Assembly (NCBI GenBank): GCA_054600435.1
Contig: BAAIJX010000012.1
Location: 1 to 64,000 of the forward strand
Origin: Neophaeotheca triangularis
Lineage: Eukaryota
Direction of reading: 5' to 3'
Length of the DNA stretch: 64,000 bases
Part shown: in pieces, positions 1 through 64,000 of the stretch
Layout of the letters: each line of letters opens with the position of its first letter
How positions within the stretch are numbered: position 1 is the stretch's first letter
The notes under the pieces: model-generated
The model's database searches: none
Seen by the model: only the letters and a program-made list of their open reading frames with translations
Told to the model about the DNA's origin: nothing
Position numbers and translations under genes: made by a program

Positions 1-18
1 TTTTTAAATATTTCACAA

Positions 19-42
19 CCCCCCCCCCCCCCCCCCCCCCCC
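19..42. repeat. poly(C) homopolymer (24 nt)
   Basis: Read directly from the sequence. Confidence 0.95.
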
Positions 43-112
43 TTGGCGAGCTATCCAACGCCATCACCCCCGGTCACTAGCATTCAAGTACTCGTGTGGA
101 TGACTCACTTAC

Positions 113-3100
113 TCACTCCCTCCACGCACCCCCCTCACCCCCTTCAACCCTCTCCCTCTCCTCGCCAATCAGCCGCTGCAATTTACGCATCTGCACAAAA
201 GCCGCATCCCGCTCACTCTGCAACTCTGCAACCTCGTACTGGCTGACATTGACCCTCTCAACCACGCTCTGCATGTCCTCCTCAGCCTCGCGGAGCAGGA
301 CTTCCAGCTCGCGAACTTTCTTTCGCAGGGCTTGCGTCTGACTGACGTCGAGGAGGTGGCTTTCCGTTAGCGGGGTTTTAGAGCGAGGGATGCGTTGTGA
401 TGTTGTTCCTGCCGAGGAGCCGGCGGAGCTGGGTGTGCGGCTGCCTCCCGGTACGATGCCGAGCTTGGGGGACTTTTGGTGGAAGATTGGGGAAGCGGTG
501 GCGGGGGAGAGGCGTGAGGCGTCGGGGATGGTGACGTGTAAGCGCTCGAGCGAGAGGGAAGAGGCTTCTTCTAGTCGGCGGGCTTCAGCTTCGTTCTCAG
601 AGAGAGTGTGCTCGCTGTGTTGTTGCGCCGCGAGCACGGCGTGTTCCATTTCTGCTAAGCGTTTTTGCATTTCACCGATCTGTCGGGTCGAGTGTTTTTG
701 CTCGCGCTCGCCTTTTGAGACAGCCTTGGCTAGGCGTTCGCGGAGCTGGTGGTTGGCTTGGACTTGCTTTTCGAGCTCTTCGGCAAGATCGTCCATGTGG
801 TTCGCGGAGTCGAAGAGGCGGGTCACAGCTTCCGGTTGAGGGGCGTCGGAGTCGGAGGAGCTGGTCTCTTGCATACTAAGAGCGCGCTGACGGTAAGACT
901 CGGCTATCTGTCTGGCCTGATCTCGCTCCGTCTCTGCAACAGATATGCTTAGTCGTAAGTGTCCGTCAGCACTGGTGGTGGACATGCCACTGTTGCGTAG
1001 TTCGCCTGCTAGTGTCTTCGCACTGGGAGCGAGTATGTCTTGATCTTGAAGTAAGATGCGCAACTCGCGAGTTTCTTGATCGGCGCGATCCAAGTCCATT
1101 TTGATACCACCGAGACTCTTTTCGTACTGCCACTTCTGGTCGAGAGCATCTTCGGTTCGTTTGCGGAGCGTTGCGACCTCATCCTTGAGACAGGACACTT
1201 CTCGCTGGTAGCCTCCTTTCTTTGGGTTAACTAACAGCGCAGACTCATTCGCAGCCGTCAACTTCTTCATAGCGCGCTGGTGATCTTTTTGTTGCTTTTC
1301 ATATCGCGCAATGAGCAACTTCAAAGCCTTGTGTAGAGCGTCCCTCTGGTCCTCGATATCTTTCACGCCTTCAGAATTGACTCTCTCCGGGCCCAGGGTA
1401 GGGCTGTGGGTGACTGAGCCTGAGCGCTGTCTGCTTCCTCCCTCTTTGACTGAGCTAGAACGTGATATAGAACCCGCACGCTTCAAGCTCGAGCTTCTAG
1501 CAAGCGAGCCGGATCGCGCGAGACCCATTCTAGGCCCTTGAGTAGGTGAGGCGATTGTGTCGCTTTCTTCAGCGATGCTGTCGAAACGTGATTGACTTGC
1601 GTCACCCACTGTCTGCTGGGACAATTGTTCCCGCAGTGTCACCAACTCCTGTTGCATCCGTGAGTTTTCGTACATGAGGGACTGCATATCCGCGACCTGA
1701 GCCTCCAAACCGTCCGCTTTGGATTTTAGTCGCGGCACAACTTCATCCCTGAGGTTATCACGCTCGTCTCGGTGTTGCTTCAGTTCTTGCTTCAGGGCTG
1801 TGAACATGTCCTCGAAATTGTCCTTTGCCTGCTTTTCCTGCCCTAAGCGTCTCCTAGTCTCGTCCAGGTTAGATTCAAGCTCTTCTATGCGTTCCTCAGC
1901 TTCCGCATGGCCATCGCCTGACCGCTTTTGCAGCTGTTCTTCCAAATCTTGTATCAATTGTTCCAATTCGCGCCTCCTGCCAAGCTCAGTCTGTAGCCTC
2001 TGCGCCATCTCAACTTTAACATTCGCCTTTTCTTGCTCTGCCTTTCTTCTCAGCCTCTCAATCTCTTCGATCCGAGCATCAGGGTCAGCAACAGGGTATC
2101 TGCCAGAGCTGGCGCCCGAGTCAGAGAAGTAATCGCTTGACCGGCGGCCCACATCTGAAGCAGGTCGTGGCGCTGTCTCCGCTTCCAGCTTCATACGGTC
2201 GAGCTCGTCCTCCAACTCCATCTCACGTCGAATAGACCCTGCCAACTCGGAACTGACCTGCGATAGTTCCCTCTCCAATGCCTCGACGTGGGCATTGCTC
2301 TGAGGAGTTCCCAGCAACAGAGGTGCCTCGGGATTGTCGAAATAATGAGTGGCTTGATTGTTAGCCTTGTGGACATCAAGCCCGGGCGGTGTCAAGCGAG
2401 CCTGGGTGACTACACCGTCCATGGTAGACTTAGGGAGCCCTGGAGAGGGCAATGGCGATAGCGATCTGTCTGAAAATGTCGTTGTAGGGGAGTCTGTCCC
2501 CCCAGCATGCGAGGAAGACTTCCACCCAAAGAAGGCGCCCAAGCCTCGAACAGGCGACTTTGACCTCTTCTCGTTCACGGTGGGAGACCCAGTACTACTG
2601 CTTAACGACTCATCTGTGAGTGTCCTCTGTACCCCATCAAGTTGCAATGTCATAGAAGGTGCCTGCTTGTTCGCGCTCATTAACTGCCGACTTTCCACGC
2701 TATTTCTGTGACTATGCGAGTAGTCGTTGGAAGGCTCTGTGCTCGACGCAGAGGCTCGAACAGTATGGGAGTCCGTTGGACCTCTAGCATACTGCGGCCG
2801 GAGGGGTATACTAGAGCGTCTGGACGAGCGGCGCGAGACTGTCGCTTCCGAGTCTGCTGTGCGGGCGTCCAGGGAGGATTCGCGTTCGGGTAACGTTGGC
2901 GTGACTGGGTTGGAGAGCCTGAGAATGTTCAGTCAGTTCATGCGGCTTTGCGATCACCGGGCAAGTCCGTCCTACTTGTCTTGTCCTCTCGGGAGCTCTT
3001 CAGTCAGTGGTGGAGACAACACGCCTGCTTGGCCGTTTGGCTGCTGAGGCAATGGGCTTCCTAGCGAGATTGGCCTGTCCCGTGGTGTAGCAGCTTTTGG

Positions 3101-3427
3101 GGAACTGATGCCGAGGTGGAAGGAGTTGGCACGGGGAGACGCAAAGGCAGAGCTTGACCGTAATCGCGCTGCCGCCGGGGACGCCAACGGTATGCTCGAT
3201 GTCTGCGACTTGAATGCCGAGAACGAAGGCACGGAGATGTGGGCAAGAGAAGTCTGCTTCCTTACTTGCGCGCTTCGGGGTTCGCCTGAGGCTGGAATGG
3301 CGTTCGAGGAATAGGTCGCGTTGACGTTCGACGTGGGACGAGAGTCTGAGTTGGCGTGTGAAGGGGTGTCGTACTCGGCGTAAAGCATCGAGTAGTCGTC
3401 CGCGTAGGACGAAGCTCTAGAGTGCAT
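113..3427 (-). CDS. Long coiled-coil protein of unknown function with Ser/Pro-rich disordered N-terminus; 2 exons (3427-2976, 2918-113)
   Basis: ORFs 2972..3523 and 113..2698 join in frame across a 57-nt intron 2919-2975 (GTAGGA...ACTGAC...CAG) that removes an in-frame TAG. First ATG is at 3427 (MHSRASSY). Heptad-rich E/L/R/Q segments. Confidence 0.8.
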
Positions 3428-5449
3428 GGCGGGCAGAGATAGGCGATTGCGCTCAAGCACACCTTCGAGGCGAAGGGGTGGGATCGGGAGAGGTTGAGCA
3501 AGGTTGGCCGAGACCACTACCACTGAAGCGGTTACGGTCCGGGAACGGTGGCAGAAGCGATGAGGATGTGGGAAGCCAAAAGAGAGACAAGATCGATGCT
3601 TGGCGGGTCGCGTCGTTCAAGGAGTAGTGATAGGCATGCTGCTGTACCCAAAAGAGAGATAGGACAACCGCAAAAGGACAAGAGCGTAGTGAGGGTGAGG
3701 AGGCTTGTTCCGGACCCAACCAGACCCTTGAGCCCAAGCTCTTTGATGAATATTGTTATTACCGCGATTCACGACAGCGGCGCGTGCGCTCAGAAGGGGT
3801 TGGGGGGAGAAGGAGGTACGCGTTGCCTCGAGGTGAGAGATGCGAGAAGGAGGGGGGGTGATGCGCGGAGCACGTATTCCAAACCCAGGTACCAAAGAGC
3901 AAGACGAGTGAAGGATTGTTGTTGTGATTACTGGCCGTGGCAGTAGTCTCTTGGTTGTGTTGCGTCCAACACGCGATCACTATCCAAGCAGGGCACGGTA
4001 AAGGGTTCGCGGTCAGTAGGGTGACTTTACTAGTAAAGGTAACTTAAGGTAGCAGGGAGAGGTCCAGTCCAGGTTTGCCGATCGACGCCAGGGATGCTAG
4101 CCTCAATCATCTCCAGACGGCGGGCCTTTCTTGGCAACTGTAGTTCTGCGCCTACTGCAGGAACGACGCTGATTGGCTTTCCTAGCGGCTACAGACGTGG
4201 ATTCTTCAGGATGGATCAAAAAGGGGTTTCAACTCGTCAGGCAACTTCCACTGTGATAGCAGTTGAATACAGCCGAGGCCATTGTAAGGATAGTTGCAAG
4301 TTGCCATATTGCGAGGTTTCGAGATTGAGTGACATGAACACCCATCAACACAACGTGCTTTTGCACCACCACACACGCGAAAAGGCTGAACATGACATGG
4401 CTGCAAGCCTCTGTGCTACTACACATCAGTAGCGACTGTACAAGCATACAGCGGTCAAAATACCATTGAACCACAAAACCTACTCCAAGCCTTCCTCTTC
4501 GCCCTTTTTCGGCCCACCCCCATTCGTCGGTTTTTTCACGTCCTTCGTCGAACCTTTCACTACCTTGTAGACCAAGCTTTCTCATCTAACTCGGTGCAAG
4601 GCACAAGTGGCTGCCAGACGTATTGTTTCGACAATCAGCATGCAACAATAGATGTCTCCCAAAGGACTCGCGAGCGGTCAGTCTCGTCAAGCGCACCATA
4701 ATTCTTTGCTTGGGCGCCGAAGGTTGTCTTCAAAGCGAAAGCGAACTCCTTGTAGTTCGAGGACCTAGGCATATCGTGGCACCATTTCTCGCACATGCAC
4801 GCCCTCGTATCTGAGAACCCCACAAGCGACAAGCAGGCGACTGCCCTCCTCGCAGCACTCTAAGTGCGATTCACCTATGCCATCAACTCGTATGGCTTTC
4901 GTTGAGCGTAAGCTGTCGTAAAACAGGTTGAATCGTTCACCAACGACCCCGTTCCGCTGCATCGGCAGCGGAAGACATCGAAAGGAACCACCGAAAATGC
5001 AGGTGTGTTGGCCACGATGACAGTTCGTAAACCACAGAAGCTGTATGCAATATTCGAGCAGAGTCTCTCGTCGTAGAGCAGATCCAGGTAGTCGTTCGCT
5101 TCTTACGCACCTCAAATCCGGACTGCACCTACAAAATGGCATAACGGGTTAGCTCTCTCAGCTGACTTGGCTCATAGCCGTCAGATCGGGTTGCGGCGAA
5201 AATTAGGTCCCATGCTCTTTCGTTGCTGGCTGTTGACCGCTGAAACCACGAGCATGCTCCTACGTCGCGCCAGCCATGTCGATCAACTCCTCTTTTGCAG
5301 CATCAGATGCACTTCAAGACCTTTAAGCCGTCAGTCGCAACATCCCCCGCCCAACGAACCCAAGTGTAACTCACTCATAAAACCTCCTTCCAGTGCAATG
5401 CGTGCAATCTTGTCCGCAAGCCTGCGTGCTTATGACGGACAAACCACCC

Positions 5450-6160
5450 CTAACTCAACCTAGCAAGATACCCCTGTTGAATCAACCTCTCCACATCCCC
5501 CAACCTCACAAAAAACTGGCTATTCCTCGTCAAAACCACACTCCCATACTCGGTCTGAATCTCCCCGGCATCCCTCAACACTCTCACATCCACAAATACA
5601 TCCCTCGGCGGCTCCAAACTACCCGTCAAATCCACATCGCTCCATTGGCCCTTGTACGCAGCTAGCAAATCCGAGAACTGATGCGCGTATTGCTCTTCTT
5701 CGGCGCTGAGGCTGCTGTTGTTGTTGTTGTTGCTGCCGCCGGCCGAGGCGGTGGTGTCGGGTTGGCGTGAAGCGGGCGTCGAGGTTTGGGGAGTGTCCAG
5801 CACATCCACGCCCGCCCAGGCGAGTTGTTCGAGCTTTTCCACGCGAGCGCGGTGGTAGGCGAGGAGACAGCGCTTGTTCCTGCGCATGCTTAGGTGGTTG
5901 ACGAGCAGGGAGCAGGCGGTTGCGGGGTCTTCGGCGGGGTTGAAGGAGCTTTTGATTTGCGTGGTGCTGCTGCTGGATTGGGTGTTGGTGGTGTCATTGC
6001 TGCTGCTGTACGGCTCGAGGAGGGCTGATACGTCACGGTCGAGGTCCCGGACTTCTTTTGTCACTGCGCGGACGTGGGTTGCGGCGTAGGGTGGCAGGTT
6101 GGGGAGGGTTTGGATGCGTTTGGCGTCGAGGACTAGTTTGTTGGCTTGTTCGCCGTACAT
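5450..6160 (-). CDS. PSF1: GINS complex subunit Psf1
   Basis: MYGE..NKLV start, RRNKRCLLAYH, DLTGSLEPPRDVFVDVRVLRDAGEIQTEYG and C-terminal VERLIQQGYL motifs; single exon. Confidence 0.96.
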   Translation of the reverse strand: MYGEQANKLVLDAKRIQTLPNLPPYAATHVRAVTKEVRDLDRDVSALLEPYSSSNDTTNTQSSSSTTQIKSSFNPAEDPATACSLLVNHLSMRRNKRCLLAYHRARVEKLEQLAWAGVDVLDTPQTSTPASRQPDTTASAGGSNNNNNSSLSAEEEQYAHQFSDLLAAYKGQWSDVDLTGSLEPPRDVFVDVRVLRDAGEIQTEYGSVVLTRNSQFFVRLGDVERLIQQGYLARLS

Positions 6161-6619
6161 GTTGTTGTTGTAATGCTGTCGTAGCTGGACGATTAATGTA
6201 ATCGAAGAGCTGAGGTGCAGGGGAGGTAAGGTAAGTAAGGTAAGTACTCCGTTGAAGTGGGGTTGGTGGACGCGACCTGGAACGCGTTCGTTTGGTGGGG
6301 CTTCAACTGATATTCATTGGGGCTTTATCAAGTCGGGCAGACTTCAAGCTCCTACGATATAAGCTATCGAGACCACATTGATTTCTGAATCCTTCTCAGT
6401 AGAGCCATGTGGTGTTTCCGGCACAACCCACGATGTCTCATGGCATCCTTCTTACAGCGATTCTGCCGTATGTTCGCTGGCCTCTAAATGCCTCAAGAAC
6501 CAACTTTAGGGATTTCGTCCCAGATTTGCCAGGGCTCAGGGACCAACATCAAATTGATGTTAACGCAACACACAACGCTCCCAGCATCTCACCTCCCCCC
6601 ATCCCATAGAATTGCCCGC

Positions 6620-9012
6620 CTACCACTCCGTCCCATCCTCCCCGTGCTTAAGCCTCTCAATCTGCATAACCAACCTCTTCTTCAAAACAGCACCGACGAC
6701 CCTCCCCGTGCCCTCCTCAGTAACCAAACAATGCCTCAAGCCCAACTTCCCAAAAAGCTCGGCGGCATACTCCAAAGGCGCTTTAGCGCAAATAGTCATG
6801 GGTGTCCGATCCACAAAACTCGACAGATCCATCTCCCCTTCGTCTCCGGTGCCTAGCAGTCTCACATCCGCATCGGCCGGGTAGACTTTTCCCAGCTCGC
6901 TGAGCCCAAAGTCCAGCTCGCCTTCCGCGATGTAGCCTTGCAGCATCGAGTCCCCTTGCACCAACACCAAGCCCGCGTCCATTAAGCCGCGGGCTTTGAG
7001 TTGCGAGAGCTTCGTCGCGAGCACGTGGCGGGGGACTTTGTTGCTCTTGGGTACTTGCACCGTGATCTCGTCCATAGTGCGTCGCGGAGGTACAATGTCC
7101 TCGACCAGCATGCGCGAGCGCTGGATCATGGCCATAGTGGCGTCGAGGTCTAGAAAGGGGTGTCCTAGCACGGATTGCGCGAGGTCGTAGACGCCTTCGC
7201 GGCTGAGCGCGTCGGCGGTCCATTTGGCCACGAGGATGGCGATCATGTGCGGCACGATGTACTCGAGCTCGCCGGTGAGCTCGAACATGACAACGCAGAG
7301 GGAGATGGTCATGCGGGAGACGCCGGCGAGAAAGGCACCAGCGCCGACCATGGCGAAGATGCCTGGGGAGATGGAGCCGACTGCTTGGCCGACCAGACGA
7401 CCGAAGAGGGCGCCGCCTCCGAGGGCCGGGACGATGATGCCCGAGGGCACTTTGATGCCGAAAGAGATGATGGTTAGGAGGAGCTTGCCCAGTGTGCCGT
7501 ACACGAGGAAGCCGATGTATTTAGAATCCCATTGCGCTTCGCTGCGGCATACGTAGGTGTCCTGCGATGCAGGATTGCGACAGTCCACGAGCAGGTTCTT
7601 GATGAGGCTGTCGCCGGGTTCTCTGACGAGGGGGTTCGGAAACTGCACGAGTGCTGTTACTGCAGTCACTAGTGCTACTTCGAGGACTGGGTTGTTCGCA
7701 ATGATGGAGAAGCTTCGAAACCAGACCGTCCAGTAATAGTTGGCCTTGCTGAAGGCGCCTCCCCAAAGCCCCCCTGCAATACCTAGGAGTACGAAGACGA
7801 GGTAGTGTATTGGCGCGTATGAAGTGCCGTAGTCGGTCTCGTAGAGTGCAAGCTTGCCTGTGCCATGCGGGTTCAGGGCTTTCAAGACCATTGCGCCGCA
7901 CAACGAACACAGAAAAGCCCGCCATAATACCTTTTTGGGGAAGTAGGTTGAGATTTCCTCATAACTGAAAAGCACGCCTCCTATCGGTGCGCCAAACGCC
8001 ACACTAATGCCAGCCGCAGAGCCCACGGACAGCATTTCCCGCATCTTACGACCATTGTACTTGTAATTAGGGAGCCGTGAGGCCACCAGGTAGGCCACGC
8101 TTGTAGCAATGTGAATGAAGGGACCCTCTTTACCCAGGGATAATCCAGATCCCACGGCAAAGACTGCCCCTATCGCTTTAACGACGAGCACTTTGAAGTC
8201 AAGGTAGCCCGGTATAACGAAGCCGCTGAGTATTGTCTTAATCTCTGGAATGCCGCTACCAGCAGCCATGTAGAGGGTCTTGCCCTCGGCTACCGGGGCA
8301 CCCGGACGTGCAAACAGATGTTTGTGACCGGTTCCCGGGGCGGTCGCAGGCAATGCGCCTTTCGTGAACAAGGTAACAATACAACCAACAGTCGCAAATA
8401 GGACGGCAAATGCGCCGTAAATTGCAAAGCGTGGGCCATAGTCGGTAGACCACTCGTGAAAAGCCTCGCAAGTATCTTCGAAGCCACCAGCGGGCGAGGT
8501 GATGGTGACAAAAGGTGTTTTTCCCCTGCAGCACATTTCCCGGTTGGCGAAGTGATTGTCGGTGCAATACCCTATCTTCCAATCATTGACGGTGGCCTCG
8601 CATAGGTCGACTAGAAAGGCGACAAACGCCGTGAGACACCCCATTAACGCAGCCGCTATCCATCCATCGGCTTTATCGAGGAGCCCGATGAGCTTGTACC
8701 GCAGCCCTTTGCGGTTGTGGACCGTACGTAGGCGATATGAGTCTTTGACCTGAGCGGGCACAGTATCAGCTAGATTTCTTAGCTTTATGGGGGGGTAAAG
8801 ACTACCAAGTCGTGGAGCCAATCGATTGTGGTGTAGTTGTTGTACGGCAGACGCTCGCCGATAGAGCTCGTAGCCATCTCCTGCTCTTCCTTTGTGACAT
8901 GGCTCTTGATGATGCTGTCGGCTTCCTCGTCCCGGCCAGCGGGTTCGTTGAATCGTGTGCTGTCCTGAGCGCCGTCGAGTAAAGGGCTTCGTTCGTCGTG
9001 ATCGCCAGACAT
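6620..9012 (-). CDS. CLC-family chloride/proton antiporter with C-terminal CBS region; 2 exons (9012-8806, 8749-6620)
   Basis: GSGIPE, GKEGP (gating Glu) and FSYEE (proton Glu) motifs; many TM segments. Intron 8750-8805 (GTAGTC...GCTGAT...CAG) restores TIDWLHDL|VKDS. Confidence 0.93.
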
Positions 9013-9890
9013 GTCGTCGCCTCTCGTCTCCAGGTCGCAGTCGCTGCTGAAGAAGCGAATGGCAACAAGGCTCACCGGGAGTTGTCTAAGCCAGTACTAG
9101 TCGTCTTAAGTTGGAAGAGAAGCCGAGCTGCCATGATACTGCGCCTTGCCGATGCATCGATTCGCTGTGCCCAACGCAAGGTCGAGTCGAGAGGGGTTGG
9201 TTGCGGCGAGGCGAGATAAGCACTTGGGGGACCTAGTCTAGTACAGTCGGTACCTTATCTACAGTAGGTAGGTACCTACCTTACCTAGCATGTACTTACT
9301 TATTATCCTGCTGACTCAGGCATTTCGTTTCAATCGACCCGTGGACGCCATAAAGAACGATGCTGAACTCTTTTGAGCCTGGAAATAGAGGTCAATGATA
9401 TAGGGCCCAGGCGAAGCACTACACAGTACTTTAAGATGGTCGTGATCAGCCGGTCTCCAAATGGCAACAGGTCACGGTGGAAAGCCAGCTCTACAGACTC
9501 GCCGGCGCTCGCGATGAGACTTGCCGCGGTAACTTGTCGTCAAGAATCTATTCAGGTTCCCAGCGTGAAGGGAAAATGGCAAGATGATGTCGACGTCGAC
9601 GCTGCTATCCCGGCGTGACTCGCAATCCAAATACCGGGCTGGGAGGCTGGATAGCTGCTATATCAAATCCAATGCCCGTGTAAGTTAGGCTTGTCGAACT
9701 CAAAGCGTGCATCCGTTTGCCTTTTCGCACTTATTGTTCTAGTGGGCACACTGTACAGTAGTACTAGTCTGTATGTACATAGTAGCCATCACGTCTAGTT
9801 GTTAGGTACAAGTAGCAAGTTGCGCTAGGAAATGCTGGTTCGTCGCTAAGAAGAGGCTAGGTCAAGCAAAAGGTGAAGAGTGAAGGTGTA

Positions 9891-10093
9891 GAGGGAGAGG
9901 GAGAGAGGGAGAGAAAGAGAGAGAGAGAGAGGGGTGAGACTCATCACAGGCCAGACTCCCGAGTCCCGTCTCATCAGTCGGCCAGTCCTCTCGTCGTCCC
10001 ACTATCGCATCCCACTATATTCTACCTGTATTTGTATTAATATTAATATTATTGTTATTGTTATTATTGTTATTATTTTTATTATTATTATTA
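9891..10093. repeat. (GA)n tract (~9891-9931) and (TAT/TTG)n tract (~10034-10093) upstream of the ethanolamine kinase
   Basis: Read directly from the sequence; boundaries approximate. Confidence 0.85.
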
Positions 10094-10462
10094 TCAGGCC
10101 GTAGGCTGTATACCTTAGTGTGTAGGAGGTACCCACTACTACCGGACCCTTCCAGTGATTCCACCAGCCGGAGAGAGAGAGGCCAGACATGCCGAACTTC
10201 CCTCGTCCTGTCGAAACATCCCAGGTCGCAGCCCATTCTTTGTTTTTGACTCCCCTCTCTCCTATTCACTTGTCCTTTCCCCTATATCCCACCTCACCTC
10301 TATACCCAGCTTAATCCTCCATTCCTTTTTCTTTCTGGAAGCCGCCCCCAACGGTCCGCGCAAGTTCGCGCCTCCTCGCAAAAACACAGAATCCTTAGCT
10401 CCATATCATGCCAAGCGGCCCAATACTGCAACAACAACAACACTCCAACCCTTCCCCGCGCC

Positions 10463-11728
10463 ATGTCCTCACCAGGCACCCTCGACCGAGCAGACTCGCC
10501 AATGTCCATCCGTCACATTCCTCTCACATTCGATAATGCCGACATTGATACTTCGGCCAGAGAGTTGGTCCTGGCTCTGGCACCGGAGTGGGATGAGAGC
10601 CCAGGCCCAATTGAGTTGAAGAGATTCACCGACGGCATCACAAACACCCTGACAAAGGCTACCAAGAAAAGGCCCGGCCAGACGCAATCCGAGGCCGATC
10701 AGGAGGCGGTACTGTTGAGAGCGTTCGGCAAGGGGACTGACGTTTTGATCAACCGCCAGCGGGAGCTCAAGGCACACACCCTGCTAGCGAGTCGGGGCAT
10801 GGCACCCCCTTTACTGGCGAGATTCGACAATGGCTTAATGTACAGGTATACCGAGGGCGATGTGTGCTCTTACGAAGACTTGCGACAACCCGAAATCTAC
10901 CACTCCGTCGCCGAACGCCTGGGACAATGGCACGGCAGCCTGCCCATTTCCTCCCTGCTGAGCAAAGACCAAAAAATCAACTTCCCCCTGGCCAAAGACG
11001 GCCGGGAACCCTCGCCGAAACCTAACATGTGGTGGGTGACCCAGCAATGGATCGAAGCCCTCCCCACCAACACAGACCAGGAGCGGTCGCGCGTCGCAAC
11101 CCTTCGCGCTGAACTCGATTGGCTTGTCGAACACCTCAGCTCCTCTTCCGGCCTCGACGGCGAAGAATACGTCTTCTGCCACTGCGACCTCCTCTGCGGC
11201 AACGTCATCGTCCAACGCCCAAACGCCTCCAACGAAGCCCAACCCCCCGAAACCAGCTCTCCCTCCTCCAAACGCCCCCGCTACCCCGTAACCTTTATCG
11301 ACTACGAATACGCCGCCCCCGCTCCCGCCGCCTTCGACATCGCCAACCACTTCGCCGAATGGGCGGGCTACGACTGCGACCATGCGGGCGTCCCGACCAA
11401 ATCCCAACGCCGCGACTTCCTCAAATCCTACATAGCATCCTACCGCTGCAACCAGATTTCCGAAACCTCCGGGCTCGTGGAAGTCGAACCTTCCAAGGAC
11501 GTCGAGCACCTGTACCGGCAGGTGGACCTCTTCCGCGGTGTCCCGGGCTTCTACTGGGGCATCTGGGCCCTCATACAGGCAACCATCAGCCAGATCGACT
11601 TTGACTATGCCAGTTATGCTGAGATCCGGCTGGGAGAGTATTGGGGATGGAAAGCGGAGTTGGATGGTTCGCGCGAGAGGCAAGGGCGGGAGATGACGGT
11701 CCGAGAGCGCAGGTGGGCGGAAGAATGA
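10463..11728 (+). CDS. EKI1: Ethanolamine/choline kinase
   Basis: FTDGITN, LLARFDNG, Brenner motif FCHCDLLCGNV and choline-kinase motif FIDYEYA..AFDIANHFAEW; single exon. Confidence 0.92.
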   Translation: MSSPGTLDRADSPMSIRHIPLTFDNADIDTSARELVLALAPEWDESPGPIELKRFTDGITNTLTKATKKRPGQTQSEADQEAVLLRAFGKGTDVLINRQRELKAHTLLASRGMAPPLLARFDNGLMYRYTEGDVCSYEDLRQPEIYHSVAERLGQWHGSLPISSLLSKDQKINFPLAKDGREPSPKPNMWWVTQQWIEALPTNTDQERSRVATLRAELDWLVEHLSSSSGLDGEEYVFCHCDLLCGNVIVQRPNASNEAQPPETSSPSSKRPRYPVTFIDYEYAAPAPAAFDIANHFAEWAGYDCDHAGVPTKSQRRDFLKSYIASYRCNQISETSGLVEVEPSKDVEHLYRQVDLFRGVPGFYWGIWALIQATISQIDFDYASYAEIRLGEYWGWKAELDGSRERQGREMTVRERRWAEE

Positions 11729-12821
11729 AAAAGGCGTCTAGACAATCTTTCGAGCGTCTGGTTACAGCGGGGAGATTTTGGGTTTTCACATGAGGTGTTT
11801 TTGCATAGGGCTAGGGCATGGAATGGAATCGAGCGGCTGGCCGCTCTTCAACAGGCGTGCGTGGTGGCCGCGTTGATGTCGACGAATACCTCCTTACTAT
11901 TGACGGAGAAAAAGAGAAGGGTTCGACGCTTGCGAGGGGCGTTTGTTAGGAACCATTGTTGTTGAGAGGGCACTTATTTTTTTTTTATCTTAAGAAACGA
12001 TTACACGGTCCGTCGACTACATGGCTACAGGCTAAGGGGGAAGAAGAAGACGGCACGGCTTGGGCCCCGAAAAACAGACATACGCAAAAGTTGGCAAGGG
12101 AATGGGGAGGGGCGGTGGGAGAAGGAGTAGAGAATGGATTGGGGGAGGGTGGCCGTTGTTTCCCCATCATGTTCACGGTTTTCCTTTTTTTTCATTGTTG
12201 GCCATTGTTGTGGGTTGAAGTTCATTCTCAATCGACAATTCAACATGTGACGATACCCAGTGGTTTCCGCGCCTAGATATGAAGGAAGGGAGGGAAGTGG
12301 CTTGGGCGGAACTACTCTGCGAAAAGAAAGAAAAAAACCATTCTAGTTGGAAAAGCGAGCTCGATTTTCTTCCTTTGTTTCTTTTGCTCATGATCTAGCT
12401 AGCTAGCAAGCCAGCCACTAGCCACTCACTCTCTTTACGAGGATGGGGAGACTGATGTCGTTCTCCTGTCCTCGAGGGCTTCCGAGGTGCGTTTTGCGAC
12501 GCTTGCTCTGCCGCTGCCTGCGTTTTCTTCCACCTCCGTGCCGTGCCTTGGCCGACGCCTGTGGTCGGGGAGCTTTCGGTATCTTTGCCGTCAACCGTCG
12601 CCTTCGCACTGGAACACGAACTGACAAACCACTCCATCCTCAACGCGTCAATCTAGTGTAGTGCACAATCCCCTACGTGTAACGGGCAATCCACAACCAA
12701 ACCCCCCACCCCAAATCAAAGAAATTTTCAAAGCACCACTCAAACTCTCCTGCTGCATTGCCCAACCAACCCACCCCTTCCCCTCCCATCGTCATCATCA
12801 TCATCACCATCATCAAAAGAC

Positions 12822-14148
12822 CTAGACCTCCACCCCCTCCAACCCGCCCAAGACCTCCTCTCCCACACCCCCCTTCCCAACAGCCAACCTAACCATCTCC
12901 TTGACAACCCCCCTCCCAACCCCACCCCTAGGCGGCCTCCAAACGCTCGCCCCCTCGTCCCGCTCCCTCAAAACCAGCGCCTCGGCTTGCGAGACCGACG
13001 CGTTGCCGGCTGAATTCGTGGCCGCGCTGGCGTCGAGAGCGCGCGGCACGCCGGGCGCTGTGAGGCGCGAGGGCATGGGGATTGTGCGGAGGGTTAGGGG
13101 GACGAAGGGGTCGGAGGAGTTGTTGTTGTTGTTGGTGGAGGAAGGGGTGGTGGTGTTTGGGGTCAAGGAGATGGCGAGGACGGCGTCGGCGACGGCGAGT
13201 TCGGAAGCCGAGGGGTCGAAGAGGATGGTTGGGCCGACGCTGATGACGAGGAGGGTTATGGGGGGTTGGTTGCTGTGGTTGTGGGGTGGTTTGCTCCGCT
13301 TGGTGTTGGTGTTGTTGGGTTGCGGGTACAGCGGTGTGGCGGCTTCCCAGTCGTCGTTGAAGAGCGGGTCTTCGTCCTTTTCGGAGACGAGGGCAGGCAG
13401 GCGGGTGTTGCGTAGGGCGAGGTATGTCGTGAGAGAGAGCAGAGGTAGCGGGTAGGAGAGCGGTTGCGAGAGTAGGAGGATCTGTTGGCGGCGGACTTAC
13501 CTTTAGCATTTGTAGTTTTTCCCATCTTCACCAGCGAGACGATCCTTCTTCTGCTGTTCTTGCCGCCTGCTGCGAGCGAAAAAGTAGCGGGAAGGGAAGG
13601 AAGAGGAAAAAAGCACCTACATCAATGTACAACCGCCAGTGAAAGCGGCGATTTATCCACAACCGATCCTTGAGCGCGCCATCCGCAAGCAACGCCTCAG
13701 TGAGCATGGAACCCAGAAAAACCGGCAGAGCATCATCATCCCGCATACCGGGGATCTCAATCGCCAACTCCACCCACCCAGCCTCACCCCTACCCTTCCC
13801 ACTCTCCTCCTCCTCATCCCCATCCCCTTCCCCCATCTCAACATCCACCGCACTCCCCTTGCCCAAGCCCCTCACGCCCTGCGCCTCGACCTCCCCACCG
13901 CCACCCCTCCCAGCACCACGACCACCCCTCTCAACCTCAGCCTTGACCCCGACAACGGCCTCGGTGCCATCGGCGAAACAAACGCGCGCGCTGCCGTTGG
14001 CCAAAGGCAGGACTTCCGTCTCGGCTACGAGCGGGCGGAATTGCGTGGGCGAGCGGCCGTCGGGCCGGATCGGTGGGGTTTGCGAGAGCGAGGTGTGCAG
14101 GTACGAGAGCTCAGCGGGAGAGAGGGGGATGTTGGTGTAGGGGGGCAT
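12822..14148 (-). CDS. RRP42: Exosome RNase PH-like subunit Rrp42; 2 exons (14148-13621, 13481-12822)
   Basis: LSPAELSYLHTSL..IRPDGRSPTQFRPL..NGSARVCF..VGVKAEVE; WRLYID|ILLLSQPLSYPLPLLSL joined across intron 13482-13620 (GTAGGT...CAG); DPLFNDDWEA. Confidence 0.88.
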
Positions 14149-15323
14149 GGTTGGTTTTGTGAGGAGGGCCCGCGGGTGGGGGCTTTTTCTGGGTTTGTGG
14201 GGGGCTGTGGGCGGTTGCAGCGTTGGTGGGTTTGTGAGGTGGGGATCATGCGTTCCTTGGTGGTTTGGGTAGTTTGGTTGTTGTGATTAGGTGGTGGTGA
14301 TGGTGGTGGTTGGTTAGTTGAGGGGGTGGAAGTGAACGTGGGTTTTCATGGTAAGTGATGTTGGAGAGCTGATGTTGAAATTTGTCGCGAGTCGCGTTCG
14401 CAAAGTCATGCATGCTTCGAAGCTTCACGGAGTGTGCAGTGAATGCAATTTTGACAGAATCCAATACGACGACGGGACTGATTCGCTTCGAACACTTCAA
14501 GACAAAACAAGACCACATAGAAGGTGAAAGCACGACAATTAGACAGCAAATATACGCAGTATACAGCTATCTCTCCACGGCGCGCGGCCACCAACAAGGC
14601 CACCACCACTCCCCTCCTCCCTGCCACTGACCCAGCCAACCTCCGAGAAAAACTCCTGGCAAGATAACACTACTATAGGAAAGATTAAAAAACGAAAGCA
14701 AAAGCCACCAACAATCGAGCACAGACGGCTCTTTGGGGTATCCGCCGAAAAGTCCAAACCAAGATCAATCAACACAACGAAGTCTCGATGGAAAATAGAT
14801 GGACAGAGCAAAGCCGAAAGAAGAAAAAAAAAAACAGCACGTTCTCTCTCTCTCTCTCTCTCTCTCTGTACAAAAAACCCTGCAGGACCCAAACCCCTTT
14901 TGTAACGAAGGTGTCGACGCCCCATCTGATAGTAAAAGAATCGAGTAAGAGTGGAAAATGAGAGACTTCGAACCCCAGAGACCACTGTTGCCTTTGGGAG
15001 CAAAATACGCCGTCGACGCCGGGCTTGTGCAAGCGAATGTGTTCTCTCCTTCTGCTTTTGTTGTGGCCTCTCGCGCTCTCTCTCGCCAGGTGCGCCGGTA
15101 AGTCGCCGTGCCGTGTATGTTTTAAAGCAAACGGATGATAGTAGTAATGTAAAAGCATATAACGCAGACCAGCTCCGCTAGTTGGCCATTATGAAGTGAA
15201 ACAAAAACGTATGGCGCCGTTCCAGATGCTAGTGTATGGACAAAGGAGATTGTGAGATTGCTGTACAGGTTGGTGGAGGTGTTGTTCAAGGTCTGAAGGT
15301 AGAGGAGCGTGGTCCTACCCTGA

Positions 15324-17763
15324 CTACCGGTATGCAGCTTGAGTCGCGAAGATGCTGGCAGCAGCCGACGCAGCCCAGTCGTTCTCATCGTAAGGAGGCG
15401 TCGGCCATTGTGGGTTGTCATTGGGCTTGTGCGACCGTGCAACGGGAATGTCCATCGGTTTGCTTGGTGTGTAGTCGTGAGAGCCGAAGTTGAGGTTGTG
15501 ATCCTTGGATGGCGATGGGGTTAGGTATGCACCAGGATCTGACGTAACGTGCTGCACAGCCGGGCGTGTCGAGTGTTCGTGAGCTTTGCTTTGGCTGCGA
15601 TCCAGTCGGCGCACGGCTGACTGGGCAGAGGTAAGAGCTTCGTCGAGAAGTTCTTCCTCTTCATCCGGCGTCTCGTAGCGCGGTTGGTGGGTGGCTTGCT
15701 TGACTGAGCGCCGTGTTCGACTGGAAACCGGACCGTTTGCTGGTGACGACGGTGAGCTTTTGCCCTCGGCACTGTATGGAAGTGAGTGGTGGCGTTTGAG
15801 TGTTGGGTTGCTTGCCACCCTCGCTGGGTGTTTCGGTGCTGGGTGGGCCGCGTTTACCGCAGCGTCCAAGCTATACCGCACGTTCTGCAGGGCGCGGTCG
15901 AGCTCAGCAAAGTTAGGGTCGGCGGATGGGTCGGATGCTTGCTGAGCGACAGCTTGGGTGTCTTGCGTGGATTGTCTGTTGGGACCGCTCCAAGGAACAC
16001 AGCCAGCATTAGCCTCGATGTCATCCGCGTTTGGTGAGCTGGGACCTTGTTGGCGACCAGACAATCTCCGAGCACGTTTTCGCAGGTGAGAGAAGAAGCC
16101 CCCTCCCTTCTGACTCTCGGTTGGCGACTTCAGACCATCACCGCCAGTCAACATGCGCTCTGCCTCTTGACGCTGAATGTCCGCGTAGTGGTTCCCATGC
16201 GATGCCACAGACAATTGTCTACCGACTTTGTTGCTGCGTCCTTCTTGTTCGCCCCTCTTAGTGTTCGCTTGAGCGACGGTGCTATCAGGCAATGGGGAAA
16301 CCGGCTTGATCGAAGGCAGGATAGGAATGGGCGCAGCATTGCCATTCGCCCCATTCGTCCATGTCGCACGCTTGGTAGGGTTTTGCTTCGCCTTGTTCGC
16401 CGGGCCCACGTCTGACATATTCGCATGCACCGGAACCGGCCTCTGGTCTGGACGTTGCAAAGGTTGATTGTGCTCTGGCACTGACGGAGCAGGACTGTCT
16501 CGACCAGCACCGAGCGATTTCCGGAACCAGGATGAGGTTTTTGTGTGGAGAACGTGGCCATCATCGCCGTATCCGACATTTGAAGATTTCCTCCCCAGGA
16601 TTCGTGAAGATGAAGTCTTGGGCCGTAGAGGATCGACAGCGTCTGTGAAGTATTCGTGTTCCATGGCTTGCCTCGAAGTTGGTCGTGCCTTGGGATCCCA
16701 CATGAGGCACCACGTGACAAAGTTTGCAAGGCTCGCAGGCCATTCTGGAGCTGGTAGTACAGTCTCCAGCGAGTGAGGAGCCATCTTTGGGAACGAAAAG
16801 CCAAGCTTCTGTGCCAGCCTGATACCATCCTTCCACTCACCACCTCCGACCTTCTGGTTTCTCCTGTCAATCCAGCCGCCTGGACTGCCCATTATCTCAC
16901 AAACTCTCCAAACCTGATCCACCTCGTTGCCGCCAGGGAATAACGGCTTCAGAGTCGCAATTTCGACAGCCATTGCTCCTATCGCCCAGATATCGACTGG
17001 TGCAGAGTACTCGCCGGCTCTCAGAAGCACTTCGGGTGCTCTGTACCACCTCGTGGACACGTATGTTGTGTATGGCACTCTAGAGGTGGTTTCTCTTGCG
17101 AGACCAAAATCAGCAATTTTGATCGAATATTGCGGGGGCGTCGAAGGGGGCGTGACAAGCGCTGAATACCGCCTGAACGTGTTGCCAGATTCGGAGGCCG
17201 AGCTCGATACCAGGATATTTTCGGGCTTGATGTCGCGGTGGAAGAAGCTGTGCTCGTGGATATGTTCGAGCCCTGATAGAATCTGGAATAGTATGCTTTT
17301 GACTGTACTACCGTCGAGGTGCTTGTGATCCCGAGCCTTCATTAGCTGGTAGAGGTTGCCATCCATGTACTCCATTGCGATGTGCAGCTTCCTGCTGATG
17401 GGGTCGAGGAAGATGTCGTAAGCCGGTACAAGGTGGGGATGATTAGGTAGCGATTTGAGGAACACGACCTCTCGTAGCTCCATGCATTGTGAGAAGTTCT
17501 CAAATGACTTCTTCATTGTTTTGATGGCGACCTAAGTAGATGTGAGTAAGAGGAAGTTAGCACCAAGTGGTTACATCACTGACCATGGTACCTCTGCGGA
17601 CTGTATGAGCGCCAGCGCTCCTCGTCCTGCCAAGGGCAACACTGCCAAAGCTGCCATCGCCGATATCTTTGACAATTTCGAATTTGTCTTCGAGGCAGAG
17701 AGGCTGTTGCGAACTGGATGACCAGCCGCGATGTGAGATGTCGTCCCGGTACGCGATAGTCAT
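15324..17763 (-). CDS. IME2: Ime2/MAK-family (ImeB/Crk1-like) protein kinase; 2 exons (17763-17584, 17531-15324)
   Basis: IGDGSFGSV, VAIK, HRDIKPEN, DFG, TTYVSTRWYRAPE (TxY activation loop), C-terminal WAASAAASIF. Intron 17532-17583 (GTCAGT...GCTAAC...TAG). Confidence 0.93.
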
Positions 17764-19132
17764 TGTCACAGATGTGCTCGAAGTCGAAGCAGACACTCAA
17801 AAACCAATGGCTTGCTACCTAGACATCAAGCTTCGGGTATATCTGTTGAGCGATCAGTTGTGGTCCCCTCACTGCGGTCGTCATTGGCACATACGTTATT
17901 CTCGCACGGTGATGGAAGATGACGTGTCTTTGGTCGTTGTGGTGTTGATGAGTGACCGTCGAGGTCGATGAGATTACGATTAGTTGGGGGGGCGTTGATA
18001 GTAATGATATCGGGTTGTAAGGATGTCGCTGCTTGGAATTAAGATACTTCAGGGTCCTCCTGCACAGGCGTCGAGTTGGGTGTAAAAGGAACGTGGAGCG
18101 CTGCAAGGCTGTCGGTGAGGGAAGAGAAGGTCGATGCTACTGCAACGAGCGTCGTAAACTGAGCCTTGACCGCGACGCTACAGATGGCGGTCCTGGCGGA
18201 TGGCCTCCCGGCAAGATGGTATCCCTTAGTAGACGATCACCAGGGACAATGCCGACGAGTTAGTGCGAGCCGGTGGCTTGACTCGACGACAAGTGGGTCT
18301 CCGGGAGGGATGCTGAGACAGCCTGGTGCTTTCTCCAGGGCTCGAAAAGGAGGCCCGCGATAGATTAGGCTTCGGGCGCGCTTATCCCGGTACGGAGCGT
18401 TGCGAAAGGTCGAGGGCGGGGGGGAAAGGGCGGTGCAGCGAGTGACAACGGCGAGGTGGTGCTTGTCGCGTTGATGTTGATTCAGTTATTCTAATCCTTC
18501 GAAGAGGTAGTCTGGTGTGCTGACGCCGAGGTGCAGCTCGGTCGGGCTCGATCAATATCAAGGTGACCTTCGAGAACAACCCGGGACCGCGGTTCAGCGT
18601 TGATTAGTTAGAAGGAGAGAACTCGCAAGCAAGTGAAACAAGCGTGAAGAGGGCCGAGTAGCGTCGGGTAATAATGAGTGTCAACTGGCAATGTCAACGG
18701 CGGCGGCGGAGACAACCGTTTCGAGAAGGAGGCGCACTGACACGGCGGTCAAGACTCAAGAGGCGGAGGAGTCAGGGCTCCCAAACAGACGAGGGTCGAT
18801 GGCATGCCAACAAAGCACAGAGACTCGACTCGAAGATTGGCGGGCACGGGCACAGCGGTAGGATTATTATTGAAAGTTGGCAGTTGAGACTGTGCTTCAC
18901 CCCTGATGAGTGATGAGTGAGTGATATGGCTGGGGAAGTGGCCCCGCGAGCACTAGTTGCAAAATGGCACAGTAGGCCGGTCTCTGAGTGGTCAAGAAAA
19001 AGACGATGCCCAAGGTGACGTTGGATTGGCCCAATTCCGATAATCCATCGGGGGTTTCAGGCGGCGGACGACTGTTGCGGCTGGAATCAGATGTCGTTGT
19101 TGATGGCGGTGATGGGGCCGAGAACGAATGCG

Positions 19133-19194
19133 GTGGTGGTGGTGGTGGTGGTGTCGGATGATATGAGAGGCCACGCACTCAGACGAGAGTGAGA

Positions 19195-19239
<45 letters not shown>

Positions 19240-19929
19240 AGGGGGGAGGGAAGGGGAGGGGGAGGCAACAACAAGGCGTCAGGCCCAATTCGGCAGACGA
19301 TGATGGATATGGAAGGCTGGTCGCTGGTCAGTGGTCAGTAGTAGTGTCAGTGGTCAGACTCACTGGTTAGTGGTGTGAGGCGGAAGGTTTAGGTACCTAG
19401 GCTTCGGTCCCGCTTGCCCGTGCGGCCCCGTCCACCCCTGCTGAGAGTACCCGTAGTCTACCTAGTCTGACTCTGACCACTCAATTATTTTTAAATAAAC
19501 CATCATAACAACGCCTACCGTACCTACTAGTAGGTAATCATCAATAATAATAATAAGTTATCGACTATACCTGACCAGCACAATAATCTGAAGTACATAC
19601 ACCACTCAAAGATATGCACGAGCTTGGCGACTGCTCCCCACCCTGCAGCAGCAATGCAATGCAATGCAATGCGATGCACACGCGAAACGCCAGCGATACA
19701 CCCGACGTCTCTTGCTGGTCGAATCGTACTGTAGGTACCTTAGATGGGGAAACGAATGGTGCAAAGCCTGCTTGCTGTGCCATCCATACATATACAGCAG
19801 TATACTACTACACATCCAGCTGGGGAACCCGTTCGTGGCGTTAAGCGACAAACACGTAAAATGAACGCCTCGCTGCAGTTGTCCGTAGGGCAGGTCTTGC
19901 TCGGAGCAAGCATCACCACCATCATCATC

Positions 19930-19961
<32 letters not shown>

Positions 19962-20519
19962 CATCATTCCTCCTCCCATCACCAATGCACACATCAGCAG
20001 TACGCCCGTGACAGTGCTGGCCCACCAGGTACTTAGCAGACAGCGTGTGCCTTGGTCGACCCCTTTTCATCTTCGTTAATTAACTGCCCAAATCTCCGAG
20101 CCCTCTCCGCCTCTCGATTAATCATGGGCAGAAACGGCGCCGTCGTCGGCTCGCCGGATAGCCACATCACGTCCCCCTTTCCCTCCCAAACTGTCCCGCC
20201 CGTGCATTATTGTGCAGTAGCGCTGCATTGACGGTTTCATTTCCTGTTTTCGCCTGCCAGGTACGGGTGCACCGTGTACGGTTACAAGTACCTGATTCTC
20301 AGCATCTACGGGACGGTTATCTTCCCTTCAGCCTTGGTTATTATTGGTGGAGTCTGTCGGGGCGCGGTTTTGCCAGCTCTCTACGTGTCGCCCTCGTATG
20401 GTATCGACAGCGAAGAAGACGTGCTTTTCCTACGAGCCAAGCGAAGCTGCATACGAGTTTGCGTGGTTTTACGACCACTCAACTCGACGTCGCAGCAGCA
20501 GCAGCAGCAGCAGCAGCAG
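19133..20519. repeat. Cluster of trinucleotide microsatellites: (GGT)n ~19133, (TAG)15 19195-19239, (CAT)n ~19911-19966, (CAG)9 ~20493-20519
   Basis: Read directly in the long region upstream of IME2. Confidence 0.85.
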
Positions 20520-21042
20520 CCAAAAACACGGGCGCGCAGGCCGGATCAAGTACATGATAATAATAATGACATTGGATACTTCCCGCAGCAGGCCTTCGTG
20601 GATGCTTACCGGCTGCCTGCCAGCGTGGCTAGCATGCGTGAGGTGTCTTGCCAGTTTGCCCGTACCCATTTACTACAGCCTTGTTTGTTCACCATACTGG
20701 TATCCGATCTAGACCTTCGGAATCCGTAACTTACCTTGAGATGCTAGGTAAGTACCTACAATAGTTGGTACTAATCACGCCTCGCACTTTACCTACGTAG
20801 ACACTATGTACTCCCTTGCATCCTGGAAGAGTCAAACCTTGCAGCTGCACGCTCAACACGTGCACGTCACGACTCCCCCCTGCAGCCACTACCGACCGAC
20901 CGCCCTACTTCCCGACGCTGACAGCTGCCATCGTGCCCGGTGGAGACATCTCCGGTACCTACCCTCATCCTGCTTTTGAAGACATCTCGTCATGATTGTC
21001 CTTAGGTATTACTACTGTACCAACCCAAGCTCATATTTGAAG

Positions 21043-21285
21043 CTATCTAGGTAGTTTGACGGGAGTTTGCGTTTTCCGGCGAATTTCGATAGATGGCTCC
21101 TGTAATTCGTTAGCAGTGGGGTGGTTGCGGTTTTGCTTACCGTAGGGCCATGGCGGAGCGTAGTTGTCGTTGGTCTGGTGGTGGGCTGGGAAGTACCAGG
21201 TACAGTTTGGTGTGTGGGGATAGATGTAGTAAGGGATTGGTCGTTTGCCACCGCAGTCGTAGTGGAGGACGTTGTAGACGCACAT
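21043..21285 (-). CDS. Small (~80 aa) hypothetical protein with N-terminal MCxYxxxxYxCG motif (possibly degenerate)
   Basis: ATG at 21285 is preceded by an acceptor-like CTATCCAG|A; its N-terminal motif resembles that of the neighbouring ORF 21662..22525. Confidence 0.35.
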   Translation of the reverse strand: MCVYNVLHYDCGGKRPIPYYIYPHTPNCTWYFPAHHQTNDNYAPPWPYGKQNRNHPTANELQEPSIEIRRKTQTPVKLPR

Positions 21286-21661
21286 TCTGGATAGAGTTAT
21301 GAGAGAAGGATGGGTGGGGTTTAGCTTAGTAGGTCGTGGGGCTATCTTCTCCTGGAGATATACAGACAACCGTCCTATGCTTTGTTCTGTAATAGTCGGT
21401 AGTTGGCCACATCTCAAGAGGGTTGCAAGTTGATCGACGTGGTTTCATTTGATGCGCACGCGATGCGATCGTGACCTCTTTAAGAAACCAGTATCTATCA
21501 ACCAGCAAGGCAGAAGACACACCAATCCCTCATCGTTCCAGCTCCCCAGCTTGTCAGATCCAACCCAGTCCAGCCCAACCCCAACCCTCCCAATTCCAAA
21601 CCACCAACTCCAAAATCACTCCTAACATCCAACCCACTCCCCTAAGCCTCTCCCCACAACC

Positions 21662-21672
21662 TCAATCCAACC

Positions 21673-21747
<75 letters not shown>

Positions 21748-22525
21748 CCCTCCCCACCCCTCCATCCCCCCTCAACCGCCCAACACCCAAATCCCCCACC
21801 TGCGCCCTCAGCCTAAACCGCTCCCTAGCCTCCCTCTCAGCCCCGACCCAATCCACCCACTCCAACCCCGCTTCGGCCAAAACTTGAAACCCGCCCTGCG
21901 GACCCGGACACGCGTTCATGTCGACAGAGCTGCCAGCGGTGCTAGTGCTGGCACTCTTGAAGTGAGAGGAGCCGCCGCGAGTGTTAGGGAGTCTGGTGGC
22001 GGCGGTGCGGTTGGTTGCGGAGATGGGCTGGCAGGAGGGGAAGAAGTCGAGGGGTGGGAGCTGGGGGGGCGATGAGGATGTTGGCGCGGGCGGGAGTGCT
22101 GGGGGTTGGGATTTTGGCTGTGGGCGAGGAGGAAGGGTCGAGGGGAGAGGTGGTCTTGTTGGTGCTGGAGGAGTGGTGGCCGTGGTGGGGGTTGCGTGCG
22201 CGCTGGTGGGTGGTGTTCTCGGTGCCTTTTCATCGCTTGCGTTTGGTGTTGTTGCTGCTGCTGTGCCGGCAGTCATGGGATTCACGCTTTGGCTTCCGGC
22301 GGGCACGGCATCGCAGGCGGCGCTGTCGTCGGGGTCGTCTTCTTCGTTCGTGTGCTGCGTGCCCTCTTCAGCCGCTACGCATTGCGAGCAGGGCCCCTCC
22401 CTAGTCATTGTGGGGACGACGTGGAGGATGCAGGCTGTGTCGCTGTGCAGTTGCGCGTCGCAGTATTCAACCTTGGAGTCTTTCAGGGCGCCGCAGGGGC
22501 GATAGGAGATGTGGTATTTGCACAT
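21662..22525 (-). CDS. Hypothetical protein: Cys-rich N-terminal domain (MCKY...PCG...C...C...CSQC), Pro/Thr-rich linker, (GE)n tail
   Basis: 287-aa ORF; 5' UTR intron (GTGAGT donor ~22617, CTGCAG acceptor 4 nt before the ATG). Confidence 0.6.
21675..21746. repeat. (CCCTCA)12 hexanucleotide repeat encoding the GE dipeptide tail of ORF 21662..22525
   Basis: Read directly from the sequence. Confidence 0.9.
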
Positions 22526-22836
22526 GTTTCTGCAGCATGCTCTGACAAGAGAGATAGGATAGAGGGAGAGGAAAGTAAGATATAAATCGGCTAGGCGACG
22601 CCGGCAGAGGACTCACCGTTGTCTCCAGCAGATTCTGGACTCTGGTCGATGGTGATTCTGTCGCCTGATTGCGATTGCTCGCTCGATCGGGCCTTTTCGT
22701 GTATATCCTTGTACGTTACTCACAATCGTCGTACCTCGTTGCTCTCTCCGTCCACCAACGCCTTGCTCAACATGCCGACGCTAGAACGCTTTCCCTCAAC
22801 CACCTGCGTGCACACTCATCAAAACGTTTTCCCATC

Positions 22837-23858
22837 TTAAGCTTTTCCCGCTCTCCCCGCCTGGATAATTTCCCCGGTATGCGGATCAGTCGCCCTCAAC
22901 ACCGGCCAGCCCCTTCCATCAGCCTTCGCAAGCGTCAACTCCAACTTCGTCCCCATGATCTTGAAAGAGCTCTCCTCCGGCTTGATAGGCCCATAAAGCA
23001 GCATATCAACGGCAAACCTCTTGCGGTCCGCCGTCCTCAGATCCAAAGCCACCGTTTCAGCGTCCTTGAAAGCGACCGTACTCGTCTCTTTGTCAATCTT
23101 CTTCAAATACAACGACGCAATAACTGTGGTAGCCGTCTGGTAAAAGTCGTTGCGGACCTCACTCAGCGCCTCCTCGGTCTCGACGTCCTTCTTCTTGCCG
23201 ACGAACAGGTGGCGCTTCTTGGTCGTGCAACCGGGGATTCTCATGAACTCGTCGAACTCGAGCACGCGGCGTTTGCAGCAAGTCCAGCCCTTGGAGCCTT
23301 CGTGGAAGATGGCTGCGCCGGGGTGGTGTACGCATTGCTCTTCGTCGCGCGAGCTGAGGGCTTTGTAGACGGCCCCGCAACACTTGCGCTTACAGCTTGT
23401 GTTGTCGGGGACCGTGGCAGAGGGGTCATCGCTGTCCTCTTCCGGGGGAGCAGGAGATGGAGAGGCTCGCGGTGCTTGAGCGGCTATGGGAGCTCGCGAG
23501 ACTGCTGGGCCGAGGGACTCTTGTTTGTCCTTTTGCTGTTGGATTTTGGCGGCAACTTCCTCCTCAGTGTAGCCTGGTTTCGGCTCTTCTTGAGGAGTGT
23601 CATCGACGGTGCTGTGGGTGCCGGTCGTGCAGGGCGTGATGTTCATGAACTCGTCAAAGGTGAGGACGCGGGGTTTGCAGCACTTCCATCCCTTCTTTCC
23701 TGTTAGGAGCTTTGTTAGCTACGCGTTTGGTTTGGGGGAATACTACTTGGTATAGACCCACCTTCGTGAAAGATAGGCGGGCCTGGATGGTAGACGCACG
23801 CTTCGGACGGGTCGGTGAACATCTTGCCGCACCCTTTGTGCACGCATTTGGTAGCCAT
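22837..23858 (-). CDS. CHORD-CHORD-CS domain Hsp90 co-chaperone (CHORDC1/Chp-1-like); coding exons 23858-23762, 23699-22837
   Basis: Two CHORD motifs (C..GC..CVYHPGPPIFHEG|KKGWKCC..; CVHHPGAAIFHEGSKGWTCC) and a CS domain (RNDFYQT..KLELTLAKA..WP). Intron 23700-23761. Confidence 0.93.
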
Positions 23859-24093
23859 GTTGACTGAATAGGGGAGAAATTCAATGCTCGTTACGTGAAA
23901 ACGTCGTCGGTGGAGAGCAGGGGTGTGTGTGGGAAAGGTAGCAGAAGTTATGGGAACAAACGGCAGAAGGCAAGGGAAGGTCGAGGGCGGTGAAGTCGGC
24001 AGTATTCTACGCGCTGCAGTAATGCTTCGAGGTACTGCACATACACCTAGGAGGTAGCTACGTGAAGTAAAATACAACAGACAAAAGTCCAAG

Positions 24094-24481
24094 ATGAGAG
24101 CCACCAGAGCGCTTCGCCAATGGGGTCTCCATCTGACCTTTTTCACGCGAGACAACTGCTCGCTATGTACCGACGCCAAGCATACCATGTCCAAAGTTTG
24201 GGATCGTCGGCCGTTCGAATACACCGAGATCAACGTGATGCAGCCGCAGCATCAAAAGTGGAAAATATATGAATTCGACACGCCTGTGGTGAGTAGGCCT
24301 CACGCTTCGCCCGTGTCTCCATTAACTGATCAAGACTGTCCAGGTCCATGTCGACAAGAAGCAGGCCGAAGATGACGGATGGACCACGACGACTGAGGCC
24401 CGGAAGCTCATGCATCGCTTTTCGGAAGCCGAACTGGAGAAGACCATGGACGAGGAAATGATGAAGCCTCCAGACGAGTAA
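24094..24481 (+). CDS. Glutaredoxin-like (DUF836) small protein, probably mitochondrial; exons 24094-24288, 24344-24481
   Basis: LTFFTRDNCSLC (CxxC), YEFDTPV|VHV, KLMHRF. Intron 24289-24343 (GTGAGT...ACTGAT...CAG) keeps the frame to TAA 24479-24481. Confidence 0.85.
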
Positions 24482-24788
24482 GGGAGTTTATCATGATCCT
24501 CTCGTCGGAGGTGTATTGAAATCGCCTTGTTACCTGGGAATTATCTCCGTCACTCAACTTACCCCTAGCTTCTTCAGTCAAGCCTCAGGTCTTGTGGATT
24601 TGCTTCCACTTGCGGGGTGCATACAGCTACAGCTATAGCTAAGGTAATCGCAGTGACACAAGTCTGAACAACACTGTATCAACCACAAACCCGCCCTTCG
24701 TCAAGATCAAGAATCGCCAATTTCTGCCCCCGGCCAGCCAACGCGAAGAGCAAACCCTCCAAATCCACCACCATCACCCCCGCTCAAA

Positions 24789-25646
24789 ATGCAATCAGCC
24801 AACCGCCTCCAAAAAGCCCTCCTCTCCTCCACCCCCACCTTCGGCGCCTGGCAAATGCTCCCGGGAACCCAACTCTCCCGCCTCCTCGCCCGCTCCTCTC
24901 CCGCCCTCGACTGGCAACTCCTCGACACGGAGCACGGCGCGCTAAGCGACAGCGCCATGCACGAATCCGTCGCGGCCGTCGCAGCCTGCGGCGTGAGTCC
25001 CGTGGTGCGAGTCGCCGACGCCCAGCACTGGATGCTGAAACGAGCCCTGGACGCGGGCGCTCACGGGGTGATCGTGCCGCTGCTGCAGTCGGCGAGCGAT
25101 GCCGAAAAGGTCGTCGACTGGTGTAAGTTCCCTCCCAAGGGGACGAGGGGTTTCGGGAGTCCCTTTGCCATGGAGGCTTTTGTCGACGCCAAGGGCAAGG
25201 TGCCCAGCGCCGTGCAGTATTTGCAAGAAGCGAACGGGGCCGTGGTCGTCGCCGTGCAGATCGAGACGCGGGGCGCGCTGGACGATGTCGAGGCTATTGC
25301 GGCGGTCGACGGGGTTGATGTCTTGTTCGTTGGACCTTTTGATTTGGGGAATAATATTGGACATCCGATTCTCGGGGCCAAGTGGGATGAGGAGTTGGTT
25401 GCGGCTGTCGAGAGGATACGCGTTGCGGCTAAAGGGGCCGGGAAGAAGGTGGGGATTTATTGTGGTAGCGGAGAGCAGGCGAGGGAGTTTGCGGATAAGG
25501 GGTTTGATATGGTTAGTGCGGCTACAGATGCGCATGTTGTGAGCAAGGCTTTTGGACAGGCATTGGATGCTGCTCGGGGAAGCTATGTGCACGCTGGTGT
25601 GCAGGGGATCAAGCAAGGCATTGGAAAGATGACGACGAGCTCGTAA
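24789..25646 (+). CDS. HpcH/HpaI aldolase family protein
   Basis: LLDTEHG, KRALDAGAHGVIVP, KFPPKGTRGFG, QIET, DVLFVGPFDL. Confidence 0.92.
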   Translation: MQSANRLQKALLSSTPTFGAWQMLPGTQLSRLLARSSPALDWQLLDTEHGALSDSAMHESVAAVAACGVSPVVRVADAQHWMLKRALDAGAHGVIVPLLQSASDAEKVVDWCKFPPKGTRGFGSPFAMEAFVDAKGKVPSAVQYLQEANGAVVVAVQIETRGALDDVEAIAAVDGVDVLFVGPFDLGNNIGHPILGAKWDEELVAAVERIRVAAKGAGKKVGIYCGSGEQAREFADKGFDMVSAATDAHVVSKAFGQALDAARGSYVHAGVQGIKQGIGKMTTSS

Positions 25647-25717
25647 CGTAGGCACTTGAAATATATTCACGTCTACCCTTCTGCTAGCCACCCCTCTTCC
25701 CTTTGTTAGTTCAAGCT

Positions 25718-27892
25718 CTAGCAGATCCTATGCTCAGGTGGTCTCCACGGCACACCCAGCGCCTCGAAGATCTTCGTCTCATCTCTGCCCTCCACCAGCG
25801 TTCCCTCTGTCAATTTGGTCCTATCCTTTCCCCTCATAATATCCTTGTAAAGCCCCCGCTGGTTCAAGCGCATCCCCTTCTTACTAGCCAACAACCTTAG
25901 GCTGCGATTGAAAATATCGTTGCCGGTGAAATAGATAAGAGCCGCTCCAATTTCCTCCGGCGGCACAATGAGCAAATCGAGACGACGCCAGACGTCCGAG
26001 TTAGGCAAGCAGGAAGCACCATGCCATTTGCTACCGTCGTCGCGCGAAGTGATGGCGAGCGAGGCCACGAGGAACTTCGAATCCGTCAGCGAAGGCACCA
26101 AGCGGTTTAAAACTGTCGTCCGTAAATGCCCGCTACTCCCCGTCGGGTGTGTGATGATGCAATCAATATCCCCCGAGTCCTTGCTACCACGCCTATACGA
26201 CCCACCAACAATGACTTCAAAGCGCGGGTCTAGTTTTTGCAGTGCCTCGCGGACGATGGCGCCGTGCTGTTGAACTTCTGCACGCGGGATACGAGTGAGG
26301 AAGTCGTTGTAGTGCTCGACGCCGATGCGCTGGTTGTCTGTAAGATTGGCTTTGGCGTACAGCTCGTCGAGGGTGGTGTAGCCTTCATTTACCCACTTGC
26401 TCGCCTGGACGTGACCGGCACCGTACACTTGCATGAAAGTGCGGAGGACTTGGTCGCCGGGCTCTGCTCGGGCGTTGTCGAGGCGCCGCAATTTGTTCGT
26501 AATGGCGATCTCCTCGATCTTCTCCGCAAGTCTGGCGCCGACGTTTGGCAGCGCGAGCGCTTCTTCTTTTGTGCAGATCTTTCTTGGTTGATTGCGTAGA
26601 GTCGATATTGCCTTGCGGTAAGCTCGTATGCGCCACTCGTCGCCCATCTGGCCGTAGTACTCTGCCATTTGTTGCAAAACAGCTATCGTCGCTAAGTTGG
26701 GATTGCCAGGACTCTCGCCAGTGTGTTTGGTCATGCATTGGAATTTGTCTTGCCAGTTACCCTTCTTCGGAGTCATGGCGGAATGGCCTTGTCCACGTTG
26801 AGGTGCGTCTTCATCGTCTGTCGACAGCCCGTCTGCGCTCATTGGTCGACTAGGCGTTTCTTCGTCATCCAAGGGAACGTAATGTAGTTCTTTCGCTTGC
26901 TTAATGGCAGCGTCAAACTCGCTTGTGCTCGCTGTCTCGACCAAAGGTTTGCTGTATCCTGCTGGATTTGGTCCCGTGTCCTTTGTTAGCGCAGTATCAG
27001 GCCGGCGTCTCTGCCCTTCTGTAGAGCTTTGGGTCTCTGGTAGGCGCACTGTGACTGCTTTGCCGGCAGGCTTCAACTTTAGTGATACATCGGAGCCTGT
27101 TGAAGCCTCTTTCGGTATTGTGGCCACTTTCGCCGGGACGTGTCCCTTGACTCTGAACTGAAATTGCGTCGGATCGAGAAGCGACCGGTAAGAAATGCAT
27201 TCAGGTGGAAAGTTCTCATTCACTAGAATGACACCCTCTGGTAATTTCTCGAGCTTGAGGTATTTCATTAGAAGCGCATAATCCATGTTGCTGTCCACAA
27301 CGACGTGGGTAACGTGCGGGCTCCAGTCTTTCTGCCAGGTAGCGCCGAATTGCAGTGCTTTATTGATGCGCATGCGGCGTGCCGGGTGTCCATCACTGTT
27401 GGGGAAGAAGTAGAAGTGTAGATCTTTGAAGATCTGCTGCTCCTCTGGCAGAGCAGGAAGCTCGTTATTGCGTTTCCGCTTCCCCGTAGCTAAGGGAATC
27501 GCGCCTGTGACAGTATGTCTTTGTTGGAGTGATGGCGCTGGTTTTTCCGGCACTCGACGAGGAGCCGGTGAGGTCTCAATAGAATGAGGTGCTGCTGATA
27601 CGTCTGGTGTCTCTTGCGGCATGTTTGTAACGGCTGACATTGATCGTGCGAGAGACCTACCCGACAAAGGTCCATATTGTCTAGGCGGCTGAATCTCGAC
27701 AGGCGCTATTTGTTTATCGCTGTCCCCACGAGTAGAGGTGCCCCTTGCCGAAACCCCTCGTCTTTGTTTCCTAAGTGCGGCCACTGATGCTAGCCTTCCT
27801 GTATCTGGCTGCTCATCATCACTGGGTTGCTCCAATCTGCCGTAAAAGGACTGCTTCCAGGAAAGCCGATCTGCCTTGCCCGAGTCTGTCAT
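25718..27892 (-). CDS. POL4: DNA polymerase lambda (X family) with BRCT and lyase domains
   Basis: BRCT (VTHVVVD), WRIRAYRKAI, GGSYRRG..SGDIDCIITH, RRLDLL, YFTGNDIFNRSLR, W..PEHR. Confidence 0.93.
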   Translation of the reverse strand: MTDSGKADRLSWKQSFYGRLEQPSDDEQPDTGRLASVAALRKQRRGVSARGTSTRGDSDKQIAPVEIQPPRQYGPLSGRSLARSMSAVTNMPQETPDVSAAPHSIETSPAPRRVPEKPAPSLQQRHTVTGAIPLATGKRKRNNELPALPEEQQIFKDLHFYFFPNSDGHPARRMRINKALQFGATWQKDWSPHVTHVVVDSNMDYALLMKYLKLEKLPEGVILVNENFPPECISYRSLLDPTQFQFRVKGHVPAKVATIPKEASTGSDVSLKLKPAGKAVTVRLPETQSSTEGQRRRPDTALTKDTGPNPAGYSKPLVETASTSEFDAAIKQAKELHYVPLDDEETPSRPMSADGLSTDDEDAPQRGQGHSAMTPKKGNWQDKFQCMTKHTGESPGNPNLATIAVLQQMAEYYGQMGDEWRIRAYRKAISTLRNQPRKICTKEEALALPNVGARLAEKIEEIAITNKLRRLDNARAEPGDQVLRTFMQVYGAGHVQASKWVNEGYTTLDELYAKANLTDNQRIGVEHYNDFLTRIPRAEVQQHGAIVREALQKLDPRFEVIVGGSYRRGSKDSGDIDCIITHPTGSSGHLRTTVLNRLVPSLTDSKFLVASLAITSRDDGSKWHGASCLPNSDVWRRLDLLIVPPEEIGAALIYFTGNDIFNRSLRLLASKKGMRLNQRGLYKDIMRGKDRTKLTEGTLVEGRDETKIFEALGVPWRPPEHRIC

Positions 27893-28435
27893 GTTGAATG
27901 AAAGACGACGGCGCTGCGATCAAGTAGTATTCGGGCGAAGAAATCGTTCAAGGCGACCTACAGGGTGATGTGGAAATACAACAGGCTGCCTTCCAATAGA
28001 TTTCGACCAAGAAAGCCTACAAGGCACCTGGGCGGGTGGTGGCGATCTGGGCCAATACTCGCTGAACGATTGATTCGAACAGGCTCGTGTATTACATGAC
28101 CGTCAGATGTCGTTGCCAATTGAAGATGATTGGAGGTCTACAGGTAGGTAATGTCGATGTTGATGTTGATGTCGATGCTGATGTTGATGTTGATGTAGGA
28201 AGAATGGAAGGGGCGCACGTGCCCAAGGTCTTGGCGAATCACATGCTTCGGAAGTGGATCACGGGCATCGAAGCAGCAGATTAGACAGATTGGGCAAAAA
28301 GTCAAGGCGGTGAACAATTGAATGTTTGACCACTACCGTACCTAGGTACTACCCCTACCTCGCCATCAACTCTCGCACCTCCACTGCTCCACTTGCTCGA
28401 CATCTGGTGCTCTCTTCTGCATTGAATTCGTCAGC

Positions 28436-30880
28436 ATGGGGAGGAAGCCAAACTCGCTCGTGCTCGAGTTCTTCGAGCGTGGCGACAAATTGGAAGACCA
28501 TAGCAACCGCTACCAATTCACCTGCAAGAACTGCGGCGATTTTGTAAGACGGTTTCCTCAGCTGATTTGAGAGTCACTTGTAACTCTTACTGATACATCA
28601 AATAGTTCGCGAAAGGGCGCATCGACAGCTTACTCGGTCACGTTCAGAAGAAATGCCCCAACGTCACTCCGTGGGATCGCGACCGAGTCGCTTTCCATCA
28701 GCAAAATAACTCTCAGGCTTCCAGGAACGCTCAGATAAACCAAAGTGCCCCCGAGACCAACACCATGATGGCCTTCAACGGCTTCCAGAACAACCAGCCC
28801 GACCTCGTCCAGTACGAACTGCCGCTTCCCCCTTTCTACTCGCAACAGGATTCGCAAGGACCATTCTACTCCCAGACGGGCCAATCTGCGCTCGAAACCC
28901 TTGCAGAAGTCTCCCGCCAACATCTCGACTATTCTTCACAGAGGCCTCCTTACGGTACGAATGCGTATGGCCACGACCAAGACATGCTGGGGGCAGATCA
29001 AGGCGCAGAGCAGGCCCTCATCTCGGAACTCAACCAGCACGTCCATCAGGGCGAGCAATCACAGCAAGCGTTCGCAAATGCTGTGCTGGCATCGAGTGCT
29101 CTTACATCGTCTCCCCTTGTTCAAACTGCGTCAGCGGCAAATCATCATCTAGAGCACTCACAGGTGGACGATTCTAGTCAGCATACCCAAAACCTAGACC
29201 CTAATCTGGACAGCCAACAACATGAGCAGCCGCGGGTTAGCCCTCCAAAGCAGCAGCCAAGCCAGGCTCAGGGCAGCAATGTCTTCACCTGGCAACAGAG
29301 CGACACCGGTGGTAAACCTACTCAGAGTTTTGGTTCGCTGACTGTAAGCATGCCATCCAATGATCCCGATCCAGATCTGAGCCTCGCCCAGGACACAAGC
29401 AAGAGCAAGGCGCGCAGTCGTTTCAACGATAATCGCCGAAAGCAGGTGCAGTCGATTCGCAAGCAAGGAGCCTGCATTCGTTGTCGGATGCTCAAGAAGC
29501 CGGTAAGTGCCGTTGCCTACCCTGAAATTAGAGCTTGCACCTTTGCTAATCCACGCACAGTGCTCGGAGGGAACACCATGTCAGACCTGCAGCAACGTTG
29601 ATTCGGCGCGCCTCTGGAAAGGAAAGTGCCTCAGGACGAGATTGGCCGACGAGTTCACCCTGTACTCGACCTCGCTCTTCCACGCTCAAGCGCAACTCGA
29701 GGTACTCGCAGAAATCGAGAGCCTCCAAAACGATATCCTACCAGGTCAAGTTGAAGCTAAGATATTCCCTGCGGCAGACATCTCTATGTCTTTCCACATG
29801 CGACGATACGCAAGCTCAGGGCAGAATAGTGACTCGGAGCCTATTTTGGTAATACAAGACTCTGAGTTACACGAGGGAGGAACAGGCCACGAGAAAGTGG
29901 AACGCTACTTTAGCAAGGCCACAGAAGCTTGTATCGAATCGGAGCAGTCTCAATTCCTCAAGGCCACCCTCCAACAAGCGGTAGACTTGTCGCGCAAGAG
30001 CAAGGAAGCCGACGTGGGCCCAAAAGACAAGAACGCCACTCGTGCAAGCTACAACTTACAAGACAAGCTCCTAGACGACATTATAAGCCTATGCGTAGCC
30101 ACGAACTTCCTCACGCGCCCGCACGACCAACATCTCGAGCTCTTCTACCAAGGTCCCTCGATAGTTCAAAAAAGCCCAACCACAGGCGAACTCGAAGACA
30201 TCCACGCCGACAAAATCCCCATCGACCAAACCACCCTCAGCCACCGCCTAATCACCCGCCAGCTCCTCGCCGCGACCGAAACCCTCTGCAGCAAACTTGG
30301 CAAACTCGTCATGAACGAGCTCGAGCGACGTCTGCTGCAGCGCCAGCAAGCCTCAGCTTTCGCAACAATCATAGCCTCGACGCTCCTCCTCAGCTGCGTC
30401 GAGCGCATGTGCGGCCTCTACACCTCTTCGACCCCACCGGCCGCCGAAACCGACCCGGCAACTACCCCCTTCTCCACCTGGCCCCTAGACACCCCGCCCC
30501 AAGCGCTCATAGCCCAAGGCCCCCGCTTTAGCGATTTACTCCTTACTCTCCTACGCATGCGTGCCTTGCCGCCCCGCACCGTTATCGCGGCTGATGGCAC
30601 TTTGCGCGTCCGTCAGGACAACGAGATGCCGGTGCAGTTTGGCGGGCGCGCGACTAAAGTGCCAGAGGCCGAGGAGGTGGAGCTTTATGTGCAGTGGTTG
30701 GATCCTTTGGGGTTGAGTGCGAGGGAGTTGATGGCTGCGAGTGCTGGGACGGAGATTGGGGGCGGGGAGGGTGGAGGTGAGGTTGAGGAGGGTGGTGGGG
30801 TTGGTGGTGGCGGGGAGAGGTGGGATATGAGGTTTGTGGCTGATGTGCTGTTGCCACAGCGGCCGGCAGGGAAGGAGTAG
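28436..30880 (+). CDS. Zn(II)2Cys6 transcription factor with N-terminal BED-like zinc finger; exons 28436-28543, 28606-29502, 29561-30880
   Basis: MGRKPNSLVLEFF..YQFTCKNCGDF|FAKGRIDSLLGHVQKKC and ACIRCRMLKKP|CSEGTPCQTC. Introns 28544-28605 and 29503-29560 have GTAAG donors and branch sites, and the frames join. Confidence 0.87.
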
Positions 30881-31285
30881 GGGGAGGTAGGATGAGGTGG
30901 AAGTTTGAACGAGGTGTGATGGGAGACTGAAGGCGAAGATATTGCAGGGGGAAGAGGCAAAAGGATGGGTGGATGGGAAAGACTACGGCGCGCATGCGAC
31001 ATGATTGAACGAATTTAGCGTTGGCGCTGGAGGCTCTTCGAATGATGATTGAAAGACAACTGTGCAGTATCGAATCGTATCATGTTGTTGTTGTTCAAGG
31101 TACTTTCCTGTGCTATGCGACCGCGATGCTATGCGTCAATGCGAGCGGCATTGCCTGACGTGCCCGCGTGAAGTCCCAATGCATCATCTTCACCAACGCC
31201 ATGCATGCTCTATCAGTCGCTGTCGCACTCTAGCATGTCCCTAATCTCGCGGTCCTATCACGAATCTGTCTCAACTGATCGTCCA

Positions 31286-32999
31286 TCACAACAACTCGTT
31301 TCCCCCAACCATCTCCTTCTCCACAACCCTCCAAACCCCAGGCACATTGCCCACCTTTTCAGTCGTGGCCTGAAACGCAATCGGCGTCATGGGATGACTG
31401 AACATCCAACCAGCAGCATTACAAAGCGCAGCGACAATCTCATCGCACTCGCCCAACAACTGCACGTCGAAGCCAAAGTCCGCGTTCCTCTCCCTACCCA
31501 CGTAAATCTGCGGCACGTTTGGGGCAACGAGCTCGCAGATTTTAGACACGGGCGCGACTTTCAGCGACGTGCCGAGCACGAGCACCATGTCGGCTTTGTG
31601 GCGGTCGCGCTCGATCATGCGCTCGCAGAAGTCACCGACGTGTTCACCGTACATGATGATGCCTGGCTTCATGACGCCGGCGGAGGCGTAAGGATCCGGG
31701 TCGTCGACGCCGGCGTCTTTGGCTGAGCGTTTGCGGCTGCTGGTGCGGGTGGGCTGTGTGGAGTTGCTTTTGGCGGCTTGTTTGGCGGTGATGCGCTCGA
31801 TGCAGGCTTTGCAGCGGGGAACGCGCTTGGCGTGGATGTCAGCATAAATGGCGGTGCCAGGGACTAGTTGGTGGCATTTGAGGCATTGGGCTGTGGCGAA
31901 GCTGCCATGACACTGAACGAAGCGCTTTTGGTTGAGACCCGCCGTGGTCTCGAGATTGTCGATGTTCTGGGTGTAGTTGTTGAGTAAGCGGCCCTGGTCT
32001 TGTAGCGTCTTGATGAAGTGATGGGTAGGGGAGTGTAGCTTGTTTTGGGCGAGCAGGAAGTCGACGGCGACCTTGTAGAATTTGCTGGGGTCATATTAGC
32101 CAAATGCCATGCTTCCACTGGCAAATGTTAAAGCTCACCTTGGATCTTCGTTGAAATTGTCAATGTCCAGCAACTCCATCGGATCATCATACCCCATTTC
32201 TTGAAGCTTAGCAAAGAAGCCAGTATCTTTTGATCGAAAGTCTGGGATGCCCACAGAGGTGGAGATGCCGGCGCCTGTGATGACCAAGATATTCCGTTGG
32301 GTCTTGAGGAGCCACGCAACGTGATCGAGGGTGTTGGGGCGAGGGAGTCTGTTGCGCTTTTTGAGTTCGCGTGTGAGAGACTTTTCGAGTTTGGGCAAGT
32401 AGGCATCGACTGCGACATCTTCGTCCTTCCTCGGATCCTCACCGAAGATAGAGGCGATTTGACGTAGAGTCATGCCAGCTAGGGTGACCGTCTCCCTGAG
32501 GTATTCCTGAGGCCCCAGTTCTCGGAGTCTGCTGTAGTGGACATCGTATTCGTCCGCGAGATCGTAATCGTCGTCTGCAAACGCGTTAGAAGTATGGCCG
32601 TGTATAGTGGAGTACTGTCTCTTACCTTCACCAATCGGCTCCTTTGTACCAGCGACCTTGCCCAGCACCTGAAGCAGGGGCCTGCCACCGTCAGGCGCAC
32701 AACTCTTGCCGGAGGCAGCCTTACCATCAGGCGTCGTGAGATCCACCACGTTCTTCGCCTCTTGCCGGGCTACTTGTTCGATGGGGGAACGGGGGCCGTT
32801 GATATGCAGGCCAGAAGACTTTCGGCGTTCTGGAGAGAAGTCGTCAGCATCGTAGCTCAGCGTAAGGGAATGTAGGTGGTCAAGTACTCTGTGGGCGTCC
32901 TGAACCCTCTTCAAAAGAAACAGCGCTGTCAGTGCGAGCGGCATGGTTGACGAGTTTGATCTTGGGCCTTTTCGCCGTAGCTGAGCGTGGTTCTGCCAT
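31286..32999 (-). CDS. Class I sirtuin (Sir2/Hst1-like NAD-dependent deacetylase), divergent; exons 32999-32888, 32829-32139, 32084-31286
   Basis: GAGISTSVGIPDFRS, YTQNID, QCHGSF, CxxC...CxxC, GTSLKVAPV, LLGECD. Introns 32830-32887 and 32085-32138 join the frames; the first exon is less certain. Confidence 0.88.
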
Positions 33000-34535
33000 G
33001 CTTGCTACCAGCAGAGTGGCGTCGTACTTGTATGTGCGTGAGAGGAGAGAATGGCGGCGAATAGGTGGTGAAAGGGAGAAGATGGGTGGTGAACCTTGGA
33101 ATGGTGCCGAATTGATTTGTTTACGGGTGGAATCTGCAGGTAGGTGCTGCAGTGCGTAATAGGCAGGCACGACGCTCGTTGTTGGGCTTTTTGGGACGGC
33201 AGGACCTAGGTAGGCTCTACCACGCTGCGCACTCCGACAGGCCGCATTGCTGAGGTGGTTTCTCCCGATCTTCCTCAGGGCAACAGTCAGGCAGCGATAC
33301 ACACATTATACTTGTCAATATTAAGATAGATGGGTAGCTCGGTAGGTATTCGATTCTAGGTACTCGACTGTCAGCATCATGGCCCGGCACAGGGATAAGA
33401 CTCCTTTTGAGCAAGAACTCAAGTGGCTCCTTACAAGACGCTCCATCTCAAGGCAATGCCGCCGTGGCACCAACGCATACTACGCCAGGACCCTCGTGCT
33501 CGTCTCTCATGATGCCATCTGTCGATTTGACAGCATTACAAGAAGCATTCGTCGAGAGATGTAGTTGGAAAAAGCGCGGCTTGGCAGGAACTTCACCTGG
33601 TACAGCGGACCGCGGCGGGCCAACATCGCGCTCTTCGGTCTGACCACATACCATTCTCTCCTTCATTCGACGACAGATACTGGTAATACATGACAACTTC
33701 CTCTGGACGCCTTCAGCCCGGATTTGCTCCTACTGCATGTGATCACCATGTCTTGACAATGCGGAACACGAGATGTACTAGGCCTCTAATAGGGAGAGAG
33801 GTACAGGTGCCTAAACCCTCGCATGAGCGCACTTAAGATGGTGAGAACGCAAGTCGCAGACAGCAGACCTAAGGGTACCACGCCGTCGACGGCTGATCAT
33901 TGCAAAGTCATCACAAGCTATGCTACTTTCCGCACAGATTAGCTTCGCTGCAGTAGAATCTTCGCTCACGACGATACAACACGTTGGGGAGGGAATTTTG
34001 GCGTCCTGCCACAAAGTGCTAGTGTTTGCTCGCCCGATTCATGTGATACAAAATTGCATCGTTGGTGCTATACTGTATTTCCTCGCTGTCGACCCTCTCG
34101 CGCTTTGCATCCTCAGCTGGGCGTTCCACTGCATCTCCCATTTTCCCATATCTCAACACGTCCATCGCTTTGGCCGGCCAATCGCAGACCTTCGACTGGC
34201 CCAGGCTTATAAATTGTTGAGCCGTCCGAGAGGTCCACTGATCGAAGAGCAAGGCGCCGTGTTTCCGCTCTGGTTTTCGCCGTGCTGCTTTTGTGTACAA
34301 TTGCAGCCCTTTTGATGGGCAGTTTGGCCAAACCGCGCGCCAGTATCACGGCCGAGACGTGAGTGCGCCGAGCCGTGGCGTATGACTTCAACCCTCCTCA
34401 TAGGAGTAGAGCGCATCAGCGATACAGCCGCCAGATCCAGTTTACTCCCTTTGAAACTCGGCCGGGCACCCTCGTGACGGTCTTTGCAGCCCAGTCACGA
34501 ACATTCTCATCTTCTTTCCAAGCGACAACGCCCTC

Positions 34536-35395
34536 TCATCTCCAACCCCCAACCCTGCCCTCATCCCACCTGCCCTTCCTCTCCCGCCTCAAAAACTCCA
34601 CCTTTTCCGCCTCCTTCACCCTCCTCACAAAGTCACCAACCTCCCTCTCCCCAGCCCTCCCACCCTCCTCCAACCAGCTCTCCTCGAGCCCTTTCAACAA
34701 ATTCTGCTGCTCCTGCACACTGCCATTTAACCGCTGATACAACGCCATGGGCGAGAAGGACTTGAGCGCATCCTCTGTCTCCGAGATCTTGGAACGGTGG
34801 GATTGCTCTAGAGCGCGGAGGGCCAGGAGCCGGGATTGCAGTGCCGAGCGTCTGGCTGTTAGGCGCTTTTCGAGATCCGAGAGGGTGTTTGAGAGTTGGA
34901 GGTTGGTGTTTAAGAGGGGTTGGAGGTGTGACTGCGAGGCTGGTATGGAAGGATGCGTGGTTTCTGGGTTGGTGAGAAGGGCGTTCTGGAGCTCGGGGTC
35001 TTGGAGGAGGTCGTGGAGGTCGGATGTACTTTTGCGAGCGCTTTAGTGGGGGGATTCTAGATGATAGTGCGTTTTACTCTTGTGGTTTATTCATACCTCT
35101 TCTCTTTTAAGCTCTCCGGGAGCCAACCCTGCTCAATCCGCGGGATATGTGGTTGCTGCTGTCCTTGCTGCTGCTGGTACCTATGTCCTTGGCTAGCATC
35201 TAGCTCAGACGGTCCATTCTGAGCTTGCGGAGGAGGCGGTGGCAGTGGAGGACCTCGATTTGCTGGCGTCGAAGAGCTGGAAGGCTTTGGTGGGGGTGGT
35301 GGAGGGGTCGCGGAGTAGTGGGTAGGTTGTGTCATTGGGTTTGGAGTGGCATAGCTCGAGCCTTGCCCCTGATATGGCGCAGGTGTGTAGGACAT
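34536..35395 (-). CDS. VPS37: ESCRT-I subunit Vps37 (Mod(r) domain); exons 35395-35097, 35028-34536
   Basis: Pro-rich N-terminus, FSPMALYQRL..EESWLE..FLRRERKGRWDEGRVGGWR. Intron 35029-35096 (GTATGA...ACTAAA...AAG) joins phase 2. Confidence 0.82.
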
Positions 35396-35741
35396 GCTGT
35401 CGTACCGATTATACTCGTTTCAAGGAGGCATCCCGGCAATGACGTGTTTCTAGTACAGTCGTGGAGGTAGAGCTCGAGCTGGGGTGGTGAAGTCGGCGGA
35501 ATGACATCCGAGATGCTTGGACTCGATCACCTTGCAGCCCTTGGGAGCTTCTATATTTACATACTCTACCAAGAACAAACGCGTAGCCACCTGTTCAATC
35601 GCCAGTAACATAAATGATGGATATTCACAATCGCCGAGGGTGACATTTACTCATTCGATGCGGCGTCGGAAGAAAAGTGGACGCGAATCCGGATCCCGAT
35701 CAATTCCAGCTACAATTCAGACTTAATCACCGCAATAGAAG

Positions 35742-38312
35742 ATGAGCCAGAAGAAAGGATGGGGGTCCCTACTCACCGGAGCTGTGGCCGGCCTCGAGTC
35801 GCGATTGGACACTATTCTTGCCGAGGACAGTGAGGCTTCTGCACGAGCTCGGGCGGCAGAGCAAGCTCTCAAAGACGCCAAAGGCAAGCAAGCTGGTTCA
35901 GGCAGCCTAGCTCCGCCTCCGGGGGGCAACAGTGCCAGTGGTTCTGGGGATGCGTCTCGTTCGAGGGTTAACGACCGTCTGGCAGAGCGTCTAGCGAAAG
36001 CTACCCAGCAGAAGCCTACTAGCCAGACAGGGAGCAAAGTTCCCAGCCGCGTTGCTAGCCCAAGCGTAGAGGATGGGAAGAAGAGCGAGAGAGCAAGTGG
36101 TGAAGCGGCAAGACCTGTACCCGAGTCTGAGAGGGCGGAGGATGTCAAGCAGGATGCGGCCAAGTCGGATGAGCCTACCAGCCTGAATGGCGATGTCGAG
36201 AAGCCGGACTCAGCAGAGAAAGGTGATCTCACTACTTCAGGGCTACCCATAAATCCTGCCAAAGTTTCAATCGACACGCCACGAGCTTCCAGTGAGGTGC
36301 AGCAAGACGAAAGCTCTACGCGACCTTCCTCCGAGCAGCCGACAGGGACTTCGCAACCAGCAAAGGATGCTGCTGAACTTGAGACTGAGCTCCAGCGTTT
36401 GCAACAAGAGCACGCCGAGTCCGAGAAGCAACGCAAAGAAGAGATGAACTCCCATCTTGAGCGCATAGATGCGCTGCAGGCAAAGCTACAGTACTTGGCC
36501 AAGGACAGCGTCGCCGCTGCGAAGGAAGCAAACGCTTCAGCACCGAGCGGCACCCTTGAGCAGCAGGTCGCTGAGAAAGACGAGAGAATCGCATTGCTGA
36601 TACAAGAGGGCGAAAAGCTATCCAAGACCGAGATGAGGCATTTGCAGACAATCAAGAAACTGCGAGCAAAGACTACGGAAGAAGACAAAGCTACGGCGGG
36701 TATGAGAAAGAAGCTCGAACGTGCTGAGCGCGCCGAACAGGATCTCAAGCAAAAGTTGCGCAAAGCTGAAATGGCGGATAGACAGGCCAATGAGAAGCTC
36801 AAGCAGATTGCTAGTATTGAGAAGGTGGTGGGAGAGTTGCAGACAGATCGCGAGAATGCCTCGGAGCTGATCAGGAAACTCACTGCGCAATTGCGTGAGT
36901 CAGAGAGAAAAGCAGAACAGGCGCAGAAGGAGGTCAATAGTAGGGCCGCAGAAGCAGACAAGGGTAGGATTGCTGGGTTGGAGAATGAGCTTGAAGATGC
37001 GCAAATTGAGAGGAAGCTCGCGGAAGATAGGGCCGTGGCAGAAGCGAAGAGGGGGAAGGAGGAAACTGATCGGCAGCGTGAGAGGTCCGCCCTGGCAGAG
37101 TCCGAGCTAAAGAATGAGATTGCAGGTTTGGAGTCCAGGCTCGAGGCTATGCGAACAAGAGCTGAAGAGGCAAGCTCGGAGGGTGCTGGTGGTGAGGGCA
37201 GCGTGCATCTTCTTCGACAGGTGGAGATGGTGCAGAGTCAATATTCACAAGCCAAGGAGAACTGGGAGACCATTGAGGGCAGTTTGAATGCGAGGCTTGC
37301 GGCGCTGGAGAAGGAGAGAGATGAGGGGGCGAAGCGAGAGACGGAGGTAAGGCGAAAGGCTAGAGATGTTGGGGGAAGATGTCGGAAGGCTGAGGAGGAG
37401 GTTGAGAGTGTACGGGAAGATGTTAGACGTCTGGAGGCCGAACTTTCCGCAAAGTCTGATCAAGCAAGATCGATGCAGGAGCGACTTGGTCAGGCTGAGG
37501 CGACTGAAAGGGATGCCAAGGCGGACGTCGAACGCCAACGCAAGGTCTGGGAGACTGAATTGGCCCAGCGACTCGAAGAAGAAAAGGCAAAATGGCGCCG
37601 TCAAGCTCCTACACTTCGGACCGAGTCGCCAGCAATCTACAGCCGGAAAGCATCGACTCAAGATCCAGTTCACTTGCCCCCACGCTGGCAACACCGCTCT
37701 TCATCCACGCGCCTGAACCCCCCTCAAGACTCTTCTCCATCCGAGATCCGTCCCAACTCCTCTTACTCACGCCGGGGCTCGACATTGCCCACCCCGACGA
37801 ACCCCAACTTCCCATCAACGCCGGGTCTCAGTCGGCAAGAAAGTTGCCAATCGCTTTCCACGCATACACCCAACGAAGGGCCGCCCACACCTTCTGTTGA
37901 TGCCGAAGCCGACAATTTCGGCACCTCGACACCGCCTTTGCCGCTCGACGAGTTGGTTAGCACGACCACCTCTGGCGCCGGACCGAGCGTGCAGCTTGTC
38001 GAGCGTTTGTCCACCGCAGTGAGGCGTTTGGAGAGCGAGAAGGCTGCTACGCGGGACGAATTGAGTCGGCTTTCGTCTCAGCGAGACCAAGCGAGGGATG
38101 AAGTTGTGGCGCTGATGCGGGAAGTTGAGGCAAGTAGGGAGACGGGAAAGAAGGTCGAGGGATTGGAAAAGGAATTGGCTGAGACGAAGCGCCGGTATGA
38201 GGCTAGTTTGGAGATGCTGGGAGAGAGAGAGGAACAGGTTGAGGAGCTGAAGGGGGACATTGGGGAGATGAAGAGGTTGTATCGGGAGTTGGTTGAGAAA
38301 GTTGGGAAGTGA
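35742..38312 (+). CDS. SGM1: TMF1/Sgm1-like golgin (coiled coil)
   Basis: GWGSLL..LESRLDTIL N-terminus, IALLIQEGEKLSKTE..TIKKLR, SVQLVERLSTAVRRLESE..RYEASLEMLGE..VEELKGD..MKRLYR. Confidence 0.88.
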   Translation: MSQKKGWGSLLTGAVAGLESRLDTILAEDSEASARARAAEQALKDAKGKQAGSGSLAPPPGGNSASGSGDASRSRVNDRLAERLAKATQQKPTSQTGSKVPSRVASPSVEDGKKSERASGEAARPVPESERAEDVKQDAAKSDEPTSLNGDVEKPDSAEKGDLTTSGLPINPAKVSIDTPRASSEVQQDESSTRPSSEQPTGTSQPAKDAAELETELQRLQQEHAESEKQRKEEMNSHLERIDALQAKLQYLAKDSVAAAKEANASAPSGTLEQQVAEKDERIALLIQEGEKLSKTEMRHLQTIKKLRAKTTEEDKATAGMRKKLERAERAEQDLKQKLRKAEMADRQANEKLKQIASIEKVVGELQTDRENASELIRKLTAQLRESERKAEQAQKEVNSRAAEADKGRIAGLENELEDAQIERKLAEDRAVAEAKRGKEETDRQRERSALAESELKNEIAGLESRLEAMRTRAEEASSEGAGGEGSVHLLRQVEMVQSQYSQAKENWETIEGSLNARLAALEKERDEGAKRETEVRRKARDVGGRCRKAEEEVESVREDVRRLEAELSAKSDQARSMQERLGQAEATERDAKADVERQRKVWETELAQRLEEEKAKWRRQAPTLRTESPAIYSRKASTQDPVHLPPRWQHRSSSTRLNPPQDSSPSEIRPNSSYSRRGSTLPTPTNPNFPSTPGLSRQESCQSLSTHTPNEGPPTPSVDAEADNFGTSTPPLPLDELVSTTTSGAGPSVQLVERLSTAVRRLESEKAATRDELSRLSSQRDQARDEVVALMREVEASRETGKKVEGLEKELAETKRRYEASLEMLGEREEQVEELKGDIGEMKRLYRELVEKVGK

Positions 38313-40300
38313 TACTGCTTTCTAGTCTAGCAGTACTTGCGAGGATTTAATCATAGATTGCCCGCTACGCTTTGTGAATGTTTCCATCAATCTGACAAAT
38401 GTTCGTTAACTGTCGCTTTTTCCATTCGTCTGGCGCTCTTGCTTTACTATTTTCCTAACCTTTCCCCTCTGGATACTTACCTGTTTACCGCTGCATTCCT
38501 CCCCGCGCCAAAACTCACAAGAAGACAAGCACAAGATGATGCCGTCCCCGGCAGAAAGACTATACCCGTTTGGCCACCTGTTTGCACTAGAAAGTCGAGA
38601 CCAATCTTGACCTGCTTATTGGACACCAAGTCAATGTCTGGAGGCGCCGAGGATACCTTGGTCGATTGAACCAGACAATCGCGAGAGCCGATACTCCAGA
38701 CTTCTCAACAGGTTCAGTGTTGCAGGCGCGTGCTGGTCCTGATCCCTGCGATGTATACTGACTCCAGCTGTTCGCCCTTCGTGGGCCGAGGGGTTATAAA
38801 ACTGCGGTCCTCCTTTGTTATAATTTCTCTTTCCTTTTAATTTCCCTTCTTTTCGAATGTGTGCAACAAATCTCTCGTGGAGACGCAAGCAAACAAGTCC
38901 TTCAGCTAAACTTTTTGGCAAGTTGCAAGGCACGCCATGTATGATTCAGTGAGCAGAAAAAACCATGGGCATTGGGTGGAGGCATTGGGAGCCCCCCTTA
39001 TCCCGACCAAGAGTATCAAAACCAGCGGCCTAGTCTTATCATTTTGACCAGTCGCACGCAGTAGCCTTCCCTTGGTCTTCGAATGCAAGATTGGACCTTG
39101 CCACGGATGAGGTTGAAAAGCAGTGGAGGCTAGGTCTTTCCTGTACATCTTGTACGTGGCAGATGCAGATCCAGAGGATAGGCAGCTTCTGTGCCGAGGG
39201 AGAAGGACTTCCTCAGTAGGTCACTCTCATCAGGCTAACGACTGGTAGATGCGGGCTCCTTTGCTGTCTTCTTGCTACATCATAAAATGATCCCGAAGCG
39301 CTCAGGACATGCCCCTGGATGGGGGACATACATCATTACGACGGCTACTTGCTTCAGAATTTCGTCAGGTGCTGGACCGCGAACGTCGAACGTGGTCTAG
39401 GGACGGTTTTTAGTGAGGAACGTGGAATGGTTTCCCTAATGCTCGAGGGATTGAATGTCGTTGGAGTGGATCTTCCTCGCTTTCTCGACCGTCTGCTGAC
39501 AGTACCTTCAGGGGTGCTGGAGGCATCTGAGCAGTGTCTGTGAAGGCGTTGTGGGGAGGCCTTCGTTCAAGCACCATACCTGTGCTCTCAAGGAGAAGAG
39601 CTTACCTGCTCAGTCTAGTAATACCAGTGCAAGGACTCTCCGCATCTTACCACAAACCTGGTAAGTTTTTCGAATGTTGGCCCGGCTCAGTACCACGCTC
39701 TAGACGGCTTCGAAGCGATGATAGGCCCTTGTCTTAATGAAAAACGAGCACGTCCAGGAGCACGAGAGTGGCCATAATCACAGACCGTACTTACTCGTAG
39801 CACCGTAAACGAAGCGTTCCAAAGCCGGGCCCAGTGGGAAGCCTATCGAGATCTGCCAAAGCTCGTTTCAACGGACACACAGCCTTCGCTTACCTTGGTG
39901 AGTATTCTTTGAAGCCACTTTGCGGCGTATAGCAAGAGTGACTACAGATCCCGGCTCAACTGGTGATTGGACGGCGCGAGTGTAGTGAAGTGATTGATCC
40001 AGCTGTTAAAATATTAGTCTCTCAAGACACTCCCCTTCCAGGCCAATTACCATGAATACTCTCCCTCTCTAGCAGTAGGCCATGATTGCGAAATTCACGC
40101 TGTCGTCTCTCCCTTGAGCGGCGCAGAGGTCTTCCTCATTTGTGGAAGAAAATATAGGCCCAGGTCCAGTAGAGATCCAATCTTCATGGCAAAAATTTCA
40201 AATTTGGAATGCTGTAGAGGTGATGGTAGTTGAAAAGGCTATAAGTACCACCCACAACACGACCAATGCCCGGGCATACTCCTCGAGTGTGTTAAGGTGT

Positions 40301-40314
40301 AAAAACAGCAAAAA
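40301..40314 (-). terminator. RNA polymerase III oligo(T) terminators (two T5 runs) downstream of tRNA-Ser
   Basis: AAAAA at 40310-40314 and 40301-40305 on + read as TTTTT on minus, starting ~14 nt after the discriminator base. Confidence 0.75.
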
Positions 40315-40327
40315 GATACGCCATTGG

Positions 40328-40461
40328 CGACGTGGGCAGGATTCGAACCTACGCCCCCGAAGGGAATTGATTTCTAGTCACTGTGGGAAGTCAGCATTGG
40401 CTCAAATAGGCAGGAATAGCGGGGAAGACCGACATCGCAGTGACCACTTTGCTACCACGCC
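40328..40461 (-). tRNA. tRNA-Ser(AGA) with a 53-nt GT-AG intron (40381-40433) in the anticodon stem between positions 28 and 29
   Basis: The spliced sequence GGCGTGG TA GCA AAGTGGTCAC TGC G AT|TGA CTAGAAA TCAAT TCCCTTCGGGGGC GTAGG TTCGAAT CCTGC CCACGTC G folds into a full cloverleaf with a long variable arm and G73. A box TAGCAAAGTGG, B box GGTTCGAATCC. Confidence 0.93.
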
Positions 40462-40501
40462 CAATTCCTTGACGGTTGTTGAGTTGGCTGGGGCCAAATG
40501 G

Positions 40502-40508
40502 TATATAA
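40502..40508 (-). promoter_or_regulatory. TATA-like element ~40 nt upstream of tRNA-Ser
   Basis: TTATATA on minus; position is consistent with upstream TATA elements of fungal tRNA genes. Confidence 0.4.
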
Positions 40509-41838
40509 CACTTTTGCAAAAGACTGGAGCGGCGACGCCAGGCTGGAAATGGATTGTGACGAGAAAGCGGAGACGTGTCTGTTCTGGACGAGCTATTTGA
40601 CCCTTACAGAGTCCCGCTGGCTGTAAAACCTAGCCTCGCTTTTTGTTTCGGCCTTCGGATATTCGGATCAGGGGCAGCCGACGACGGCTTGGACGGCTTG
40701 CCCGGAAATCCGAGTTCCATGCCCCAACGGGGTTCTTGGCAGACAAAGTGTTGTGCCAGGTATCGTCTGATCGATGCTTCCTCTAAATTGCAAAGGCTAG
40801 GATATCGAAAAACTCACTTGTTTTTAACTTGGCGTTCACCAAGACTCGAACTATTGGCTCAAATCTTTACGACGGCGAGCTCGTAGCTAGAGATTCCAAG
40901 GAGACCTGCGACGCCCGCTAAATCACATCCGACTGGCTTCGTTGATGGATTTGACCAAGTTGGTGGTTTCCCCTGAAGTGTTGATTTAGACTCGAACTGA
41001 AGCTTCGATGTGTCAAATTGCAAGGTCGAGGACAAAGTCTCGAGGGTGGTTAACGATGCCCGCTCGAGGACCTCCTACCAACACCGGTAGATATATGGAC
41101 AGATCGACCAAGTTGATGGTCTTCCCTATAATATTGATGATTGTTCGATCTCAGGGGTAACGGAAGTTAGTCATATCACGAGGCTGTTATCCCATGCATT
41201 GGAACAGCGTTGATGCTATTAGTCGTCATTCGTTTGGAAGATGGAGGGACTGTTCGCCATGGATTCCTCTCGACCTTGACGAGCGCCCTCCACGAGACGA
41301 CTCGGGCAATGTTCTGACTCGTCTTTGCGTTGTAGCATTCTGAAGTAATTTTCAACGAAAAGTTCTGGCAGTGTGTAGGGGGTATCGTTACAGATGATGG
41401 ATCGAGAATGCATGGGTAGGGGCACAACGCCTCGTAAAACACCAAGTCTCTTCAGAACCACGCAATTTGTGGGCACTTTCAGTGAGACTTGAAAGATGGG
41501 AAGATAATACTGGCGCAGCTCTTGGAGTGAGACGATGCTGGGATGGCAGAATGTCTTCGGGTTGGAAGTAGATTGGGCCTGTCCAGCAAAGGGAACGAGT
41601 AGTCATTTAGCTCTCATCGGGAGTAGCGTCGACTTTATACTAGGGCAGTGGTATTGAGGTTTTCCAGACTGCTCTTGTCGTATGACGTTGAGGTATTCAA
41701 ATTTTCGCATTGAGAGGTATCAGACTAATTCACGACACACATCGATCAGTCAAAGATGGAGAAAAGAGCGATTCGAGCAACTGTTCCACAGAGGGTACAG
41801 CAAAATCTATCAATAATCAGTAGAAACGCTCGAGACAC

Positions 41839-43027
41839 TCAAACCTCCGGGTAAATGTCACTAATAAATCGTCAGCGATGAACATTCCTACATTGGACAT
41901 CTTGAGAATACTCACGTCCTCCTCAACAACGGCATCTCCTTTCGTATTGTTCGTATCCTCTCGAAATCAATCTCGGCGTACCCAATTGCAGGCTCATCCT
42001 CAGCCTCGCCACTCAACTCCGTCAAAATCTCACCCCACGGCGAAATAACAACACTATGGCCATAGCTGGTTCGCTTCTCATTATGCTTACCCACCTGCGC
42101 CGCCGCAATGACATACGCCTGGCTTTCTATCGCACGAGCCTGCAAAAGCGGCATCCAATGAACCTTGCCAGTCTCGGGAGCGAAAGCGCTTGGGTAGAGG
42201 ATGCAATCCGCCTTTTGACGCGCCAGACTGAGAGCAATTTCGGGAAACCTCAAGTCGTAGCAGATTGCGCTCCCAAGTCTGCCTACGGGACTCTCGAAAG
42301 GTGGTAAAATTTCGTCTCCAGGTTGTACCGTAGTCGACTCCCTCATCACGGGGCCGCCTTTGATCTCGAGATCAAATAGATGGAGCTTCTTGTAGCGTTG
42401 ACTAATCTCACCCCTGGCGTCGATCCATAGAAGACTGTTGATCATTCGGTTGGATTCGCTCTCACTGGGCTCATGGACACCAACAGAGATCGGAAGCTTA
42501 TGTTTGCGGGCCTCCTCTCTCAGGCCCTGAAGGAACAGAGATTTGTCGGCTGGCTGGCATAACGAGAGGCTCTCGTCTGGGTTGGATCCGACGTAATCGC
42601 TAGCCTCCGGTAGAAACAGTGCCTATCTGAATGCATTGAGCGATTGTCGTCAAACTCTTCAAGAAATCCTACTACTGACCTTGGCGCCTTTCTCCGCCGC
42701 GCGTTGAATCACTGTCCTGCATTGTGATAGATTATGGGACATTGATGCAGTCGAACATATTTGACCGATCGCCTGTTGAAACGATTAGTCGTGCAATTGA
42801 AGAAATTCACGGCTCTGCTCAACCCTTGAACTCACCGCGAGAGCCATCTTTGGAGCAGGGTTCGTGCTCTGAGGTAAGCTTTGCGACGCTTGAGCGTCTG
42901 TTTCTGGGATCGGCACTGTTTTGGTCATGCTTGTGGAATGTAGAAGAGAAGTGGTAGAGAAGGACAGTTTCGTACTTTTTGTCGTCGCTGGTGGCTTTGG
43001 TAGTTTCGTGACCCAACGAGGCATCAT
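41839..43027 (-). CDS. NIT2: Nitrilase-family deaminated-glutathione amidase (yeast Nit2/human NIT1-like); exons 43027 (or 42847)-42836, 42772-42680, 42622-41916, 41860-41839
   Basis: AIGQICST, LFLPEASDY, YKKLHLFD, AICYDLRFPE (Glu-Lys-Cys triad), ARAIESQ, SYGHS, RRT|DIYPEV. Three canonical introns: 42773-42835, 42623-42679, 41861-41915. Confidence 0.9.
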
Positions 43028-43486
43028 CGATTTATACGCAAAAGCGCCGCCGTTAGAAGAAACGTCCGAAACGCAGCCCTGGAGATGCATGGCTGTTCAC
43101 TTCGCCTGACTTCTAAGGCATCAACTGCGGATATGAACACGCTAGCGCGCAAGGGCACGTGCTTACCAGGCACCTAAAATTCGAGTTCCGCAAATTCAAC
43201 TTCAACTTCATCGCTTCACCACCACTTCCATCAACAACACCACCGTGGTGACCACGTTTGGCTTCTTGCCGCTTTCAACCACTCACTTGAGCGCCTCCAG
43301 TCTCAACACACTCTGCTGCTGTCTCTCGACGGGCCCACAGGACATGTTGTAGCAGGCAGTATGGAGACACGACGTTCAACACCCTCTTGTCCACTTGCAC
43401 CGTGAGGTGTACTTTGTCGACGAGACTAGCTCTTGCAAAGGTATGTCTACACCCGATCCCTCCCGCCAACTCCAGCCACGCTCCCA

Positions 43487-43564
43487 AGGATGTCAAAACT
43501 TTACACGAACAATCCAATTCCTATAGCGTCATGCAGGACTTTACAATCTCTAGAATTACACTGA
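43487..43564 (+). ncRNA. Box C/D snoRNA, U45/SNORD45-like (18S Am, human A159-equivalent)
   Basis: Variant C box AGGATGT; D box CTGA 43561-43564 preceded by CTCTAGAATTAC, antisense to conserved 18S GUAAUUCUAGAG. Confidence 0.78.
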
Positions 43565-43750
43565 GACCGAGCATCCATCACAAGTCCTTGCGCTTCCATG
43601 GCCTTTTCAACCTTGCTAACTTGATAGCTCAGGAAACACAACACTTCCTTGTCAATTTTTCGCTGCTTCCGTGGACGGTCACTCTTCAATCTAGCATGAC
43701 TTGAAAAGGTATGCCTAACACCCTCTTCCATTCCCCTCACCTGCCCTTTT

Positions 43751-43836
43751 GTGATGAAACTTTGACAAGAATTGGCATTCCTCGATCCAAAAATACAATG
43801 TGGATTTTGTCTTTTATAAGTTTCAGCCTTGTCTGA
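43751..43836 (+). ncRNA. snR41: Box C/D snoRNA snR41 (18S Gm1126, yeast numbering)
   Basis: C box GTGATGA; 15-nt guide TAAGTTTCAGCCTTG antisense to 18S CAAGGCUGAAACUUA before CTGA 43833-43836; D+5 rule gives G. Confidence 0.88.
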
Positions 43837-43954
43837 TTCGACATCCCGTCACATACATCTCGCCGGATCATCAACATGAAGAGCCTTTCACTAATAGACT
43901 CTTCAGGTACATTAAGTCCCTTTCAAAGCCTGCCGGCACTCGTAGCCATGTTAC

Positions 43955-44088
43955 ATGATGAGACCTCCGAACGCGTCGGGCGGACAGAGCGCATAGCACA
44001 CCCCTCATCGGAGCATCCATCAAAGCGGGACGTACAAATCCTGCGGGTGTTTTGGTGAGGGAGTGGCTGTTGAGAAAGCGTTGTCTGA
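43955..44088 (+). ncRNA. snR70: Box C/D snoRNA snR70 (18S Cm1639, yeast numbering)
   Basis: C box ATGATGA; D' guide GCGtCGGGCGG-A-CAGA antisense to 18S CCGCCCGUCGC (1 mismatch); extra GTACAAA complement; D box 44085-44088. The snR41-snR70-snR51 order matches the yeast cluster. Confidence 0.8.
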
Positions 44089-44217
44089 TCTAGTCGGCGG
44101 AGTCCAGCTGGCGAGTGTGCATACATGCTGCTGAATAAGTGCTGACATGATCGATAGGTACTGCCATCACTATCCCCTTCCCACTGCCATAGGCCCCCGG
44201 CAACGGCCATCTCTGCA

Positions 44218-44378
44218 ATGATGAACAACTATTCACACTGTTTGAACCAACTTTCGTTGTAACGAGCGGAAGCGGTTATGAACGTACAAAATACACTGAA
44301 AATTCTGATTTAATGAGGTATGTTGGATCCAGACTTGAGACCGTTCCCAAAACTTGTGCTGACCATGTGATAGCCTGA
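44218..44378 (+). ncRNA. snR51: Box C/D snoRNA snR51 (25S Um2729 and 18S Am100, yeast numbering), interrupted by intron 44318-44373
   Basis: C box ATGATGA; D' guide TATTCACACTG-T-TTGA (25S CAGUGUGAAUA); D guide CTGATTTAATGAG|C-CTGA (18S GCUCAUUAAAUCAG), completed only after splicing. Confidence 0.88.
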
Positions 44379-44535
44379 TCGCAGAGAAGAACAACACGCA
44401 GCTGTTATTACCAAACGTTGCCGAGTGTGTAGCTAATGCGAAGACACACTACAGGTCATTGCCATGCCACGACAGCATTGGATTCGATAGAATGAGTGAG
44501 TTTTATCGTCTTGCACTTCTCCCTTTCCCCTTCAA

Positions 44536-44612
44536 ATGATGTCAACCTTTTTATCTTAGCGGATTCCACTGCAATTACATTGAAGACCCTTCACGAAAAT
44601 CAAAATCTCTGA
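44536..44612 (+). ncRNA. Box C/D snoRNA with two 25S guides (family unassigned)
   Basis: C box ATGATGT; guide CTTAGCGGATTCC (25S GGAAUCCGCUAAG); C' TTGAAGA; guide GAAAATCAAAATC-T-CTGA (25S GAUUUUGAUUUUC). Confidence 0.78.
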
Positions 44613-44764
44613 CGCCGAGGCATCTTGACTGCGATTCATCGCTCGTTTGTCATGACGGACAATGCTAACGACTCCGTCTCAGGCCTGCATAACTGCGCGC
44701 TTACCCCAGTAAGACACCTGCATCCGGTACGTTCATTCCTACTTGGAGCTTTCCCCACCACTGC

Positions 44765-44855
44765 ACGATGAACAAACAAACAATTTTGCTGTGTTCTTTC
44801 CGAGTGTGCTTCGGTACTCGTTGAAGATACAAACTATTTCACCTTGGAGAACTGA
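44765..44855 (+). ncRNA. Box C/D snoRNA, U24/snR24-like (25S Cm1437) with a D' guide to 5.8S rRNA
   Basis: C box ACGATGA; D guide TTCACCTTGGAGA-A-CTGA (25S UCUCCAAGGUGAA); D' guide TTTGCTGTGTTCTT-T-CCGA (5.8S AAGAACGCAGCGAA, with G-U pairs); hairpin between D' and C' (TTGAAGA). Confidence 0.82.
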
Positions 44856-45926
44856 TAGACCCCCTCTCGCTGCACTATACCGATGTATGCAAGACGTTGG
44901 TTGGCTTCGTACTGACTTTGATTCAAAGGGCGCCTTTTGGCTTGTCGTTATCTTTTCATCAGTTAACCTTTGCTGTCTCCTTTGACAGCGATGGGCTGGA
45001 GAAGAGGTGTCGGAATGACTTCGTTTGCTTCGACAGCGGATCGCGAAGCTTCGAGTCTCATGAGACTTGTCTGCCGTACATTGGAGGCATTTGCAGCTAA
45101 TGAGGCATCGCAACAGAACTGCATCAATGGTGTACATCGCGAGTGCCACGCCCGAAAGCAATGACATTCCTTCCTTTTCACACGCTAGGCATCTAGACAT
45201 TATTCGTTCACACGCCATCTAGCTCAATGCCCTCCCGGCAGCCAATCATCGAAATCATCCCAAAAAAGCATTTCAAAAAAGAACCCATCACCGTGAACCA
45301 ATTCAGCCTTGTAAAAAAGTCGTACCAGCGTTAAACTACACGTATTCTCCCGAAAGACAAAAACGGCCGAGTGCGACACCCCAACGGAGCCCTTATCATC
45401 GCAAGAGCCAAGCACCGGGCCCAATGTAGCATGTAGGATATTAAGAAACCCTCAATGTCGCGCGCCGCAATGTACATACGTACTCGGACAGCATTCCAGT
45501 AGTCCTGGCACTCCTTGCTGGCCCATCCGTCCGTCCGTCCGTCCTGTTTCAATTGCCCGTGTATGTACATATTTCCCTGACCATGCAGGGCAAAGCCTTT
45601 GCACACATATACCGCCTCTGCTTGCCCCGTGGCTATCCATCCATCCATCCATCCCTCCATCCGCAAGTCTGTCTTCCCTTCCGATTGAAAACTCGCCCAT
45701 TCCGACTTGCGCCATGTCCCGTTCATCAGCCCTCATGCATGCATGCATGCGTGGCAAGCTCGTTCGCAAGCAGAAAACAAACGTCTACGCCTGTACGCCC
45801 CTGTCGTTGTTGGAATAAGACACTTGCCTTACAAGACCGAAAAATACCAGTGTGCCCCTTCCACCATTATCCTGCCCTGCGGCACCCAAGGCCATCTACC
45901 CAATGTCTGACGTCGGTCGCGTGCAC

Positions 45927-47024
45927 TCAAGTCTGCACCTTCTTATCGCTCTCCTCCGCCCGTTGGGCCTCTTCGGCAGGTTTAGGCGTGCTCGTCTCGC
46001 TCCGGGGGGGTTTGGGTGTCCCGTTCTCCCTTGCGGGCGGTTCGACCATCTCTTCAGCCTGCTGCTGCTGGGGCTGTTGCTGGGGCTGTGGTTGCGGTTG
46101 CGCCTGTGCCTGTGACTTGGCAGCAGCAGCAGCAGCACTAACTTCATGCCTCAACCCACTCTCCTTGGCCTCCTCCTTCTTGACAATGGGCAAACTCCCC
46201 AACTCGCTGCCCTGCCCACTCTGCCCCCTCTTCCTCCCACTCCCGAAATGGTGCCAAGGGCTACCACTACTGGCCGGCCTCTCGCTCCCCGTTTGCGATT
46301 GATTGCCATCGCCGCTTTCTCGGTGACTAGACGAGGACGCCGACTCGGTCAGGCGCGAAAAGATGCCGCGTTTCTTCACCGGCTGCGCTTGCGGTTTTGG
46401 GTCGTCCAGCCCGACGTCTTCGAAATCCGACTCGGGGGTTGGTTGTATCGGGGCGGCGCCCGGGCGGTGCAGCGAGCTTGAGGTTCGCGGCGGTTGCTGG
46501 AAAGTACGGCTATCGAGAGATGCGCGTGGGCGTTCGCTGGGAGTGGTTATGGGGGAGCGCGCGGAGATGTCCTGTTGGGTCGGGTTGGGTTAGTGGTGAA
46601 GTGGGGCATGGTGGGGTCGTGGGGGAATGGTGCGGTCATACAAAGGAGCGGCGGTAAGAGTCGAAGCTTTCGCGGGAGATGTTGAAGGGTTCGTTTTCAT
46701 TAAAGACGCTGCGGTGGTTGGAAGAGGTGGTGGAGCGGGAGGAGTTGGTATGCCAGAAGCCTTTGCGCTCGGGTGGAGAAGGGGGAAGGTAGACGCCGCT
46801 GTCGTTGATTTCTAGTAGTGCATCAATTAGTTAAGTGGTCATGGTTTTGGGGGTTGATGGTTGATGTTTGACGAACCGCTCAATTTGTATTCGGCCGGCT
46901 CTTTCTCTTTCTTGGTGATTTCCACTGGTTGCGAACCACTGACTGGCTTCTCGCCCGAAGTCACAGCAGTGGGGGGTCGCTGGTTCTCATCTTTACTGCG
47001 GAATGGATTGCGGATGATAGGCAT
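45927..47024 (-). CDS. Hypothetical protein, largely disordered; exons 47024-46877, 46811-46642, 46571-45927
   Basis: MPIIRNPFR..EYKLS|EINDSGVYLPPSPPE..PFNISRESFDSYRRSF|DISARSP..FEDVGLDD..KKRGIFSR; two canonical introns join the frames. Confidence 0.8.
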
Positions 47025-48632
47025 GATTGCGGTCGCGTGTGGTAATCCCTTAGATTACAATAGCCGTAATAGAACAGCGCCGTAGGTCGATCGCGTTGTA
47101 TGTATGCCCTCGCTCTCGCTGCCAATGGTGAGGGTGCGGTGTGGGTTGATGAAGTGGTGAATGGTCCTTTTGCTAGAATGGATAGCAAAGCCGGCGGGAT
47201 TGATTGATGGAAGTATGTATGTTGTACGGTAAATAGTGTTGTGGTGGAGTGGAGCGGTGTTAGTTGTAGTAGTAGTAGTAGTACTGTTGCGACAACAACA
47301 ACAACAAGAAGAGCTGGAGAGACATGCGATGGGAGTAGTGGGAGTGGATGGGTCGAGTACCAGCGCGCAAACTCGCCGGCGCCGAGTCTATTAAACTCGA
47401 TCCCGAGGAAGGCTCGGCGGACTGTCGAGTGGAGGCTGTTTCGATGACGGAACATTATTGCAAGCTACCTAGGTACCAATCAATTGCAACAGCACAGATT
47501 CAACCAATTGATTGATTGATTGATTGATTGATCTGAGTAATGCCCGCTCAATGCCCCGATTCTGTTTGAATCTTGATTTACCGCCCAGAGCCGAACGACT
47601 TTCGACTTTGCTTCAAGCCAACAACCACTCACTGCCCCTAAACCGCTCCAAAAGAAGACGCCGCTACACCAGCAAGGAAGGATACATATACGCAGCTACA
47701 GTAGGTACCTAGGCTAGAAAGTAGTACTCACCTCGTGCGAGCTTAGTACTCACCTCGTACATGTACCTACTACCAACTAGGAGGTAGTGTACCTAGTGGG
47801 CATCAGTGCTGGGCAACGGGTAGGCGGCGAACAAACACCGATCAGCGACCATGCCCAAGGAACCGAACCTTGGAAGTATCATCATCAGGCAAAGTTGGAT
47901 GTTCCAAGCGGACCGAAGCCTGGAAGCTCTTCTTGATGATGACGGAGACAGCCATCGCAACCCGTTGCTCATGTTGCTTGACCATGATCCTGCGTAGTGA
48001 ACTAGTGACTTGTCGACTTGCGCCCGCTCTCGAGGTAATAATTCTCTTTTTCACATCTCGTCCCATATACAACCTAGTGGGTCAGGACTCGATGGACTCA
48101 GGAGGCATCTGACGTCGGGACCTTCTTGTTCCGCAGCTCGGTCCCAACCTCCGAGGTAATGGCCAGTAGGTAGCTGGTAATAGCTTTGAAGACAGGTTCA
48201 CGGTACAGGATTGGGAGAGGGAGAGGGAGGTCAATGTTAGACATCGCAACTACCTTCATTGTTTATCGACATGGCCATCGTTGAGGGAGTTCGTCTGAGA
48301 GCACGTGACTTGTAAGAAAGACGCGTGAGCCAATCAAAGCAAGCCCGACACCCCCGACGTGGAAGAGCGAAACGCGACCGCGTCGTCCCAAAAGGGAAAG
48401 AGTATTGGGAGGATTCAAGGCCAGCATAAACAAAGCTCAATACATAAGGTACAGTACTATAAGGTACATCCTATTACAATAACTACTACAAGACTCGCTT
48501 CTTGCTATTTGCTTGCTCGGCATCGCTTTCTGCTCAGCCTATTCCCCGTAGTCTATTGCGCATTGCATGTTACGGGCCGGCATACTTATACAGGCGCATA
48601 CATAGCAACGAGCGAGGTAGTTTGCGATCGCA

Positions 48633-50239
48633 ATGGTAAGATCCCTGCCACAACACTCGCCAAAGCTCATCGTGTCCAAACTCACTCATCCCAGAACTCA
48701 CGTACACTGCGCCGTCTGGCCGCCGACCACGGAGCTCTTCACAATCAGCCTCTTCCACCAAACTACCTTTTCCCGCCCACTGGCGCCACGGCCGATTCTC
48801 TCACCGAGGTCGACATACTCCTCGCAGGACCTACACACACCCCTTTCGAAGCAGGCGTTTTCAAACTTCACCTCAACATCCCGCCAGAATATCCCCAAGC
48901 GCCTCCGACCGCCAACTTCCGCACCCCCATCTTCCACCCAAATGTCGAGCAAGAGACTGGAGGCGTGTGTGTGGAGACGTTGAAGCGGGACTGGGACGCG
49001 AAACTCACATTGCGCGACGTGCTGGTCACTATCTGTTGCCTGTTGATTCAGCCTAACCCGGACAGCGCGCTGAATGCTGAGGCTGGGGCATTGATCAGAG
49101 ATGATTATGAGGCTTTTTCGAGGCGGGCGAAGCTGATGACCAGTATCCATGCTGTGATACCGAGGACTTTGAAGGAGGCGGTACAGGAAGCCCAGGAGCG
49201 AGGGCAGGAAGTAAGCGAGGAGCCGGGAGGGAAGAAGATGCAAGGGGATACGCTGGAAGGTCCTGCGGGGCAACCAGCGGGAGGGGAGCCGGTAAGAAGG
49301 AGAAGGACGGTGGCTCGTGTCAGAGGTACGGCGGCCGCGAGAAGGGCAGATGCTTCACCTTCTGGTGCAGCTGTCAGACGCAGAGCCCAGCCAGGCCCGA
49401 GCAGACCTTTTGCCGTTCCAGCTGCCGGCGATGATATTTTCGGACTGTCCCGTAGAGACCGCGAGCAAATGCACACTCCCTCGGACACGGAGGAAGACAG
49501 TATCTTCGGACCCAGCCAAGAGAACGACGCAACTAGATCTCCCGTCAAAGCCAAGACTCCAACCAAACTCGCTACACCAAAACGCCCCCAAGGTGCACCC
49601 GTACCACTGGGAGAACTAACAATGGAAGACGCCCCGCCCACCGCCGAAGACCACAGCTGGGACACGTCCGAAGACATGGAACCCGAATACCCACCCAGCC
49701 CACGCAAAAGCGCCTCCAAATCCCCCCGAAAGCGCATCGAGCAAGCAGAACGCAGCACCAACACGACCACCACAACAACGACGCCAGACGCCCTCCACAG
49801 AGCCCCGAACATGACCCCCCCAAACAACCACGCCACCCCTCTAGCCACCTCCTCCCCCTTCGCACCCACAGCCGCCGCCACCGATCTCGCAAACCCCACC
49901 CCCTCGCCCCGCAAAACCCGAAACCCCTTCTTCGCCCCCGCCAAAACAACCCCGCTCGCACCACCTAAACTCGCTTTCCCCCTCAAGCAACAACAGGCCG
50001 CCAACACCACCCGAGCGGACACAAGCACCACCAATCACAAGACCAAAGGCAAGGGCAAAGCAAAAGCCATTTCCAAGCCGCCTCCTTCCTCCCCTTCTTC
50101 GGCGGAAAAGCGCGCGAGAGCTGCGAGCGAGGCGCGTGTTCGGAAAATGTGGGAGCTTTGCGGGGGCGATGTTGGGGAGTGGAACCGCGGCAGTTTTGGC
50201 AGCGAGCTGGGATGGGAGGTCAAGGCTTCTAGGTGGTGA
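48633..50239 (+). CDS. Ubiquitin-conjugating enzyme E2 (UBE2S-like) with long disordered C-terminal tail; exons 48633-48635, 48695-50239
   Basis: ATG|GTAAGA...CAG|AAC gives MNSRTLRRL; GPTHTPFEAGVF, YPQAPP, IFHPNV..GVCVETLKRDW (catalytic Cys), PNPDSALNAEAG. Confidence 0.88.
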
Positions 50240-50253
50240 GTGGTGAGTGGTTG

Positions 50254-50273
50254 GGGGGGGGGGGGGGGGGGGG
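50254..50273. repeat. poly(G) homopolymer (~20 nt) just after the E2 stop codon
   Basis: Read directly from the sequence. Confidence 0.9.
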
Positions 50274-51413
50274 AGGAGGGAAAATGATTTTAAGCTTTGC
50301 CGGTTTCGTGCGTGTGCTTCTGGAGCTCGGGGTGCGCTCTCGTCTATGAGGAGAGGGGAGGAGTTGGAGTTGGGCGGTGGTTCTCTCTTTTATTTGTGCG
50401 ATGGTGGTGGAGTCCAGGGCGCGGTGCTGAACCTACGTTTCGCCCGTCTGCGGGTGGATGGGTGGGTGGGAGGGAGGTGTCGAACTCTCTTTCACGAAGT
50501 GGTTTTCTGGCCTTTTGCGTTTGGAGCGGATCCGACCTGGGTGGGGAAAAGGGGGATCTTTTCGTTTTGGTTTCCGTCTGTGAGATACCCTAGATATTCT
50601 GGTGCAAAAGGATATATGACTTACGCTACAAGCACCTACCTAAGCTTGTTCGCTCTAGATGACCAATCACACGCAGCAATTGTATTCTGTTCTCGGTGGC
50701 GAATTGAATTGAAGGGGAAATTTGGATTAGCTGCTTTGTCTCCGTTCATTCAAAGATTGTTTTCGGCGGCTTGCGACTGCCACGGGGGTTGATTATAAAG
50801 TACATCACTATGCAACGCCTTGCCGTCAGTTTTGCACAGACGGATATTTTATCTCTTTCCGCTCTTTGACGGCGGGGACTTGTATGGATCTAGCTGCGGT
50901 TGGACTTGCAGCGGCAGTGTTTGGTTCGAGAATAATACCCCCTGGATACGAAACAAGCACATCTCCTCCTTGCGATAGAAGAAGAAGAGGTGGAAATCTG
51001 TCCCAAGAGCGTCTTTCAAGTTCTACCGAGCTGGGCTATTCTGTCCAAGGCTATAGTTAATGCAGTCGGGCCACGGGACGCTGCCGGGTAAACGCAAGCT
51101 TGTGGCTCTAATGTCCCCATCTCCTCCACCCTGCATGGCTTCAACAAGCCAAGTCGAGAGGAGGGTCGTGCTGGCTTCTTCTTGGTAAGCCCCGAGTAAA
51201 GGGCACGCGACTCTGCGTCATCGCTCGCCCGCTATCGCGTCGAGAGGACGCCCTGGGCCCCTCACATGCACTTCGTGAGAAATGGAAAACCCGTGCAAGA
51301 AAATCACCTATCGGCCCACGGATAGATATCCTCGCAACCATTGTACAAGCAGCCAACTCAGCCAACCCAGCGCGCGAAAAACCCATCCAAAACCCGCCTA
51401 TCCACCTACCTAC

Positions 51414-52521
51414 CTACTCCTTCCCATCCAACCCGCGATAAAAGTCCCACCCAAAAGCCCCGCTAGGATCATTAAACCGCAGCCTGCGATCCAAACCATC
51501 CAGAACCCTCACATCGGCAGGCTCGAGGACAAAATCGCCTTCCAAATTCTCCCGAATCCGGCTCTGCGTCTTGCTCTTTGGGATGACGCTCCTGCCGTGG
51601 GCGATGCCCCACGCCAGCGCGACTTGGGCGCCGCTTTTGCCGTACTTGCGGCCGATTTCGAGGAGCGTGGGGTCTGAGATTAGGTTGGCGAGGGTGGCGC
51701 CTTTGGTGTAGATGGGGTTGCTGTTGCCGAAGGGGGAGTATTGGGTTAGATGGATGTTGTGGGTTTGGTGCCATTGGTGGAAGGCCGGTTGGGCGAGGTA
51801 GGGGTGGAGTTCCAGCTGGTGAGCGGCGGGGACGATGTTGGTGTTGGCTAGGAGGGTTTCCATTTCGGGGAGGCTGAAGTTGCTGACGCCGATGGCGCGG
51901 GTTTTGCCCGAGTGTTGGAGCTTTTCCATTGCGAGGTAGGTGGTTGTGTAGTCGGTGGTGCCCGGGAGGGTTTTGTTGTTGGCGTCTTTGGGGATGGGCG
52001 CGCCGCCTTCTTGGAAGGGTGAGGGCCAGTGCATGAGGTAGAGGTCTACGTAGTCGAGGCCGAGGTCTGCGAGGCTGGCGTCGAGGGCGGGTTCGACGGA
52101 GGAAGGGGCGTGCTCGTTGTTCCAGAGTTTGGTCGTGATGAAGAGTTCGCTGCGCGGGATGCCGGCTTTGCGGATGGCGGCGCCTACTGCTTTCTCGGTG
52201 CCGTAGATGCGGGCGGTGTCTGTGAATGGGAGAGAGAGATCGTTAGGCACAAAGGAGAGGATTCTGGTGGATAGGCGAAAGAATACCAATGTGGCGGTAC
52301 CCGCATTTGAGAGCTGTCAGGACAGCTTCCTCCTGCGCTTCCTTATCCTGCCATGTCCCAAAGCCGAGCGCAGGGATCGAAGCTCCCGTGTTCAGTTTAT
52401 GCATTGTGCCCGCCGTCGAGGCCATTCGAAGCTGTTGTCGAGTTGCATTTTGTTGCGAGGAGAGCTGTCTCGAGACCTGGGCCAGACGGCCGATGGTGGT
52501 GGATAGTAGACGAGACGACAT
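51414..52521 (-). CDS. Aldo-keto reductase (Gcy1/Ypr1-like); exons 52521 (or 52425)-52287, 52219-51414
   Basis: [54 protein letters not shown] (D-Y-K-H tetrad). Intron 52220-52286. Confidence 0.93.
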
Positions 52522-53404
52522 TTTGATGAGCCAATGGAGAAGCAATGGGGAGAGGTGATGGGAGAGTTGGAGAAATGGTACTTGGCCTGCGAGTGATATG
52601 AGAAGTGTCTTTTCGTGGTTAAACGTGGTCTACGACCAAGTAGGAAGCTCGATGGATGGAATGTCGTCTCGGGTCGCTGGTGACGTAGAAGTAAAGTTAA
52701 CACACAGCACACGCATCGGCTTGATCGACATGGTCTTTTCCGCCCTCGCGATACATGCACGTGTCGACGATAGAGCATAAAGAGAGCAATAGGATGCCTT
52801 TTTGAGCGGTAACTCCTATCCTCTTCATTCTTCTGATAAGGTAAAGGCTTGATGGCTTTCCATCGCACGGGACCGGAGATGGAGAAAGAAGATTCACGTG
52901 GCTGTTGTGGCTCGCCGCGAAACGACAGGTTGGTCCATGTAATAATAAGCTTCTTGCGACACCTACCTTACCACCTTACCATGCCAAACTTACTATTAGA
53001 GTTCAACTGCGAGCCTGACTTTATCATTGAGCGTCGAGCCTAGGAGTTTGATAAACTACCAACACGGTGAATTCATGTGTAAAGAGAGGCTTGACTTGTG
53101 ACGGTCATTCAGCTGTATTCTACCTACCTAGCTGCCACGACTCCATCATCGTTTCGATGGTTTAGAATATAAATTCCAACCATCACAGCCTAAGAGACAC
53201 CTCCACGAGCGCTGACATTTTATACGACTTTCGAGTTCCGACAATGGACATTTGCCACTCTTGTACAATGCTCTGACGCTACAAGCCCCTCCATTACCCT
53301 CGGTGTAATTAAACAGGTATATCCTCCAGCCGAACCCCTCCACTCCACCCCATCGCCCAGCACATCTATCCGACCACCGCACAACACGATTTTACTCAAC
53401 AACC

Positions 53405-54204
53405 TTACAAAGCCAAGAGCCCGACAAGACCAACAGCGCCAGCGAGAACACCACCAGTCAAAGCAGTAGGCATAGCGGCAGAACCTTCCTCGGCAGCGGA
53501 AGAAGTCTCCTCGGAATCCGCGCCGGCAGCACCACCAGTAGAAGAGTCATCCGTCTCCTCTGCATCAGCGGCAGTGCTAGTCACCGACACGGTTCCAGTG
53601 TTGGAAGCCACCCTCTCGGAGACTACACTGTTGATGCTCTCGTTGCGCGACGAAACGGCGCTGGAGATGGAAGCCTGGCTCTGAGAGACCTCGGTGGCGT
53701 TGCCGATGGCCGTCGCTTCAGCCAGGGAGGGCGACGAGGTGATGGTGTCGGAGCTGGAAGCGGAGCCGAGGACGTCCTGGCTGATGGAGGCCGACGCCGA
53801 TGCGATGCTGCCGTCGGTCGGGGAGACGAGGGCTTCGGTGGCGGAGCTGATGGCGCCCGCGTCGCCGGCCGCGATGGGGTCGAGGTAGCTTTGCACGTCG
53901 TCGGGGATTTCCGAGTACCAGGATGGCGTTTCGTTGGCTTCGAACTCGGACACTACGGAGCTGAAGACGGCGGCCGAGTTGGTCAAGTACTCTTGCACGA
54001 GCGTCTGGGGGAGAGCGGTTTGGAGGACTTGGATGATGGATATACTGCGGGGGTTGGTGTTAGCGATTGGGTATTGTAGCTGCCGTATGGTTAGGGCGTG
54101 GTATGTTTTCGTGACACTTACAACTCTTCCTGCTGATCCTGCTGGCGCTTCTCAATAGCGAGAGCAGTGGCCGCGAGGGCGGAGATGGCGAGGGTTTTGA
54201 ACAT
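53405..54204 (-). CDS. Secreted Ser/Ala/Thr-rich, probably GPI-anchored, cell-wall protein; exons 54204-54122, 54044-53405
   Basis: Signal peptide MFKTLAISALAATALA followed by KR; TPSWYSEIPDDVQSYL motif; hydrophobic C-terminus GVLAGAVGLVGLLAL. Intron 54045-54121 (GTAAGT...GCTAAC...CAG). Confidence 0.85.
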
Positions 54205-54901
54205 TATGATAGTAGATTTGGGAGGTTGTTGCAAGAGAGAGAGAGGATAGAATGAGAAAAAGCAGCAAACGCGAAAAGACGGTTATTGTTGGACAACACA
54301 GTAGTAGTAGTAGTAATGGTAGAAGTAGTAGTCGAAGTAGTAGTGGAGGGAGGCCTGGAGAAAACGCGTAGGGGGTGGAGACTTGGTCAAAAGATTCAGG
54401 GTCGAGCTTTCCCCGAGCGGTTAGCGCTGGTGCAAGAGCCACGCAAAAGCCACGCAAAGACCCCTGAGACTACTAGTACCGTACCAATAATAATAATAAT
54501 AATGGGGGGGACAGACAGCTGCAGACCCCCGGTGGTACTGTATGTTTTGTGATAGCGTTGTACGACTACCTGCACCTTACCTGTACCTTACCTTACCTTA
54601 CGACAACATTCATTAGGCAACAGCTGCATTAGAATGACATCAGCTTATTCCAGCACTCAAAATCCATAAACCACCTAGCCCTTCACTTCTAGATTGATTG
54701 AGACCGGGTTTTCCTGGGAATACTTGCAGTACAAGTCCCGTTGTCTCTCCAGGAAGAGATCGTCCAACCTTTGCCAGCACTGCCAAGTTACACTGATCAC
54801 GCTTGTAGTAGTAGTAGTAGTAGTAGTAGTAAAAAGGGTGGAAAAAAGCCATCGCTCAAACGCTGACAAGTTACAACAACACCAATCCGCACGCCACAAA
54901 G

Positions 54902-57900
54902 TCACTGCGCTTTACGCTGTAACCGCTTCCTGGCAACAACCGACGAATGTTTCTCCAGCGCGCCGTCGTCCGCGACTCTCGAAACCGAACCCCGCCGCGT
55001 CGTCTTGATAACCCTGACGACATTGCCAAAAGCAACCGCCACCGAGTGCGCGTCCAAAGACACAATAGGACCGGCACTGTTGACGTACAGAGCGTCGTCC
55101 GTGGCCGCGTCGCTCGCTTCGCTCGAAGAAGCCTCCACCTCGACGCTTTTGAACTCGCCGGTGGTGGAAAAGCTGTAGCCTTCCCAGACTTCGGGGCTCT
55201 CGTCGTGGCGGCGCGAGTGTGCGCGGTCGTGTCGGCGGTGGCGCGGTTGCCGGGCGGCCGCCGCGCGGTTCGCGAGCTCTTCGCGTGAGATTTCCGTCTT
55301 TCGCTTACGCAGTCCTAGCACTATGCCGCTTTCTAGCAATCGCCAGGTTCCGGCATCTGGCAACTTGTTCTGGGTCGCTGTCGCCTTGTCTGGCGTTTGA
55401 CATTGCTTGGCGCCAGGCTTTAAGCACAGGCTGGCTTCTGCGTCGCCACTGCGAGCACTTGCGTTTACAAGAATGCACTCTTTGTTGAGAAGACCTTCTG
55501 CCAAGTATGCGAAAGATCGGAGTGACGGGGAGCGACAGATTGCGCATCGTGATACTTCACCAACTACGACTCCGCCTCGTGCGAGATCGATGGCGTTGCC
55601 ATGATCCATTTTGGAGAGAACGGCGAAGCTTCGAGCATCGACAAACAGAATCTGACTTCCGTGTGCTATTACCAAGAATTCGCAATCCGTGGCGCGGTAC
55701 GGTTTGATGCTTACAGCGCCTTGCAAGCTGCCATCTGGCAAATCGAGGGGCATTGGCTTCTCTTGCTGCAGCGACCAGTACGAACCGTCCAAGGTGTGAG
55801 CTGAGAGTACAGCATTCTCGTTGATCGTGACTAGTCGTTGTCCCTGTCTAGCTGGTTCGACAAGTGCGGCTCCTAGCAGGGGTACGTGCGATATTCTGAA
55901 CTCATCCGTAGCTCTCGAGCCAATATTGAACAGTGCCAACCGTCCTCCCGAGGTAAGACACACAAAGAAGTTGCATGTTCCTTCCGATGTAGCTAGGCGC
56001 GCAAAGTCGAAAACGAGCGATGGATTGTCGTCCGGGTATTGTACGTGATGCCTGTCGGTGTAGCCTGCTGCGCTCTCTGAAACGCTGACAGCGTCGTCGG
56101 CCCAATGTATGGCAAGTTGTTCACCGGAAGCATCTGCTACGAATTTGTGAGGCGGCCAAGCTTGGTCTCGCAACGCCTCGAAGGGTATACTGTGCGTGAG
56201 ATAGGCATCGCGACTCCGATCAAACCTAGTCACGACTATGCTTCGGTCGAGGCCGACGGAAACGATGCACTCGTTGCTGCCACAGGCCATGTCGACAATG
56301 TCGAGTCGGTGCGGTAACGAAATGGTATCTGCAGATAGTCTCTGTCGATTCCGCTCATCGTCCAAAGCATCATCATCTGGAACCGCGGTGTAAAGGAGAA
56401 AGTTCATCAGCACGGCTACGAACGCCACGACAAACACCACAGCCACCGCAGATGGGTAAAGGTGATGGAGTGCGAAGCTGCGTAGGGCTTCAATCCATTC
56501 GGCACGGCCATCATGATTACCAGTGCGATCGGAATCTGACAGTACCACAATCAAAGGCGAAAAGACTCGGATGATGAAGCTGTGGGCACCAGGTTTGACG
56601 AGTCGCATCACCTCGCGAGCAGTATCGAAGTCTTGCATGCGCATCCACTCGCCCGGCGTGAGTGTAGCGTTCATTGGCGGCGGTGGTGCAAATGTGTCTA
56701 GTTGGTCGATACTTCCCCCACCGCTTTTGAAGAGGCCAAAGACTTGCCGGAGGGTTGTGGTGTCATTCTTGTATTCGAAGAAATGATAGTTTAGGCTGAT
56801 GACGAAAGTAGTGGTGACTACCGTGCCAGCCATGCGCGTTGATACTGGAAGGCCGCCGTGCACTAAAGCATCGAACCAGGTCCGTTGTGATGGGGATGCG
56901 CGCCTCGGGCGTGATCGGGCATTGGTACGATGCAGCGAATCCTGCAGCTCCAGGCGGCGTATGTCGACCATAAGTACTGCTACAAAAAAGGTGAGTAGGA
57001 AGAATGAGTCGAATACTGTGGCGATAGCGGCGAAAGCGCAGAATGCTGCAACGCCCGGAGAGACTACTCGAGATAGAAACCACAGCAAGGCGAGGTTCTG
57101 TGCGGCAGTCGCAACAGACAAAGGTCCCACGTCACCAAGAGCGTTCGCAATACGAAGGTCGGTAGCCGTGGTTGGAGGGTAGGCAAGGACCGCATTAATC
57201 AGGCGGAACATGTTTTCAATTCCAATCACCAACACCACAAATGGATAAGCATTTCGAGGGACCGAAGCCAGATTTATCTTGAGTATGCCACAAATGGTGA
57301 AGCTCGCCAGGATGGAAGTCGTAATTTGAGTTATGGCGGTAACGACCAGGCCGGCGCGCGAGTGGAAGGCTTTTATTCGACGCAAGCTCATCAACACATA
57401 CAGCGCCATGAAGCCGTAAGCACAGGCAAAAGCGACGTTCTCTCGAAAGCTCAGAGGCGTGAAGCTGAATTGATAGAGTCGACTGCGGCTGACCTGGCCA
57501 TTCGGGGGATACACCGTGCAATTGGGACAAGCATTGCCGGCCAGCGAGTGCATTTTGTCTTGCCACTTGATACCGACGTTGTCTTCGAATTTGTTCACCA
57601 ATGTGATTACGAGAGCATCGGCGGCTTGGAGTCGACGATTATCAAACGATTTCCCAGCGAAGACAGAAGCAGGACGTAAGCCGACATTGAGCGACGATGC
57701 ACTCTTTGCTTGGTCGTTGATAGTTCTCAAGATATCGACGTCATCCTCGATTGCTTGACCGGAATTGTTCCAGTACATCAAAGGCGAATGATATCCCCAG
57801 GGGAGACTTCCTGATCGAAGCTTGTCACTGAGTGTTGGGAAAATAGTCGTGAGCTTCTCGCCACCCACCAAGGTTTGCTGGATAGTGAGAGCACTCTGGA

Positions 57901-58234
57901 GGACCTCTTTCTCCAGTGCTCTCATGTAGCTGCCATGGACCCAAATCTGCCGCATTTCGACATCCGCTTGGACGGTTGGCTGCTCTTCCACCGATCTTGC
58001 CGTTGTCCAGGCGTGGCGTGGCATACTGGTAAAGCCTGCGGTTGGATCTCCAGCAAGGAAGACTGTTGGATAGGATAACGCAGATCCGATGGCGACTGCT
58101 GCCAACATGGCCAAGAGCCAGTGCTGGGCTGTGATTTTGCCATGTCTGTAGAAAGCTCGTCGGATCGGATGGCTAGCGGACAAGCGTGGAGGCTCTCGCG
58201 TGCCCCTTAATGGGGAAAGCAAAAACCATAGCAT
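54902..58234 (-). CDS. SCP1: SREBP cleavage-activating protein (SCAP/Scp1): sterol-sensing domain plus degenerate WD40 region
   Basis: AFYRHGK..A N-terminus; SSD (SRAGLVVTA..YPFVVLVIGIENMFRLINAV..AAFCAFAAIA..FFVAVLMVDIRRLELQD, MELADL-like); HRLDIV..VSVGLDR WD start. Confidence 0.87.
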   Translation of the reverse strand: MLWFLLSPLRGTREPPRLSASHPIRRAFYRHGKITAQHWLLAMLAAVAIGSALSYPTVFLAGDPTAGFTSMPRHAWTTARSVEEQPTVQADVEMRQIWVHGSYMRALEKEVLQSALTIQQTLVGGEKLTTIFPTLSDKLRSGSLPWGYHSPLMYWNNSGQAIEDDVDILRTINDQAKSASSLNVGLRPASVFAGKSFDNRRLQAADALVITLVNKFEDNVGIKWQDKMHSLAGNACPNCTVYPPNGQVSRSRLYQFSFTPLSFRENVAFACAYGFMALYVLMSLRRIKAFHSRAGLVVTAITQITTSILASFTICGILKINLASVPRNAYPFVVLVIGIENMFRLINAVLAYPPTTATDLRIANALGDVGPLSVATAAQNLALLWFLSRVVSPGVAAFCAFAAIATVFDSFFLLTFFVAVLMVDIRRLELQDSLHRTNARSRPRRASPSQRTWFDALVHGGLPVSTRMAGTVVTTTFVISLNYHFFEYKNDTTTLRQVFGLFKSGGGSIDQLDTFAPPPPMNATLTPGEWMRMQDFDTAREVMRLVKPGAHSFIIRVFSPLIVVLSDSDRTGNHDGRAEWIEALRSFALHHLYPSAVAVVFVVAFVAVLMNFLLYTAVPDDDALDDERNRQRLSADTISLPHRLDIVDMACGSNECIVSVGLDRSIVVTRFDRSRDAYLTHSIPFEALRDQAWPPHKFVADASGEQLAIHWADDAVSVSESAAGYTDRHHVQYPDDNPSLVFDFARLATSEGTCNFFVCLTSGGRLALFNIGSRATDEFRISHVPLLGAALVEPARQGQRLVTINENAVLSAHTLDGSYWSLQQEKPMPLDLPDGSLQGAVSIKPYRATDCEFLVIAHGSQILFVDARSFAVLSKMDHGNAIDLARGGVVVGEVSRCAICRSPSLRSFAYLAEGLLNKECILVNASARSGDAEASLCLKPGAKQCQTPDKATATQNKLPDAGTWRLLESGIVLGLRKRKTEISREELANRAAAARQPRHRRHDRAHSRRHDESPEVWEGYSFSTTGEFKSVEVEASSSEASDAATDDALYVNSAGPIVSLDAHSVAVAFGNVVRVIKTTRRGSVSRVADDGALEKHSSVVARKRLQRKAQ

Positions 58235-58559
58235 ATCGCGTACAGGGGCTTTTGTCTAGGCCGACGCTTGGATGCTCAGGTCATGTTGTACAGAATCGAT
58301 CCCTTTAGGAGCGGTTTGGAGCTGTCTTGACAAGGTAGATCTGCAACGGTCAATATCAATCGTGACCAAGCGAGCCGGGGCAGTTGTTAGCAGTCTTGCA
58401 GAAACTATTGTATGTATCTCCACAAAGTCGAGTTGCTAATAATTGTAGTCGATCAGCCCATGTGCATAACAATTTTGGGTTGCGTAGTGGATGTTGGTAG
58501 GGCAGAAGCTGCAGACGGTCGGTTGTCTCGGTAAGAGACAGATCTAGCCGACCTCGCAC

Positions 58560-58880
58560 GTGATATAGACCCTACGCAGTGTCTAGTTCGAGCGAACAGC
58601 TTGTAGGGTTAGGGCATTAGGATAGCGAAGGTCACTCTTCAAGTTCTCAAGTTCTAACTACTAGCTAGGATTAGGTGATTGGTAGATTACGCAGTTAGGA
58701 AGGATTAGAGGGTTAGGAGTTTAGGAAGATTAAGGGTCGAGTGCTAGCGGCGACCTATAGCGATGCTATTTAGTACCAAAGCCCTTCAAGATATCTAATT
58801 CTAGTTAGATTATTAGGGATAGTTAATATTCGCTAGCGTTCGAACTAGTACGACAGCGTAGTTGAACCACTACTACGTAG
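58560..58880. mobile_element. Short, degenerate TpA-rich repeat relic, probably RIP-mutated
   Basis: Dense TAG/CTA/TTAG with scarce CA/TG dinucleotides relative to the flanks; no ORF; family not identifiable. Confidence 0.4.
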
Positions 58881-59298
58881 AGGGGCGAACATTCACCATG
58901 ACCCTACGAGCTGTTCGGGACATAGCGAGGCTGGCTTATTAGGGGGCTGAGAACCGTTATAATTTACCGTATAAGAGGCATGAATTCGATGAAGAGTCTG
59001 TCCTCGCGTGTCGCTACTGCAAGCATTGATACTCGGTCAAAGCCATCTAGTAAAACCAAACATCTGCAGCGATAAGTGAAAAATCAAATCGGCCGGCCAA
59101 TACCTATCCTCTCTTCTCAGAAATCCACATGTCCATCGTCAATCAAATTCTCATCAACAATCATGAACCCCGGGGCCACCAAAAGACCCCACAAAGACCA
59201 TCGGGAATCTTGCCACAGACCCATCATTTTCAATCTCCCTGAACTCCAACGTCTGTAATCCTGCCATCTCCGTCCGTGTAATATCTAACCAGTGTCAC

Positions 59299-62115
59299 TC
59301 ACTCCACCCCCTCCTCCACCCCTACAAACCCCCTCCCCGGACTCCCAATGCCCTGCTCACTGACACCCCGGCCCGATGCCCCGAAACCAAACCCTAACCC
59401 ACCGCCTTCATCCTTCATCCCAACCATCCAATCCGTCTCCATAGTAAACCCGCTGCTTTCGCCCTGCATGGCTGCGAAAGCATCGCCCTCGAGGCTGAAC
59501 ATTTCGCCCGCGGCTTCGAGGTTGATGAGGCTGTCGAAGTCGGCTGTGGGGTCCGATGGATTGAAATGGGGGAATTGGTTGTTGGGGTTGGAGTGGTGGC
59601 TGTTGTCATTGTTGGGCTCCGAGGTGCTGGGAAAGAGGGTTGGCGGGTAGGTTAACTGGTGCTGGGGGTCTTGGTGGGTCTGTAGGTAGGGGTGGATGTT
59701 GGGGTCGTGTTGGTGTTGGTGCGTCGTGTGTAGGCCACCTGAGGCGTCCCCGTTATAGTTGTGGCTGTTGTGCGTGAGATGCGGGTGGATTCCTGGGTTG
59801 CTGTCATCGGAGTCCGGGGGCGTCGAGGCTAGGTAGCCTTGCAGGTGGCGCGCGAGGTGCGTGTCCGGGTCGTCGGGGGTTTGGTGCGGAATGCTGAAGT
59901 GGGCGTGATCGCTGTCCGGGGGTGGTGTCAGCGCCGCTGGGTCCGGCATGCGTGCTGCTGGCGGTATGAGATCCATCCGGCGTCCGGCTTCTACGAGCCC
60001 TTGGGTGGAGGTTATGAAGTTGCGCGGTTGCCCCTTGAGCTCGGGCTTTTGGGGCAGAGTGATTTCGGCTTTGCGGATCGCGGCTTCGAGGAAGGCGGTG
60101 CTGTAGTCGGCTGCGGCGTAGATGTCGCGGAGCTGGGACATGATTTGCATGCACTGGCAGAAGCCTTGGAGACTGACACGGCGGGTGGATTCTTCTGGCG
60201 CCTTGATGTCAAGCAAATGGATGATGATGGCGGGCAGGAGCACGGTTATGCCAGTCGTAGGGAGGAAGCGAACGAGGTTGAGGTTGTAGAGGGTGTTTGC
60301 CAAACTCGTAATCTCGCCCGCTGCCAGACGCACGGCTTTACGTGAGATTTCGAGTATGTCGGTCTTCGTACTCCGTGGCACTCCGCCGGACGATGGCAAA
60401 ACCTGCGGCCTGTGCAAGGCGGATAACGTGGCGTAATAGACCATGTGCAGCAAGGAGCGGTTGAGTATCAAATCCCCATTGCCAGCCTTGACGTCCGTCG
60501 CTGTTGGCGTGACGTACTGCGCCTCAGGTGCGAGCTCCTCTTTCCATTTCTGCAGCTGATCGTTGCACATTTGCACCTCGTCGATTTCAGGCTCTAGCTT
60601 CTTAGCCACCAACATCATCGTTGTCCGTGTGCTTCCCTCCTCATTCAATACGCCGTGGTTGTTGTGCAGCACCGAGTACTGCACGGAAAGCACGTCACTA
60701 ACGCATATGCAGAGCTTCGCCTTTTCAACACACATGACCGCCGACTGTCGTTGCTTCTCAGCGTCGCGCATGATTGTGCAGCTGGCCGGGATACAAGACG
60801 GCCCATCGGGCAATACAGTCGTTTCGAAATCGTCCTCTGTAAGCATGGGCACATCGAAATCCTTGTTCTTAATCTTCGTAGGTCTGCGCATGCCGAGCGC
60901 AATCAGGCGGTCTCGCATATATGTGGACCACCATATGCGTTTCCAAAGGCTCTGCCTTGCCGGGTCCATGGACGATTTGGTCGGGTCTCGATGTAAGCCG
61001 ATAGTGTGCGAGAGGGAGACGGCGATGCCCATCCAATGGTGGCTATCCTTCTGATCGTCTGGCGTCTCGTACCAGTAAGTCATGAGTAGCAGCGATTGAA
61101 TGAGCGGGATGCGATCAATCTCGTAATCGAAATCGTAGAGCAGACGGGCCTTTTGAAAAAAATCTCGTCTCGCGTCCCTTCTGCCGTTGTACCCTACAGC
61201 TTTCAAGTACTTGACGTCGACCGTTGCAATGCCCGCGAACATGATGGCCTGGAACAGCAGCAGACTGATTTGGTTGTCTGCGCCATTGCTGTCTATAATA
61301 GCCACAATGTCGTGAAGATTCAGCAAAGGCATGAAAGGATGCACAAACTCGGCGTAGCAACCTAAGAGCTGATCTCGAAGCGGCTGTGCTGGTACTGTCA
61401 GAGCGCCCTTGCGCTCGAGATAGCTCATGTCGTCCGCTCCGAATTTGGTCGGCAATGGTCTGATGAAAGCTGGCAAAACGGGAGCGGTCGACATGGGGGA
61501 CATGGCATTGTTCAATATGGGAGCTGTTTCTGGGATGACGCTGCCTCTTTGGCTCATTTGGCGCATGTTCATAAGCATGTTTGGGTTGAAGAGAGAAGCT
61601 CTCCGCTGAGCATCCGCCATGTCCTTGCCGAGATCTTGGTAAAGAGTGTGAGGCACGTGGTCACCGGTTTTCTTGACGGGCTCGTATGGCGGCTGGGCTG
61701 CGGCGGGGAACAGAGTCCCATTCGACGACTTGTAGGTCTGGCCGTCGCTCTTCGGAGGCGACGTACTCGAACCGTTTCCCGTCCATTTCTTCTTGCGCTT
61801 GCTCTCGGACACGATGCATTCCACCTCATCCAGCCTGCAATTGGTGCAGGGCGGGCCATGTTCAATCACATTGCATCGCACTTTGCGAGACCTGCAGCAT
61901 TGGCAAGCTTTGGAGGCTCTCCGCTTCACGCTCTTGCCGGGCCTGCCGTTGGGTTTTAAACCAGCATCTGCGGCTGATCGTTTAGGTCCTACAGCTTGGG
62001 TTTGAGGTAGCTGCACTAGTGTTGCTACGTTCTCTTCCGGGGGTGATGAGGACGACTCGGAAGCTTCGTATTTGTCCTCCATGTTGGTAAAGCTTTCGCT
62101 AGCGACGGACCCCAT
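59299..62115 (-). CDS. farB: Zn(II)2Cys6 transcription factor, FarB/cutinase transcription factor 1-beta-like
   Basis: KRRASKACQCCRSRKVRCNV..PCTNCRLDEVEC; fungal TF middle domain (YAEFVHPFMP, RLLYDFDYE, QSLLLMTYWYETPDDQKD, WKRIWWS..RDR); single exon. Confidence 0.85.
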   Translation of the reverse strand: MGSVASESFTNMEDKYEASESSSSPPEENVATLVQLPQTQAVGPKRSAADAGLKPNGRPGKSVKRRASKACQCCRSRKVRCNVIEHGPPCTNCRLDEVECIVSESKRKKKWTGNGSSTSPPKSDGQTYKSSNGTLFPAAAQPPYEPVKKTGDHVPHTLYQDLGKDMADAQRRASLFNPNMLMNMRQMSQRGSVIPETAPILNNAMSPMSTAPVLPAFIRPLPTKFGADDMSYLERKGALTVPAQPLRDQLLGCYAEFVHPFMPLLNLHDIVAIIDSNGADNQISLLLFQAIMFAGIATVDVKYLKAVGYNGRRDARRDFFQKARLLYDFDYEIDRIPLIQSLLLMTYWYETPDDQKDSHHWMGIAVSLSHTIGLHRDPTKSSMDPARQSLWKRIWWSTYMRDRLIALGMRRPTKIKNKDFDVPMLTEDDFETTVLPDGPSCIPASCTIMRDAEKQRQSAVMCVEKAKLCICVSDVLSVQYSVLHNNHGVLNEEGSTRTTMMLVAKKLEPEIDEVQMCNDQLQKWKEELAPEAQYVTPTATDVKAGNGDLILNRSLLHMVYYATLSALHRPQVLPSSGGVPRSTKTDILEISRKAVRLAAGEITSLANTLYNLNLVRFLPTTGITVLLPAIIIHLLDIKAPEESTRRVSLQGFCQCMQIMSQLRDIYAAADYSTAFLEAAIRKAEITLPQKPELKGQPRNFITSTQGLVEAGRRMDLIPPAARMPDPAALTPPPDSDHAHFSIPHQTPDDPDTHLARHLQGYLASTPPDSDDSNPGIHPHLTHNSHNYNGDASGGLHTTHQHQHDPNIHPYLQTHQDPQHQLTYPPTLFPSTSEPNNDNSHHSNPNNQFPHFNPSDPTADFDSLINLEAAGEMFSLEGDAFAAMQGESSGFTMETDWMVGMKDEGGGLGFGFGASGRGVSEQGIGSPGRGFVGVEEGVE

Positions 62116-64000
62116 GATGGCCGCAATCTCCGCGAAATCCTTTTGCGGGGGAGAAGAGGGAGAGCGAAGTCAAGTGTTATTGGCAATTTGGGTAGAGGGA
62201 GAGAAAGATAAGGTCGGGGGAGTAGTGGCTAGACCAGAGGAAAGGGAAGCGAAGCAAAACGAAACGAAACAGCAAAGGGCAGCGCGCGATGCCAGGCGGG
62301 TCTACCTCTCGTTATACACGGAAGTTCCCCACGACGAAGACAACGACGACGACGACGACGACGACATATGTAAGTGCCTACTACTAATGAGAGTTGTGTA
62401 CAGTAATCCAAGGGACGAGTTATCTCCGGCTGGTGACTACTAGACACTTATTATTATTACTACTAGGGTCCCCACCACTGCGCACACGCCTTCAGGTCGC
62501 CTAGCTTTCCAAATTGGACGTGCCAACCTGGAATGTGGATAATGATGGGGGGGGGGGGGAAGAAGGTCATCCACTGACATGCGGCGTCACATGCCTCGCT
62601 CCAATAATCCAACCTGGAACTCACCTGCACCTGGCACCTGGGCACTCGGCTTACCTACGCGGGGAGTGGGGGTTAGTTACTAGTAGGCTAGGTAGGTAGG
62701 TAAGGTACCTAGTGACTAGTGAGCCTGCAGGTACCACGAGGCAGTAGATGGCCCCTCCATGCCTCCATGCCCTCCCGCTCCCCTCCATAGCACAACCTTG
62801 GCTAAATCGTTCTGTTTAGCGGGGAAACAGAAGTGATGGTGTGCAGGCAGCTACCTACCTAGGTACCGCTCGCTGTACGTACCGTGTACAAGTTAGCTAT
62901 CCCGGCAAAGTGTCAGGTGTCGATTGGACGGCAACTTTATCATTATGATTTGAATAATCATTCAAACAGGTGCCGCAGAGTTTAACGGTACCCGTCTGCT
63001 TTGTAATTTGCTTCAGCTGGAGAAGTCCGCATCGTGTCGCCAGATTATTGACAACTCACACATTATTGGCGAGAAGGTGGAGAAAGTGACCTTGTTTACG
63101 CCCGCAAAAACGGTGGGCTGTAGGGGTTGCCCGCTTAGTGGGTTGGCTGGCGGGTGGGTTTTGATGTGGGACAGCTGGGGAAAAAGCTGGCAGATGGTCG
63201 CTTGTAGCGCCTTGATTGGGAGTCTGCGCCGCTCTCGCTGAGTCGTTTCCCAAGCCGTTCTAGTCCTAACCGCCGAGACGTATCGACATCTTCTCTCGAG
63301 TACTACTATTCAAGCACTTATAAGTGAGTCGAGTCGAGCCTCGTGTTTCCGTTTAGAGGTGGGTAGAGAGAGGTAGCCGAGGTTAGAGTTCGCTGTCGCA
63401 TTGGTCCATGGCGAAGTATACCATACCTACTACTGTATCGTCCGACGTATCGACCTTGTTCATCATCAGTAGTAGCATCCAATCACATGTACCGTTCGCG
63501 CCTTGCTGCACGGCTCATCCATCATCTCTTGATCTCCCTCCTGTCCGCCTTATACATAATAATGCGGCGCAGTGCACAGATGATGAGGACGAGCATAAGT
63601 CGGAAGCGTGATTTGATGGTGGCTTTTTCAGCGACGCCTCGGAGATTCGCCAGCAGTGGTACTTCTACTTCTTCCTAAAACCATCCTCACCCTCACTCTT
63701 TCTCGAGTAATGCCGGACTTCCCGCTGCCGCTACAGTAGGTACCTAGTCTACTTTTGAGGTGGCCGATGGAGAGCCCCAGAAAGACGTCCGACCCCGGAC
63801 CTCCGATCGCCACGGGCGAAAGGGCGGGCGCGACTAAGGTTGACTTCCATCTACCTCCTAGCGGGCTCGAGTGACATTGCCGGCTTGGCTTGCCGTCTCC
63901 TCCATACAGTAGTAGCATACACTTTCGAGTGCGAACCAGGCCACGGTTTAGTAGTTATTATCCGACAGCTCCGGCCTCCAGATCGATGGTGCCGGAGTGA

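Follow-up and report, generated by a model that had tools for sequence, protein, structure and literature searches.

A tRNA-Ser(AGA) gene of Neophaeotheca triangularis interrupted in its anticodon stem by a spliceosomal-type intron sequence

Results and discussion

Genomic setting of the locus

The DNA analysed here, referred to as the window, comprises the first 64,000 nucleotides of contig BAAIJX010000012.1 of Neophaeotheca triangularis (assembly GCA_054600435.1). The locus of interest is a tRNA gene on the minus strand, lying in a gap of 3.6 kb that separates a TMF-like gene (35739-38309, plus strand) from a carbon-nitrogen hydrolase gene (41915-42622, minus strand). No ORF bearing a Pfam domain is present in the interval 38312-41912, and a 160-aa ORF that runs antisense to the tRNA (40118-40597, plus strand) shows no family match.

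A cluster of snoRNA genes is found on the plus strand at 43747-44858. It contains strong matches to Afu_455 (43747-43838, 75.4 bits) and Afu_294 (44761-44858, 65.9 bits), two families that were both defined in Aspergillus fumigatus and that mark the window as fungal, and between them a weak snR67-like match (44214-44310) whose 23 bits fall under the gathering threshold. Amid the cluster is an intron-like segment at 44318-44373 (GTATGT...GCTGAC...TAG), which suggests that these snoRNAs belong to a spliced non-coding host gene.

Structure of the interrupted tRNA-Ser(AGA) gene

The tRNA gene extends from nucleotide 1 to the discriminator G73 over positions 40328..40461 of the minus strand, and was called by the Rfam tRNA model RF00005 on the genomic DNA and by ARAGORN on the spliced form. 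Exon 1 (40434..40461, 28 nt) supplies the 5' strand of the acceptor stem, the D arm, nucleotide 26 and the anticodon stem's first two bases. It is followed by an insert of 53 nt (40381..40433), a spliceosomal-type intron by its sequence, placed between tRNA nucleotides 28 and 29, and then by exon 2 (40328..40380, 53 nt), which holds the rest of the anticodon stem, the loop with the anticodon AGA (40375-40373), the variable arm, the T arm, the 3' strand of the acceptor stem and G73. With the insert deleted, the two exons form an 81-nt molecule that ARAGORN accepts as tRNA-Ser(aga), drawn with an acceptor stem of 7 bp (one of them G-U), a D stem of 3 bp and an anticodon stem of 5 bp, together with a long variable arm, a standard T arm and a discriminator G. 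A long variable arm together with discriminator G73 is what identifies a serine tRNA. By sequence the locus is a nuclear, class II tRNA-Ser gene of the Pol III type 2 class.

The preliminary description of this DNA, made from the letters alone, had claimed that deleting the 53 nt restores a serine cloverleaf with a 5-bp anticodon stem and that the junction is fixed exactly on GT...AG, and both statements agree with our results. Exon 1 ends in T and the insert in G, while the insert begins with G and exon 2 with T; because the bases flanking each junction differ, the junction is unable to slide in either direction. A tRNA-derived SINE was considered and ruled out, as the 3' strand of the acceptor stem and the discriminator are complete and a terminator follows at most 13 nt later.

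The locus is poorly visible to automated searches. ARAGORN in its default mode found no tRNA in the unspliced genomic DNA, and the tRNA locus was absent from the matches of a default Rfam gathering run with fast filters. Only with permissive filters was RF00005 obtained over 40328-40461 (minus strand), where it spans model positions 1-71 of 71 with 34.3 bits (gathering threshold 29) and accommodates 77 nt where the anticodon arm should be. When ARAGORN was run in intron mode, its sole call across the whole window was an aberrant 95-nt 'tRNA-Lys(ctt)' at 40325-40461 (minus strand), with a 42-nt intron placed at 37/38 and a variable region of excessive size, a kind of call that would act as an annotation trap able to hide split genes such as this one. 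As described for tRNAscan-SE 2.0, that program looks for non-canonical introns in archaea only (PMC8450103). The expectation that tRNA finders miss such a gene, and the proposal that a tRNA finder and a covariance model be compared on the spliced and unspliced forms, were both part of the preliminary description; ARAGORN recognised the correct tRNA in the spliced form only, and the covariance model reached its 34.3 bits on the unspliced one.

The elements expected of a Pol III gene were all located by regular expression or by direct reading, and the earlier statement that the A box, B box, upstream TATA and T5 terminator are intact is thereby borne out. The A box, TAGCAAAGTGG (40444..40454, minus strand; precursor positions 8-18), was matched by regular expression; the A box consensus is TRGCNNAGTGG. 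The B box, GGTTCGAATCC (40339..40349, minus strand; precursor positions 113-123), was found in the same way. Both boxes lie outside the insert and are 94 nt apart, a spacing at the upper end of the natural range. Two T5 runs that resemble Pol III terminators were read from the minus strand at 40314-40310 and 40305-40301, the first of them 13 nt past G73, and a TATATA (40502..40507) that may serve as an upstream element is situated 41-46 nt before tRNA nucleotide 1. The longest T run inside the insert is 3.

The sequence CCA is encoded directly after the discriminator G73, at 40325-40327 (minus strand). A genome-encoded CCA at this place is unusual in eukaryotic tRNA genes. It could be the trace of a mature tRNA that was copied back into the genome, or it could be chance (1/64). 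We set it aside as a hallmark of retro-copying, given that chance level and the proper terminator that follows.

The insert has the signals of an mRNA-type intron

The insert begins with a 5' splice site GTCGGT (40428..40433, minus strand) that has G at +5 and T at +6. A branch-site motif, GCTGAC, is located at 40390..40395 with its branch A at 40391, and the insert ends in a 3' splice site CAG (40381..40383) whose AG is the first one past the branch and also the one that restores the tRNA. These signals had been named in the preliminary description, which placed the YAG 9 nt after the branch site; GTCGGT, GCTGAC and YAG all stand, but the branch A is followed by 10 nt through the AG, not 9. 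Compared with the classical donor consensus, the donor deviates at intron bases +3 and +4 and at exon base -1.

In order to place these signals among those of the surrounding genes, we assembled eight comparison introns from the window. Enumerating introns from pairs of ORFs was noisy, so Pfam domains split between adjacent ORFs were used instead, which gave four Pfam-supported introns, and four ORF-joined introns completed the set. The Pfam-supported introns interrupt a protein kinase (17583-17532, 52 nt, donor GTCAGT, acceptor TAG), a CHORD domain (23761-23700, 62 nt, GTGGGT, CAG), a SIR2 domain (32138-32085, 54 nt, GTGAGC, CAG) and the CN_hydrolase domain (42679-42623, 57 nt, GTCAGT, TAG); the ORF-joined introns are at 29503-29560, 2975-2919, 45537-45588 and 54121-54045. 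The eight range from 52 to 77 nt in length, carry the branch motifs GCTAAC, GCTAAT, ACTGAC or CCTGAC, and have these 8-15 nt from the end in seven cases. Three have donors that start with GTC (GTCAGT twice, GTCCGT once). With its 53 nt, GTCGGT, GCTGAC at 10 nt and CAG, the insert falls within this distribution, which is in keeping with the earlier claim that its size and signals match the mRNA introns of the window.

The comparison set also bears on the absence of a T4 run. That the insert has no T4 was correctly noted in the preliminary description, and this absence is a necessary condition for Pol III read-through. It is not a sign of selection for such read-through, because T runs are limited to 3 or fewer in all eight comparison introns too.

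How often such signals occur by chance depends strongly on whether the ends are fixed. With the ends fixed, we required GT at the start, followed by G at +5 and T at +6, a CTRAC motif whose A lies 5-30 nt before the end, and a terminal YAG. Among all 127,896 53-mers on both strands of the window only one has this full set, and that one is the insert itself; the chance of finding it at the boundaries dictated by the cloverleaf is thus about 1e-5. Over lengths of 40-120 the same set was found in 32 of 10,368,000 window segments. When the ends were left free, the signals were not enriched in the window (32 donors versus 39-59 in ten Markov shuffles), nor in its ORF-supported subset (12 versus 11-19 in shuffles), so they are loose when nothing else fixes the ends. 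A 101-nt segment at 48965-49065 (plus strand) illustrates this looseness, for it has the full donor, branch and acceptor set and lies inside the continuous domain of a ubiquitin-conjugating enzyme, and was rejected as an intron. At the tRNA locus it is the cloverleaf that fixes the ends, and the signals found there are not a chance occurrence. The insert is shaped like a U2-type GT-AG spliceosomal intron of the short fungal kind, as judged from the DNA alone, and very probably represents a genuine spliceosomal-type intron that has invaded a tRNA gene.

Possible routes of removal

The insert is inside the anticodon stem, at 28/29, and the position 37/38 is unused. A canonical 37/38 tRNA intron was rejected on these grounds, since forcing 37/38 yields only the aberrant 'Lys(ctt)'. 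The eukaryotic endonuclease is described as acting by a ruler mechanism that measures from the folded tRNA body, with canonical introns at 37/38 (PMC4090602). We also scanned 16 registers for a bulge-helix-bulge (BHB) motif, defined as two 3-nt bulges that hold the splice sites, a 4-bp helix between them and flanking helices, and no such motif fits in any of the 16. The canonical register gives 1/4 central pairs and 1/3 in each flanking helix; the best central helix in the scan has 3/4 pairs, at which point the outer helix has just 0-1/3.

In the predicted fold of the precursor, the acceptor, variable and T arms are retained and bases 16-87 form one long imperfect hairpin. Here the donor GTCGGT would pair over 6 bp with the branch motif GCTGAC (40375-40446 region), and a segment of the D loop and D stem would pair over 9 bp across the 3' splice site, leaving that site internal to a helix. 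The stability of the fold is unremarkable (z = -1.67; 9 of 200 shuffles were as stable). Such a structure, as modelled, may hide the splice sites from the spliceosome or may bring them together.

Since neither the ruler mechanism nor a BHB motif can define the splice sites, and since the anticodon stem cannot form before removal, the spliceosome is the only known machinery able to mature this transcript. Any removal of the insert would have to be the work of the spliceosome.

Comparison with known intron systems

The nearest parallel is the mRNA-type intron of U6 in fission yeast and other fungi (Tani and Ohshima 1989, 1991; Canzler et al. 2016; cited in PMC5855946). As outlined there, the U6 case likewise consists of a short GT-AG intron with a branch site in a small and highly structured Pol III gene with internal promoter elements, and gain by reverse splicing is likewise supposed. 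This agrees with the preliminary description, which stated that spliceosomal introns are known in a fungal Pol III gene. The present host differs from U6 in being a tRNA, outside the spliceosome's active site, in belonging to a redundant family so that its function is not guaranteed, and in having an intron known from sequence. Spliceosomal introns have also been described in U1, U2 and U5 of Rhodotorula hasegawae and in ascomycete rRNA genes (Takahashi 1993, 1996; Bhattacharya 2000; cited in PMC5855946). These are similarly of spliceosomal type and in fungal non-coding RNA genes, including ones not transcribed by Pol II, but they concern another RNA class and polymerase, and no tRNA is among the examples cited there. 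Spliceosomal introns in non-coding RNA genes are therefore already known; what is particular here is the host, a tRNA, and the sequence makes its maturation by the spliceosome plausible.

Other interrupted tRNA genes offer more distant comparisons. Canonical 37/38 introns are also intervening sequences in the anticodon arm of nuclear tRNAs (PMC4090602), whereas the present insert is at 28/29 within the stem, prevents the stem that the ruler mechanism requires from forming before removal, and has GT...AG ends with a branch motif. The BHB introns of archaea, Cyanidioschyzon merolae and nucleomorphs occupy unusual positions, including the anticodon stem (PMC4090602); unlike them, the insert allows no bulge-helix-bulge to be drawn, and at 53 nt it is longer than the insertions of 3-24 nt reported for the Guillardia nucleomorph in the same source. 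With the insertion-bearing tRNA pseudogenes discussed there (PMC4090602) it shares the fact that a single copy is interrupted, and it differs from them in that the insert has a complete set of splice signals at the boundaries that restore the tRNA and that everything else is intact.

Full-text searching of the literature turned up no paper describing a tRNA gene with a spliceosomal intron, in line with the earlier remark that no standard tRNA example is known.

Origin of the insert

Spliceosomal introns have been recorded in the Pol III gene U6, in U1, U2 and U5 snRNA genes and in rRNA genes, and those in non-coding RNA genes are attributed to the reverse splicing of introns into RNAs present in abundance or near the active site (PMC5855946). 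Spliceosomes that have completed splicing are reported to keep a catalytic activity that could drive intron transposition (PMC11146597). By analogy with these cases, reverse splicing is most likely the most economical origin of the insert: an excised intron would have been reverse-spliced into a tRNA, and reverse transcription and recombination would then have carried it into the gene, or some other form of intron transposition may have taken place.

The 64-kb window contains no second copy of the insert, and this lack of a source intron in the window counts against such an origin. The best match to the insert within the window, 12 nt at 40864-40853, was discarded as being at chance level, since 22 of 30 shuffles scored at least as high. 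Neither terminal repeats nor a target duplication are seen on reading the sequence at the insert. An introner-like or otherwise multicopy mobile intron would be expected to have several near-identical copies across the genome; within these 64 kb the insert is the one copy.

Is the interrupted gene productive?

Two readings of the locus deserve most weight, and they differ in whether the intron is spliced. The favoured one, to which we give about an even chance, is that this is a young and unproductive copy of tRNA-Ser(AGA). A short U2-type GT-AG intron would have invaded a Pol III-type tRNA-Ser(AGA) gene between nucleotides 28 and 29, on the 5' side of the anticodon stem; the interruption would be recent and selectively near-neutral, affecting one copy of a redundant family, and the interrupted copy would be unspliced or inefficiently spliced and too young for decay to have set in. 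The redundancy of tRNA families makes the loss of one copy near-neutral. This reading is favoured because of that redundancy and because an insertion that occurs just once, in a single member of a large set of synonymous eukaryotic tRNA genes, is, in the account of PMC4090602, generally regarded as marking a pseudogene. It is also favoured by the deviation of the donor at -1, +3 and +4 and by the pairing of the splice sites in the predicted fold.

Several observations argue against an unproductive copy. No damage is seen in any of the 81 exon bases, in either internal box, in the terminator or in the splice signals, and the tRNA bases 38-73 of exon 2 are identical to a contig of another organism. 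This 199-nt contig, from a sequencing run, is identical over 40327-40371, that is tRNA nucleotides 38-73 plus one base; upstream its divergence begins precisely at 37/38, downstream it carries a T5 run of its own, and it shares only the first C of the CCA. In this run, which was guessed to be of RNA, a fraction of 0.04 of the words occurred, and its sequence is unlike ours on both sides of 40327-40371. The contig is probably the Ser tRNA gene of another organism with a canonical 37/38 intron, and its identity shows only that the half of exon 2 covered by 40327-40371 is not degenerate. We further looked for starts of exon 2 not preceded by T, and none of 11 such loci in metagenome contigs had a tRNA, a count made without a positive control that says nothing on absence; among prokaryote genome contigs the same pattern gave 0 of 5 loci with a tRNA, again without a positive control.

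The competing reading is that the gene works, and we hold this to be possible, at somewhat below an even chance. By its sequence, Pol III would transcribe the gene by way of its A and B boxes, stopping at the T5 run, and the spliceosome would excise a 53-nt lariat. It would do so, by analogy with fission-yeast U6, by recognising GUCGGU, the GCUGAC branch and CAG on an uncapped transcript, a step about which we are equally tentative. No more and no less assured are the last steps, in which the exons would be joined, the ends processed, CCA added and the tRNA charged with serine. All 81 exon bases fit a class II serine tRNA with an intact promoter and terminator, the splice signals equal those of real introns in the window, and the first AG past the branch restores the tRNA. 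The insert is also free of T runs longer than 3, as Pol III read-through needs, although the same absence in all eight real introns makes this uninformative. Precedent comes from U6 as a Pol III transcript that fungi can splice, and from the spliceosomal introns of U1, U2, U5 and rRNA genes (PMC5855946), although many intron-bearing U6 genes are described in that source as still lacking experimental validation. A dead copy, moreover, would stay flawless only briefly and a live one for any length of time. Weighing on the other side are the near-neutral loss of one copy in a redundant family, the predicted pairing of the donor with the branch motif and of the acceptor within a 9-bp helix, and the lack, in the literature searched, of any published tRNA with a spliceosomal intron.

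Three further explanations account for the locus less well. A tRNA-like sequence might form part of a minus-strand read-through or other non-coding Pol II transcript with an ordinary intron, the tRNA being released after splicing; the locus is indeed on the same strand as the CN_hydrolase gene (41915-42622) and about 1.45 kb downstream of it, and the nearby snoRNA cluster points to the presence of non-coding host genes in this part of the window. We judge this improbable, as the locus has A and B boxes, a TATA upstream and a T5 terminator of its own, and as no supporting ORF or Pfam match lies around it. Still less probable, indeed very unlikely, is a non-canonical tRNA intron cut by the tRNA splicing endonuclease and sealed by ligase, as in archaea, Cyanidioschyzon merolae and nucleomorphs. 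The endonucleases of some eukaryotic lineages do cut at non-canonical positions, including ones in the anticodon stem-loop (PMC4090602), but here none of the 16 registers gives a 4-bp central helix with flanks (1/4, 1/3 and 1/3 in the canonical one), the 3' site is predicted to fold into a helix rather than a bulge, the position is 28/29 and not 37/38, and the full spliceosomal signal set would be left as an unexplained coincidence of about 1e-5. Just as hard to credit is a chance resemblance or an insert produced by faulty assembly. The free-ended signal search, with its lack of enrichment over shuffles, leans towards chance; the search with cloverleaf-fixed ends, which returned the insert alone, contradicts it, and an assembly artefact would not produce exact GT...AG ends together with a branch motif.

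Conclusions

The tRNA-Ser(AGA) gene described here is interrupted within its anticodon stem by a sequence that has the size and signals of a short spliceosomal intron. If the favoured reading of a young, unproductive copy is correct, the locus would still be a rare and clean trace left by the transposition of a spliceosomal intron to a target other than an mRNA, and would bear directly on reverse splicing as a long-debated way in which introns are gained (PMC5855946, PMC11146597). The alternative suggested by the sequence, a nuclear pre-tRNA-Ser(AGA) that matures through the spliceosome by way of a lariat formed at the GT, branch and AG within the anticodon stem, is one we regard as conceivable though on balance doubtful, and its consequences would be wider. 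If the gene is spliced, tRNAs would join mRNA/lncRNA, snRNA and rRNA as a fourth kind of RNA that hosts spliceosomal introns, and a new way to mature a tRNA would exist. It would follow that the spliceosome can act on a Pol III transcript that has no cap, is tightly folded and does not belong among its own components, and that counts of fungal tRNA genes omit a class that standard finders overlook or mis-call. The maturation of tRNA and the splicing of pre-mRNA, which are held to be fully separate intron systems, would then overlap.

Follow-up and report, generated by a model that had tools for sequence, protein, structure and literature searches.

How are three neighboring small nucleolar RNAs (snoRNAs) released from one transcript when no exon lies between the introns that carry them? 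The question is raised by a locus on contig BAAIJX010000012.1 of Neophaeotheca triangularis, of which the first 64,000 nucleotides were analyzed (the window). On the + strand, positions 43441-44928 belong to a non-coding host gene for several box C/D snoRNAs in succession, and at two places in it a branch point and AG directly abut a donor motif. A preliminary description had proposed that snR41, snR70 and snR51 leave by three consecutive splicing steps, and had pointed to juxtaposed introns in fungal snoRNA clusters; for this same cluster an 'intron-intron-intron' layout has indeed been published (Luo 2013, PMC3596301). The order snR41, snR70, snR51 on one strand matches cluster III of that study, and both the layout and the stepwise model are already known for cluster III in Euascomycetes; in all of these, both interior exons are reported to be missing, the end introns carry U45 and U55, and snR51 contains an intron B (Luo 2013, PMC3596301). 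The sections of that paper cited here contain no analysis of donor conservation or of the A-rich exon end and no mention of an internal D box in snR51; its supplements may show donor sequences. As a layout, the present locus is one more genome for a published clade-wide feature. Added here are counts of GTA conservation, the class of the internal donors and an AAG exon end across 48 clusters of loci (among the matches listed). Luo 2013 names both stepwise splicing and alternative acceptors as possible (PMC3596301); the conservation counts bear on this question and point to bases worth mutating. The locus may serve as a compact model for recursive splicing, with a snoRNA and an rRNA methylation as the read-out of each step.

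Recursive and nested splicing of snoRNA clusters in yeasts of the Candida clade was reportedly described by Mitrovich et al. in 2010, a study cited by both Luo and Donovan. For clusters II and III of Candida-clade yeasts, recursive plus nested splicing is documented by Donovan 2016 (PMC5033589). Those yeasts share with the model considered here the zero-size exons between snoRNA introns and a donor that would be rebuilt by the previous splice; D. hansenii has a zero exon between snR41 and snR70, as here, whereas some Candida-clade exons measure 1 nt or have a negative size and here both are exactly zero and accompanied by a nested intron (PMC5033589). The zero-nucleotide exon of Cryptococcus BOT1 likewise has an AG|GT pivot, and its intron is removed in consecutive pieces, with branch and junction proof for both steps, whereas the present case is known from sequence and one RNA contig (bioRxiv 10.1101/224170). 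In Drosophila and mammals such sites subdivide very long introns, whereas here each piece of 200-300 nt would deliver a functional RNA (bioRxiv 10.1101/224170). Abutting U2 introns have been named as a known class (PMC6616335).

The host gene and its snoRNAs

The locus (Table 1) corresponds to fungal snoRNA cluster III (snR41-snR70-snR51), a non-coding host gene that here contains two zero-length exons. Intron A is followed by a real exon, not a zero-length one, and the sequence has no interior exon between introns I, II and III. Shared with cluster III of Luo 2013 are the order, the two missing interior exons, the U45 intron in front and a snoRNA intron behind, the placement of intron B between the snR51 guide and the D box, and the intermediate from which introns I and II have been removed; the locus differs by one more predicted snoRNA intron (44496-44682) (PMC3596301). 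This extra intron with its sixth snoRNA occurs also in two relatives (L003, L046), and two others (L020, L021) have a different extra snoRNA-like intron before Afu_294. We take Afu_294 to be the U55 of the published layout; on this equivalence the U45-type intron in front and the Afu_294 intron behind are the end introns of that layout. The acceptor of intron C is uncertain (AAG 44928 or one farther downstream). Rfam gave two matches above gathering in the whole window, both to A. fumigatus models (Afu_455 and Afu_294). A TMF1-like coiled-coil neighbor gene (35742-38312) is nearest to Ascomycota protein clusters, and a minus-strand ORF at 41912-42445 is presumably nitrilase-like.

Table 1. Features of the snoRNA host gene on contig BAAIJX010000012.1 and the evidence for each.
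Feature	Position	Strand	Evidence or detail
Intron A, U45-type C/D snoRNA at ~43487-43564	43441-43632	+	192 nt, GT..AG, spliced in X1 contig
76-nt non-coding exon, 3' end AAAAG	43633-43708	+	Present in X1 contig
Intron I, donor GTATGC, branch A 43894, acceptor CAG, snR41/Afu_455 at 43747-43838	43709-43906	+	Signals, Rfam
Zero-length exon 1, CAG|GTACAT	43906/43907	+	Sequence, relatives
Intron II, donor GTACAT, branch A 44145, acceptor TAG, snR70-position C/D snoRNA at ~43955-44088	43907-44157	+	Signals
Zero-length exon 2, TAG|GTACTG	44157/44158	+	Sequence, relatives, 43708-44158 joint in one RNA contig
Predicted intron III, donor GTACTG, branch A 44436, acceptor CAG, carries snR51	44158-44454	+	Signals
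snR51 boxes: C box 44218, terminal D box 44375-44378	Within intron III	+	
Second LSU guide and internal CTGA (44305-44308), possible alternative D box	44293-44308	+	11-nt LSU match
Nested intron B in snR51, 56 nt, GTATGT, branch A 44362, TAG	44318-44373	+	Sequence signals
Predicted 41-nt exon 3' of intron III, begins GTCATT	44455-44495	+	Signals
Predicted extra intron, sixth C/D snoRNA at ~44531-44615	44496-44682	+	13-nt LSU match upstream of D box
Predicted intron C with Afu_294 at 44761-44858	44727-44928	+	Rfam 65.9 bits (gathering 43), signals

Of the snoRNA labels in the preliminary description, snR41 and snR51 are borne out, and snR70 is kept as a probable assignment. snR41 matched Afu_455 with 75.4 bits (gathering 48) and resembles N. 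crassa CD9, which is listed as the snR41 homologue (Liu 2009, PMC2780460). For snR51, Rfam gave 28.9 bits in the window (44214-44325), below gathering, and scores above gathering in 4 of 20 relatives (among the matches listed); the label is backed by its guides, which pair with rRNA (reference L141, a eukaryotic rDNA contig confirmed by Rfam). A search of the window with E up to 10 gave no Rfam match for snR70, whose label draws on where it lies, on its C/D boxes and on a motif conserved among the loci. The U45-type snoRNA of intron A resembles N. crassa CD17, and its guides pair over 12 nt with SSU rRNA and over 11 nt with LSU rRNA. The rRNA references comprised the 3' part of the LSU and positions 1-564 of the SSU; within this range, pairing was assessed for the guides of the U45-type snoRNA, snR51 and the sixth snoRNA. 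L142 (viral contigs) proved not to be rRNA and was left out. L120, L122, L131, L139 and L141 are eukaryotic rDNA contigs in prokaryote genome assemblies (contamination). A fusion of snR51 with snR54/CD49, considered on account of a weak Rfam match and a 10-nt match, was rejected because the 10-nt match is confined to the window among the 113 loci listed and lies in the D'-C' hairpin. The sixth snoRNA (44496-44682) has its best Rfam match in snR61 (E 4.5), which gives no credible family.

The AG|GT junctions and their conservation

At the first junction ACTAAT starts at 43890, CAG ends at 43906 and GTACAT starts at 43907, and at the second GCTGAC starts at 44141, TAG ends at 44157 and GTACTG starts at 44158, as first described; branch A and AG are 12 nt apart at both. 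Position 44158 had been called the only GT between acceptor II and the snR51 C box, and it is the sole GT up to 44225, which covers that box. Downstream of 43907 lie three more GTs (43916, 43942, 43950), none of them a canonical donor. The likeness to ordinary introns in donor-to-C-box distance was also confirmed (48 and 60 nt at the internal donors vs 46, 42, 40 and 38 nt in four ordinary snoRNA introns), and from D box to branch A introns I and II have 58 and 57 nt, compared with 55-60 nt in the ordinary introns of the cluster.

Both junctions might be functionless coincidences, AG happening to precede GT at two predicted acceptors. The window has 89 branch-like sites with YAG on its two strands, and GT comes next in 9 of them (~10%, which speaks for coincidence) and GTA in 4; from these frequencies, both junctions by chance come to ~0.01 (GT) or ~0.002 (GTA). 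Coincidence is refuted by the conservation across clusters, by the use of acceptor 44157 in RNA and by published ESTs (PMC3596301), and its probability is negligible.

Relatives were collected by an exact scan with the snR41 guide and D box, which gave at least 113 metagenome loci. Among the matches listed, 68 distinct loci with an snR70 anchor were kept and 45 were dropped (duplicates, too short, or without the anchor); the kept loci and the window formed 48 clusters by spacer similarity. Identity of the snoRNA part had a median of 0.64 over 41 comparable clusters (among the matches listed), with 9 pairs above 0.85, so the loci are related and the counts not fully independent. A uniform rule was applied to every intron, taking the best branch 42-72 nt past the D box and any AG 9-32 nt past the branch A. 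Under this rule, and among the matches listed, GT abuts acceptor I in 47 of 47 clusters (GTA in 46, +5G in 10) and acceptor II in 33 of 40 (GTA in 32, +5G in 10); at acceptor III the counts are 21 of 30 for GT and 17 of 30 for GTA. The control acceptors, among the same matches, have an abutting GT in 1/26 (U45) and 6/25 (U55) clusters and GTA in 0/26 and 1/25. Compared with GTA in 1/51 controls, Fisher tests gave p values of ~1e-25 for acceptor I and 6e-16 for acceptor II, which are inflated by relatedness. A stricter first-YAG rule (among the matches listed) gave an abutting GT in 46/47 clusters at I, 28/36 at II, 16/25 at III and 0/26 at the U45 control; the looser rule was used for all sites because at II the first-YAG rule had several times missed the junction through a tandem AG or a wrongly chosen branch. 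No other canonical donor precedes the next C box in 44/45 clusters (I) and 32/33 clusters (II), and in 6 of the 7 clusters where no GT abuts acceptor II, inspection by eye shows an actual exon with a GT donor of its own downstream (among the matches listed). The conservation of GTA after acceptors I and II favors the view that these GTs are real internal donors.

Some relatives depart from this arrangement at junction 2. The seventh cluster without an abutting GT is that of L031, L012 and L026: in L031 and L012 a tandem AG is followed by GC, which may be a ratchet donor of the GC type. L070 entered the counts as abutting by way of an AAG; alternatively, a 10-nt exon may lie there whose A-rich AG end resembles that of the upstream exon.

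Behind acceptor III, 19 of 30 clusters (among the matches listed) combine an abutting GT with a separate canonical donor, mostly ~40-48 nt on. An exon that often starts with GT and has its own donor downstream is like an RS-exon; unlike RS-exons, no skipping product was seen in the one X1 contig, and the exon of the window starts with GTCATT, a degenerate form of the GTA start common in relatives (PMC6224609). Acceptor III may be either an optional, RS-exon-like continuation of the ratchet or a site where GTA is kept for another reason. Because GTA is enriched there beside a separate donor, an abutting GTA alone is no proof of an obligatory donor, which weakens the argument from conservation.

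RNA evidence and the order of splicing

The RNA run X1, a polyA metatranscriptome in the form of contigs, contained 6% of the sampled window words and gave one contig at the locus (238 nt, depth 2.3, 3 differing letters). Its alignment skips 43441-43632 (GT..AG) and runs to 43711, followed by 16 loose letters that are unique in the window, at 44161-44176. Since the loose end is placed once, the three letters at 43709-43711 and 44158-44160 are identical and the length is exact (43298-43440, 43633-43708 and 44158-44176; 143 + 76 + 19 = 238), the contig is best read as the exon to 43708 joined to 44158, and on this reading the intron II acceptor 44157 is in use. The contig reaches 19 nt past the joint, below the 31 nt that the tool requires for a bridge. 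Its coverage includes neither the snoRNAs nor intron B, which counts neither for nor against them. Of the intermediates anticipated in the preliminary description, the 43708-44158 joint was thus found, and the 43708-43907 and 43708-44455 joints were not seen in this one contig. Such intermediates, proposed there as a check, cannot separate recursion from direct use of alternative acceptors by donor 43709, as Luo et al. also state (PMC3596301). The X1 joint fits direct skipping from 43709 equally well and is silent on the route.

In the second option of Luo 2013, 43709 would be the sole donor and pick acceptor I, II or III; the abutting GT would be a relic or an aid to the second splicing step, and snR70 and snR51 would be trimmed from exon-like RNA or long lariats. 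All EST classes of Luo and the X1 joint can be explained in this way, and an N. crassa snR51 homologue has been classed as exon-encoded (Liu 2009, PMC2780460); the GTA enrichment at acceptor III shows, moreover, that the motif can persist without being the only donor. We nevertheless regard this option as improbable. It leaves unexplained why GTA is kept in 46/47 clusters at acceptor I while spacers diverged and is present in 1/51 control acceptors only (among the matches listed), and why a separate donor appears where the abutting one at II is absent; the distance from donor to C box also remains in the ordinary range.

The best reading, which we consider likely, is ordered stepwise (recursive) release via the two zero-length exons. 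From the sequence we infer the use of the internal donors, the order of the steps, a part for U5 and the release of the snoRNAs from lariats. The 76-nt exon ending at 43708 would be the 5' exon three times. In step 1, 43709-43906 would leave as a lariat with snR41 and the exon would land on GTACAT; in step 2, this donor would remove 43907-44157 with snR70 and the exon would land on GTACTG; in step 3, after or alongside the removal of intron B, GTACTG would remove the remainder to 44454 with snR51. In this way every snoRNA would leave in a separate short lariat, 57-58 nt lying between its D box and a branch A. This reading is supported by the GTA counts at acceptors I and II relative to the controls and by the separate donor in 6/7 clusters (among the matches listed), by the length of the X1 contig, which the predicted second intermediate matches exactly, and by the 42 ESTs from other Euascomycetes in Luo 2013, which represent all three products and none of which is out of order (18 without intron I, 14 without I and II, 10 without I, II and III; PMC3596301). 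Against it stand the X1 contig, which at its depth, with its differing letters and its short reach past the joint fits direct skipping too, the enrichment of GTA after acceptor III, where a separate donor is common, and the relatedness of the loci (both among the matches listed).

According to a review, donors fall into two classes: those of the form AG//GUNNN rely on U5 loop 1, and those of the form NN//GURAG on U6 (PMC11732430). Among the matches listed, the internal donors have +3A in 78/80 and +5G in 20/80 cases, and the position-fixed donor of intron B has +5G in 25/26. The exon before donor I ends in AAG in 36/41 clusters vs 5/42 for donors A and C (among the matches listed); donor I was picked blind to the exon side, and the +5G counts of donors I, A and C, which the donor score inflates, were left out of testing. 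The combination of weak donors with an AAG exon fits the AG//GUNNN class tied to U5 loop 1. Because donor I itself looks mostly strong on the intron side, the simplest explanation of the conserved A-rich exon end, as we infer, is that the exon is reused for the weak internal donors. Weak on the intron side (GTA, rarely +5G), these probably lean on the A-rich exon end via U5 loop 1, a dependence that could favor 5'-to-3' order. The internal donors have a YAG upstream already in the precursor; the predicted AG//GU pairing exists before step 1, which speaks against ordered recursion, and the ordering argument accordingly turns on positions -3 and -4 only.

In a rival course that we hold to be rather unlikely, the internal donors are used in no fixed order, with intron II or III able to leave the precursor first, or their use is mixed with direct skipping from 43709 to acceptor II or III. 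The zero-length geometry leads to the same end product whatever the order (AG|GT is rebuilt either way), and the internal donors sit behind CAG or TAG from the start. Donovan 2016 saw cluster II of Candida spliced by two routes and, for cluster I, minor products in which exons were skipped (PMC5033589), and the X1 joint, silent on the route, agrees with this course as well. Neither the 42 ESTs nor targeted RT-PCR in two yeasts gave Luo an out-of-order product, however (PMC3596301), and the weak +5 position of the internal donors together with the conserved AAG exon end suggests dependence on the upstream exon.

Nested intron B and two possible forms of snR51

The three splicing steps first proposed are too few: intron B, nested in snR51, had been missed, and with it at least four splices are needed. 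Stepwise release via zero-length exons stands as the best reading in view of the relatives and the X1 joint. By sequence, intron B (44318-44373) lies between the 18S guide of snR51 and the terminal D box, and the match of this guide to SSU positions ~96-110 of L141 grows from 13 nt in the unspliced form to 15 nt with intron B removed, the last letter of the match being the first letter of the D box. snR51 also has two LSU guides with targets 5 nt apart, the second of them directly before the internal CTGA, and the 18S guide begins with this same CTGA (44305-44308). Between the CTGA, a possible internal D box, and the branch A of intron B there are 54 nt, a usual spacing. The LSU guide before the internal CTGA is present in 21/29 clusters with intron B vs 0/4 without it (p 0.012; among the matches listed). 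The site targeted by this second guide (yeast 25S-2724) is listed as a D-box target of snR51 for Onygenales and part of Dothideomycetes (Canzler 2018, PMC5824354).

A further reading is possible but doubtful, namely that one conserved A-rich exon end orders the ratchet by licensing the weak GTA donors one after another, and that the last donor, 44158, has two acceptors, so that two snR51 guide RNAs arise by splice order. Splicing from 44158 to the intron B acceptor 44373 would free a short snR51 terminating in the internal D box and directed at two neighboring LSU uridines. Were intron B removed first, splicing from 44158 to 44454 would give a long snR51 guiding the 18S site near position 100, and the same four letters would be D box in the short form and guide in the long one. 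If this is true, the rRNA sites methylated through a single snoRNA gene would depend on the order of splicing. Literature searches did not find such a reading. It gains from two relatives (L077, L078) in which the first snR51 copy keeps the LSU guide and has no 18S guide, whereas an 18S-guide-like stretch, placed before an intron, is found in a second snoRNA that follows a third AG|GT; in L050, by eye, the LSU guide and its CTGA are set apart by a second nested intron. It loses by the observation that the 54-nt spacing may just follow minimal intron size (45-63 nt also in clusters without the guide, among the matches listed), both forms could be trimmed from one lariat, and the 43708-44374 joint is absent from the one X1 contig, which ends at 44176. 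The clone of N. crassa CD6 ends at the position of the intron B donor and is compatible with the long or the short form.

The snR51 region varies among relatives. In L077 and L078 snR51 is seemingly duplicated and divided, with four abutting introns, and in L050 it apparently holds two nested introns, the other one lying before the terminal D box (by eye). In L020 and L021 intron B seems to have moved upstream by a few bases inside the guide (intron sliding). In L011 and L048 the snR51 guides are apparently split over two snoRNAs and there is no intron B; the middle snoRNA of L011 resembles snR70 in its body.

Follow-up and report, generated by a model that had tools for sequence, protein, structure and literature searches.

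How can a box C/D snoRNA be made from a gene in which an antisense element and the box D that belongs to it lie on opposite sides of a 56-nt insertion? This question is raised by an snR51-like locus in the window, the 64-kb stretch of DNA analyzed here, in which all features described below are on the + strand. The sequence is best read as the snR51 orthologue of an snR41-snR70-snR51 host gene from a filamentous ascomycete. In this predicted arrangement snR51 is split by a small U2-type intron at 44318-44373, and the whole snR51 gene lies within 44158-44454. We put its probability at nearly nine in ten. The evidence consists of anatomy, conservation and co-variation, together with one host transcript that is spliced 5' to 3' up to the donor at 44158.

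The host gene and the anatomy of snR51

The region from 43300 to 45000 holds a non-coding snoRNA host gene with several introns. Intron 1 (43441-43632; 192 nt, GT..AG) holds a putative C/D snoRNA, recognized from sequence only, with its D box CTGA at 43562-43565, and is followed by exon 2 (43633-43708). The next intron (43709-43907) carries Afu_455, a snR41-like snoRNA at 43747-43838 that matches Rfam RF01860 at 75.4 bits against a GA of 48. The CAG end of this intron adjoins the donor of a middle intron (43908-44157), which contains a long putative C/D snoRNA with box C at about 43956 and box D at 44085-44088. This RNA occupies the snR70 position, and by analogy with the cluster order described in PMC3596301 it is a putative snR70. 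The TAG end of the middle intron in turn adjoins the donor of the outer, or host, intron of snR51 (44158-44454), which has a GTACTG donor, a GCTAAT branch motif at 44432-44437 and a CAG acceptor at 44452-44454. The predicted remainder of the host gene (44455-44928) comprises a short exon, a snoRNA intron, an exon and the Afu_294 intron, with splice sites taken from the sequence. The predicted snoRNA intron carries a putative C/D snoRNA at 44531-44615, and Afu_294 is located at 44761-44858 (RF01506, 65.9 bits against a GA of 43).

At two places an acceptor AG directly abuts a donor GT, as CAG/GTACAT at 43905-43913 and TAG/GTACTG at 44155-44163. The AG/GT junctions at 43907/43908 and 44157/44158 indicate that the three snoRNA introns abut and that the interior exons have zero length. 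A manual count on the sequence gave a spacing from D box to branch A of 53-59 nt in all six snoRNAs of the cluster. This bears out the claim of the first-pass annotation that GCTAAT lies 53 nt past the snR51 D box, as for the other snoRNAs. The segments holding the middle-intron and intron 1 snoRNAs (43950-44090 and 43480-43568) gave no Rfam match at E ≤ 10. The putative snoRNA at 43480-43568 has a poor box C, and the one at 43950-44090 is ~140 nt long. The snR41/snR70 context of the window thus consists of a snR41-like 3' end in Afu_455 and a middle snoRNA that lacks an Rfam match; one orthologue (L053) has Rfam matches to both snR41 and snR70 beside its snR51.

Host gene transcripts were sought in one public run (X1), a poly(A) metatranscriptome whose word share was 0.06, and region 43150-45150 was compared. 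The run yields a single 238-nt contig with a depth of 2.3. It covers 43298-43440, skips 43441-43632 with its GT..AG ends, and covers 43633-43708; the exon 2 piece aligns as 43631-43711. The contig then continues with GTA and 16 letters that match only 44161-44176 in the window, and it ends 19 nt into the snR51 intron. The X1 molecule therefore joins 43708 to 44158, which means that both abutting introns, the Afu_455 intron and the middle intron, were removed from it while the start of the snR51 intron was retained. The 43708/44158 joint agrees with the stepwise EST classes described in PMC3596301.

In snR51, the 5' strand of a terminal stem, TCTCTGC (44210-44216), is a perfect 7-bp complement of GCAGAGA at 44381-44387, which forms the 3' strand. 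Box C (ATGATGA, 44218-44224) is supported by the sequence and the Rfam alignment. It is followed at 44229-44245 by a D' antisense element that contains ATTCACACTG and by the D' box TTGA (44242-44245), both aligned to the Rfam snR51 consensus. The U2729-type D' guide ATTCACACTGT aligns to the consensus of the snR51 model. A 25S-U2729-type target of the snR51 D' guide is named in PMC3938493, and in N. crassa it belongs to CD6 (PMC2780460). An internal hairpin with the apical loop TGTAACGA occupies 44251-44272, between D' and C'. The C' box is TATGAA in the window (44277-44282) and TGATGA in several orthologues. The next segment, 44293-44308, is a snR67-type antisense element ACACTGAAAATT (44293-44304) followed by an internal CTGA (D1, 44305-44308), assigned by its identity to Rfam snR67. 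The 18S-A100 antisense element begins with this same CTGA. Its first 13 nt are CTGATTTAATGAG (44305-44317), located by sequence and Rfam alignment, and a 14th would come from C44374, the nucleotide just before the CTGA at 44375-44378. The sequence and its orthologues identify this last CTGA as the predicted box D of the spliced snoRNA.

The 13-mer CTGATTTAATGAG occurs once in the 64-kb window, where 0.07 matches with at most one mismatch are expected by chance. It is separated from box D by the inner intron (44318-44373), which lies inside the host intron. This 56-nt element has a GTATGT donor, a GCTGAC branch motif at 44358-44363 and a TAG acceptor at 44371-44373; sequence, orthologues and PMC3596301 all support it. 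A GT donor, a CTRAY branch motif, a YAG/AAG acceptor and a fungal size give it the signals of a U2-type intron. The register between A100 guide and box D is absent from the genomic sequence and would become exact once 44318-44373 is removed. Joining 44317 to 44374 would make T44314 position 5 upstream of box D. The A100 DNAzyme arms in Table 1 of PMC3938493 match the window bases that flank T44314, which places this nucleotide opposite A100. The first-pass annotation had reported the guide, the inner donor, branch and acceptor, the D box and the outer signals at these positions, and all of them hold on the sequence, as does its prediction that splicing puts the D+5 nucleotide on A100.

With the Rfam snR51 model (RF01214), segment 44214-44325 gives an alignment of 28.9 bits against a GA of 44. 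Both guides are aligned, and GTATG occupies the position of box D. Other Rfam matches at the locus were set aside. A snR54-like match (23.1 bits) was rejected as a guide because its bases are the 5' strand of the internal hairpin and it has a mismatch at position 3. This conserved hairpin explains the spurious match: 36 of the 88 distinct orthologues have the loop TGTAACGA or TGTAAACGA, and co-variation is seen in the stem (-9.2 versus -5.5 kcal/mol, 0 of 200 permutations), both among the matches listed. Matches to PCA3_2, Ms_IGR-2, sR60 and TtnuCD11 were far under threshold and were taken as noise.

The inner intron and the choice of box D among orthologues

Public metagenome contigs were scanned for both snR51 guide cores separated by a 40-70-nt gap, which returned at least 117 loci. 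Only exact copies of both guides were accepted, which builds guide conservation into this set and leaves just the sequence outside the guides as evidence. With the window the set comprises at least 118 sequences, of which 113 were parsed and deduplicated to 88 distinct ones, 79 with the intron and 9 without. A comparison of snR51 across relatives had been proposed in the first-pass annotation, and here it shows that in 103 of 118 sequences among the matches listed a GT...AG intron occupies exactly this position and a single nucleotide separates it from box D. The rest of the 118 in this listing are 10 intronless sequences in which the nucleotide and box D follow directly, 4 contigs that end within the intron, and 1 sequence with a GC start (L060).

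The inner intron is 46-68 nt long, with a median of 54, in the 79 distinct intron-bearing orthologues among the matches listed. Its interior is otherwise divergent between orthologues. In these 79, again among the matches listed, the donors are GTATGT (31), GTACGT (10), GTATGC (9), GTAAGT (7) and rarer GT variants. The branch motif [A/G]CT[A/G]A[C/T] is present in 78 and replaced by ATTGAC in the remaining one, and the acceptors are CAG (32), AAG (27) and TAG (20). The acceptor is followed by exactly one nucleotide and then box D in 79 of 79 distinct sequences among the matches listed. In the same listing that nucleotide is C in 63, G in 10, A in 5 and T in 1, and the box is CTGA in 78 and CCGA in one (L107).

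Orthologue L060 has GCAAGC at the inner donor instead of GT, then TGCTGAC, TAG, and C plus CTGA; this probably represents the same intron in a GC-AG form. L087, on a 55-kb contig, resembles the intron-bearing L043 and L079. It lacks the inner intron and keeps the outer one, probably a lineage-specific precise loss.

The D box that is used was examined through the sequences that would form a terminal stem. In the 88 distinct orthologues among the matches listed, the 12 nt upstream of box C and the 14 nt after the downstream box D form a duplex with a mean of -6.4 kcal/mol. Permuted partners gave -3.3 ± 0.2 kcal/mol and 0 of 200 permutations reached -6.4 among the matches listed, a comparison that ignores relatedness and so shows pairing that differs between lineages, not a probability. 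The co-variation also holds in the 79 intron-bearing sequences and in both sub-classes of the matches listed. No pairing signal was detected between the box C flank and the inner intron, where 186 of 200 and 159 of 200 permutations were equally good among the matches listed. The outer branch A lies 57 nt after the D box in the window and 50-71 nt after it in 73 of 76 scorable orthologues among the matches listed; 3 of the 79 were left out of this scoring because they had too little downstream sequence or no motif.

Rfam scores provided a control. The six intronless orthologues tested all pass the RF01214 GA with 46.3-65.3 bits. The window (28.9 bits) and the intron-bearing L002 (36.8 bits) both fall below it, and three other intron-bearing orthologues (L005, L028 and L048) gave no snR51 match at E ≤ 1. 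Since all six intronless orthologues tested pass, the low score of the window is attributed to the interruption. The terminal stem, the spacing of the outer branch and the Rfam control all point to the downstream box D as the one that would be used. Together with the conservation of the intron among the matches listed and the description in PMC3596301, they support the intron-within-intron reading that the first-pass annotation had put forward.

Excision of the inner intron in this organism, its removal ahead of the outer intron with any regulatory role of that order, the mature size and the methylations are what we infer from this evidence. The spliceosome would remove the inner intron and join 44317 to 44374. 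Box D would then stand 1 nt after the guide, and the fifth upstream nucleotide, T44314, would face A100. The stem between 44210-44216 and 44381-44387 would close the box C/D kink-turn. Core proteins would bind, the outer intron would be excised, and exonucleases would trim the RNA to a snoRNA of ~120 nt that should also carry the 25S-U2729 guide at D'.

A putative second guide at the internal CTGA

An antisense element of its own precedes the internal CTGA. At 16 of 16 positions, segment 44293-44308 agrees with the Rfam snR67 consensus at its 3' end, and ACACTGAAAATT with the internal CTGA has the design of a 25S-U2724 guide, as judged by its letters. The match to snR67 as a whole (RF01177) is 23 bits against a GA of 55, and the D' region aligns poorly. 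Among the matches listed, 43 of 88 distinct orthologues share the 12-mer ACACTGAAAATT letter for letter between flanks that vary, and in 2 others it has a single changed base. For the snR51 family in the Onygenales and part of the Dothideomycetes, Canzler et al. (2018; PMC5824354) include 25S-2724 among the conserved targets of the D box. This assignment implies that those authors treated the internal CTGA as box D; the available passages of PMC5824354 do not mention an intron. N. crassa CD49 (PMC2780460) is a homologous case of the U2724 guide. The less-described point is that the U2724 guide overlaps both the internal CTGA and the A100 guide.

A gene built in this way might give two products, the spliced long form and a short snoRNA that ends just after the internal CTGA at 44305-44308, which would act as box D for U2724 with U2729 at D'. 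The short form could arise by splicing of donor 44158 to acceptor 44373, by removal of the outer intron before the inner one, or by 3' trimming with a kink-turn at the internal box. The A100:U2724 ratio would then be determined by which splice or which box is chosen. The snR67 identity, the 12-mer adjoining CTGA between varying flanks in 43 of the 88 listed orthologues, and the 25S-2724 assignment of Canzler et al. speak for this possibility. The spacing does so too. The internal CTGA is 53 nt from the inner branch A in the window and 44-63 nt from it across orthologues among the matches listed, so the outer donor with the inner acceptor could release a short snoRNA. The first-pass annotation had held that pairing 44158 with 44373 would destroy the snoRNA. 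This part of it did not stand, because the internal CTGA with its conserved antisense element would stay with box C in the lariat. A conserved snR67-type guide accompanies this upstream CTGA, so the snoRNA could survive the "wrong" pairing.

The spacing of this guide-bearing CTGA also runs counter to the preferred reading of a single spliced snoRNA, as does the 76-nt length of the N. crassa CD6 cDNA reported in PMC2780460, which fits an RNA ending at the internal CTGA and likewise favors two products. Against a second product, there is no co-varying stem between the box C flank and the sequence after the internal CTGA among the matches listed. The loci that bear the U2724 guide have the strongest stem to the downstream D flank (-8.9 versus -5.5 kcal/mol, 0 of 200 permutations, among the matches listed). 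The intronless orthologue L061 keeps the same tandem arrangement of U2724 guide and CTGA, which makes the extra guide independent of the intron. On balance we regard two products as possible and somewhat doubtful.

A related proposal is that about half of these fungi have an snR51 with three guides and a tandem pair of D boxes. The choice between U2724 and A100 would be made by the pairing around box C or, in intron-bearing species, by splice order. The internal CTGA would be both the box D for U2724 and the first four bases of the A100 guide, so the two activities would be mutually exclusive. We offer this tentatively and think it unlikely to be correct. If true, two sites of rRNA methylation would be under the control of a switch based on splice order.

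Liu et al. (2009; PMC2780460) called N. crassa CD6 "exon-encoded", with a 76-nt cDNA and 26S-Um2687 as its sole target, and Table 1 of that paper, as available, contains no snoRNA that targets the A100 equivalent. Applied to the window, this would mean that only the short form is made, that 44318-44373 is an ordinary host intron, and that the A100 element and the downstream CTGA are a relic. Conservation of a single nucleotide plus box D behind the acceptor, seen in 79 of 79 distinct orthologues among the matches listed, is not what a relic would show. Neither the co-varying terminal stem beyond the downstream box nor an outer branch 50-71 nt after that box in 73 of 76 orthologues among the matches listed would be expected. 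A later paper by related authors (PMC3596301) recasts the locus as a nested intron. We therefore consider production of the short form alone very improbable. Chance resemblance, with splice-like signals that go unused and an RNA that retains 44318-44373 or a snoRNA that is non-functional, agrees with an X1 contig that ends before the inner intron, but it is hardly credible given a 13-mer expected 0.07 times in the window, splice signals kept in a divergent 46-68-nt stretch in 79 distinct orthologues among the matches listed, and a 56-nt insert between guide and box D that would break the D+5 rule.

Relation to known systems

The split snR51 gene is a rare example of a spliceosomal intron, nested inside another intron, on which the function of a non-coding RNA depends. 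The inner intron also explains how covariance-model annotation can miss snR51 and its 18S-A100 guide in filamentous ascomycetes, as seen in the below-GA score of the window and in the N. crassa table without an A100 guide. A full-text literature search for snoRNA with "nested intron" gave Luo et al. (2013; PLoS One 8:e58547, PMC3596301) as the sole relevant work, and a search for RiboMeth-seq with Aspergillus snoRNA found nothing.

According to Luo et al., an intronic snR51 contains a non-snoRNA "intron B" between the antisense element and box D. They describe intron B in different Euascomycete species and conclude that it was gained once in an ancestor. Their cluster III, snR41-snR70-snR51, has lost two interior exons and has two extra snoRNA introns, and 42 ESTs fall into classes consistent with 5' to 3' intron removal. 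Zero-length interior exons are already described there, with citation of earlier Candida work. The window is like this cluster III in the position of the intron, the exon loss, the flanking snoRNA introns and the 5' to 3' splicing classes. It shows no essential difference from the published account and represents one more species. Neither the snR67-type guide at the internal CTGA nor the co-variation of the terminal stem is treated in the available text of PMC3596301. The nested-intron architecture is thus already known and has been in print since 2013, so the window adds breadth and no new principle.

S. cerevisiae snR51 (RF01214) shares with the window box C, the U2729-type D' guide, the A100 D guide and its register to box D. 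In yeast the gene is uninterrupted and sits in an unspliced polycistron (PMC3596301), whereas in the window splicing would be needed to set box D by the guide, and there is an extra U2724-type element. That element and its CTGA are the same 12 nt and box, in the 25S-U2724 register, as in snR67 (RF01177) and N. crassa CD49. Unlike snR67 and CD49, the window has the element inside snR51, it has no G2619-type D' guide, and its CTGA doubles as the start of the A100 guide.

Stwintrons, the spliceosomal twin introns of filamentous fungi (PMC8469720), resemble the window in having one U2-type intron within another, with the internal one expected to be spliced out ahead of the external one. The inner intron of a stwintron breaks the donor, branch or acceptor of the outer one, whereas in the window the outer signals at 44158, 44432-44437 and 44452-44454 are intact and far from 44318-44373, and the inner intron breaks the snoRNA only. 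The U3 snoRNA genes of yeasts and N. crassa (PMC2780460) are also C/D snoRNA genes with a spliceosomal intron inside them. They differ from the window in being independently transcribed and not nested in a host intron, and U3 does not guide methylation with a guide-to-box spacing that depends on splicing.
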